DNA from: Octopus vulgaris
Lineage: Eukaryota
NCBI GenBank assembly: GCA_951406725.2
Contig: OX597818.1
Coordinates: forward strand, 39,432,001-39,496,000
Length of the DNA: 64,000 nucleotides
Direction of reading: 5' to 3'
Part shown: one piece after another, positions 1 through 64,000 of the stretch
Position numbering within the stretch: position 1 is the stretch's first letter
Layout of the letters: every line of letters begins with the position of its first letter
Position numbers and translations under genes: made by a program
The notes under the pieces: generated by a model
What the model was told of the DNA's origin: nothing
Database searches by the model: none
Seen by the model: the letters and a program-made list of their open reading frames with translations, nothing else

Positions 1-614
1 CAGGCAGTAAATCTTGTGAATCTGTTAGCAGCATTTCAATACACAATTCAATTCAAGACATTTATATCCTACATGCTGAATGCTAAATCTGATGAAGTTA
101 TGCAACAACTTTTAACCAAAACCTGCAGTTAATCCCTTTCAGTGACAAAAGACTGGGTACCTTAAAACTGTAACAAGATGGTCAAGGGAACAAGATGTGA
201 AGAGGTCAATTCATTGGCTGTGTGTTAACTGTCATTGAAGGTACTTTGCTTTGTGTGTGTCTGGGTGGAAGGGGCACTGATTCTATGGTATCAAGAAACA
301 TAATCATGCAGTGAAACTCAATTCTGATCAGAAAAAGGTTTCAATTCTGATCAGAAAAGGGTTAAGCTAGGACAAATATCTAATGCATGGAAGTGATGCA
401 TAAGGCTAATCTTTATGTGAGGGTGAGAAGAAAATCTAAAGACAAACTGCATACACCAAATCTAATGTGTATTTTAATTTTAACTTACATTTATCAAGTT
501 CTAAAGACCCAGGATCATATATTTTAGCTCCAGGTAACTGTTATATCATCTAAGACTGTATTTACTGTGTCTTAATAGTGTTTTTTTTATAAAATTCTAA
601 ACAAAACTGAAGTC

Positions 615-1389
615 ATGGAAAGTATCAAAAAGTCTTCATGTGAACGTGACCTGGGTGTTATTGTCGACAGTGATTTGCGTTGGACAAAACACATCGCTAA
701 AATTGTCAAGAAGGCTGAGGGTGTCTTGGCATCACTCACCAAATCCTTTGTGAGCTGCTCTCCGGCTATCTATCTGCGGCTTTATATAGCTATGGTAAGA
801 CCTCACCTGGAATTTGCATCACCGGTCTGGAACCCCTATCTTGCCCAGGATATCAATCGTCTGGAAGCTGTTCAGCGACGTGCAACCAAAAGAATACCCT
901 TCATCAGGCATTTGCCATATTCTGAACGCCTTACTTCCCTGGGCATGGACACATTGAAACTCCGACGTCTGGCAGCTGACTTGGCAGACACCCATAAAAT
1001 TATCAACCATCGTACAAACAATAACTCTGAGCACCTTTTCAAACTCCACCCATCTAACACCCGTGGACATATTTACAAAGTAAGAAAACAGCACAGCTCC
1101 CATGACTTCAGGAAACATTTTTTCACGCTGAGAGTTGCTGAAGCACAGAACAAACTGCCGGCATCAGTTGTTAGTTGTCGGAACACTGCATCCTTCAAAA
1201 CTTCCATGCTTCCTGAGATTCGCCAACACTACACTTGATTTTCTCCCTCCATACACACACAAGCATGTATCTGACTCATACATTGTTCGCGTTCCAGACA
1301 TTTCTACATTACTGCATGTACTTTATGTGCACTTTCTGACAAGTTGTGGTGCACCTGAGCATTGTATACAATAATTTCATTATTATTAT
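615..1389 (+). mobile_element. 5'-truncated CR1-clade LINE (RT C-terminus plus 3'UTR)
   Basis: ORF 615-1238 with ERDLGV..D..L.W..H, LY..MVRPHLE.ASPVW.P, LEAVQRRATK, TRGH..K, FF..RV. Ends in an (ATT)n tail. Homologous copies at 54631 and 59515. Confidence 0.9.
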
Positions 1390-1510
1390 ATTTCTCTACT
1401 TATTTTATAAATCCTTCAAATAAGCTAAAATTGCTTCAGATAAATTCTATTTTGAAGGTTTGAGTTAAAAAACAAATATATCACAGGGTTTAAGAGTGAA
1501 AGTTACAAAC

Positions 1511-1657
1511 CTGTGAGGCATGCCAATAACAAAACTATCCACACCAAGTGAACTGCATGAATCAATGACAGCCTTCATTGCTGGAATCAGAACTTCACAG
1601 CCTTCAATACCGAAACGTTTCTCAGATGACCATTTTCGTGCAAGAAAATCTTCAAAT
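1511..1657 (-). CDS. OGDH: OGDH coding exon 6 (gene continues beyond window start)
   Basis: gccttttag|A TTT GAA...CCTCACAG|gtttgt. 147 nt, phase 2-2. [49 protein letters not shown] carries the hallmark KRFGxEG and GMPHR motifs. Confidence 0.97.
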
Positions 1658-2517
1658 CTAAAAGGCAAGAATCACAAAGCAATTTTAAAAACCAATAATT
1701 AAAAAAATTTTTTAAATAAATGTTCTAAACTAAGAAAGAATGTGTAGAACATGGTTAACACTCACAATATGATTATATTTATTTTAAATAAGTGTACTGT
1801 GTATGTCAATCACCAGAAAAGTTCTTAAATGTATACCTAACCCAGTTTTAAGCTTTACTTCCTAATAATACCAAAACCAGGATTGCCAACTTCTCCAGGT
1901 TCTTTTTATTTTCCACTTCATCTAATAGCTGTTATTAGAAGGGGTAATGACGATGAAAATCAGACTCACAGATTCTCTAAAACTGGTGAGATTAAGATAT
2001 GATATGATATGGTAGTAATAACAAATTCTGCTCTCATTCTAACAGCACTAAAATAATATTGTAGACAGAGGAGTGAGGTGAGGATGATTGATATATATGT
2101 GTGTGTTTGTGTGTGTGTGTGTGGTTTGGCCCCATCATCTAGTTGTTACAATGCTTTGGTTCTATTTTTCCCTACCACCCACTTCCTAAAACCATCTTTA
2201 GGATGAAGCAACTGAAGATAAAGAAGTGAATAGAATGTAAGAAAATGGAGAAGGCATACATAATAGATTTCTATGTTGTGAGTATAGCATAGGGAGGTTA
2301 GTTAACCATCTTTCAAGAAGATTATTATTCTAATAAAGTTGTTTTTTTTCACAGATTTATACATCATCTAAAATAACAAAGACCAAAAGTGAGCTTCTGG
2401 GGCACTTGTGTATAAGATTAAAAGGTAATTTTCCTTAATCTATGGAACTGAAATTAGACTGACTTTGCCAACCAAATGATCACACTCAGTAGAGATACAG
2501 AATTTAATCACACTCAC

Positions 2518-2672
2518 CGAGTTGATCGAATAAGTCTTGCTAGGATAAGCCTCTTCTCTTCGGCATCAAACTGCATGATGTTAGGTACCTCAAATTTGCG
2601 ACGAATCCAATCGGTCTGCTCAAGATTGTTGATAAACATAAACTCAATACCTATCTGTCGGCAGTAAATTTC
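2518..2672 (-). CDS. OGDH: OGDH coding exon 5
   Basis: tttttcctcag|GAA...ACTCG|gtgagt. 155 nt, phase 0-2. [51 protein letters not shown]. Confidence 0.96.
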
Positions 2673-2867
2673 CTGAGGAAAAATAGTTTAACATTCTAGG
2701 CATTGAATAGTGGGTTTTAAAATATTGCTTCTTGTTAACACATTAATGAAAACTGTATACCAAACTTCAAACAAAAAGAAAAGAATACACAAAATACATT
2801 TCATCCAATATCATAGATAGACATTCTGTAAGTAACTGGAGGAAGCTATATCAGAAGATTTACATAC

Positions 2868-2968
2868 CTCTAGTCTCTTGATGATTTGACGTAATGGAAG
2901 CTCAGTTTGATCTCCGCCAATATAAGTGGTGTGTGGAAGTCTAAAGACTTTATCAAGATCAGGCTCAT
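2868..2968 (-). CDS. OGDH: OGDH coding exon 4
   Basis: ctttctgttag|ATGAG...CTAGAG|gtatgt. 101 nt, phase 1-0. DEPDLDKVFRLPHTTYIGGDQTELPLRQIIKRLE. Confidence 0.96.
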
Positions 2969-4006
2969 CTAACAGAAAGATAGTTGCAAACTGTTCATTA
3001 TCAATACAAGAAGCATGCAACCGAAAAATGTTAATCCATTTTTTTTTTTTGAGACATAATATACAATAAAAAAAATAAAATAAATAAAAAGCACAGCAAC
3101 TAAAATACAAATATTTATGAAAAAAGTATACATGAAAGAATAATGCTAAGGAAAAACTGAAGTGATTCAAATCTCTCACCAAAAAGTTTATTATCTTTTG
3201 AATCTTATTTCATCACAACGATTAACTTGATAGTTAAATTGTAAATAAAATAAAATCTACAATACACAAATATCGAAAGCAAGAGAAGAGGAATATATAG
3301 AAGATATACAAAGCAACAGGTGACAATAAATGCATAGCAGATGTTATCCTAATATTTGTATAATTTATACAAGCCGAGAAATACATTAAGATAATAAAAA
3401 CTAACAGAGAAGTCATCTAGATTTCTACCAATAAATGGTAAGAAGCAAGATTTTTCTTTTTTGCTTTTTGTTAGATGAAAAATTATTAAAAGATAGCTAA
3501 TAAAAATAACTTGATTTCTAAGTTCAATTTGAAATTTAACAATTTTTGCCACATTACTATGGTAAAAAGAGCATTTTTAAACAAAAATTCATAATTCAAA
3601 TGATTAACATTTTTACAAAACAAGCCAATGATCTGCAACCAGTATGCTGCAGAACACTGGTGTGCCACAAGACGATGCTAGGAGTGCTGCAGAATTTTTT
3701 CCCCTATACTTTTAGTTCAGATGTACCATCAAATTTTGAAAAGAATGTAAGAATACGGCAAATGAAAAAAGGCTGCGGAGCACTGAAATAGGCTAAAATA
3801 CCTACTTTTAAATATTTGAAAACAGATTTGGAGATGATTTCAGAGTATTCAAATAGAAATGAATTTAGCTACAAAACTAAATATTTTAATTCATAACCAT
3901 TTAAAGTTTCTTGGGTAACTATTTGAATTGTTTCACTATCTTAATTAGCTTTTAACAATTACAACAACATAACTTAAATCCAGTTGCATTCCCAATATTA
4001 CCTTAC

Positions 4007-4039
4007 CTGAGACAACCAAATTTTGATTCTTTGCATTTT
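4007..4039 (-). CDS. OGDH: Candidate OGDH cassette microexon (33 nt)
   Basis: tgctttgtgtcttcgattgtttctag|AAAATGCAAAGAATCAAAATTTGGTTGTCTCAG|gtaagg. Phase 1-1, open in the OGDH frame (ENAKNQNLVVS). No homology support. Confidence 0.6.
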
Positions 4040-6339
4040 CTAGAAACAATCGAAGACACAAAGCAAATTATAAAAGAATTTCTAACATGAAATCATACCA
4101 GTTAATGGCTGACCACTTTAGTTATTAACTTCATAAATTCCTGCAAAATCTATCTTTACTTGATGATAGAATAGCTTACAGCATTTCCTATTTATAGAAT
4201 GTTAAATAAATTATTCAAAATTATTCCATTACAACAAGAATAGACTATAATAACAAAATAATATAAAATATTTACTTAATTTTCAGATTTCTGCAAATTT
4301 TGTAAATAATTGCAGCTTTATCTAGACAAAAGCAACATCATGAAAACAAAATATGAATATACTCTTTAATATAATGCAAATAAAGAAAATTGCAAAATAA
4401 AACAATAATTTTTCAACATCAGACTTTTTCCAGAAAACTATATTGTTAATCACAGAGTTGAAAGTATCCTTTCTATCATTACTGAGGATAACATCAAAAT
4501 ACATGTTACCTAGGAATTAAGAAAAAAAAAAAAACAACTAGATCTACCAGAAAACAGTAGGAACCTACTGGAATATAATCCCATACTAAAAAAAAAAAAA
4601 AAAAGGAAAAGGCAGATATTTCATCTACAAAATCAAAAGTCAATTTAAAATCCACTTATCAGACATTAGACTATTATAAACATTGTAATTAGACAAGCTT
4701 GAACATTGGTCATGAAATATGTGCCCAATATCTTTATACATAGTGATACAATATATTTATAAATATCTTTAAATGTTAAATAAAAGTGCAGCTGAATACA
4801 CATAAAACTTTTGAAATAGGTACATTTAATATATTAGTCTGAAACCTTTTCTTGAAATTAGCTGATATTTAAACTATAAACATTAAATCCAGCCAACATG
4901 CAATTCATCAATTAAAAGAAATTCTTGGAGTGATCAAAACTTATAAAAAAAAACCCAAAAAAACTTTGAACAATTAGTTGAAAATAGACATTTCTACATC
5001 AACAGTCAGCATATGCTATACTACATAGAAAATAAATCAAGTACAAAATTGTTTGCAATCCGACTTTCTTTCGATGAATTAAACACTTGTAATGACAAGA
5101 TTAACAACATCTTTAAAACATACTTGCTATAATCAATCCCCCATCTAAAAATTATTCTGAACAAATTTGGAGTAAAGAACATAAATATAGCAAAGAATTG
5201 TTCTGCACATTTTGCAATGTTTCAAAATTACAATTGCAATGCTATCAAGTAGTAATCAGTAGAGCAGATGCCTCTGTTAATCTTCACACAGTTGCACTAA
5301 ATGCAAAGCACTTTTTAGTTGTTAGTACTTCAACCCTACATTTCTACTATCTAATTACTCATAGAACATTGCTCAAGAAGCTGCAGGAACAATTTTATTT
5401 TCACAACAAACATTACTTACTTTAAAGACAACTAGAACATACACACTAGCAGTCACTGAAACCAACATGAACTTAAAGGATTGTCTCTTCAGTATAGCTT
5501 TTCTCCAAGTACTAAGTTCCTCATTTGTGTTTACATTCAGTTTATATAATAAATTTGCTTTATTTCCCATGCATACATATTTCTTTGCGTTATGGCTGTT
5601 GCAGTGGTTAAGATTTTGATATAGACCATAAAAGCTCAAGTTTAAACTTTACAAATGATTAGAGACTGTAGAGTAAGAGTTAGACATACTCCGAAGCAAA
5701 AGAGATTTGGAGGAGGATATGGAAGTTGAAAGAGTTACCAACAAGTAGTGTGTTCATAGAAGTGCCGACACAGATAACAAGAGAAAGGAAAACCACAATT
5801 GCTCTCAAAAGAAGAATCTACTGACAGCAAAAGAGCAGATCTGTGACTGATGCAACATCTCAGATCCAAAAGAAGGTGAACTGGTGGAGGAATAGATTTG
5901 TGAGAGTACAAAGGTTAAAGCCTGAAAGCTGGAAGAAAAAGGGAAGAAAAGAGCAATATTGAGTGGTTAGAAAAGAAGTTAGATGCTCCAGCAAAGAGAA
6001 AAGCTGAAAGTAAGGGGTTTGTCATTGTTCATATGTATGACATATTTCAAGTTGCAAAGCAAAATGCCAGAGATCTTGTTGAGAACTGTGTACAGAATGA
6101 TAATGGTACAACTGCTCTTGTTGATGGCAAAAAGAAATAGTCATAAAAGTACTATAATGCAAGGTTGTTGAAGACAGCCTTCTCCAAATAAATCAGAGGA
6201 GTAATTGATTCAAATTAGCAACACTATGGTAGCTAGGGTAATTAAGGAGAGGGAAACAGATAGACCCCACTGCAATATTGTTAGACTGTCTATTGGAATA
6301 GGGCACATGCTAGTCAGTTAACTAAAGGAAAGTGTTATA

Positions 6340-7050
6340 TTCAATGACTGCCAGTTACAGACATTGTGATAGGAGTACAGGTGCAACAAGTACTAAGAGC
6401 TGACCAGAAAAAGATTCAAATGCCTGGAAGACTTCCTAGAAGTAATGGACATCCTTTGTTAATTAGAAGAACTAATTAGAAGTTGAAGTGAGTGCTTTAG
6501 AAGCATAATAGCCAGAGCAAGATTAAGTCAGAAAAAAGTCAGTGAGCTACTACCTACGATTAGCAACAAAGAATTTTCTCCTCAGAGTGCAAAGTAGATT
6601 GTCTAATTCATGTATATGAAGTGCAATGATGCATGTTCCTTGAATACAGAGGATTCATGAGCAATGCACTTTAAATGCAAAGACTAGAAAAAAAATGAAG
6701 TGGGCATGCTCCGCTAGATGCGTAATGTTAGTGTGCAATGATGATGGAGGGGGGTGGCTTGATATAAGAGGAACCCGATATACTGTGCATAAAAGAGAAC
6801 TGCACTAGCGTAGGAACATTATACAAATAGATGACAGCAGCATTAAGAAATGTCAAGTAATCCAAGAGAATAGAACCAGTAGAATATGGAAACTGAGTAA
6901 GGACTAGGACCAAGTAGTGACGACTGATCTTAAGATGTCGTATCTCACAAAGGAGACGACTAAGGGCTGTGACAATTGGCTACACACAGTGCAGGAGAGG
7001 ATCCAAACAACTGTGCAAGTCTGGTGAAACATATATTAAATTAGGAGTAG
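6340..7050 (+). mobile_element. Old degraded RTE LINE 3' fragment
   Basis: Patchy similarity to the 20600-21930 element (RELLP.L, RLE.NE..ML.W). Confidence 0.55.
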
Positions 7051-10000
7051 TGATGGCGGCTGGAATATGCAATTTACATCTACATCTGAGCGTTTTTTCC
7101 TCATTTTGTACCAGCTAATCTTTTACTACTGCTCCTGCTTCAATCCCCAATCTCTTATTCCCTGTACCCATGGAATGAAAGGAATCATTAGAACTTTCCA
7201 TATGCAATTCCCATCACTTATTATCTGTAGATTTCTAACCCTGTCTCTCCTTTTGTCATGATGTTTGAGAAGTGAGGTATTGCAGAAAATCTACTGGTAT
7301 CCAATACACCCTGTCCCATTTACTTTCTTATAATGCTAGCCATCACTCACTCAAGTCACTCTTTTACTGATGTCCATAACTCTTATTGCTATTCATCACT
7401 TTCACACTCTCATTAGCTAGCGTCACTTATATTGCCAACCTCTTCTCCAAGTGTCTGGTTATTAACAGCCATCACAGTATCTTTCCATAGACCATTTTTA
7501 TGACAATCCATTACAGATGCTCTTTCTCTCTCACCAGCAAATATATAGCAGCCAATAGTGTCTCTCTCATTATTTCTCTCCCCGTTGCTCCTAATTCATT
7601 TTCTCTTCTATCCACTCCATTGGTCATGTTGCCCAAAACAAATGGAGACGATGTATAATGTCTCTTGTCTCGCAAGATAATCCACTAATTTTATTATGGT
7701 ACCTACACTAGTGCTGGTATCACAATTAAATGTACACACTGTAAAGTGATTGGCAAATGAAACAAGATGATGAAGGTTCATGAGAACCCTATAGTCATAT
7801 CCTGTTGAGAACATAGCTTCTAGAACCGATACCATGACAAATTGCCCCCAGCACCCACTATAAAGTGTTAAGGAATTTGTTCTCTATGCTAGCATAGGCC
7901 AAATGAACATATTATTGGGGTATTGTTTTACAACTGAATGCCTTTCCCATCATTAACCTTTACCTGCATAGCTAACTCTTCCCAAGTCAAAAATAGAATG
8001 CATGTACGTGATCCCACAACCCATCAAAAAGGTCACATCAAATGAGGACCCAAACTATGATTACTCATCCAACCCATACCAACATGAAAATAGGCAAAAA
8101 CAATGAAGATAAGGATGATTGTTTAATTCAATAGATCACTTTACTTTGCATCATTCTGTCTTATTAGAAAACAGATGGTTTTAATATTGATGTATGTTTT
8201 TGAAAGGAAGTCAGAGGGAAAACAAGTCTGTTCAGTCACTGAAGAAACAATTTCATTTTGGCTCACTCCCAAGGCAGGTTTTCCTATCTCTATGACCTAT
8301 CCTTAGTTTTATCTACATAAAAAAAAAAAAAAAAAAATTAAACCAAGCAACAAGTTGCACAAAAAAGCTAATGCTAGCTTTCCTGGCACATTCACTGCAC
8401 TCTTTATCTACAAAAAATTATTTGTTCGAAATGATATGAATAACTGTAAAAAAAATACCTTAGAGAAAAATATTTCATTATTGAAATCCTGTTTGGAAGA
8501 TAATTATTTAATTTGAATTAGTCTCTAACATATCACTATTTATACAAACAAAACTAATTAGTTGAGCAAACACTAGATTTAGTGACTATATATATTTAGA
8601 TATTAGTTATATTTCTCTTCATGAGCAGATGAAATGGTAGTCTATCTCTGATGAGAATCAAATAAGATTTGAAACCAGCCAGCTAAACCCACCCCCCAAC
8701 TTCTATCTATCCAAAGAAAAAAAAAGGGCATTTATATATAATTGTCAAAATAACAATGGCTTTAGTATGTATAAAAAAAAGTTGACCTCGAAGTATGCTA
8801 CAAATACACCAGAAAACTTTAGTAGTACAAACCATTACTTAAGCATATGTAAAATTTTAAAATTTCTAAAGTATAAATATATACTTGACATTAACCTTTT
8901 TGTTATCAACTAACTAAAACTACATGTCATCATATGTTGCCAAAGCACTCCCACATGCAACCATACAGTATCAAAGCACTCAAAACAGCCTAGATTTACA
9001 TGTTCATAATTAAATCAAAATACAGGCATATATCATGTCTGAGTCAATGATAATGTGGTTTTACTAGATATAAATATTGTACATCGTCCAACACTGTTCC
9101 CTGATATTTGTAGCTATTTCTCCCAAATCCTTTATTTTTCTTTTTATAATATTCTACTCATTTTAAAAATTACATAAGTTTCAGATTTAGTAACAGTGCC
9201 TCTAAATCTGAACAATTTTTCAATGCATTAAATATAAATGTAGAGGACATTGACATTTCAATTTCTGATAGTAGTGAAATAATTTTCAAAAAGAGAATGG
9301 AGGAAAAACTTTTACAATATTTCTGTACTAAAATTCCAGAAGAAACCAGACCTAACCAGTCAAAACCTATTAACTTAAAACCCATTTACTCTTGTTTGCT
9401 CCTATAAGTGCTCCATATAATAAAATGGATAGCTATGAAGCATTTGAACAAAGGGAAAAACTGGACAAAATCAGGGCATATATAAAATATTTAAGCTATA
9501 CATATAAAGTGTATATACATAATATTTTAGCAATATATATGTTTATTGATAACTGTTTATATTCTTTTATTCACTTCAGTCATTTGACTACGGCCATGCT
9601 GGAGCACTGCCTAGAGATGAAATTCTGCTGAGGCAAATTTTTGACTCAGAATATAAGCAGTTGGACAAAATGCTGCCAACCAATTTGTCACATGGTGTAA
9701 TGATTCTGCCAGCTAACATTCTGGTGATACTTTAAGAAAGTCTAACTTTACATTTTACAGATTTTTAACCTGTACTTACCTGCATTTTTGAAGTAAAATT
9801 TCAATAATAGATTAACGAACCTTATAAATTGTCTCAAACAACTCTGGTAGGTTAATAATTTTTTTTTTAAAGTATAGCTATGCCATCAAAGCATCCTACT
9901 TACTAGAATTTAATTAAATCACACTTTAGTTAGAAATATAGCAATGAAAGAGTGAAGCATTAGAGTACTAACACTACATTTGGGGTTCTGCTCAGTGAAA

Positions 10001-12256
10001 TAAATGCAAAAAGGTATGTCAACTCACAGAAAAATCATAACAGAAACCTCTGACTCATGAATGAGCTCTTTCTGTTTTTCTACCACTTATAGTGGTATAT
10101 ACTCCTGAAAGCTGGTTGATCCCCTGTGAACTCTACTAAAACACTTCCAATTCACTCATCTCCCATCACCTATATTGTACCCAGCACACCAGGCTCCCTA
10201 CTAACTACTTCACCCAATCCCTTCCCTCCAGGACATTCTTTCCAGCCCATGTTTTTCTAGCAGCCATCAACTTGCTGTTCAACAGAAGGAACCTTTACTG
10301 TCTCAGTATCACAGGTCCTGAGGGACTGTGGGAAGGCTATGAGTACAAGCACTTTCTCCACCAAACCAGCAACACACACACACACACACACACACACCAA
10401 AAAGCCAAAAATCTGTTGACTGAGAGCCAAAAACTTTCAAATAACTTGAGACCAAAGCTAGTAATTTAATTGCTATTTAGTTTCAACGTGATAAAATCAT
10501 TTCCTGTTTTTTTCTTTCGTTTCTGTTTTTATCACACATTCAAAAGATAAAAGACTGTCAGTAACTACTGCCTTATCAGAAAGGCCAATTTTTTTCTTTA
10601 ATAGTCAAAATAATGCATAAATTTTAAAATTTTCAAGCATGTAGGTAGGTCATTGGTGTAAGAAAAAAGAAAAAAGAACCTAGATCACAAAAATCAAAAA
10701 CTAAAATTAAGCAACTGCTGAATTTTGTTTATTATTTCTTTTCAGTTGGATCAGCAACATAAACTTTAACTTGCATTCATAATACAGACTAACAGCTTTA
10801 CAACAGAAAACATACACAAGATTTCAAGTAATTTACATGTAAGATTTGTCACACATGAAAATCCATCAAAACTGTCAGCGCTTCTTAAGCATAAAATGAT
10901 TTGCAAACTGAAGCCATGAGTTTCTGCAAGATCTTACAAGCACAACTTTTGTTGCTACTCAATCAACATTAACCTGGGGCTAAGTAACAACTTTACTTTT
11001 AATAAATTTAATAACCAACAAACTGTAGGTTAAAATTCAAATTGTTGCTGAACCTCAGAGTAGCCTTGATTGGGAAGCTATGAAAAATGTGCAATAACTA
11101 GTTAAACTTTATTTTATCAACAACATACGATTATTGAAGGCATTGGTACACTAGTAGCGTTACTTGCATTACACATAAAACACGTTACAGGAAAAAAAAA
11201 AGATAAATTTAGCTAGAACATGAATACATAATATAAACATCTAAACAAAGTAGTTATGAGCAAATCAACTTACTCATATCAATAAAGAAAACATGTAAAT
11301 GAAGCAACATGCTAAAATAATTGCAGTAACATGCTCTAAAAATATACTCCGATTCTCATTTTCAAGGAAAACCAAAACAAAACAACTTCTGAAAAGACTA
11401 TGCATGTACACACTTGATTGTGTGCAGATATTAAAGTGTGAAATCATGGCAATTTTACTAATTTAACAAAAAAGCAGATACTGATGTGAAAAACTCCTGA
11501 GCTGAACAAATATAAAAAATAAATAAATATCCACTTAAAGTTTAGAAAAACAAATCAAAATGTTTAGTAAGCATTAAACTACTGCCAAAATTATAACGTC
11601 TATGCGCACAAATACACAAGCACACGCAATACAAAATTTTCCTACAGGACTTAAATGAGAAACCAAAGTAATTAATTTAAAGTACTGTTGCAAGATTTAA
11701 GCTATTTTGCAACAACTGGACCGAAAAAAGTGTTGGAAGGACTGAAATAGACTGTGATAAGAATATGAATGTTCAGGAAACAATAATATGCTTCATTAAG
11801 AAGGAAATGGGAAGGGGAACACCAAAAGACATAGTGCAACTGCCAACAATTATCTATTTCAATGTCACTAACATTTCCGAAATTAACAAAATGCTCAGTA
11901 ATTAATAAAATGGAATATTGTTTCCAGTGATACTCTGAAGTCTAGTAAATCTAGTAATGTGAACAATAGACTTTGACAAAAAAATTCAGACTACTTTATG
12001 AAGGAGAGGGATGATGTGATCAAATGAATTAGTTAAAAAATTATAGAAGTTACATGTAAGAAGATAAGCACAAAACCAACCAAATTTAAAGAATGAAAGA
12101 ACAGAGGAAATTAAAACAGAGAGAAAGAAAATGAGAAAACAGAATATCTTTTCATTAGCAAAAGAATAGAATAATGAAATATTAAGACTTAGAAAACTGG
12201 TGACAACATTGACAAGTAGAATTATACCAGTAGCAGCATCAGACACCTAGCCTTAC

Positions 12257-12356
12257 CAAGGTCGTAATGGTTGATTAAAATCTCGGACATAGATGAACCA
12301 TCTGAGCGCTGATCTAAGCCAAGTGGATCAACTGCAGCTAGCTCATGACCGCGGAT
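12257..12356 (-). CDS. OGDH: OGDH mutually exclusive exon 3B (no xADLD motif)
   Basis: tttctctcacactag|ATCCGCGGTCAT...GACCTTG|gtaagg. 100 nt, phase 0-1. IRGHELAAVDPLGLDQRSDGSSMSEILINHYDL. Confidence 0.92.
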
Positions 12357-15300
12357 CTAGTGTGAGAGAAACCAAAAAAAGACACAAATTAGGAACTAGT
12401 AGTGAATGAAAGTACCGATCCAGATCCCTGAAAACTCATCTCAACTGTCAGATGCAAAATGAATTTCTCCAAAGCACTGAAAGAAAAACAAATAATTAGT
12501 GTTTGTATAATTGTAGGCCTGAAACACACATGCACAAATATATGTGTGTATAAAAGATATTACTACCTATTATTAAATTTTTGATTATAACATTTCAATA
12601 ATTTTTTATACAAATTCCTTCAGTAAAAAAATTAATGTTTTTTTTTCCTGCTTCTACGCAGCTTACTTCATGATGATGATGATGATGAAGCTGCGTAGAA
12701 GAAAAAAAAATTTAAATAGAAGTAACTTTAGCATAAAAGTAATATATATTTGGAGTCAATTACTAGTTAACAATTTCATCAAGTTTTACTTAACCATTAT
12801 TTCAAGTTGTGAATGTGAAATTACAAAGAATATCTTTACAAATCAAAATTTTTGTAAATAGGTGGTAGGATCTTTTATTCAGCCTTCATTATTCCCTGGA
12901 ATAAAACCATTTGTTAAACAACTTACATTACATTGTATGAATTCTTGCACTGTTTACTACAGTGAAACAAAATCTTCCAAATGAAAATATATAAAGTTTA
13001 TAAACTCGATATGCATAGTTGTTAATATCAACCAAAAATTTCAAAGGACTGCCATTAACTCGTAGAAGTTAACTGTAATCCTATGAATAGATCAATATGA
13101 ACGTAAAACCAAAATTGGCAATAATCAATTTCGTACATTACTACTTAACACTTTCACATATGACAGTGTCCAAAATTTTTCACCGTCCTAAATTACCAAC
13201 CTGTTTGATACTGCACGTAAATACTTATTCATATTAACATAAAAATTGTTATTATACTAATTTAACTAGATAGACACTTGCTGTGCAACACCATTACTGT
13301 ATGTTCACTTTCTAAGATGTCATGATTTGGATGGATTGTCACGATCAGGGTCAAGCATAGGTGATGGGAACTGCCTAGCTAGCACTAATAGGTGGACAAA
13401 AGAGGATACACAGCAATAACCATAGAGAGCATTGGCAATGTGTGTGTGTATGTCTGTACAAATACACACACATACATACATTCAGATATATGTACTCGTG
13501 AAACATATACATATATAGTGACAACAGTCTCAGATTAGGATTGTCTTAAACAGTAGCTGTAAAGGGAATGAATCAAGTTTATTTTTAAAGAGGCAGTGGT
13601 AAGGATGGAAAGCCTGTCACAGATAGAAACATAAAAATTCTGAATTTTTTTTTAATATTTCTTCTGACATTGTTATCTATTCAAAAACTTTTTTCCATAT
13701 TTGAAACAATAAGATACCAGCTTCACATTCAGAAGTAACAACAAATTTAAAGGATATTCAAATGAAAAACATGTTGGAAAAAAGGAATGAAATATTTCTA
13801 TTTCCAATAATGATAGCAGTTATGGCAGCAAAACTGAATTTATTCTGGAAACACAATGGAGTTAAAAATGTTTAAATAGGCTGCGTGGTTAGGAAGCTTG
13901 TTTCTCAATGACATGGTTTGGGATTCAGTCCCACTACATGGTACCTTGGGCAAGTGTCTTCTACTATAGCCTCAGGTCAACTGAAGCCTTGTTGAGAGAA
14001 TTTGGTAGGCAGAAGTTTCCATCATATGTATGCATGTGTGTGAAAGTGCTTGTGCCTCCTATAACAGATAGGATAGAATTTCTCTTTGAAACTTCTTGGA
14101 AGAAACCTATAGGTAAAATCTAAACAGACTTTTAAATATCTTTAATATCTGAACCAAATTCAGTATTTTTGCAGTAAATATAACAATGAGAATAAAGAAG
14201 CTATCCAGGATTATCAACAACAGAAACCATCAGTGAGCCTTTGTATCTCCAGTATCAAAACCAGAATGTAATTTTTAAAAGTTTTGTTGATATTTACATA
14301 TACAAGATATCAGTGTAACAGTACATGAGGGAGAATATGATCCCTTATATAAAACAAGACCCCGCTTGGGCACTGCACAGAAGACATTTAAATTCTACTA
14401 CCAACCAGGAAAAAGACTGTCCTCTAATAAAGGAATGGTGGGATACAAAACTCATATTTCCTGCAATATAGAGCATATCCTATTTTTGTTACGCGATTCA
14501 TAAGGGGTAAGAGACAGGCTTGGAAAACCTAGAAGGAACATGGTAGCAAGAAGCATTACCAAATGGCTAAAAGGACAGCTAGGTGACAAGTATACTTGGT
14601 TAAAGGTGAGGCAGAAAGGAAGAGAATTGCAAATATCATGCAATATGAGGATCAGAGTTCACAGAAAAGGGAGAGCCAAGAAGAATCCAGGAAGACAGAG
14701 AATGAAGACAAAGGTCTGGGACGAGTGTTGATATGCAGGTCTCAAGAAGACCCACCCAAGTCTGCAAAACTAAGTTCTGAAGGCATATGGCTTAGTGGTT
14801 AGAGTGTTTGTCTCATGATCATAAAGGTAGTGAGTTTGATTCCTGGCAGTGCATTGTGTCCTTGAGCCAGACACATTATTTCACATTGCTCCAGTCCATC
14901 CAGCTAGCAAAAATTTAATTGTACCTGTAATTCAAATGGCCAGCCTTGTTACACTGAATCTCTGTGAGAAGTGTGTTAAGGGTTTGCATGTCCAAGGAGA
15001 GATCGGCCACTTGCACATTAATTTCAGCCTGTTCCATTGATTGGATCAACTGGAACTCTCATCACCATAGCAGAGTGCCAGTTTATGCACAACTGGGCCC
15101 TTTGCCCAACATCTTCCTCAAGATACCCTCACAGCCCATCATCTCTCTAACCATTTCATTTGATATCCATTCTTCATCCTTAAACTATTATCTCTACCCA
15201 CATTTTACACCGATTATCCCTCTGAGCCAACAAATTATTTCTATTTCTCCACCACCATACAGCTCTCACTCTACAAACACACATGTTGGATCCTGTCAAA

Positions 15301-15566
15301 CAGTCCAGCTCATGCCAGCATGATTATTTTATTATCATCAACATTAAATAATGATGATTACTATTATCATTATTATTCAAATGCATAAAACAATATTTGA
15401 AATTATCATCAGCGATATTTTCATTTGGAATATATTGCAACAATTTTTTTTTTTTTACAGCAGTATCAGTTGAAGAATTCAATGTGGAAGTAATGTAAAA
15501 AAGAAACATTTGAAAATTGTAACCAAAAAAATTGTTACATATCCTACAGTGGCTCTCAATACATAC

Positions 15567-15669
15567 CCAATCCATAGTTTGTCAGAATTAGCTCTGGTGG
15601 AGTCTCAGAATCTAAATCTGCAGAAGCAATTCCTAAAGGATCCAATTTAGCTACATTATGGCCACGAAT
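15567..15669 (-). CDS. OGDH: OGDH mutually exclusive exon 3A (SADLD form)
   Basis: ttttcaaacag|ATTCGTGGCCAT...GGATTGG|gtatgt. 103 nt, phase 0-1. [34 protein letters not shown]. Below the ORF-track threshold, read by hand. Confidence 0.93.
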
Positions 15670-15919
15670 CTGTTTGAAAAGGAAAGATAAAACGAACAGA
15701 CATACAGTTTTATCTACAGAATATGGTGTAAGGAACCAAGTATTTAGCTCTCCTCCTTTTAATAGATAACAAAGTAAAAACTATGGGTTTTTTTGTTTAT
15801 TTTAAATAAACACAGTGTGTGTGTGTGTGTGTGTGTGTGTGTACATATATGCATATTTGTAAGAACAATCATAATATACATATCAAGAGTAAGTTTGACA
15901 AAATATTCCATATAATGTA

Positions 15920-17117
15920 TTGGGTCATCCCATAAATAATGCGTTATTTCCAACTGCATGAACTGAAAGTTGGAGGGGGGGACAGGATAAACTACCTGCA
16001 TCAACTTGCTATAAAAACAGGTAGTAATTTTACCTAGTCCTTATTCTTAGTGCAAGTTTTGAAGAGTGCAGTTCGATTTTGACAGTTAATTTTTCAAAGC
16101 TATAATGGAAGTGACAAAGGAGTATATTTGGCATATTTTGCTTTACAAGCTCAATGAAGGCAACAACGCAACGGAAAGTGCAGGGAAACTCTGGGCCGGA
16201 AACTACAGCCTAGATGATGAGGCTTGTCCTGGAAAATCTGTAGGGCTTGATGAGGGCATCCTACAAACCCTGGTGGAACAAAATCCCACTGTAACTATTG
16301 AGGAACCAGCAGAGAAGCTTGGATTTGGTTATTCAACCATTCACCTGCATGTCATGAAAAAAGTCAGCAAACTGGGTCAATGGGTTTCTCACAAACTTTG
16401 CAAGAGAGAATGTGTGCTCTTCTTTGCTGTCACAATTCACGAACAAACCTTTTTTGGATCAAATAGTGACTGGTGATGAGAAATGGGTTCTCTATAAAAA
16501 TGTCAATCGCCAAAGACAGTGAGTAGGGAAAGGAGAAACACAAGCACCCCAGGTTAAAGAAGGTCTTCACCCATGTAAGGTGTTGTTATCTGTTTGGTAG
16601 GATATGAAAGGTTTAGACCACTTTGAACTTTTAAACCCAAAACAAATGATAACAAAGGAGATCTACTGCAAACAGCTTGAGCGGCTTAAGTCAGCACCAG
16701 AAGAAAAACGACCATCTTTGGTTTCAACACAAAAGGTGTTCTTCCATCAGGATAATGCTCAGTGATATAGTGAGGATGACATTCCAAAGGCTGGAGCAGT
16801 TTGAATGGGAAATAATGCCCCACCCACTACATTCACCAGACATTGCCCCATCTGATTATCATTTATTCTGCAGTCTTCAAAATCATTTGGATGGTAGAAT
16901 TATGAATTCTGTAGACGAGGTCAGAACAGTACTGGAAGAGAATTTTTCCTCACGGACAAGTTAATTCTGGAAGAGGGGCCCCACAAGTCTATCAGATAGA
17001 TGGAAGAGCATTGTAGAGTATGAAGGGGAGTATATTTTAGATTAAAAAAGACCTTTTTTTATCATAATTTTGAAAAATAAAAGTATAAAAAATCACATAA
17101 TTTATGGGATGACCCAA
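15920..17117 (+). mobile_element. Mariner (DD34D-type) transposon with both ends, transposase disrupted
   Basis: TIRs TTGGGTCATCCCATAAA (15920) and TTTATGGGATGACCCAA (17101-17117), TA at both flanks. Peptide remnants WVSHKL, IVTGDEKWVLY, FHQDNA, HSPDIAPSDYHLF with stops and frameshifts. Confidence 0.95.
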
Positions 17118-19954
17118 TATTTAGTTTTTAAGAGTTATGCAAGTTAATAAGGAGGGAGATACATTTGATGACAAAAATAAATAATCTGAATTATTGTAAG
17201 AATATCACTAAATAGAATATAAAGACATTGGGAAAATCTCAACCAATCCAAGCAAATAGCTTATGTTTTTTTATGAGGTAGAAATCTTGCAGAAGTACAG
17301 ATAATAGATAAACATTTAGGTTGTGAAAAATAGGATGTCATTTCAGTATTGTATTGGTTTCAGAGACCTCAAGTATGATGTAGGTCAGAGTAAGAACTAC
17401 ACAGTAAAAATTGTACTACAAAAAAAAAAAAAGTACCTCTCTTAAATTATTTAGCACACCAATATTGGTCACAGTATTTCTTAAAAACTTTAAAATATTA
17501 AGGCAGATTTAGCTTTATAGCTTCATCAACTACTAAATGACATTTAAAATTTTCTATTCAATAAGTGCATTAATGAATCTTTGCCACCTTTTACACTAAA
17601 TGCAACAAAAAATAAAGATATCAATATTGTTAATGCTTAGAACAAAATATGTTTTAGCATTTGAAAATTTGTATTTTAAAAAACAAACACTAAATCTAAA
17701 GACTGAATAAGACTATCTTACTCAAATTTAATGAGTTCTTCTATGAATAGTTTGTCCACTGTATATTGCATGTATGAAATTCAACGAATATCAAATTTCA
17801 GTAAATAACATTTAAATGCAATAAAGGAAGCAGTCCTCTTTTATGCAGCATTTCATCAGTGTCTACGATAATTTGAAACTTTAAAACTGAGTGAAAGCTT
17901 CACCTTAACATCACTTAAGCTTAATGAAATAAACATATCAGATCAGTAATGACAACTGTTCCACAAACAAGTTTCAATTTATTGCAAAACTGAAAAATAT
18001 TGTCGCTTGATCACAATGAGCAATTTTGTCACTAGAAGCTAAAACTATCACTAAATAGCAAATAGTGACTCATCCAAATAATAACACTACACACACAGAG
18101 CAAATATAGGGTTTCATCATGCTAAACAACTCCTCAAAAGTGAAACACATCAATATACTGATACACAGTCTACCACCATTGGCATGGTATCTCCCTCTTT
18201 ACAAAGATGAGGTCCTACATTAAATACTGTATATCCTGATGAGATTGTGCATGTATTTGATAAGTTCCCTCACACAAGGACAATCAAATATGCTTGACAA
18301 ACACTGTAGCTGAAAAACTGGGAAAATAAAACTTTCATGGAAAATTCAAAAATAACATGCAAGTTTGACTTTCAGAGGAAAAAGTCCTACATACTGGTAA
18401 AGGTTAAGAGTTAAGAAATGCTATAGACAACAAACAAACAAACAAAATATATCAATCCAGCCACTGATTAAATTTTTCTGGTTCTTCATAGATTCTGAAA
18501 CAAAAACAAATGAATATTGGGAATATTTCTGTAGTATATACTAACAAAACTAAATATCTAGTGAATTATTTTAATTAGTCGGTCTTAAAGGAGCCCTCAC
18601 AGACTCTCTGGGACCAGCAAGAGTAACCTAGTAGCTGCTCATCTTGAGCAGCTAAAAGTTGATGGCTACTGGGAAAATTCAAAGGACTAATGTGCTGGAG
18701 ACATAGGACTGGGAGAAATAGTGGTTAACGTAAGGCTTGAAAGGAAGGGGAAAGAGGGGGGGGGGGCAAAAAGAATAGGGAGACAAGTGAGTTGGAAAGG
18801 CCTGAATACAACCAGCTCCAAGGGGTAGGAGTCACAGTGGTAGCTACAGAAAAGGCAGGGTGGGGAAACAGCAGATCTGTGGCCCATAGATATTCAACTA
18901 TAAAACTAAATTTCAACTTCCAGTTGTTTTAGGCTGCATCAAATTATGCAAGAAAATCAGAAGCAATCCTCATTCATAAAACTTAGATTTACTTTGGAAT
19001 TTCTTTTTCGTCATAAATGAATTTCATATGTTCTAAGTGACAATAAAATATAAAAAAAAAAACTTAACACTGCTGATAGTTAGTTTTCTAAAATTTCAAT
19101 GCTTCACATTAATCTCCTTCATAACCAAGATATATACTGAGTAAATCCCACATATTTATATATATAGCACTTGACACAGAATGGTAACCGAACTTTTTGA
19201 AATGCAATGCTTTGAAAGAAAAAAGATGAGCATAGCAATTCAAAAGCTCATTCCATTTGTATATGTTGAGAATAAAGCAAAGTTATGGATCCTACTCAAT
19301 AAAAATGAAATAATCAAAAACTAGATATACACAACTGAAATGTAGTCAAATCTAGACTCCTCTTATATAAATTATAGGTTAACAAGTCACAATTTTTCAT
19401 ATTTCAAATAAACAGGCTAATAATCTTATAGAGGACTTGACTCAGATTGTTCTTGAGATATCTAAAAGTACTTCAGCAAAAAGTGTTATATGAGAGCTGT
19501 CTCTTATATCATCTTTACAACCTATAAAACTTGTTTTGGTTATGAACAGTTTCATTTATGTACATGATGGATTTTCAAAGTTCAGATATCATTCTGCTGA
19601 TAAACATTGTTTTACGCTTAAATTCATGTATTTATTATAATTAGAGCAACAGACAAACTGCTTTGCAGTATATACTTCAAATCCTTCTGGGTTGACTTTG
19701 CCTTTCATCCTTCCATGGCCAATAAAATAAACAACACTCACGTACTAGAATCAAAATAATTGTCATCTCGAGAACTAATAGAAAATTATAAGTAACAGCT
19801 TTATATATTACCATAAAATATTAGTTTGAGAATAAACTTTTGACCACTTGTCCTGAAATATAGTCCTGGTGTCCTAAAATATAAGTTATAATGATACATG
19901 ATTGCACTGCTCTACAAAAGATTAAAAAAGAAAAGAAAAAATTTATGTTCATAA

Positions 19955-20220
19955 AACCAAAAGATGCTCAATACTTTAAAAGTTTGTGTGCTAATATGAA
20001 CATCAAGGTACACTTTCTCCATAGCTGCTTAGATTTCCATACAATTTTGAGGATTTGATTGTGAAACATGGGAAGAAGTTCTATAAGGATATAAAGTTGA
20101 AAGAGGAAAGGTACCGAGGCAGACTAGATAGATACAATGTGATAGACTCTCTACTGAAACCTCCAAAATAAATATCCTAATTGCCCATACAAAAAGAAAT
20201 CATACAAACTGAGTTTCTCT
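19955..20220 (+). mobile_element. Degenerate DNA-transposase C-terminal remnant (Chapaev3-like)
   Basis: Reads ANMNIKVHFLHSCLD...KHGKKFYKDIKLKEERYRGRLD, resembling MSxKxHFLHSHLD...EHGERFHQDI...RYQG. Family assignment from memory. Confidence 0.55.
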
Positions 20221-20599
20221 AGACATTTTGATTGGTTGTATAAAGTTACTATGTTCTTTTCTTATTGTTCTAAACACATTCGTTGCGTGTATTTCATTAG
20301 CTGTTTTGTAGGATTTGGGAAAACAAAAAAAAATACATATGCATATAAAATCACAGAACAAATCTAGCAAAATGGATGTCCCAATTGCAATTAGTGCCCC
20401 AAATTCACTAAAACTTCATTCACATAAATAATATTGAGCAGAATTATAATCAAGCAATATTTTGTTTCAATATAAACACTTGCCTATATAAAAACAAGCT
20501 TTAAACTGTGATTGAACTTATTCAGGATTTTTATCAAATACTTGTGTAAATTATCTTATTTCACATTTGTTTCAAATTAACTAAGTTTCACTTGCATCA

Positions 20600-21930
20600 T
20601 TCTCTACCACATATGATGTAGAAAAGGCATAGGTAGAAGCTCCATGAAATGTACCCGATATAAGCTATGGACACATAAGAGGTGCAGCAATATTAAAAGA
20701 AAGGTTAACTGGGGAGATAGTTTTTGTGTGTGGTAGATGCACAGGTGCAATAAACATGGAAGATGTACAGGAAATAGATTCCATTACATGTCAGGGGTAA
20801 AAACTAGAAGTAGTTGATGGCTTCCATTACCTAGGTGACCAAGTGAGTAGTAGGGGAGGATGCTCTGAGAGCATAAGCGCCAGAATAAGAATAGCCTGGG
20901 CAAAGTTCAGAGAGCTCCTACCTCTGCTGGTGAAAAAGGGCTTCTTACTCAGAGTGAAAGGTAAACTGTATGATACTTGTGTGCAAACAGTCATGCTACA
21001 TGGTAGTGAAACATGGGCTGTGACTGCTGAGGATATGCGTAGGCTTGAAAGAAATGAAGCTAGTATGCTCTGCTGGATGTGTAATGTCAGAGTGCACACA
21101 CGACAGAGTGTAAGTGCCCTGAAAGAAAAGTTAGACATAAGAAGCATCAGATGTGGTGTGCAAGAGAGACGACTGCACTGGTGTGGTCATGTGTTGTGTA
21201 CAGATGAGGACAGCTGCGTGAAGAAGTATCACACCCTAACAGTGGAGGGAACCTGTGGAAGAAGTAGACCCAGGAAGACCTGGGATGAGGTGGTGAAGCA
21301 CAACCTTCAAACAGGCCAAACAGAGGCAATGACAAGCAACCAAGATCTTTGGAGATATGTTGTGCTTGAGAAGACCTGGCAAACCAAGTGAGATAGTAGC
21401 TGTGGCCAATGCTAGTGCTGCATAACTGGACCATTTGAAAGTACCCTTCAATCATTAGGCAATATGCTGCACTTGTGAAGATGTGTTGAACCAAGTGAAA
21501 CCGTTGTTGTGGCTGATGTCAGTGCCATCTGACTAGCACCTGTGCCAGTGGCACATGAAAAGTACCATTCAAGCGTAGCCAATGCCAGTGCCACCTGACT
21601 GGCAATGTTCAAGTGTGACCGATGCCAGTGTTGCCTGACTGGCACATGAAAAGCAGCATTCAGGTGTGACTGATGCTAGTGTCACCTGGATTGCACATAA
21701 AAAGCACCATTCAAGTGTGGCTGATGCCAGTGCCACCTGATTTGGTTCCCATTCCAGTGGCACATAAGCACCCACTACAATTGCAGAGTGGTTGTCATTT
21801 GGAAGGGCATCCAGCAGTAGAAACCTTACCAAATCAGATTGAGCCTGATGCTGCTTCCCAGTCTTCAGTTAAACCATCCAACCCATGTCAGTATGGAAAG
21901 CGGATGTTAAGCAATGACAATGATGATGAT
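20600..21930 (+). mobile_element. RTE-clade LINE 3' portion
   Basis: FHYLGD...ARIRIAWAKFRELLPLL...KGKLYDTCV..VMLHGSETW...RRLHWCGHV...GRSRPRKTW. 3'UTR has internal repeats and a (GAT)n tail. Confidence 0.92.
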
Positions 21931-24900
21931 AAAGTAAGGATATTAAATTTATTGTGAACAGTTCCAAAGGATGTCAGTGAAATATTTTTTCTTCTAGAGA
22001 AGCTGTATGACACAACTAAAATTTTCTGGTACATTAGGTATGCAGATATGCCTGGTATGTCATTTTTAGTCAAACTTCATTGTTTCACTGACATTCTAAA
22101 TATGACCTTTAATATCAATATGCCATACTAACATTTAGAATATCCCTTTTTAAATAAGAAGGCTTCTTAATAAGACAACTTTCTTTCACATATGATCTAG
22201 AATGCTAATAACCAAATTTAAAAACACAACTGTAATGTGTATTTTGAATTATTGTAATCAACAGCTATTCCAAGTAAAAATATTAGAAGACTTGGACAAT
22301 AAACTCAAGTGAAGTAAAAGTTTTTATTAAAGATAATATAAGTGGTTACAGATAATCCCTTCCCATTATTTTCTTCAATTTCCATATGGACATCATTAAA
22401 TGAAATTAATGAGTTGGAATGATTTGCAAGTGAAATTAGAACCTATTGCTTAATATGAAAAACTATAATGAGAAATAAGTGAATAGCAGTTGAGATCAAA
22501 TAGCAATTTTAATCAGCATTATCATAAGTGTTAAAATATAATCATTTTATAAGGGAAAGTTTCTTTCTAGATACTATTCGTGGTTGATCCTAAATTTCTT
22601 TAAGTTATATTTAAAACATATTCAAAATACCTCAGCGAAAAAAACCTAACTTAGTACTTACAGTGTACTAATTTCACTTACTCTGACAGAGCTAGAAAAA
22701 CCTTTTATCAGGCTTCCATATCTTGTGAAATAGGTGGTTATCAGTGGTATACAGTGAATATTGGGTATATTGTTATTTGTAATAATGGTTACTGGTTTGA
22801 AAATTATCTTACACTAAAATAAACAAGCAATACCTTCTAAGATGTTTAAGTGTTGTTTTATTCATGAACTTCAAGTGATATCTCTTTCTCAATACTTATT
22901 TTACTAGGTACAAACTGAATAAACCCAGATTATATATAAAATATAAAAATATATATTAAAATATATTCTATGCTAACACAAAGTTATATGACTTTCCAAC
23001 CACTTACCTTTGTTTTGGTACACATATTACAAGCATTTGTAATATATTGTGAATGCATAATTTATATTAAATATACACCCAAAGTAATAATAACAAAAAT
23101 GTAATGAGCTAATAAACATAAAAATTGAGCTTTAATTGTCAATGTTTTACTTTTTAGTGCTTGTATTTTTTGCCAAGTTGGTGTATGTTAGATGAGTCTG
23201 CAAATTTACAAGTGCATATGAAGCATACACTTCAAGCTAAATATTCTTCCTAACACAAACTATAATATCAGATTAAATAATGATTAATGGTGATTAACTA
23301 CTTGGGTTCAGAACAACAGTTATACTGCAATCAAATTTATAACGTTCTCATGAACAATTATGCAATAAAATAAGAAAGGTTATGTTTAAAATTAAACTTA
23401 ATCTAGAATAACAAATAATCAAACAAGAAAGCTAAAAGATTATTTAAGTCAGTATTTACTAATTCAAAATTGTAAACAATTATAATAGCCTAAGCTAAAT
23501 TGTTGACAAATTACCATCTCGGTGTATAACACATGAGTCAAAGCTTAATTATTTTTTAAAAATATTGTATAAAAATGTTAATACAATATTAAAATGAACT
23601 ACATTGGAGTACTATTTTTGATTGATTTCTTCTCTATTTAAGGAACTGGTTTTTCACTTTGTCATTGTCTTTTCTTTCAATCATGATAAACATTTTTTTT
23701 TTATTGCTATATCTAAGTAGAGAAATGGCACTTTACAGGTCTGAGGTGATTGCAACTGATACACTGAATATGAAGTTGAAAAGTTTTCTGTACATTTATT
23801 CAAGGAACAATCAGAAAGGAATTCTCCATGACCACTCTCCTTGAAATTAGACATGTAATGCTTTAGAATTTAGACATTGAAACATTATATTTAATGAAAA
23901 GCAGTCAAGTACAATATGTAAATACACATTGAGTTGAAGTGCAGTCAGTAAGTATTGAAGATCAGAATCAGGACACAGAATGACACCAAACTAGGAATTT
24001 AAAGTTAAAGAGCTATTTCGGCTTCAGTGGGGAAAATGGTTGTACCGCAACAGGCTAGTTATAAAATAAATTTAAATAACAGTTGAATCATGCAAGGAAA
24101 ATTAAGTATTAGTTAAAATTTTAACTATCACTAATTGAAAAATCTATTTAAAAATAATAGAGGAATACACATAGAAAGAAATACGAAAATTACTGCTAAA
24201 AAGAAATAGTAAATTGAATAAATTTAATAGTTGAGAAATATAGCCAATATTCATTTAAAGTTGAGTATAAGTATTTCATAGTTGACTACAGTATTTGTTC
24301 CTTATTTTTAATACTCATAAAATTCAACAATTTTGAATTCCAGAAACAAAAAAGATATTAATAGATAAAAAAATATATTCCACAAATGAAAATCAAATTC
24401 ATATACATTTGCAGCCACTTCCAGATGTTACAAAATCACATTAAATGCAGGGTTAAGTATCAAATTGATCTACGAGTTATAATTCAATGAATACACACAT
24501 GCCTCTAAAATCATAACCAAACCAGCTTAAACACTATAGTAAGCATATAAATCAGAGCATAACCAAAGCTCTTAAATAACAGCAGATATAATGCAGGATA
24601 GCAATCTTTTCATCATCATTTAATGTTTGTTGTCCATGCTGGCATGGGTTGGATGGTTTGATCAGGACTAGTAAACTGAGGGGCTGCACCAGACTCCAGT
24701 CTCATTTGGCATGATTTTCTACGGCTAGATGCCCTTCCTAGTACCAACCACTCTGAGAATGTAATGGGTGCTTTTATATGCCACCGATACAGGTGCCAGT
24801 TGCATGACACCAGTATCTGCTATGATTTCACTTGGCTTGATTGGCCTTCTACTCAAGCATAACATTTGTCACTGCCTCCATGAGGCCTTATGCTCAAAAG

Positions 24901-24972
24901 GTGCTTTTTATGTGACACCAGCATCAGCCACATTCCCTCCGTGAGGTACAATCTCATTTAATAAATGAAACA

Positions 24973-25006
<34 letters not shown>

Positions 25007-25054
25007 GTTAATTAATGAATCATAAGGGAACATAAATCATGTAATCAACTCCAT

Positions 25055-25121
25055 TAGCTTACAGCTGTTTCAGCTATAAGAAGCAATATTTGTGCAACAT
25101 CCTTAAGCTTCCTCAGAGCCA
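25055..25121 (-). ncRNA. Minimal type I hammerhead ribozyme motif (Penelope-type)
   Basis: Minus strand: UGGCU CUGAGGA AGCU-uaagg...ucuua-u-AGCU GAAAC AGCU GUA AGCUA. Complete catalytic core, stems I and II, palindromic stem III loop. Confidence 0.7.
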
Positions 25122-26669
25122 TTAAAAGGAGGTGTGTGTTCATTTCAGAAAATAACATATTTCAAAGAATGACTAGGAAAATTTTTTAGTTGGCTTTAAA
25201 ATAAAGTTTGATTGGACATATATGCAATGCTTCAACATAGCCACATCCCTTTGGTTGGAAATAAGTAAAAGATCATAAATTATGCCATGAAGCTACAAAC
25301 ACCAGAATGTATATTTTAGCATTATACACATATATATTTAATTTTCTTGAGAGATTTAGTGCTGAGCAGCTTTTGCATAAAGCAATACATTTCTAAATCT
25401 GAGCTGATTAGCTCTTTCCAGAGTGTTTAAAAACATTTCTCAGTATTATCAAGGCAGCAGGCTGGCAGAATTGTTAGGACACTGGAAGAAAATATTTTGC
25501 AGCTGTTCAAATTCTGCTGAAGTTGACATTACCTTTCATCCTTTCAGAGTCAACAAAATAAAATAAATACCAGTTGAGCAGTGTGGAGGATAGATTCGAC
25601 TAACACCTCCCAACAAAATTTCAAGCTTTGAGCTTAACATTATATATTTTAGCAAAGCTCAGTATTTCCTCTCTTTCCCCACGTGTCCAATCAAAACATT
25701 TAGCTACATTCCTGTTTGAAATTTGTCTCTACTAGAACAAACCATACAAATAAAGAAACTTCATTATATTTCAATTTCCTGACTATTTTGCACTCTTATA
25801 ATGGAAGCTAACTATCCATTTTACAGTTCCAACAAACTAAATTAAGAAAATCTCTTTAGGGACAAAAACAAAGAATTTCAATTATGACTAGCAATTTTTT
25901 TTCAAAAAGAGGAGAAAACAGTCAATAGAGACTTTGGTTAATGATATAAATATACAATTGTTGCAATAAAACATTGGACCTAAACAATTGATCAGGATCA
26001 TTAATAATCACAAATCACAAAGCTAAAAAGCAGGAGTAAAACTGAAAATATTTATTCTGCTGAATTAAGAGGAGTTTCTAGTAGAAGTAACTGAAAAATA
26101 AATGGTTGGTTTTTGTTATGTTCCTAGGTGTTTATGTGAAAATTATTTTATAATCAAATAAAAATTATCCACTCCAAGAAAATAGCAATCATCACCTGTT
26201 ATCAAATAAAAAGAAAACAGAAAAGAATGCAATTTTCTTCAAATTCAAATACGGCACTGGCTAATCACAATGCAATAAAAAAAAAGAGAAACATTTGAAA
26301 TATTGATTTTATAATTTTACAAGACTGATTTAAACCAAAATATGCATGTAGCTGCTAACTTAAAACTTTACAATGGAATTTTTACAAATTAAAGCTTTAG
26401 AAATGAGTGAAGTATATAAAATATTATTAAATTAACTATTATAATGATTAAAATTATATATTTCTCAAATAAAAGAAAAAGCTCTCAATGAACAAAGGAA
26501 AAATTAACATATTTCTCTACTCTTACAAAGAAACATAAAAGTAACCAACATATTTTAAAAGTTACCAATTAATGCTTTATTTTGATGATGATGGTGATGC
26601 TAACAAATTATCTATTCTACATCATTTAAAAGCAGAAACAAGCACAAAACAATCACCAATTAATCTCAC

Positions 26670-26849
26670 CTGATAAGACCGGATAATCGACTGCACGGAG
26701 AGATGATGTTCAATAATCTTCTCACTGGGCATAGCTGCAGCAGGCACCATCTCTGTACTGGTGGGTACTGGAGCTCCACCTAATGTAGGTGGACGTATGT
26801 AGGCAGAACTAACTCCCCTTGCTGTATTTCGAAAATACACATCCCAAGA
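26670..26849 (-). CDS. OGDH: OGDH coding exon 2
   Basis: ttccatttctag|TCT...TATCAG|gtgaga. 180 nt, phase 0-0. SWDVYFRN...KIIEHHLSVQSIIRSYQ matches OGDH SWDxxFR...HLxVQxxIRxYQ. Confidence 0.96.
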
Positions 26850-29800
26850 CTAGAAATGGAAAGAAAAAGTTTTCATAAATTAAGTATGCATATATCACAA
26901 ATGTTTTTAAAATTATCCAAAGAAAAATACTATAACTTATCATAGAGTTAAGTGGCAGAGTATATGCCAGTTCTTTAAACTAATAATGACAACTTATTCA
27001 GCTAAGCAACAAAATTCACAAGTTCTAATAGTAAATAACTAATAGCAATATAAATATGATGCAGCAAAGACAAGACTAACATCAAATAATGGAAATAAAT
27101 CTGCAACCAAAAATTTGGGTAAAAAATAATCATACTATGTTTACAATAACTTCATTCCATAAAGTTGTTATTGACATTTTTTTTTTTACAAATAAAACTA
27201 AAAGAACAAAGTTTGTTTTTTTTTTCTTATACCATGCACAGCACCAACATTCTAAGTAATTTCTACTTTTTTATTGTTGGCGTGAATTTTTTTCAATTTT
27301 GTAAAATTGTTATCTAAAACTAACTATTATTTAAAACAGTTTGATTTGGCCCTAGGCAACTTAAAGTTTCAACAGCTCATTTAAGGTACCTAGCTCGTCT
27401 AGAATATACTGAATTTCAACCTAAACAAGTCCCGGTATCCATTCATCCAATATAACTAGTTGTAAATGTTTAAATTGCACAATTCTTCAGTCTTATCTAA
27501 GCTTTAGAATTCAACTTGTTTTACACACAAACCAAACTTGTATTTTGTGTAGATTGATATTCTCAAATCAATCCTGAGAGGCTCACTTTATTATACAATT
27601 ATGAAAGTTTCCAAGGCCCCATAAGTAAAATTTGCAACCAGTAATATGAGGGGTTTGTGCCAATAATATATATATACGTAAGTGCAGGTATGGTTATGTG
27701 GTTAAGAATTAACTTCACAACCACATGGTTCAGCATATTCGGCAATTTTCTATTATAGTCCCAAGCCCTTTGAGTGGTTTTAAGAGATGGAAACTGAATG
27801 AAGCTTGTTGGGTGCATGTGCGTGTGTACAAGCACAGTTCAAACCTCATTGTCCTGACATCCTGCTAATTGTAAACACTGTCATACAAATGATGTTCTTC
27901 ACTTGCAATCTTCCGTGAAAATATGCCTGACTATTGCAATGGTCCTGTTTGAAAGGGTAAGGGGAAATATTGGCCTACTTGGAAACAGGTAAGAGTTGGT
28001 GACAATGGCATCCAACCATAGAAAATCTGCTTCAACGAATACAAACATAGAACATTGGATGTTAAAACAATGATAAAGTGATTCTTATAGAATATTAGGT
28101 TTATATTTGAAAATTGGAAAAAATAGCTAAAACAAAGTGGACCACAGACCAATAAAGATGCTTTCACTCATGAAGTATATAGTGTATTTTATCATCATTA
28201 TCAGCATCATTTAACACATTTTCCATAGCATGGGTTGGATGGTCTAACTGGAGTGGGTGAGCCAAAGGTTTGCAGTTTCTACAACCAAGACTCCCTTGCT
28301 AACACCAACCACTTTACAGAGTGTACTGGGTGCTTTTCACATGACATCTGATTTGTGAAGCCATCAAGTAACTTACATGACAAGACTCCACAACTGAGTG
28401 GGAAGTAGTATTGAAGGAAGTGGCTTGATGTCAAGTGATGAAAGGCTCAAGTATGATAAAGGGATAGGAACAGGTATTTGCAGTAGAGAGATATATGGTT
28501 ACCCCAGTTGGAAAAAGAAGGTGGTTAGGCTGTGTCAATGTGCACTCTTAAATTATAGGAAGGTGAATATAAGTGGTATGGGTGGGTAGGTAACTGGGAG
28601 TGTGAAGGAGAGTTACAGATGGATATGAATGGGAATGAGGGAAATGTAGTGAGTGGTAAACATGATGGAAGCATGATTGATTGTGAATATTAGTCGAAGG
28701 GAAAAGTGAAAGAAGTAGGTATGGATGAGGAAGATAGAAGGTGGTAGCAAAGATGTGAAGTAGTGACAGTGTGGTGCAGGAGGGATGAACAGTATTAGGG
28801 GCAAAATCAGAAGTACATACAGGTAGAAATAGAGGAAGATAATTCAAGGTAGTGGAAGGGAGGGCTTCTGTTGGAAAAATTAGGTGTACAGGGAAAAAGG
28901 GAGGTAGAAGGGGCATTCAATGGAAAATACCAAGAATGCATGGAAAAAGGTGGTTCCACAAAGGAGTACTGAATGCGCATTGTTCTGTTCTTATAGTTAC
29001 ACCAGCTGGGTAAATAGTACCATAATCAGAAGAGTGATAGAGGGGAAGATGTTAGAAAGGTGACTTTTTTTAAGGGGGGGGGGTCATAAGTGTCAGATTG
29101 GTTGCAGGGGAAGACATATGCTTTTAGGTACTCATTTTTGCTTTAGGGTCATTCCATGAGTGGTCCCTCATGAAGCTTAACCTTTAGCACACTGCAAACG
29201 TACCATATCACCATACAACTTTTATCCCTGCTCAATGCAACACAATGCCCCTGAAGCTATAAGGAAGAAAACTTGTACGTCGTCAGATGTGACATGGAAT
29301 AACTTTTATGGTTTTCAAGTTCTTACAACTTTTAAAGGAAAAATATCTTATTCTCTTATCTTATTTTCTCAGATTGCTCCGATATGACAAGGATAACATC
29401 TTTTTCTACAGTAAGTTTAAATCAACGATCTGTGCACTACAGGGACCTTCAGCCAATTCAAAAACCAATATGTATTCAAAAATTTATTATTTCTTCTGAG
29501 ATCATGGTGTTTCAGCTGACTAGAATCCTTTTGCTACATCACATGGAAAAGAGGAGAATGATGGAAAGTGTGGTGATGTGAAAAATGCTATCTGGCAGAA
29601 AACCTTGCAGATAAAGGAAGTTGCTACAAATCTGGACAAATTTATTGCTGTGGCAAAAAAGAAGTTTTCATCGTGTTATTGCTGCTTGTCCATCACAGCC
29701 AACACAAATTTTTTGAAGGAAAGAATGGCAACCCATTCAAGATCATTATGAGGAACACAACACTTTCATTACATTGAAATAATTAATGAAACTACTGTTG

Positions 29801-31471
29801 GGAATATATTGTCACCTCCCTGAACATATCTGCAAACTGTTCAAAACAGTGGAATCAAATGAGAATGTGGTAAATTCTATTAAGAAAAGTACACATTTAA
29901 ATATGAAAAAGGTTGGTACAAAAAAAAAAAACCAAAGTGCTACCAGCAGTATGTGAAAAAAATCTGATAGAGTAACTGTTTGTAATTGTAAAACAAATAT
30001 CAGATGGAAATATGTACACCATTGACAACATGGACAAATCATGGATATATGAAGATCAAATAGTTGAACCTTGCCTTGTCCTGATATGACAAGTCATGAA
30101 AACTAAGTTTGACAAGGAACTTTAGACTTTCATAATGCTATGAATTAAATTTGATAAATTTATTTTGTTTTTTTTTTTGTGTTCAAGTTAAATCAAATTT
30201 GTTGTGATTAACAGCCTTAGCAATATTTTCATGTGAACTGGACAAGTTACAGAATACTTTTGAGACTATCAGAGCACGTTCCATACTTTTTGTACAGTCT
30301 CACTTCAGGAACACAATGTCGGCTCAAATTACAATTTGAGTTTGTATACTTTCACAATTTCATTTCTACAAATGCAGCAATCGTTTTCAATTTAAACTAG
30401 TGTCTGAAGAACAATTTCTCAGACAACTTTGCTTTGAAACATGCTCAGTACAAAAAAAGGCAAATTTTTGCAGGTTATGCCCAGAACATAATTTGCTTGT
30501 CAAAACAAGAAACACTTTAACTGTTGATCAATAAAATTTTGTTGGGAATTGTAACCCTCCCTCTCTTCTATTCACATGTGCATTTCTAACACACAGGTTT
30601 TGTTCTTTATGGAGAAATTAGGGATTTCGCCCTTTCACATGTCATATCCAGAACTTATGTAATGGCCACTGGTTTTCTCAAGAGTAGCATATCACCAATC
30701 ATGTAGGAGAATAAAATACATAGGAAATACAAAGGTGTATGTAGGATAATGGAAACTGTAAGTACAATAATTTACAGTAAGCACTCAGACTTGAAAAACA
30801 GATTTGAACTGAAGCTATTTTCATTGAAACCATTGTGTCTAACATAGTACAAACCACAAAACATTTCAACAACACTTTCTCCACTTCTCTTACATACATC
30901 CACCAAAATCAAAAACTTCAATTGTTCCAATCAAACAAAGCAACTGCTTTCAGCAGTATCCCCTACTGATGACCATGCCTAGTGTACGACTCCCAAATAT
31001 GTGACTGTATTACTATCTGTTGGTGTAATCAGACTTAATAGTGAGGGTAAGTAAGCGTAAACCTGTATGTATGTGTGCATACATGTGGCTGCAAGAAATA
31101 AGTCATACCTGCTAAATAAAATTGGGTCATCTGCAACACAGGCTTCCACATTAAGCTGGGTATATCAGGTTACAGATTGTTCAGGAATCATCATCATCAT
31201 CATCGTTTAGCGTCCGTTTTCCATGCTAGCATGGGTTGGAATGGACCAGCATAATAGATTACAGGTTGGTCACTCAACATACTGTAGTGTCTTTTTACTT
31301 TTAACATTCTACTCACTTTTTTTTCCAGTGTTTACAAGCCTCTCCATTTTTATGGCTCCATAAACCACTGTCATCTTCAATCTAGTTGAAACCTTGCACC
31401 AGTCACAGATTTGGTCTATAGCCCTCAGTGGGTTGTCCCATAGGAACTTCCAGCTGTCTTCTATGCTTTAA

Positions 31472-31654
31472 CCCTTTAGCATTCAGATTATTCTGATGCA
31501 TATTTATTCACATTGTTTTGAATTAGTCATGCATCATCTTGCAGCTTTGAGATTCTCATGAAGTGATGGCTAATTTTTTAGATGAGCATTGTAAGGTAGG
31601 TGTGAGAGGTTGCATAATATTAGGCCAGATATGGCCAGTTTGAATGCTAAAAAG
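31472..31654. mobile_element. piggyBac-type MITE
   Basis: TTAA|CCCTTTAGCATTCA ... TGAATGCTAAAAAG|TTAA: TTAA TSD with 14-bp imperfect TIRs. Confidence 0.8.
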
Positions 31655-31699
31655 TTAAATCTCTATCTCCTTGCTTCCATCAAATATTTCAACTTGTAC

Positions 31700-32560
31700 A
31701 TTTCTAAAGTTCAGTTTGATGGATCTTAAAGCTTCCATATCTACCTTTTTCCAAACTGATTGTTTTCTAAGCCTGCCAAGCTCTAAGTCCTAAATTACTA
31801 ACCATTAGCCTGTGTTGGCTTGTACATTCTGCCCAAGAAGGAAAACTTAAGTGTCTATAACTATCTGTCCATTCCATTACCTGGTCAGAATTAGATCTAT
31901 TTAGCTTGTGTGTTCACAAGATTAATAGGTGATCAGGTGAATTTAGTGTTACAAATGATCAAGTCTTTAATATCAGAAAGTTCTTGTAGCCTTATTACCT
32001 CTTTGCTCCTCAAACCAAAGCACATTGTGAAATTCATCAGAACACTGTCCAACATGTCTCTTGAAATCACCAACCATGACAAGAAAGTAACTACTATTCA
32101 TCATTAACATAGTCTGCAAACTGGCCCTGTCCATCTGCCAGTTCAGATTGTGGAGCATATGCAGAGATCAATATCACTGATATATTAACTAAGGTTAGTC
32201 TAAGCTCAATTATCCTACTACATACTCATACTACTTAAATTACTTATTCTACACACTTCTCTGTTAATAAGATGCCTACTCCATACATAATGTCACTGCT
32301 GCTGCTAACTCAGAAGAATTTATTATCTTTGTTCCTTGACAGTGAGGAGATTGTTTAAAGTTCATCTCCATTTTACTTTTCACACACAAAACACATCTAA
32401 AAGTCTGCCAAATTCCAAAAATTTATCTAGAGAAAGATGTGTCATAAATGGAAAATTCCAGAGAGTGCCCAGGTTCCTTGGAAATGCACAGCTGTTACAA
32501 GTCAATTGTTGAAAGTGATATCACACACCTAAGGTTTTGCTTGTCCAGCCCCATTAATTA
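31700..32560 (-). mobile_element. Degraded RTE endonuclease-region fragment
   Basis: ORF 31973-32158 has VMVGDFKRHVG (GDFNxHVG, APE endonuclease motif). Boundaries approximate. Confidence 0.6.
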
Positions 32561-32639
32561 GGCCTCAGTTTATCACCATGAAATGTCATAGCAACAAGTC
32601 TTGTATGCATTACCACATCCTATATACTCTACAATGATG

Positions 32640-32930
32640 AAAATGTTGAAAAGAACTGCATATATTCCTATGAATAATCATGAAAAGAAAAAGAGAAAGT
32701 ATTTCTGTTTTTCAATATCACAGAGAGTCAAGTTGTTGGAAAAACCCAGTGTAATTGTGAAGTGTCTGATTGAGAGGTTTGCCATTGAAACGATCGCTAT
32801 ATTTGACCTTCAGAAATAGGACACACAGTGGAATCCTATGTTGAAAGTAATGAACAGAAGTTAATGAAAAACATTGCATAAAGCAAAAATGTAAATCTTG
32901 ATTATGCAATGATGATGCCATCAGTGTCAG
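32640..32930 (+). mobile_element. pogo/Tigger transposase N-terminal (CENP-B-type HTH) remnant
   Basis: MLKRTAYIPMNNHEKKKRKYFCFSISQRVKLLEK..VKCLIERFAIETIAIFDLQK* then SNEQKLMKTLHKAK. Confidence 0.75.
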
Positions 32931-34829
32931 AGAAAATGGAGCGGTGTGAACTCTTATTATTTTTATACAAAGTAATCTTTTTTGGCGCATATCAAATGAA
33001 TACTAAACAAAGCAATTTTACTTTAAATCCTAATTTCACAGTTTTCTCCTTTTGTTAAATTTTATTCATCTAGTCGACTTTTTAAAATAGCAGACATGGA
33101 AAATATGTTTTATTAGAATTATTTCACCACTTTATATCTTTAGATAGATGTTTTGCATATATTTTGACAAGCTTGGAGAATAACGTGCCATTTTCACTTT
33201 TTAGCTATACGCAAACAATACTTCCTTCATTTCTTTAAAATTATAACTGCATTTAACAACTGTCTTAAATTGTTTCAAAGTCTTATTGTTAGAATAATAT
33301 TACTATTGAGAGTATTCATTTGCAAAACTGAGAAGGAAGAGTTAAACTTAAATACAACCACATTGTCATTAATCTATTAATTTCTGCTTTTCTTTTGTTT
33401 AAAAAAAAAGGAAAAAAGGAGTGGCTTGATCTTCACAATTTGTTTAGGGAGATTTAGCTGCTAATTCTAGCCAATTGAGTAATCACTCAAATTTTAACTT
33501 TTGTGAACTAACATCAAAGAGGAAACACACTTGTTAAAATTATTCCAATATCTTCTGATAATTTTTTAACAATTATTTCACTATTTATTTCTATCATATT
33601 TTCAAATATCATTTCACTAACTGGAAAGATTTAAAAAAACATGCAGTGTTGTAGATAAAACACTTCTGACTCCAAGCATAAATGATTACCAAGTTTTTTT
33701 TTGTACACACACAACACAGGATAAAACAGGTGCAACAAGACCAAATGGCTACAGAGATCCTTCCCAGTCACGAGGTTCTAGTTCGATACCAGTATTTGGT
33801 ATATTGGGCACGTGTCTTTTACCATAGTGAGTCTTTCACAAAGTTGGGTTAACCCAAACCTTGATGGAAACTGTACAGAAGTCCATTGGAGGAATTAAAC
33901 CTGTAATTCAAAAGGTCCCTTCATGCCACACATTGTCACGCTGATTTTGCCAAAAAACTTTAAGTGCATATGTCCCTGTCGAATATTCACCCACTAATAT
34001 GCTAATTCAATGAATAGGTAAATTAGACTGACAGCATCTGAATATTCATCAAATCCATTGTTCATTTAACATCTGTGTTTGCTATTTGAGTAGGATTGAA
34101 CAGGGACATATTTCAGTCAGCACTTTACAGCTGGATGCCATTCCTGTAGTAAACTCTTATTTGTTGTTTCAAGTAGGGGATTTACATATATATATATATA
34201 TATATATATATGTACCACTAGACTTCAAGAGCTTTGTGATTAGTTGTAATATTTAACAAGAAACAAGCAATGTAAACATCATACCACTATTTTAACCAAG
34301 CAAGCAAAGTATTGGAATGTGAGCATTTGAGCACATGCACACACAGTCATGTGACAGTTCCATGTAGTTTCTGTCAACCAATTCCATTCACAAGGCATTG
34401 GCTGACCTAGAGCTATAAAAGGAGACACTTGCCCAAGGTTCTGCAGACTGAACCCAAAGTCATGTGGTTATGAAGAAAACTTCACAATCATAAATCATTG
34501 CTTTAATATCCACTTTTCCATGCTTATATGGATTAGATGGAATTTGTTGAGGTATGTTTTCAACAGACGGATACCCTTCATATCACCAACCATCACCTGT
34601 TTCTAAGCAAAGCAATAGTTTTCCATATATACATAAGCAATGGGCTTCTTTGTTTCTGTGTACCAAATCCATTCACAAGACTTTGATCAACCTGGGGCTA
34701 TAGTAAAGACACTTACCCAAGGTGCTATGTAATGGGACTGAATTTGAAATTATGTAGCTGAGAAATAAAACTTCTCAACGACAAAGTTACAGTTGCATGC
34801 TAACATGTATATATTATATATATACATTA

Positions 34830-36290
34830 GCATCATCATTGTCGTTTAATATCTGCTTTCCATGCTGGCATGAGTTGGATGGTTTGACTGAGGACTGGCG
34901 AGCTAGAAGGCTGCACTAAGCTCCAATCTGATCTGGCAAAGTTTCTACAGCTGGATGCCCTTCCTAATGCCAACTACTCCAAGAGTGAAGTAGGTGCTTT
35001 TTACATGTCACCAGCACAAGGGCCAGTCAGGTGGTACTGGCATCGACCATGCTCAAATGGTGCTTTACGTGCCACCAGCACAGGACCAGTCAGGTGACAC
35101 TGGCAACGATCACGCTCGAATGGTGCCTTTTACATGGCAATGCATGGGAGCCAGTCAAGTGGCATTGGCAATGGTGTTTAAATGCTTAAATGGTGTTTTA
35201 AACGTGCCACTGGCATAGGTGCCAATCAGGCGGTACTGTTGTCGGCCACAACAATTCCACTTGCTTCAACAGGTCTTCACAAGTGCAGTTTATTGCCCAA
35301 TGATTGAAGGGTACTCTTAAATGGGCTGGTTATGCTGTACTGGCATAGGCCATAGTTATAGTCTCACTTGGCTTGCCGGGTCTTCTCAAGCAGAGCATAT
35401 CTCCAAAGGTCTCGGTCACTTGTCATTGCCTTGGTAAGGCCCAATGTTCAAAGGTCGTGCTTCACCACCTCATCCCAGGTCTTCCTGAGTATAACTCTTC
35501 CACAGGTTCCCTCAACTGCTAGGGTGTGACACTTTTTCACACAGCTGTCTTCATCCATTCACAATACGACTATACCAGTGTAGTCGTCTCTCTTGCACAC
35601 CACATCTGATGCTTCCTAAGTTCAACTTTTCTCTCAGGGTACTTATACTCTGTCATGCATGCACACTGACATTACATATCCAGCGAAGCATACTGGCTTC
35701 ATTCCTTGGAAGCTTACGCATGTCTTCAGCAGTCACGGCCCATGTTTCACTGCCATATAGAATGGCTGTTCACAGATATGTGTCATAGTCTACCTTTTAC
35801 TGAGTGAGAGGCCCTTTGTCACCAGCAGAGGTTAGGAGCTCTCTGAACTTTGCCTAGGCTATTCTTTTTCTACCAGCTACACTTTCAGAGCATCCATCCC
35901 CGCTACAACTAGTTTTTCCCCCAGGAATGGGATGGAAGCTATCAACTACAACTAGTTTTTCACCCAGGAATGGGACGGAAGCTATTTTCTGCACATTTTC
36001 AGTATTTATTGTGCCTGAGCGTTTGCCACATGCAAAAACTATCTTCCCAGTTAGCCTTTTTTTGATATTGTTGCACCTCTTGTGTGTCCATAGCTTACAC
36101 TGAGTACATCTTATGGAGTTTCAACCTACACCTTTTCTAAAGATCAAGCATGGCCATCTACCTGAAGGGATTTGTGCTCTGTCTGCCTTCCTGCTCATTA
36201 CGACACTGGTTTTTGCTTGGTTGACTCTAAGGCCCTTCAATTCTAGACCTTGCTTCCACACCTGAAACTTCTCTAGTTCTGATAATGAAT
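34830..36290 (-). mobile_element. RTE-clade LINE 3' portion, same family as 20600-21930
   Basis: Reverse complement aligns by eye with 20640-21930. Tail appears as (CAT)n at 34830. Includes a Cys/His-rich segment at ~36025-36160. Confidence 0.9.
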
Positions 36291-36804
36291 CATATAGGTA
36301 TGTGTATATGGTATATGCAATTGAGACAGTATTAAATTTAAAAAGTCATCTCGGTATCATACTTGATGTATATACACTGTCAATGAGCCAGTAACAGCAG
36401 TATTCATCTTGAGGCAACATTTCTTATGGCCTTGCTGTGTTAAAAAAGAAAAGTATTGACAGGAAACAAAAGAAAAATCATCCCAGCAGCAGCCCACTTA
36501 AATACTGTGTGCATTTCAGCGTTTTTAATGACACATGCAGTCAGCGAGAGATTCTCACATGGGTGAGAATTTCTCACTGATATAGGAAACATTGAATAAA
36601 ACGTTTCCTGATATTATGAATAACTGCCTGGTTGAATGAAATTCTGGCATATGCATTTGAAACAGTATTAAATAAAATAGCCATCTATGTATCATACTTA
36701 TTTTAGTTTTAATAATTTCCTTCTACCAATCCCACTTTTGTCTATCTAAGATAGAACTTGAGAAGTTACCAAGCATATTCATACAGCCATGCTTATACCT
36801 ATAT

Positions 36805-39700
36805 ATCATCATCATCGATTAACATCCATTTTCCATGCTGGCATGGGTCGGACAGTTTGACAGGTCTGGAGAGCCAGCGGCTGCATCAGGCTCCAGTCTG
36901 GTCTGGAAGAGTTTCTACAGCTAGACGCCCTTCCTAACGCCAACCACTCCAAGAGTGTAGTGGGTGCTTTTTATGTGCCACCAGCACAGGAGCCAGTAAG
37001 GCAGGCCTGGCAACAAACGTGTTCAGATGGTGCTTTTTAAATGCTACCGTCACAAGAGCCAGTCATGGGGGTATTGGCATCAGTCACGATTGGTTGGTGT
37101 TTTTTTACGTGCCACCAGCACAGTAGCCAGTCAGGCAGAACTGGCATCGACCACGTTCAGATGGCGCCTTTGATGTGTCATCAGCATGGGAGTCAGCCAG
37201 AGGACACTGGCCCCAGCTACGATAATGGTTTTACTTGACTCAACAGGTCTTAAGCATATATTGCCCAACGCTTCAAGAAGCTATAAACTACTTGTAGTTT
37301 TCTCCTCTGGAATGTGACGGAAGTTGTTTTCTGCACATTTTCAGTATTTATTCCTCCTGAGGATTTTCCACATACAAAAACTATTTCACTTTGGTTGCCA
37401 GATCTTCTCAATCACAGCGTATCTCCAAAGGTCCTGGTCTCCTGTCATTGCTTGTGTGAAGCCCAATGTTCGAAGTAATGCTTCACCATCTCATCTCATA
37501 TCTTTCTGGGTCTACTTCTACAGGTTCCTTCCAAAGTTAGGGAGTGGCACTTCCTTACACAGCTGTTTTCATTCATATGTAACACATGGCCATACCAGCA
37601 CAGTCGTCTCTCTTGCACACCACATTTGATGCTTCTTATGCCCAACTTTTCTCTCGGGGTGTTTACACTCTGTCTTGTATGCATACTGACATTAAACATC
37701 CAGTGGATCATACTAGCTTTATTTCTTTCAAGCCTACACATGTCCTCAGCATTCATGGCCCATGTTTCACTGTTGTGTAGCATGGCTGTTTGCACACATG
37801 CATCATACAGTCTACCTTTCACCCTGAGCAAGAGGCCTTTAGTTGCCAGCAGAGGTAAGAGCTCTCTGAACTTTGCTCAGGCTATTCTATCTCTAGTCTC
37901 TACACTCTCAGAGCAACCACCACTCCCACTACAGACGTTGTTTTTTAAGTAGCAGAAGCTATTAACTACTTCTAGTTTCTTCCTCTGGCATGTGATGGAA
38001 TCTGTTTTCTGTACATCTTCAGTGTTTATTGCCCCAGTGTATCTGCTACACACAAAAACTATTTTCCTGGTTAATCTTCCTTTGATATTGCTGCACCTTT
38101 TATGTCTACTTTTCCAATTGCGCATGGATCAAATGAAATTCATTAGTAAATTCTTAGTAAAGCATTTGCTTTTGCTAAGCTTGCTTTAAGGGCTCTCAAT
38201 TCCAGATTTTCTTTCCATATCTTGAATTCCAGCTTCAATTCTTCTACTGGAAAGATAAATTGTCAGTATGCAGGGGATCTCACAGGCAGTATCTTAGATT
38301 CCTCTGTAATGGCTCAGAGAAATAAAATAAATAGAAAGGAACTGAGAACTGAGCCATGACGTACCTCCCACATGCACACTAAATTCATTATTTAACTCAT
38401 TGCTGATTTTCACTTTGCTAACTGATCTTTCATATATAGCATGTATGGCTCTAACAAACCATTCATTCATTCTTAACTTCCTTAATGACCACTAACTCAA
38501 AGTGCATGGGACCCTATCAAAGACCTCCAGATTGACAATTGCAAGGTATAGGGAAACATTCCTATCCATGCATTTTGCTTGCAGTTGTCTCACAAGGAAT
38601 ATGGTCCCAGTGGTGCCTCTTTTCAAGACAAAGCCAAACCCCATAATCCTGTCCCTAATCCATTTTGCAATAATCATTTGTCACATCATAATCCGGTTTA
38701 ACACTGATCTCTCAGTAGTTACATCTCTTTAGTACATCTCCTTTGCCTCTTTAATTTATGATGATACTGCATTGGGTATGACTGTCACTTGAATTACTCT
38801 TCAAGTGACCAGCCTGTGCCCTACTTTGCAGTGTATTTTAAGAATTTCAGCAACTATCCCTGCCAGCTTATTTTCTTTCCCTACCTTCATGTCCTTTATC
38901 TACCTTAATACTGTCAACTTGGATGGCTGGTCCCATTGTTGACACCGTCCACATTCAGTAGCTTCCCAGAGTAACACTTCCATACCTTTCCTACCTATGT
39001 CAGTGAGAATAAGTGTACCATTATCATTTCACATACCAGCATGGGAGCCAGTACCGCCTGACTGGCTCCCATACCAGTGGTATGTAAAAAGCACCATTTG
39101 AGTGTGATTGATGCCAATGCCACCCGACTGGCCGCTATGTCAGTGGCATGTAAAAAGCACCCACTACACTCTCAGAGTGGTTGGTGTTAGGAAGGTCATC
39201 CAACTGAAAAAAACTTACCAGATCAGATTGAGGCCTGGTGCAGCCTCCTAGCTTGCCAGTTTTCAGTCAAACCGTCCAACCCACACCAGCATGGAAAGCA
39301 GACATTAACTGATGATGATTTCTTACTAAAATTTCAATATTGTCTAGCAATGCAGAACACTTCATGCCATAAAATGCGTGCAAACTTCTTTTCTGCTTCT
39401 CCTCCAGCTATGCATACCTGACATTCAGCTTCTTTTTAACAACTAGGTATTCTCTGCTGCTCCCTTTCTTCCAGTCTTTTCAGGGTTGTCTCTTTGCATT
39501 TAAGGCACTTTCTATAGTACTGTTGCAATGCACTAGCCTGCATTTAGCTGGAATCATGCACTAGCCACATGTCTGTCATCCCTAGCACATTTTCCAGTAA
39601 AAACTGTTAGTTTTTTTCTCTATTATATGCCTCTATCTTATAGTCACAAACCACTAGTCTATATAAGAAGATACTTTCTTTCTTTTGGGAAGAATTTGGC
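36805..39700 (-). mobile_element. Longer degraded RTE LINE, interrupted by a plus-strand 3' tail copy (39040-39320)
   Basis: ORF pieces 37496-37831, 37877-38125 and 38492-38677 (GTTGTIFLVRQLQ..LYLAIVNLEVFDRVP, RT motif). Boundaries approximate. Confidence 0.8.
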
Positions 39701-39712
39701 ATTTACATATAT

Positions 39713-39717
<5 letters not shown>

Positions 39718-39765
<48 letters not shown>
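39718..39765. repeat. (GT)n microsatellite
   Basis: Direct reading. Others at 10372-10397 (AC) and 15815-15842 (GT). Confidence 0.95.
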
Positions 39766-39769
<4 letters not shown>

Positions 39770-40239
39770 AGGTATATGGTGCTTGCTCTATCTTTACAGA
39801 TGATTGGCATTCCTCTGTGCTTCCTCCCTGTCGATAGCTTTTACAACTTTCCGTCCATGACCTCTCAGATGAATATTCAATCCAACAGCGTGATGTGCAT
39901 GGTTTGAAGCATAGGTAACTTTTATTTATAGTATATGACCTTTGTGTGCTGCCAAAAATATCAACATACTCACGAGGTTTGGGTCAGCATGGAACTATAC
40001 ATGAATGCACTTGGCCAACATACCACATAGTGGAACTGAACTCAAAACCATCGCAGCTGTAATATTAACCTTTTAACCACACAATTATACCAACATACTG
40101 TTATATAATACCGTATCATGATGCTTGTTTAACGTGGGATTGCATAACAACTGTTGATATCTGATATACACCACCATCAACCTCCTTGATCATCACTTCC
40201 TCTCCAACAGGTCATTCAGTAGTGATATCACTCATGCTC

Positions 40240-40700
40240 TCATCATCATCATCATCATTTAACGTCCATTCTCCATGCTAGCATGGATTGGAAATTCGAC
40301 CGGGGATCTGGGAAGTCAGAAGGCTGCACCAGGCTCCAGTCTGATCTGGCAGTGTTTCTACAGCTGGATGCCCTTCCTAACGCCAATCACTCCGTGAGTG
40401 TAGTGGGTGCTTTTTACATGCCACCTGCACAGGTGCCAGGTGAGGCTGGCAACGGCCACGATCGGATTGGTGCATTTTACGTGCCACCGGCACGGAAGCC
40501 AGTCTAGGCGGCGCTGGCATCGGCCACGTTCAGATGGTGCTTTTTACGTGCCACCGGCTCAGGGATCACAACTGCAGTTTCCATTGATTTTGATGTTGGT
40601 GTACTTGACTCAATGGATCTCCTCAAGCACAGGGTCAAAATGGTGTTTCTTCACTTGCCACCTGCACAGGAGTCAGTCCAGTGGTCCTGGCAACTGCCAG
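40240..40700 (-). mobile_element. RTE 3'-tail element (short truncated copy or tail-sharing SINE)
   Basis: (CAT)n then TTTAACGTCCATT..CCATGCTAGCATGG..CTGGATGCCCTTCCTAACGCCAA. Similar copies at ~24610-24950, 28195-28380, 50620-51250, 54372-54600 and 63820-63982 (+). Confidence 0.8.
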
Positions 40701-41005
40701 TCATAGGATTGGTTCAATGACTGGCTCTATTACCAGCTAATACGCAACAACCATTACCATCTCCTCAATTCTCCAAGTACTACATTTTCTATTTCTCCCG
40801 CCGCTAACACATTCACCCAACCATTGTATTTCTACCGTCATACATTTGTTTCTTTCACTATCTAATTCTGGATTATTTGTTACTGCCCTTTCTTCTCACC
40901 CACTAGATCATGTTGCCCCAAATGAACAGACACAACCCAGAATAGTGAGGAGTCTTTAGTCTTGTTGAATACACAGCAAATTTAGAAGAGTTGAAGCCAC
41001 AACAA

Positions 41006-41282
41006 AGTGCACGGCATTCCTTCGATATAACACGACAAAATCAAAAACATTTCACTTCGGGTATTTGCGTGGAAGCAAATGACAGTTCGATTCTGTTTTC
41101 TGCTTGGAAATTTGCGGATTTTGCATTCACACATGAAACAGGTAAGAACAAATATGCAAGGCATTTTTTTTCTTCAAGTTTAAAATGAGACATTACTGGC
41201 ATAATTTCCACAACCCACGGAAATATCCGAAGTGAAATGTTTTGATTTTGTCGAGTTATATCGAAGGAATGCCAAGTGCACT
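41006..41282. repeat. Long inverted repeat (~67-bp arms), probable MITE
   Basis: 41006-41072 is the reverse complement of 41215-41282 with about 3 mismatches and 2 small indels. Confidence 0.85.
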
Positions 41283-41850
41283 AAATAAACCCTGTAAATT
41301 AGTTGGCGAATGAGGAGACAACGTAAAGTCCGGAATCAAGAGATTTCTAGTGTTGGTGCCACGATAAAATGAACCCAGTACACACTATAGAGTACCCGGT
41401 AAGAAGACGTGCAGGCAGGAGATCAGTAATTCCAAATAAAAACTGACTTTGGCCGAAACTAACTTCCAACAAATGCGAGTTAGGAAAACATAAAATGACA
41501 TACACCACGATACAATATATATAAGTGTCTGTGTGTGTACGTGTATGTCACGGTTGAAACACTCACATAAAACAGTAAAATATATACCCTGTAGTTGCAT
41601 TTTTTGGGTGGGACAAAGCATCTCTGGTGTTTAATTCACCTACCCGCCTATATAGATATTTATGGATGTACGTTGTATGTATCTGTAAATCGCCTTGTGT
41701 TATATGTATTTTCGTGTCGACTTGAAATCGGAGATATTACCTACACTGACTATAATCATATAAGTGCAGAGATATCTAGCTCTTCATCTACTGAAACCAA
41801 AAAGAGCCGGTGTAGGAATTGGCTCCGATTCAAATCTGCTTCAATCGTTC

Positions 41851-41986
41851 TCAAGGTGATAAAGACGAAAGAGACGTAAATCTTTCCACAAAGTAGGTAG
41901 CAGTAGTCTCAAGGTCAAAGCAGTAACCGACGTCAAAAACAGTAAGGATGTATCTTCTAAGCACGTAACAACGTGCCATTACGTCA
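41851..41986. promoter_or_regulatory. Candidate intron-1 enhancer (ERRE, CRE-like and HRE-like cluster)
   Basis: TCAAGGTCA 41909-41917, TCAAGGTGA 41851-41859, CGACGTCA 41928-41935, GCACGTaacaACGTGC 41961-41976, TTACGTCA 41979-41986. Motif matches only. Confidence 0.4.
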
Positions 41987-43289
41987 AAATGAGCGTAGAC
42001 TGTTTTACGGTTAACACCAAGCGAGGAAACAATGCCAATGAACACTTTACCTCTCTACTCGAACTCTGGTGATAGCAGCATTAACTAAAACTAGTTAAGA
42101 CATTTATTTATGTTATTTCTATTTTTAAAATGGTAAAAATTCGGTAATAAATTCGAACAACAAATAAAATAGTTTACGTTAAATTAACTAATTTAGATAT
42201 ACTTTAGATGATAAACTATTGTAGAAATGTTTAAGAGATAGTTTCTTTGGGGAAGTATATAAGGTAGCATATTGATAGTTGGTTAATAAAATGTCATTTC
42301 CAGACGCTTTCCGAACATGAGAAGGTTTTAATCCAAAGTTCCAGGCGTAAAAATTACATACCAGCTTCCCACGTGTTATGTAAAAGGAAAATGTTTTCAA
42401 AAACTACCAACAGGAATGGGCGGGATTAATATAAACTTCATTATTGGGATCAACCTAAATTAGATATGAGGGGATTTTATTATTGTTGATACATTCAATT
42501 TACTTACTGAAGTATATACTACACACAATGTGAGCAGTAATTGCCTCCCCACCCTACACCAAAGTAAGGTTTAATTATTTTCATTAACCCGCGATTTTGA
42601 TGAGGGCTGTGGTACCAAGAACGACAACTCTTGACTCACAGATTAAATCTTGTACAGCAAGGAATTTTAGACGCCTCGTTACAAGAAATTGGTAATATTC
42701 GAAATTGAAGCAATTTTAAAAACATACTGGTAATACTTAGCTTTAAAACAGATTCCTTTAACTTCGTTTAAACGTTTTTGACGAAGAATAATACGTAGCG
42801 TCATTCACTTTAGGAATCTGGCTTTCAAACGTTTATTTTTAAAATTAACTGTAATAATTTTAAGTGTTAATTTTATTCCTAAATTACATTCCTCCTTTTT
42901 GAAAATTTCCGATATTGAGTAATAAATATACTCACACCTGAACTTATTGGTTAACATTAAGAAATCAGTTGATAGAATTATGTAACAACCATTGCATATG
43001 TAATAAATCTTATATCCCAAACGGCAATGTTTACAAGGAAGATTATTATTTCCTAACATACAAGTAGACTATTGACACGTTTCTGTTGTGGTAGAGATAT
43101 ATGTATATTAAATATCATGTAAGATAGGCGTAATAAATTCCTGTTTACATCAACTTTGTTATTTTTTTTTTCAGCATATCATATTACTTCCACTCTTGTG
43201 TAAGAACTAGCATATCTGACTCACGGAGGATTAGTTATAAAACAGAACATATATATATTATATATATATACAACCTAGAAAATACTTAC

Positions 43290-43523
43290 CTTATGTACAC
43301 TGTTCGGATCTTTCTGCCAAGCAGAATACATTTCTTCCAAGTAGGAAGACGAGCTCCCATTAAGGAAGGGTTCTGCAGCTGCTTGGGTACCATAGTTAAT
43401 CCGATTTGACTTTGGGATGGAATTTGAAGTCTTGGACTGATGGTTGTGGAGAGTAGTCCATGCCTGCCGCTGGTGCGTGATACGCACAGGAAATTTGAAA
43501 AACGTCCTGCTAATGCGGTACAT
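43290..43523 (-). CDS. OGDH: OGDH (2-oxoglutarate dehydrogenase E1) first coding exon, including mitochondrial transit peptide
   Basis: ATG at 43523-43521. Encodes MYRISRTFF...[32 protein letters not shown], matching the OGDH N-terminal motif EPFLxGxSxxYxEEMYxxWxxDPxSVH. First ~50 aa are R/S/T-rich with no acidic residues. Donor AAG|GTAAGT, phase 0, 234 nt. Confidence 0.96.
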
Positions 43524-44172
43524 GGTTAAAACGTTCGTTTGATATGAAAATGTCTTATATTGTGAAAGAGCCGAGGATTTATACGACGATCCAGTGTGGC
43601 CTTTTCCGTAGCCACTATCGTTGTTGGGTTACTTCGTCGGAATTTGATAGGATAGGTGTTGGGTAGTAAAATATCAACAATATTTACAGGTAACAAATTT
43701 ACTAATTTCTTCGTCGTGCTGATTTCGATACCAACAACTTTACTTTATTTTGTTTTCTTTGGAGGAACTTTATCTTTTTCTTTAACCTTGACAGCTATTT
43801 GTTAGAAGCATTGTCAACATGAAAGGTTTTATAGGGTAAATCGTTTTACTTAATAACTGACTTTTTAGCCAATCACTCAAAGTTGTTTAAAACTTTGAAA
43901 TATGACATAAGAACATTAAATATTTCATAAACAATCAATCACGAGAGAAATTTTCGGATCCTCCAATGCTTTTTTTTGGCTTAAAAGAGTGAAATATGGC
44001 GACGTCGAAAGCCAAAATATTCTGAAACAAATAAGAGTTAAAAATCAAGTAGTTATGGAAATAATTACAGGAAATTTCAAACTATTTAATTGTTGGAAGC
44101 AAAAGGTAGTTAAAATTCATTTGAAGTATATAAAAATAAATGTATATATATTATTAATTGAACGAAACTTAC

Positions 44173-44225
44173 CTCGGATCTCCTCAAGCGCGGTCATATA
44201 CACTACCGTCGTCAGCTACACTCTG
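44173..44225 (-). other. Candidate upstream (5'UTR) exon of OGDH
   Basis: Consensus donor GAG|GTAAGT at 44173/44172, just downstream of CRE and CCAAT motifs. Candidate acceptor ctcttatttgtttcag at 44022-44037. TSS position is a guess. Confidence 0.5.
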
Positions 44226-44229
44226 CCTG

Positions 44230-44267
44230 ATGACGTCATAGCTCTCTAACAAACGCTCTGATTGGTC
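44230..44267 (-). promoter_or_regulatory. Candidate OGDH promoter: full CRE and NF-Y CCAAT box
   Basis: ATGACGTCAT palindrome at 44230-44239. GACCAATCAG on minus strand at 44258-44267. CpG-rich context. A second CCAAT at ~43867-43875 and YY1-like AATATGGCG at 43993-44001. Confidence 0.6.
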
Positions 44268-46833
44268 AATTCAGTGGTGGTAGTTATACATGCAGTTAAG
44301 TCAAGTTTCTTTACATCATATTGGTTAAACTTTTCAAAATGTTTGCTAAGTCTCTTCTTCTTCTTTCTTAGAGAAATATTTTTACGATTTTTAATTTTAT
44401 TTACATTAAAACTAAAAATGGAGTTTTCAACATTTAGATTTTGCAGAATGTTCTTCGAATAAATACAGATACATAAATAACATACCACCTGTGAATAACT
44501 ATCTGATCTAAGATTTTTTTTTTCCCCATTATTTAAACTTTTTAAAGAAAACTAAAAGGTAAAATTAGATTTATTTAATATAAATATGTTAATTAATATG
44601 TCATTATCGCCATCATCAACCTTTCCGTCACTACCCTGTGTTCACTTTCTGAATCTTTACAGAAGACATACTCTTTCAAGATTTTCTCAACAAAAATAGA
44701 GAAATGTGAAGTTACAATATTAATGCCTTTCCTCGGAGAATGAATTTAAAGAGCATTTTTTTGCAAAACATTATAGCAACATATTAACTGAGAAGTTCTT
44801 TGCTCTCTATTTATCTATTCATGCACTTTTTCATATTTGGTTTATGACCCAGTTTAATAAATTTGATTGATACTAAACTATGAGGTATTAGAAACTAAAT
44901 AAAACCACACACACACACACACATACAAATATATTCATATTTCAAAATATTTTTTTGACCCGTAGGTTGCGAATGGTTGCATTAAAACGCAAATTTTAAT
45001 AAAGTAAACTTTACACATCTTGAAACGAGAAGCTAAAAGGTCAGAACAATAATTGTATGAGATAGTGTTATGGCATTTAGATTCAATACTAGATGCCAGA
45101 GAAAGAACCATTGTTGGCAAATGAGATTAAAATTTGCTATCCCCATTCCACTATCTAAACCCACCAAGCTACATTTTATGATAAAGGAAATGTCAGGTAG
45201 AGAAAAAAATGTTAGATATTATGTCGGTGGAGTGCATGTGAAGTTAATATAACCCAGGTAAGCAAGAGTGGAAAACAAAATATTCATCATAATAAATGGT
45301 GGAATCATCTGAGCAGTAGTTGTACTTTAAAAAATCTTTTAACTATCAAAAATTCTATGTTGCTTTTGGCCTATCCTACCTTTTCTCACAAGTAAAGCTC
45401 TTTGGATGTCTTTCTTTCAACATTAAGAACATTGGATAAAACTCTCTTAACTTTGAAATCATTATTGTTACAGATATATTCTCTTGCTATTTTTACTCAC
45501 TCCATTTCTATAAAGAGAGTATAGAAGTTGAATCATTTGTTAACCAACACAACCTGTACTGTTTTTTCTTTCTTTTTTTTTTAGATCTTTGATTTTAATT
45601 AAACTTCTATCTACCTTACACACATTCAACATTTTTATCGTACTCAACCTCAAATGTGGAGTGTAGATAAACTGATAAAGTGGTTGAGTATGACAGGCCT
45701 GGTAGTTCTAAAAAGCACACAGGAATACCAGTGGCAATATTGAAAGAAGTGGTGACACTGGATCTTAAGAGCTTGAACCTTGCAGATGAGATGACACAAG
45801 AAAATGTTGCATGACAACATACTATATAGTAAGACCTGTCCAAGAAAGGAAAAATATGCATTAAAAATGATGATGATGAATGAATTATTATTATTATTGT
45901 ATCATCATCATCACCATCTCAATGTTGGTAGAATGGAGTAAACAATAAAGAACCAGCCCTAATTGTTTTTCAGTATTTAGTTTCATTTTCCAGTGTAGAA
46001 ATGGTGCAAATTAATTATAGCCCCTCCCTCCACTCTTGTAACAAAGGAAAGCCTGAAAAATACTTAAGATATTATAGTTTATATGTTATTGCAATTAATA
46101 GCCTTTAATCTACTTCCCACTTTCAAGTATAATTGTTCTGTGGTTTCATTTCATTGGGTTCAATAGTGTTTCTTTTCAAAGCTTTCAAATATACTCATTT
46201 GTAGATCTTATCAATAAAACTTGTTTGTTCCACCCCACCTAACACTGTTTGTTGTTCCATGGTGTGTGTGTTTTATTGTATATTTTGAACCCATATGGAT
46301 AATAAAGAAATCAGCATCATCATCATCATCACCACCACCATCATGATCATCATCATCCTCATCACCATCATATGAAACAACTTCTGTTAAAACAAAAGTG
46401 CCATGTTTTCATATCAAGTCCACAGTGGGGTAATGATGATAAGATAGGTTAAACTTGGCCAATGTGGTGAACATTGATGGAATGAGGCAAGACTATCAAC
46501 TTACCCTACATGCTAAAAACATGTACCAGTTTACAAGTGAATAATCAATACAATGTTAAACTTGTGGACTAAATGTTATACAGTATTTAGCTCTATCGCT
46601 TAATGTCAATCAATTATAGCCCTTAACAATAAGTTAGCAGGCTTGTGAAAGTATTATTACCATTACTATTATTTTTATTGTTATTATCATCATTAAGGTG
46701 GCTAACAGAATTGTTAAGGCACAGGGCAAAATGCTTTGTGGCATTTTGTCCATCTTTCAAATTCCACCAGGGTCAACTATGCTTTTGTAGTGTACACTTA
46801 GTGAAATTCTCTCTCTCTCTCTCTCTCTCTCTC

Positions 46834-47412
46834 TGTTATATATATATGAGTACGGACATAGCAGATAACGGCTAGCCTTCGGCCACTTGGATCCTGTTGT
46901 GTTCACTACTCTGATTGGTTGGTATTGGCGCAATGTGTCTCTTGCTCTATTACGTGCCAATGTGCAACCCAATCAATTGCAGCCTTCTGATAAGGTCCTG
47001 TGACACAGTCTTCTAAATTTCCGTTGGAGCCTCCTAGTCCCTATAAAAGGCTAGTTACAACAACCATATTTTGTCTTTGGTTCTAGACCTTCTAAGGTCT
47101 AACCTCTGATCACAGAGCACACAGCCACTTCCAGTGACAACCATACCAGCAGCTGACATGAAGACTTAACTTTGTCCAGCAGCATTCAGGACCTCCATCT
47201 TCTTAACAATGCCAACAACATCTCTATGTACACAGCAACATTCACTCAGGTCAACTCCTCATTGTTTGTGAATTACTTCATTGTGGTTAACAGAAAGTAC
47301 AACCTGTGAGATCGTCCTGTATCAAGTGACCAGTAGCGGCATAGTAGCCACAACTGCTTACATGACATGTGCTTCAACCAGCTCTGCATCTATGCCACAA
47401 CTTCTTATTACA
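46834..47412 (+). mobile_element. Possible solo LTR
   Basis: TGTTATA...TATTACA ends, CCAAT motifs and TATAAAAGG at 47042. No TSD or AATAAA identified. Confidence 0.3.
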
Positions 47413-48019
47413 GAACTTCAACTATTGTGTACCTGACTACGAACTGGTATTTATCATCATTATGTGAACTTCTGGTGTCCTATTATTAACTCTTTCTACG
47501 CTCTGCATTTTATCCCACACGCATACACCCTTGTTTGTACACACATACACATTATGTATGCATGACAGCCTGTCTATTATTATTATTATCATTATTATAT
47601 ATGTACTTATGTCGTACACACAGACACACACATGTTAGCACCTAAATAAAATCTTCTCTTAAACCTTCTATCAGTTGTGTCGGCTTTCTTTTCCTGCTGG
47701 CACTCGCATTCATTTATCCTTTTTGCTTTTATTGTAAAGAGACTGTGCAGTGTATTAAAGGAGTCATTTATTCCTCACCTCTCCTTTCACACGGTCGTTC
47801 TACACTTTCCATCTTTTCAGTGTCGATAAAATAAGTACCAGTTGAGTACTGTAGGTCGATGTAATCAACTCTTCAGTATTTGCTGTAGCCCATCTTTTAT
47901 ACCAAGACAAAACATGTACATGATAACACTTCCAATCAGTTAAGATCAGCAGCCACGAGAGCCACTGCCTGGTACTGCATCAGGCCACTTATGATTATTA
48001 TCATTATTATTATTATTAT

Positions 48020-48102
48020 TAAGGCGATGAGCTGGCAATATTATTAGCACACTGGATGAAATGCTTAGCAGTATTTGGCAAAATTTGAAACCATTATTAT
48101 TA

Positions 48103-48153
<51 letters not shown>

Positions 48154-49520
48154 GGGTGGCAAGCTGACAGAATCATTAGCACACTGGGCGAAATGCTTAG
48201 CAGTATTTTGTCTGTCACTATGTTCTGAATTCAAATTCTACTGAGGTTGACTTTGCCTTTCATCCTTTTGGGGTCATTTAAATAAGTACCATCCAAGTAC
48301 TGGAATCAACGGAATTGACTTAATCCCTTCCCCTAAATTTCAGGCCCTGTGCCCACAGTAGAAAGGATTATTATTCTAAATATTAATATCATTATTATTA
48401 TTATTAAGGTGGCAAGCTGTCAGAATTGTTAGTATGCCAGCATTTCACTTGTCTTTACATTTTGAGTTCAAATTCTGCCAAGGTTAACAGCGCCTTTCAT
48501 CCTTTCAGGGTTGATAAAATTAGTACCAGTCATGTACTGGGTTTGGTGTAATCAACATCCCCCTCTCCTCAAAAACTGTTAGCCTTGTTCCAAAATCTGA
48601 AACCGCTATTATTATTATGTATAATGGTGGCAAGCGGGCAGAATCATAAGCATGCCAGTCATAATGCTTAGTGGTATCTCATCTGTCTTTATGGTCTGAG
48701 TTCAAATTCCGCCAAGGTTGACTTTACCTTTCATCTTTTCGGGGTCGATAAAATAAGTACCAGTTGAGTATTGGGGTCAATGTAATCCACTTATCCCCGC
48801 CCACAAAGTTGCTAACCCTCAGCCAAAATTTGAAACCATTATCATTATCATTATGTGAGAGGGAAGGACACACCATCAAAGTGATGCCAAGGCACAAATA
48901 TACAAAGTTCAGTACACCCATCATAACCACGTCTGATAAGGGTACACCAGGCACATGCATCACAACCATCTGTGTGCAATATGGTGATCTCATATCAAGA
49001 TAAACAATGTATGACCTTGCAGGTGGAGCCCAATTAGAATTTTCTTCAGGTTGAGTAACCCATCCCACTCAAAAGGCCCTTGAATAAGGATGTTGAATGA
49101 GACACACATGTTTCCAGAGGTAAATTATTTAAGCTCCAAAGAATTCTTCTCAACACATAGCTATGATACTCCTTCATTACTTCTGCTCATGATTAGAGAT
49201 GAACATACCTGCAGCTACTAAGGGACATGCTCAACCGGTTAAGGTCAAACAATTGACCAGCAAATCTGTGGTACTGAGCAGAATATTTGCTGTAGCCCAT
49301 CTTTTATACCAAGACAAAATATGTACATGATAACACTTCCAATCAATTAAGATCGGAAGCCATGAGAACCAATGCCTGGTACTGCATCAGGGTATTTGTT
49401 ACTATTATTATTAAGGTGGCAAGCTGGCAGAATTGTTAGCATGCTGGGTAAAATGCCTAGCGGTATTTCATCTGTCTTCACATTCTGAGTTCAAATTTTG
49501 CTGAGGTTGACTTTCTTAAC
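48020..49520 (+). mobile_element. Head-to-tail cluster of tRNA-derived SINEs separated by (ATT)n
   Basis: Repeated head GGTGGCAAGCTGGCAGAAT.GTTAGC, B-box GAGTTCAAATTC, core GCCTTTCATCCTTTCGGGGTCGATAAAATAAGTACCAG. Starts near 48021, 48153, 48407, 48625, 49413. Minus-strand copies at ~54145-54360 and 55120-56015. Confidence 0.85.
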
Positions 49521-49567
49521 CCCAAGATTCCGAGTTCGATTCCGGGCAGTGACCTGAATAATAATAA

Positions 49568-49598
<31 letters not shown>

Positions 49599-50289
49599 GA
49601 CGAAGATGACAACAACGACGAAAAATGCCTTAGGAATGAGAACCCAGGTTCAAGATTTCCCCAAGACACTTGATGAAGACTGGAGGGTATATCAGCCGAA
49701 ATTTTGTGTTAACAACAAACAAGATGAGGACAAATATTCCTCAATTGTAAATAATGTACATGATTCCTCATCTCTTAAATATAGAAGTGAAGCAAGTAGT
49801 TTTGAAGATAGCAACAATAATAACAACAAAGCAGTGGTGATTCTTTCATATAGTCAAACATAATAATCTGTTCCTTTAGAAGTTCCCTCGACTCAAATGA
49901 AACAAAGTTAATAAACTTATTGTTATTAAAAAAAGATGTTGAGAGAATTTTGTCGACCAAAATGCATTTCTTTGGAACAACAACTAATCCAGGAAAGAGT
50001 TTAAGGAAAAAAATTATATATTTCAGATTGTGAACAGGTGGAAGTAAGCTATATCTGCCCTCAAATAAGAATTACAAAAAGTACATCAGAACATATCAAG
50101 AGAAGCCCTCTCAAAGAAAAGACAAAAGTTACAGCACTATATTTTCAAAACTGAAATCTCAGTTGTTCAAATTCTCCACCCACTCACCCATCCATCCATC
50201 GACTCTACCCATCATTCCTAGGTGGGTTCTTAGGTTTGAGTCCTCAGGCACCTCTTCCATAGGGCCATTACATTTTCTGGCTGCATTCC

Positions 50290-50585
50290 TAGCATGTCCA
50301 ACTAAGATTATGACTATTATCCTGCTATTTCATTTTTGTCTGCCCCAGTGAGCTTGGCTTGAAGAATCCATTTAGTGATGCTTTCCTGTGGTATCCAAAT
50401 CACATGTCCATAGCACTAGAGCTGTGACCCCTCAATGCAGAGAAGTAGTGGCTTCACCTGGCAAGATTCCCTGATCTCCAAAATACATGCTCTATTGAAA
50501 AAGATTATTCCAGGTACCTTTGAAAGAACCCCACTTCAGTCACTTGTATCCTCAGTTGTACTCTTTTGGTCATACCCAACATTTA
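50290..50585 (-). mobile_element. Degraded RTE-type LINE fragment (different family)
   Basis: Remnant peptides RIQVTEVGF and VKPLLL.IE.SQL..YGHV. Confidence 0.5.
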
Positions 50586-51381
50586 TTATCATATCATCAG
50601 CATGAAAACCAAATTGAATTCATCATCATTATCATCATCGTTTAATGTCCATTTTCCATGCTAGTATGGGTTGGACGGTTCGACCAAGGTCTGGGAAGCC
50701 AGGAGGCTGCACCAGGTTCCAGTCTGATCTGGCAGTGTTTCTACAGCTGAATGCCATTCCTAATGCCAACCACTCTGTGAGTGTAGGGGGTGCTTTTTAC
50801 GTGCCAGGGGAGGCTGGAAGCATCCACGATTCGTTGGTGCTTTTTACATGCCACCAGCATGGAAGCTAGTCAAGGTGGTGCTGGCATTGGTCACCTTCGG
50901 ATGGTGCTTTTTACGTGCCACCGGCACAGGTATCACAACTACAATTTCCATTTGATTTTTATTTTGGTGTTGATGTACTTGACTCAATAGGTCTCCTCAA
51001 GCACAACAGGTTGCCCTATGATCCAAGGTAAGCACAGCAGGTCACCCTATGATCCAAGGTAAGCTCAGCAGGCCATTCTGCGATCCATGGTACTTTGGAT
51101 GGGCTGGGGCTGCTATGTGAAACTGGTGCAGGAAACAGCCATGGACTCATGTTATTTGTCAAGTCTTCGCAGTCACAGCATATCTCCAGAGATCTCGGTC
51201 TTTCATCATTGCCTCTGTGAGACCCAACGTTCGAAGGTCATGTTTGACCAATTCTTAAAAAAATATAATATATTGCCCATGAGCCGTACCAACAAGATAT
51301 ATGAATATAAAAACATGCACCAAATGGAAAATAGAAACTGCAACACAAAGACATCACTTTATGCTTTACATTGACAATTAA

Positions 51382-51601
51382 CCCTTTTGTTACTGTATTT
51401 ATTTTGAGATGCTCTGTGTCTCTTTCAATTACTTTAAATATAACAAAGATTCTAGTAAAATAATTTAGTTATCATAAAACTAGTGTTAGGAGCATAAATT
51501 GTAACTAACATTTGGTGGAAGATTTTAATTCAAAACATATGCAAACAAGACATTTGTACTCAGAGCCAGAGCCGGTTTCAGCCAGGTTGGTAACGAAAGG
51601 C
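51382..51601. mobile_element. piggyBac-type MITE, second family
   Basis: TTAA|CCCTTTTGTTAC ... GTAACGAAAGGC|TTAA. Confidence 0.75.
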
Positions 51602-52772
51602 TTAATATATCTATAGAGATCACAGGAGAAAGAAATCCTGCTCAGAGAGACAATACAGAACTGCAAACTTCAACTGGATTCAAAATTTTATCCAACTATA
51701 ACTAATTACATCTTTTCCATCACAATTCAAAAAATATATGAAAAAGAACAAAAGACAAACATGAAGTATTCTTCTGTTCTTCTAAATTGAAGGCTGTTGG
51801 AAAGGGGAAATGACATGTGAGTGGTGCAAAGAAATACAAAATTATATATACGGGCTGTGCAGTTAAGAATCTTGCTTTATAACCACATGGTTTCATGTTC
51901 AGTCCTACATCTTGAGCAACTGTCTTCTACTAGATCCTCAGCCAACCAATATCTTGTGAGTGAATTTTGTAGATGAAAACTGTGTGGAAGCCTGTTGTGC
52001 ATACGTACATACGTATGTATGTATGTATATATGTATGTATCGTTTCACAACTGATGTTAGTGTGTTTATGTCCCTGTAACTTAGTGGTTCAACAAAAGAG
52101 ACGGATAGAATAAGTACAAGGCTTACAAAGAATAAGTCCTGGCATTGATTTGTTCGACTAAAGGAGGTGGTGCTCCAACAGGGCCACAGTCAAATGATTG
52201 ACACAAATAAAAAAAATGTATGTAGGTACATATGTATTTTGACATTGCCACTGAGAAAACTGGTTTGCTTCAGTATTTATTTGTTTTCTTTTACAACAGG
52301 TAAAAATTGCCCTCCAAATAAGACAGGTTTTTCATTACCTTTAAAGAAAGGTCAAATATATTCAAAAATATACTCACCTGTTTCCTTCTGTCTTCTTTAG
52401 TTTGTTCTGTATTATTTTCTTCTCTTATTGATATATTTTATATCAGCAACTAACCCATATCCTTACAATTCATCTACTAAACATTGAAATAGTCACTATT
52501 TTTATTGGAGTAAATTATTTTTTTCACATCCTATAAGGCAAGATCTATAGATATTTATACAGATATTTATTCATTTATAAATTACATACTTTTGCATAAA
52601 CATGGCTGGATGGTTAAGAAGCTTGCTTCTCAAACATGTGATCTCATCTTCAGTCTTACAGTACAGCACTTTGGGCAAGTGTCTCCTACTATAGCCTCGA
52701 GTTAACCAAATCCTTGTCAGTAGATTTGGTGGATGGAAGCTGAAAGAAGTCTGTCACGTATGTGTGTATATA

Positions 52773-52945
52773 TCTATTATATAAAATCCGTTCTGTCTGT
52801 GTGTGTGTGTGTTCTAGGATATCGGGCATCCTCCATCTGATTGCGCTCAAATTTGATATGTAGATACCGACAGTATCAGGGCATGTATAAGTCTTGAAAA
52901 AATTACAAAAATTGATTCCTGGTGAGAATGCGATCGATAAAGCCA
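52773..52945 (+). mobile_element. Non-autonomous Helitron-like 5' end
   Basis: A|TCTATTATATAAAAT followed by a GTCTGT(GT)n tract and a CTCAAATTTGATATG segment, the usual layout of invertebrate non-autonomous Helitrons. No matching 3' end found. Confidence 0.5.
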
Positions 52946-54630
52946 TTTTTGTCCTGCTTTTCTTCCATCAACCTGTACATAACTGCACCTTCCATTTTTT
53001 GTTGTTTTTGTACTGCTTAAAGGCACGTTTCTTTCCTGCCAAGCTTACTGTTTAAACCATGTTTGTGTTCTCCCAGGCAACAGCCTTATCATTACTGATA
53101 CTTTAAACTCTTTGGTTGCATATTTGTGTGAATAAAATCGTTTTTCTTTGGAATAAAAAAAAAGTCTATCTTTATTTCTTCTTTTGCTGGTGTTTCAAAT
53201 TTTGGTTAAATCTGTGTTTCTCAAAGGAGAGGCCTCTGGAATGGTCGGACAAGTTGTTTTGAGAAAATTTGGTTTAAATGTTTGACAACTCAGCACCGTC
53301 CATTGGACGGGGGGGGTGGTGCTCGTATATATATATATATATATGTATATATATGGAAAAAAAGTATATATATGGAAAAAAAGTATATATATTTCATCAT
53401 GTTGAACCATTAATCCCAACATATCTTCTCTCTCCATTTTTTTTCTTTTTTGTTCTCTCTTCCTTTTTTTTCCCCCTTAAATCTCTTCTTTCAAAGAGCA
53501 TAGGCTCAAAATGTCAAAGACTTTACCATTCTTCCAGAGCATTAAACCAATACACCTGCTTGTTGTTTCCTCACCTATCTTCGTCTTTTGTTCTCTGTAA
53601 ATGTGAACTATATTTATATATATATATATATTTTGTTACTTGTTTCAGTCATTTCGACTGCAGCCATGCCTTAAAGGGTTTTTAGCCACAGAAATTAACG
53701 CCAGGATTTATTCTTTGAAAGCCTAGTACTTATTCTATCAGTCTCTTTTGCTGAACTGCTAAGTTACAGAGACATAAGCACACCAGCATCAGTTGTCAAG
53801 CAATGGTTGGGAGAGAAACACTGATATACATAAATACATACATACATATATATATATATTCATATTTATATATACAATGGGCTTCTTTCACTATCTATCT
53901 ACCAAATCCATTCACAAGAATCCATTCTATCTACCAAATCCATGTGCCTCCACAACTTAATGCATTGCTTGCTTTTATTTTATCAAGGAACAAAAGGCAA
54001 TGTTGATCTTGGTAGAATTTGAATGTAATGTGATGTAACTAAATACCACAAGACATTCTGTGCATTGCTCTGAGCTATAGTGCTGTTACTTGATCTGTTG
54101 CTAGAAATAGCAACCAAATCTTCCTTGGATCCCAATGTATCATATTGGTTTCAAATTTTGGTACAAGGCCAGCAACTTTGGGGGTAGGGTGTAATTTGAT
54201 TGCATCAACCCTAGTGCTCTACTGGTACTTGTTTTATCAACTTGGAAAGGATGAAAGGCAAAGACAAGCTTAGTAGAATTTGAACAGAACAAAAAGATAG
54301 GCAGAATGCCACAAAGCATTTTACCTGGCATGGTAATGCTTCTGCCAGCTTGCCACCTTACACCAATGTATCATCATCATCATCATCATCATCATCATTG
54401 TCGTCGTTTAACATCCATTTTCTATGCTCGCATGGGTTAGATGGTTTCACAGGAGCTGGCCAGCTGGGGAGTCGTTGTGGCATGGTTTCTATGGCTGGAT
54501 GCCCTTTCTAACACCAACCACTTTATAGAGTGTGTTGGGCACCAGCAAGGGTCCATTTACATAGCATTGCCATGTGGGCATTTTATGTGGCACCAGCACT
54601 TCTAAAGAACAAGCCTGTATGTATGGATGA

Positions 54631-55105
54631 CCTGAATGCCTTACTTCCCTGGGCATGGATACATTGAAACTCCAACATCTGGCAGCTGACTTGGCAGACA
54701 CCCATAAAATTATTAACTATCTTACTAACAATAACTCTGAGCGCCTTTTCAAACTCCACCTGTTTAACACCCGTGGACATGTTTACAAAGTCAGAAAACA
54801 GCACAGCTCCCATGACTTTTGGAAACATTTTTTCATGCTAAGAGTTGCTGAAGTATGGAACAAACTGCCAGCATCAGTTGTTAGTTGTCGGAGCACTGCA
54901 TCCTTCAAAACTTCCATGCTTCCTGAGATTCGCCAACACTACACCTGATTTTCTCTCCTCCATACACACGTGAGCATGTATCTGACTCATACATTGTTCA
55001 CTTTCCAGATATTTGTACATTACTGCATATGCTTTATATGCACTATTGACAAGTTGTTGTGCACCTGAGCACTGTATACAATAATTTCATTATTATATTA
55101 TTATT
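54631..55105 (+). mobile_element. CR1-clade LINE 3' fragment, same family as 615-1389
   Basis: Visibly near-identical to 922-1389. ORF 54655-54948. (ATT)n tail. Confidence 0.9.
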
Positions 55106-55271
55106 GTAACATGGGTGTGAGATTAGAAATTTGAGAGGAGAAGGGAAAGGAGTTAATCAATTAAACTAACTTCAGTACTTGACTGGTACTTTATTTTATC
55201 GAAGGAGAAAAGGCAAATTTAAAATTGGTGATATTAGAACTCAGACTGTAAAGAAATGGAAGAAATGGTAC

Positions 55272-55272
<1 letters not shown>

Positions 55273-55320
<48 letters not shown>

Positions 55321-55610
55321 CCTTTCTACTATAGGCACAAGGCATGAAATTTGGTGAGAGAAGACTAGTTGATTACATCGACCTAAGTGTTTCACTGGTA
55401 CTTAGTTGATCGACCCCATAAGGATGAAAGGGAAAGCTGACCTCAGTGGAATTAGAACTCAGAATGTAATTCCTCCTAACAGTAAATGTAAGCAAGAAAT
55501 TGGAATTAGAACTCAGAATGTAGTGATGAGTGAAATACCACTAAGAATTTCATCCAGTATGTTAATGATTCTGCCAGCTCGCTGCCTTATTACTGATACT
55601 ATTGATAATA

Positions 55611-55676
<66 letters not shown>
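55273..55676. repeat. (AAT)n at 55273-55320 and (AGT)n at 55610-55676
   Basis: Direct reading. (ATT)n also at 48093-48152, (AAG)n at 49569-49597. Confidence 0.95.
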
Positions 55677-56504
55677 TATTGACCCCAGTACATAACTGTT
55701 ACTTAATTTATCAACCCCAAAAGGATGATAGGCAAAGTTGACCTCGGCGGAATTTGAACTCAGAATATAAAGACAGACAAAATACCTATTTCTTTACTAC
55801 CCACAAGGGGCTAAACACAGAGAGGACAAACATGGACAGACAAACAGATTAAGTCGATTATATCGACCCCAATGCGTAACTGGTACTTAATTTATCGACC
55901 CGAAAGGATGAAAGGTAAAGTCGACCTTGGCGGAATTTGAACTCAGAACGTAGCAGCAGGCACGAAATACCGCTTAGCATTTTGCCCGGCAAGCTAACGT
56001 TTCTGCCTGCTTGCTGCTTTGGAATGTTATCGATAATATCAAGTAGAAATAGGGTTGTGTTGCAGTTCCACAATTCCCATACACAAGCTGCCACTGCTGC
56101 TCAGTCAGGGCTGACTCAGGGCTAAATACCAAGTGAGTTTTGAAATCTTGCTTGGTGAGGCAGTGTGAGAAAATTCAAAAGCCAAACTATTGATGGAATA
56201 AATATGTATTCACAATTTATTCAAAGGCAAGAAGAGCATTGTTATAAAAGTGCACTAGTTATTTTAGAAGACATCTAAGTGTTTTATTTTAATCGTAAAT
56301 GTTCAATTAGAGTGACATCATTTATTATTGATTTGTGTCCTAATTCACACAACATACTTTTTCACAAAAATGACACCATATTTTTTTCACAAGTACCTAA
56401 TAGAACTGCTATGAATTTGCTCAGCTTGCTATAAATAGCAGCTAAATCTCCCTCAAATCACACCCTGCTCTCTTTAGAAAAATGGAAGTACATGTTATTT
56501 AATG

Positions 56505-57536
56505 TACTCTTTACTCTTTTACTCTTTTACTTGTTTCAGTCATTTGAATGTGGCCATGCTGGAGCACTGCCTTTAGTCGAGCAAATCGACCCCAGGACTT
56601 ATTCTTTGTAAGCCTAGTACTTATTCTTTTGGTCTCTTTTGCCGAACCGTTAAGTTACGGGGACGTAAGCACACCAGCATCAGTTACGGGGACGTATGCA
56701 CACAAGCGATGTTGGGGAGGACAAACACAGACACACAAACACACATACACACATATATATATATATATATATACACATATACGATGGGCTTCTTTCAGTT
56801 TCCATCTACCAAATCCACTCACAAGGCTTTGGTTGGCCCAAGGCTGTAGTAGAAGACACTTGCCCAAGGTGCCACGCAATGGGACTGAACCTGGAACCAT
56901 ATGGTTCGTAAGCAAGCTACTTACTACACAGCCACTCCTACACCTAGGAGTTAAAATGTAGCCCAAGATATCATAAGAACACAGAATAATTGAAGCTGGA
57001 ATGTATTTGTTCAAAGCTCTACTCCATCACAACTAATAAATAATGAGTGGAGCTAAATAAAAATAATAGTATTAATAGCCGTAAGAGTGACTGTGTGGTA
57101 AGTAGCTTGCTTACCAACCACATGGTTCCGGATTCAGTCCTACTGCGTGTCACCTTGGGCAAGTGTCTTCTACTATAGCCTCGGGCCAACCAAAACCTTG
57201 TGAGTGGATTTGGTAGACGGAAACTGAAAGAAGCCCATCGTATATATGTATGTATATCATCATCATCATCATCATCATCGTTTAACGACCGTTTTCCATA
57301 CTAGCACGGGTTGGATGGTTTGACCGGGGTCTGGGAAGCCAGGAGGCTGCACCAGGCTCCAGTCTGATATCCCTCTCTCTCTCTCTTTCGGAGAGGCACC
57401 AAGCACCTACACGCACATATACACACACGGCAGTAACTTCCACCTACCGAATTCAATCACAAAGCTCCGGTCAGCTCGGGGCTATAGTGAAAGACACCTA
57501 CCCAAAGTGCCACGCAGTGGGACTGAACCCGAAACC

Positions 57537-57576
<40 letters not shown>

Positions 57577-58568
57577 ATATATATATGTGTATGTATGTGT
57601 GTCTTTGTGGCTGTGTTTGTCGTATATATGTATATTTGTAAGTGTGTGTATATGTTTGTGTGTCTGTGTTTGTCCCCGCAACATCGCTTGACAACCGATG
57701 CTGGTGTGTTTACGTCCCCGTAACTTAGCAGTTCGGCAAAAGAGACTAATAGAATAAGTACTTGGCTTCCAAAGAGTAAGTCCTGGGGTGTCGATCTTCT
57801 TGACTAAAGGTGGTGCTCCAGCATGGCCAGAGTCAAATGACTGAAACAAAAGAGTAAAGAGTAAAGTAATAACAACTTTATTTGTAGGAGAAAACTACAA
57901 GTTATATCAACACAGAATTCTCTGTTAGCATTTATGCACTGAAGGGTTACATTTATCATAGAACATAGTCAATTTGTGTGATATCATCAAATGAGAACAT
58001 GAAGTAATCATGTAATACCAATCAAAATGATTAGCAAGCTGTCAGTGAGGCTGATTTGTTTAGCCTGATGCCCTGAGGCATATTAATGAGAGAAGTAATC
58101 AATATTATTTACATAAAAACCTAATTATTATGTTTAAAGATGTATGCACACAGATGTAGGCACACAAACAGGTGTGTATATACATACATGTGTGTGTGTG
58201 TGTGTGCGTGTGTGGTGTGAGTATATGTATACACACACACACCACATGCACACACACACACCACATGCACACACACACACACACACATACAATATCTGGC
58301 ATGACCTTAGTTGTAATGGCTAAAACAAACTAAAGAAAGAATATGTATATAATGTGTGTGAGATATATATAATGTGTGTGTATATATACATATACATACA
58401 TACATACACATATATATATATATATGTATATGTCTATCTATCTCTTTCTATCTATCTATCTGTCTGTCTGTTTGTCTATCTATCTATCTATCTATCTATG
58501 TGTATATGTATGTATATATATATATATATATATATATAGACGTTAAACGATGATGATGATGATGATGA

Positions 58569-58628
<60 letters not shown>

Positions 58629-59062
58629 TCTTTTACTCTTTTACTTGTTTCAGTCATTTGACTGCGGCCATGCTGGAGCACCGCCTTTAGTCGAGCAAAT
58701 CGACCCCGGGACTTATTCTTTGTAAGCCCAGTACTTATTCTATCGGTCTCTTTTGCTGAACCGCTAAGTGACGGGGACGTAAACACACCAGCATCGGTTG
58801 ACAAGCAATGCTAGGGAGACAAACACAGACACACAAACACACACACACATATATATATATACATATATACGACAGGCTTCTTTCAGTTTCCGTCTACCAA
58901 ATCCACTCACAAGGCATTGGTCGGCCCGGGGCTATAGCAGAAGACACTTGCCCAAGATGCCACGCAGGGGGACTGAACCCGGAACCATGTGGTTGGTTAG
59001 CAAGCTACTTTCCACACAGCCACTACCACACACACATATATATATACATACATATACACACA

Positions 59063-59127
<65 letters not shown>

Positions 59128-60299
59128 TTCATAAATTAGCTAGTTAGGGTAAATCTCAGCTGCTTCCTCTTGAAGCATGTCTGCTTATACCAATATTAGA
59201 ATTAGTATGTTTCCATAGTTGGTGATGCATGTTAGTCAAAATACATATTAAAATTAAGAATTATGGAAAAACTATTTGCAGAATCAATCTATAATAAAAT
59301 AGGGAAATAGAAATCTTTAGGCATCATTTGTTCTCCATTATATCTGTTTCATTTGCTAATAGGAATCATATAGATTTACATGTCAGATAGATGTGTAAAG
59401 AATTTCCTATTAGAAGTTCTTCAGATAAATAACATTCTTCTTTATCAGAGGAATATCTAATAGGTGTGTATATACATATACACAGGTGTGTATATGTATA
59501 TACATACCTGTTTAAAATAATAATAATAATAATAATAAAAAACATTGTGTACAGTGCTCAGGTGCACTACAACTCATCTAAAGTGTATGTATAATCAGGT
59601 GTAGTTTCGGCGGATTTCGGTTAGCATGAGGGCCTTAAAGGATGCAGTGTCATGGCAGTCAACAACTGACGCAGGCAGTTTGTTCCATGCTTCAGCAACT
59701 CTGAGCATGAAAAAATGTTTCCGAAAGTCATGGGAGCTGTGTTGTTTTCTGACTTTGTAGGCATGTCCACGTGTGTTAGACACATGAAGATCAAAAAGGT
59801 GTTCAGTGTTGTTGTTGGTGAGGTGGTTGATAACTTTGTGGGTGTTTACCAAGTCCATTGCCAGACGCCAGAGCTTCAGTGAATCCATGCCCAGGGATTT
59901 TGTGTGTCTACATCTGTGTGCATACATCTGTAAATATAATAATTAGGTTTTTATGTAAATAATATTGATTACTTCTCTCATTATTGTGCCTCAGTGGCTG
60001 TGTGGTAAGTAGCTTGCTTACTAACCACATGATTCCAGGTTCAGTCACATTGTGTGACACCTTGGGAAAGTGTCTCCTACTAAAGCCTCGTGTCAACCAA
60101 AACCTTGTGAATGGATTTGGTAGACGGAAACTGAAAGAAGCCCGTCATATATATGTATGTATATCATCATCATCATCGTTTAACGACCGTTTTCCATACT
60201 AGCATGGGTTGGACGGTTTGACCGGGGTCTGGGAAGCCAGGAGGCTGCACCAGGCTCCAGTCTGATATATATATATATATATATGTATATATATGAGTG

Positions 60300-60332
<33 letters not shown>

Positions 60333-60870
60333 GTGTATATATGTTTGTGTGTCTGTGTTTGTCCCCCCCAACATCGCTTGACAACCAATGCTGGTGTGTT
60401 TATGTCCCCGTAATTTAGCAGTTCGGCAAAAGAGACCAATAGAATAAGTACTAGGCTTACAAAGAATAAGTCCTGGGGTCAATTTCTTTGACTAAAGGCA
60501 GTGCTCCAGCATGGCTTCAGTCAAATGACTGAAACAAGTAAAAGAGTACTGGCGAAGCTATGTGGTAAGAAGATGGCTTCCAACTACATGGTTCTGGATT
60601 CAATCCCCTGTGTGGCACCTTGGGCAAGTGTTTTCTACTATAGGCTCAGGCTGAACAAAGCCTTGAGAGTGGATTTGGTAGACAGAAACTGAAAGAAGCC
60701 TGTCATATATATGTATGAATCTATGTATGTGTGTCTTTGTGGCTGTGTTTGTCCTCCACCACTGCTTGACAACCGTTGTAGTGCATTTATGTTTCCATAG
60801 CTGAGCAGTTCAGCAAAAGACACCAATAACACAAGTACTGGGTTTTAAAAAATGTATAAGTGCTGGGGTT
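56505..60870. mobile_element. Cluster of a second tRNA-derived SINE family with internal microsatellite, both orientations
   Basis: Head GGCTGTGTGGTAAGTAGCTTGC..GGTTCAGTCCC, tail GACTGAAACAAGTAAAAGAG. Copies ~56505-56945 (-), 57079-57865 (+), 58627-59027 (-), 59990-60547 (+), 60550-60870 (+). Older copies at ~13878, 14782, 27685, 51850, 52600, 53632. Confidence 0.88.
59515..59897 (-). mobile_element. CR1-clade LINE 3' fragment, related subfamily
   Basis: ORF 59595-59927 has NTRGHAYKVRKQHSSHDFRKHFF. Tail appears as (AAT)n on plus strand. 3'UTR shorter and different. Confidence 0.88.
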
Positions 60871-60888
60871 ATATATTCACATGCGTAA

Positions 60889-60894
<6 letters not shown>

Positions 60895-60981
<87 letters not shown>

Positions 60982-60995
60982 CATATATATATATA
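60895..60995. repeat. (TA)n microsatellite
   Basis: Direct reading. Others at 24977-25003, 58571-58627, 62237-62272. Confidence 0.95.
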
Positions 60996-61019
60996 AATAT
61001 ATAGGAAATTTAAGTTAGG

Positions 61020-62230
61020 CCTAACTTTTACCATAAAACATGACTTCAACTGTGCTTGGAAGAACTTAATCTATGTTCTTAAATGTGGAGGTTGTGGTGG
61101 AGACTACATAGGTCAAACAAGCTTAACTTTGAGGGATAGACTTATGGTGCACAGACAAGAAATCTGGGACCCCTCAACTAGGAAAATTGCTGTTAGCCAG
61201 CACCTAGACCAATGCCCTGTAGACAAAAATCCTAAATACCAAATCTTCCCTCTCTATCAATGCACTGGAAACGCCTCAACCCAATTCCATTTAGATAAGG
61301 GAAACATACTGATTAAAAAACATAAACCACAGCTAAATATCCTTTAGAAAGAAGAAAAAGCAGTACAAAGAAGAAAAAAACACAAAATTTCAACACAAAA
61401 ACAAATAATAAAATTTTAGTAACAATCTTCCACCTTGGTTTCAAAACCGCAGCTCCAAATCACCACACAAACACAAAATGCTGACGTCACCCACCTCCAG
61501 TCCAATGAAATTCCACAAACACCAGTTGCTGACGTGACATAATTCCAAACCAATCAAAACCGAATTTCAATGAATACAATGAAAAGACATTTTAAGAAAA
61601 CTAACCAACTGGAACGACCTATAACCTTATCCTGCAAGGAAACCAACCAAGCAGAACGACAAGCTTGACCATGGAAGAAAAACATCATCAATGTTTTAAC
61701 GAATCAAAATCAGATCCACTCATAGAAAAAATTTATAAATACATCTTTCCCTAACACATACTATTGCAAGCGGAAGCGACTGTTTAAAGATCTGAGAAAA
61801 CGTAATTTCCCCCTTTTTTTACTATTTCAATTCTCACAGTTTTTTTTTCAGTATGACTTGTTGACTACCACTGAAATTAATGAACCTTGTACATTCTAAC
61901 AAATTAATACACAGTTTTAATTTCAAACTTACACCTTCTGTTTTGAACTTGATAATTTATCAACATTGAAACATTTTAACTTAACAACATTGAAACATTT
62001 CAGTTTGTCAACATTGAAACATTTTGATTTGTCAACATTGAAACTTATAACGACGTTTTTCTAATTTTACCCTTTTACCATTGATAAACAAAAACTATTG
62101 TTGAAACTAGTTTGGGATATATGTAAATAAATGTATTTTAAACATTTACGAGTTTTTGAAATTTAAGTGCATTTTCAACAACACATTTTCCTATATATTA
62201 TTTTTCCTGCGTGGAAACACCACTACCTCT
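61020..62230 (+). mobile_element. Penelope-like element 3' part (GIY-YIG endonuclease plus tail)
   Basis: [44 protein letters not shown]...VSQHL: LIY..CxxC..YIG..R..H. Degenerate hammerhead-like motif at 62075-62116. Confidence 0.85.
61961..62044 (+). repeat. 24-bp minisatellite, 3.5 copies
   Basis: CAACATTGAAACATTT-N8 units at 61961, 61985, 62009, 62033. Confidence 0.9.
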
Positions 62231-62232
62231 TT

Positions 62233-62274
<42 letters not shown>

Positions 62275-63069
62275 AATGATTAAAACCTATGTGTAGCAAA
62301 AGAATTAGACCTCAGCGTCATTGAAGTAGGGAATATAAAAACACGGAACACTAATATACAGTTCTCAAAGTTTTCTGGCAACCCACTGGTATGAATTTCT
62401 AAACAATAAGCAATGTATGTGCTGCTGTTCTTCAGTTTTGTGAAGCGATTATCTCCAAAAGTCTTTAGGAATATTGTTCTCTGACTGTTTTTCATACAGT
62501 AATGAATCCTGCATTTATCTATGACAATGTTCTTTCGTGAAAGGAAGTACTTAACACTGTTTGCATCTGTGTAACACAAGACATAGGCAGGCCTTTTGCT
62601 AAACCCTATGTTAGGGACAGAAGTATCATATAATGGCTAACGATTTGTCTAACGACAAATGAAGTATATAACTGAAATTAAGGAAAATAGTTAATGAATT
62701 ATACAAAATCGACTGTTTCTTTCATTTTTTCAGAGTTGATAAAATAAATAGCAGGTGAGAATTGGGGTCGATGAAATTGCTGGCTTTGTGCCAAAATTTG
62801 AAATTGATATTTTATACAAACATAGAACACTCGTATTCAATTCTAGGAGTTTCCTGACAAGCATAGACTATGAAGTAATCTGATTTCCTATCAGTAATCA
62901 ATGTGAATGCCGTCATTCATCAGCTGTTATCTGATCAGAAACCAGATAACTTCATTTCTGTGGTTTGATGATATTCTTGTGATATTTCAATGAATATATC
63001 ATAAGTTTATTTCCTAGTGAAATGGTTTATTTATCTCCTTCAACTCAACTGAGTATTTTTATAAATTAA

Positions 63070-63110
63070 CTAGCAGAGATACCCAGACTTGCTCGGGATT
63101 AAAATGGCAT
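63070..63110 (-). mobile_element. Helitron-like 3' terminus
   Basis: Minus strand: imperfect CCCGAGC..CTGGG hairpin about 8-10 nt before CTAG|T. Confidence 0.45.
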
Positions 63111-63306
63111 AGTTTTTTTTATTGTTTTACTTATTTCAATCATGTGACTGTGGTCATGCTGGAGCACAACCTTTAGTGGAAGAAATCAACACCAGGATTA
63201 TTCTTTGTAAGCCTAGTACTTATTCTATCAGTTTCTTTTGCAGATGGCTAAGTTACAGGGATGTAGACACAGCAACATTGATTGTCAAGTGATGGTGAGG
63301 GTACAA

Positions 63307-63341
<35 letters not shown>

Positions 63342-63379
63342 CATACATACATACATATATATATATTGGTTGGCATCCT

Positions 63380-63782
63380 TTTTTTCTCGGGAGACAATGG
63401 AGTTGCGCATAAAGTAGTCTAGTCTGGCTTTTACATTTCATGTCCTGATACATTTCCTGCTGTGGCTGTGTAGTCCTATCCTGGACAAACACTCCCTCTG
63501 GCAGGTACCGCAAATGTAGCGAAGTCTGTTCCTGGCTGGTTGTGATGCCATAGTTACTTGTTGACGTCTTTTTCTGTCTTTCCATTTCTCCTCTCTCTCT
63601 CTGTCATTCCTTTGTATTCCCTCTCTTACGGTACGTCGCCAGTCTCCACGGTTGCCGGCAACTGCCTCCCAACCGCTAATATTGATGTTGCAGGCCTTCA
63701 TGTCCCTTTTGCAACTCCGTATAGTATGTCCTTGGGGATTCTGCCATCTTTCATACGGCTAACATGCCCAAGCCATCTCATA
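63380..63782 (-). mobile_element. RTE (BovB-like) LINE 3' end with C-terminal zinc finger
   Basis: WLGHVSRMKDGRIPKDILYG...WEAVAGNRGDWR...YICGTCQRECLSRIGLHSHSRKC. Confidence 0.85.
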
Positions 63783-64000
63783 CATACATACATACATACA
63801 TATATACATATATATACATGTAACACTCTCGGAGTGGTTGGCATTAGGAAGGGCATCCAGATGTAGAAACTCTGTCAGATCAGATTGGAGCCTGGTGCAG
63901 CCATCTGGTTCACCAATCCTCAGTCAAATAGTCCAACTCATGCTAGCATGGAAAGCAGACGTTAAACGATGATGATGATGATATAACTATATATATATAT

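Follow-up and report, generated by a model that had tools for sequence, protein, structure and literature searches.

Mutually exclusive exons 3A and 3B of the octopus OGDH gene encode alternative versions of the loop that aligns with the human Ca2+ site

Background

Vertebrate OGDH genes carry the tandem exons 4a and 4b, of which 4a specifies the Ca2+-insensitive form LS1 and 4b, encoding the acidic motif DADLD, the form S1 (PMC7969005). Joint use of the two exons is prevented by branch points located 25-41 nt past the upstream donor, and the pair has been linked with ATP supply driven by Ca2+ and, further, with endothermy (PMC7969005). The ligands of Ca2+ in the human protein are D154, D156, D158 and S160 (PMC10827220). 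With respect to invertebrates, DADLD was described without a duplication in Lottia, and SADLD in nematodes, rotifers and insects (PMC7969005). A tandem exon duplication of OGDH in the Pacific oyster is catalogued as event 149 in PMC8373072, which dates the duplication to Bilateria. Incompatible reading frames were recorded for 20 of the 28 human genes (71%) that contain mutually exclusive exons and have Drosophila orthologues (Hatje et al. 2017, PMC5740500). OGDH is mentioned neither in the main text of PMC7954323 nor in the cited part of PMC4494069. A literature search carried out mostly without subscription papers returned nothing on cephalopod OGDH isoforms or exon order. An article by Denton from 2016 is said to address how the duplication arose, and alignments of invertebrate sequences may already be shown there.

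The present analysis deals with a stretch of 64,000 nucleotides from Octopus vulgaris (contig OX597818.1, positions 39,432,001 to 39,496,000 of the forward strand), referred to here as the window, in which an initial annotation made from the sequence had pointed out two alternative OGDH exons. That annotation overlooked the earlier publication of the mollusc event and the reversal of the exon order with respect to vertebrates.

Results

The 5' part of the OGDH gene is located on the minus strand of the window, and its exons are compiled in Table 1. The initial description of two homologous exons of phase 0-1 with good splice sites and a distance of about 3.2 kb was confirmed by tblastn and by inspection of the splice sites. 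When the 3A peptide was compared with the window, 3B was matched with an E value of 2.5e-4 and 38% amino-acid identity. The peptide of 3A consists of 34 residues followed by G, and the exon is flanked by an acceptor ending in CAG and a donor starting with GTATGT; the peptide of 3B is IRGHELAAVDPLGLDQRSDGSSMSEILINHYDL followed by G, with TAG at the acceptor and GTAAGG at the donor. The pyrimidine-rich tracts preceding the AG acceptors have pyrimidine fractions of 0.77 (3A) and 0.82 (3B). Being adjacent, homologous, of like length and of the same phases, the exons have the make-up of a tandem mutually exclusive pair. A third exon copy was detected neither by a motif scan of the minus strand of the window nor among the best 60 tblastn rows in the window, in which no other match was better than E 3.8. 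A genome search yielded at least one matching locus each for 3A and exon 5, with no second OGDH locus among the matches listed.

Table 1. Features of the OGDH gene in the window. P0001 is the RefSeq OGDH protein of Octopus bimaculoides; X21, X22 and X24 denote sequencing runs.
Feature	Position	Strand	Evidence
First coding exon, 78 codons including the N-terminal leader	43290..43523	-	ORF scan; residues 1-78 of P0001
Coding exon 2, 180 nt, common upstream exon, phase-0 donor	26670..26849	-	100% match to P0001
Alternative exon 3A, 103 nt, phase 0-1, SADLDSE at the human Ca2+ site	15567..15669	-	joined to exon 4 in run X21; RefSeq isoform X1
Intron between 3A and 3B, 3,210 nt, 158 AG dinucleotides, AG-free zone of 39 nt	12357..15566	-	
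Alternative exon 3B, 100 nt, phase 0-1, no acidic motif	12257..12356	-	joined to exon 4 in runs X21, X22 and X24; RefSeq isoform X2
Exon 4, 101 nt, common downstream exon, with the TAG met upon double skipping	2868..2968	-	
Exon 5, 155 nt	2518..2672	-	
Exon 6, 147 nt; gene extends past the window start	1511..1657	-	P0001 runs to 1008 aa

Exon 4 of the window reads PLRQIIK, whereas P0001 has PLREIIK (Gln versus Glu); since the run contigs contain no other letters at this position, the difference is likely to be allelic. Short interspersed repeats, at which contigs derived from other copies reach a very high depth, are located at 9575-9612, 13924-13992, 14826-15029 and 15938-16310, and SINE-like text similar to interspersed repeats recurs across the window. 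Broken reading frames on the minus strand (35857-38680, 31300-32500 and 63441-63923) are taken by us to resemble fragments of LINE reverse transcriptases.

In silico splicing revealed an open reading frame from exon 2 to exon 6 when either 3A or 3B was used alone. Inclusion of both exons led to a TGA codon at nt 11-13 of 3B, and skipping of both to a TAG codon at nt 97-99 of exon 4, in line with the immediate stop and the stop at the end of exon 4 that had initially been pointed out. Splice junctions between positions 2400 and 16400 were read from the contigs of four of the 24 listed runs, which were guessed to be RNA; these contigs indicate the presence of a junction and not tissue ratios. 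Joining of 3B to exon 4 was observed in three of the four runs and joining of 3A to exon 4 in one, in each case with GT-AG ends, and run X23 contained neither junction. A junction between 3A and 3B appeared in none of the four runs, a weak observation since just one run shows 3A joined at all. The junctions of exon 2 are deduced from the full-length proteins on record for either form and thus come from protein records rather than reads. The suspicion that annotations might miss one of the exons did not hold, as both are annotated in RefSeq for Octopus bimaculoides: XP_014777605.1 (isoform X1) contains 3A and XP_014777606.1 (isoform X2) contains 3B. Additionally, both OGDH forms are on protein record for O. 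vulgaris and O. sinensis. These data indicate that octopus OGDH splices in either 3A or 3B and, with the comparisons below, that the two exons constitute a real, used and conserved mutually exclusive pair.

The proteins of other molluscs were compared by means of the labels A and B, which were assigned according to sequence type in this analysis. Both forms were found in one cluster for the cephalopods O. bimaculoides and O. vulgaris/O. sinensis as well as for Patella caerulea, Haliotis rufescens/cracherodii, H. rubra, Littorina saxatilis, Babylonia areolata, Pomacea canaliculata, Biomphalaria glabrata, Physella acuta and Dreissena polymorpha. Batillaria and Tegillarca each provided one named form, with the second form represented by another member of the cluster, and a single form was seen in Argonauta, Aplysia, Solemya, H. 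asinina and B. pfeifferi. The A and B forms are both present in cephalopods, gastropods and bivalves. Four named A/B protein pairs that were checked are 100% identical outside the exon; isoforms X1 and X2 of O. bimaculoides likewise differ in the exon only. Cephalopod-like proteins of cluster 3, with a downstream identity of about 90%, match 3B at 31 of 33 residues and 3A at 33-34 of 34.

A tree of the mollusc exons was calculated from 36 rows and 34 columns, after eight of 42 rows had been omitted (four near-identical cephalopod rows and four divergent or unclear ones) and two had been added. One branch set off all 17 A rows and another all 15 B rows (91/78 and 89/90, neither starred), as would be expected if the duplication preceded the split of the three classes. 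We infer from the exon sequences that the duplication would be older than the separation of cephalopods, gastropods and bivalves; a duplication confined to cephalopods was not rejected in this tree (p-AU 0.11).

In the land snails Bradybaena similaris (P0040/P0044) and Candidula unifasciata (P0064/P0043), A-type and B-type proteins originate from different genes. The A and B genes are located on different contigs and are 91% identical outside the exon, compared with 96.5% between the B genes and 93.9% between the A genes. It looks as if splice isoforms had been split into paralogues after a gene or genome duplication in these snails, and each gene may still hold both exons.

Exons 3A and 3B encode an N-terminal loop that aligns with the human DADLD. 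At the positions of the human ligands 154, 156, 158 and 160, the residues S, D, D and E are present in 3A, whereas 3B is without a counterpart in register. The assignment of the exons to a Ca2+-sensing site stands insofar as the loop holding the human site is exchanged, but it has to be qualified because 3A, with S-A-D-L-D instead of D-x-D-x-D, keeps two of the three Asp residues of the human motif. Among 20 mollusc A rows, five of which are cephalopod near-copies, position 154 is occupied by S in eight, D in seven, A in four and H in one, while D156 is present in all 20, D158 in 18 and E160 in 18; the full D-x-D-x-D motif occurs in five. Several bivalve and limpet A exons have retained DADLD, and six of 15 mollusc B rows keep D156. 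Most of the motif is also found in single-copy fungal-like and nematode sequences. In a metagenome scan, many fungal-like loci (most of L008-L067) have one copy in which DADL precedes D, Q, A, S or E, so that the motif is far older than animals.

The metagenome scan comprised 67 loci, six of which contain a tandem exon pair (L004 with its duplicate L005, L006, L009, L025 and L060). The phase 0-1 frame is shared by the four loci at which splice sites were checked (L004, L006, L009 and L025). Locus L009 groups with Dreissena in the tree and has the motif exon first, as in octopus, whereas L006 has the motif-less exon first and the motif exon second. The arthropod label of L006, like the fungal and rotifer labels used here, is our assumption based on sequence likeness and on grouping with proteins; with this label, L006 bears out the initial remark that arthropod OGDH has alternative exons at this place. 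L004 (10001-10750) is an animal locus in which a DADLD exon is followed by a longer exon lacking the motif, and for which the tree and the protein atlas gave no placement. If it belonged to an invertebrate chordate, the exon order would vary even within chordates. The AT-rich, rotifer-like loci L025 (2642-2948) and L060 (491-810) each contain two tandem exons; those of L025 are 101 nt apart, with SADLD first and DADLS second, so that neither copy has clearly lost the motif. Accordingly, the motif exon comes first in the octopus window, L009 and L004, and second in vertebrates and L006. The human gene has the motif-less exon 4a preceding 4b, and the vertebrate-like gene model P0098 reads the same order. 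Furthermore, the human unit ends before GFYGL, which is common to both isoforms, and thus five codons earlier than the mollusc unit; the motif exons of molluscs, L004 and L006 include the matching YxL.

The steric layout known from vertebrates, with a distant branch point, was ruled out on sequence, since a branch-point-like CTAAT predicted at about 33 nt before the 3B acceptor accompanies the short AG-free zone and the many AG dinucleotides of the intron (Table 1). AG-free zones of 17-39 nt were measured at L004, L006, L009 and L025, and the distant layout is missing there too. The initial argument that the spacing of the exons excludes steric interference was faulty, because the branch points of vertebrate OGDH adjoin the upstream donor; its conclusion survives by virtue of the short AG-free zone before 3B.

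Stop codons more than 55 nt upstream of further exon junctions represent the usual geometry for decay. The stop resulting from joint inclusion lies 87 nt before the junction of 3B and exon 4, and that resulting from double skipping about 157 nt before the junction of exons 5 and 6. Products with both exons or with neither exon would thus be expected to be removed by nonsense-mediated decay. As the distant-branch-point layout is missing and RNA pairing is unsupported (see below), frame incompatibility combined with decay is the likely exclusion filter, as judged from the frames and stop positions. Since decay alone would be wasteful, further splicing control probably exists.

Discussion

The different observations can be joined into one explanation that we regard as reasonably probable in its entirety: two old tandem copies of an exon are subject to either/or splicing, misproducts would be eliminated by decay, and the exchange of 3A and 3B would tune the allosteric control of OGDH. 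The initial annotation had named an exon that is never spliced and not under purifying selection in relatives as a finding that would overturn its proposal, and a dead pseudo-exon has practically no probability: apart from the divergence of 3B from the consensus nothing speaks for it, and both exons are spliced, annotated and conserved, so that this reading is refuted at the level of transcripts and by the identities of 31/33 and 33-34/34 residues in relatives. With respect to the mode of exclusion, decay or RNA pairing had been proposed. The coupling of a frameshift to decay as a likely filter agrees with the first proposal, whereas the second, in which competing docking/selector RNA helices would enforce the choice, appears improbable. 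Pairing was calculated for 15 pairs of segments of 200 nt beside each splice site, of which 14 were at chance level. The remaining candidate helix links the middle of 3A (15621-15600) to the intron (12438-12417); the arm in 3A covers the motif codons, and that in the intron lies directly upstream of the putative 3B branch point. Its energy of -27.3 kcal/mol is the lowest of the 15 pairs and below that of all 118 tiles of the gene span, and two of 40 shuffles were as low; but it was chosen post hoc, its compact form was matched by 32 of 300 shuffles and is not significant, and no similar helix exists at L009, L004 or L025.

With respect to function, it is likely that the exchange of the two exons would tune the enzyme rather than act as Ca2+ on/off control: the prediction is that 3B does not sense Ca2+ and that 3A shows a weak response at most, and a kinetic or tissue difference between both forms would be expected. 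A true switch as in vertebrates would mean that 3A is Ca2+-activated, with Ser154 and Glu160 substituting for human Asp154 and Ser160, that 3B is insensitive, and that muscle uses 3A and other tissues 3B. Such a switch is considered rather unlikely on the basis of the alignments and ranks below other ways of tuning the allosteric loop. In its favour are the D156, D158 and E160 counts of the mollusc A rows, the three carboxylates and one hydroxyl that 3A offers at the four ligand positions, the DADLD of several bivalve and limpet A exons, and the fact that the junction shown differs between runs. The kept acids together with Glu160 leave room for Ca2+ binding, and Glu160 could replace the lost Asp in this respect. 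However, the variable first position argues against a conserved site of the vertebrate type, E160 is present also where D154 is kept and hence is not a compensating change, six B rows retain D156, and the motif may be structural, since fungal-like and nematode sequences with a single exon contain all or most of it. Insect OGDH, moreover, was reportedly found to be Ca2+-insensitive by McCormack and Denton in 1981, which also counts against a switch. For the human enzyme, exchange of the first Asp for Ala abolishes Ca2+ sensitivity, and the effect of an exchange for Ser is stated to be unknown (PMC7969005; cf. PMC9177970).

The reversed exon order implies that the motif was lost from opposite copies, either after separate duplications or after one duplication followed by reciprocal loss and a boundary shift. 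A wider exon tree was built from 47 hand-picked rows and 34 columns. In the best tree, vertebrate 4a, mollusc B and the arthropod-like motif-less exons formed three separate groups, and the mollusc A exons were not set off by a single branch; of the six hypotheses on the origin that were tested, none was rejected (p-AU 0.065-0.33). The proposed phylogeny across bilaterians thus separated the motif-less exons but, having too few columns, did not decide between the origins. Based on these sequence comparisons, we lean slightly towards an origin of the mollusc pair separate from that of vertebrate 4a/4b. A single duplication in the bilaterian ancestor, after which molluscs retained the motif in the first copy and vertebrates in the second, nevertheless retains considerable weight, if somewhat less than even. 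PMC8373072, in the cited part, lists OGDH of the Pacific oyster among events predating the vertebrate-invertebrate split. Tandem pairs with the same phase 0-1 frame occur in L004, L006, L009 and L025, several gastropod B exons resemble vertebrate 4b (RGHH, DLxSSxP), and the positional groupings of 4a with mollusc A (p-AU 0.26) and of 4b with mollusc B (0.24) were not rejected. On the other hand, a single origin requires that at least three lineages lost the motif reciprocally and that the 3' boundary moved in both copies of the vertebrate pair, the motif-less exons fall into the three groups named above, and a vertebrate-only clade was the cheapest of the six tests (3.75 likelihood units, not significant). 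A more far-reaching version of separate origins has the exon duplicated independently at least three times, in vertebrates, molluscs and arthropods and perhaps in the lineages of L004 and L025, with one copy shedding the acidic loop each time, cephalopods ending up with a rearranged S-D-D-E site and with frameshift decay in place of distant branch points, and land snails with a separate gene for each form; this we regard as quite doubtful. If independent duplications did take place, control of OGDH through its isoforms, by Ca2+ or some related ligand, would have arisen repeatedly rather than as a vertebrate invention.

With regard to known systems, the basic finding is already annotated and the occurrence in molluscs is already in print. 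RefSeq isoforms X1 and X2 of Octopus bimaculoides correspond exactly to exons 3A and 3B, as an automatic annotation without functional reading, and the Pacific oyster duplication (PMC8373072, event 149) is by all appearances the same mollusc event, of which octopus provides another member. The cited part of that study gives no exon order, boundary, motif or cephalopod data, and the order and boundary described here call its single-origin dating into question. The absence of a duplication in Lottia (PMC7969005) may represent an annotation gap, since the limpet Patella has both exons. With the frameshift-enforced and NMD-enforced exon pairs of Hatje et al. (2017, PMC5740500, in the cited part), octopus OGDH shares the incompatible frames upon joint inclusion, with decay of the octopus products as a predicted step.

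The vertebrate 4a/4b pair (PMC7969005, in the cited part) concerns the same gene and the same loop and likewise consists of tandem homologues of phase 0-1. In both cases one copy has the acidic motif and the other does not, and the combined length is not divisible by three; human 4b, like octopus 3A, has 103 nt. The differences comprise the exon order (motif exon second in human, first in octopus), the intron between the exons (122 nt with distant branch points in human, according to supplement coordinates of PMC7969005, as against 3,210 nt with a 39-nt AG-free zone in octopus), the end of the unit (before GFYGL in human, after YxL in molluscs) and the motif itself (DADLD versus SADLD). In addition, a counterpart of the vertebrate cassette exon 5 was not seen in the octopus run contigs or the mollusc proteins. 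What seems to be new is the position of the motif exon, which comes first in octopus and the bivalve-like locus and second in vertebrates and the arthropod-like locus, together with the earlier end of the vertebrate unit. The inverted exon order, the eroded motif and the differences in boundary and exclusion mechanism are modest additions that lend themselves to testing. Molluscs provide a natural comparison to vertebrates, since the same loop is exchanged with reversed exon order, a different exclusion mechanism and the natural variants D, S, A and H at the first Asp, and mollusc OGDH makes it possible to test both the Ca2+ regulation of invertebrate OGDH and whether convergence lies behind the Bilateria date.
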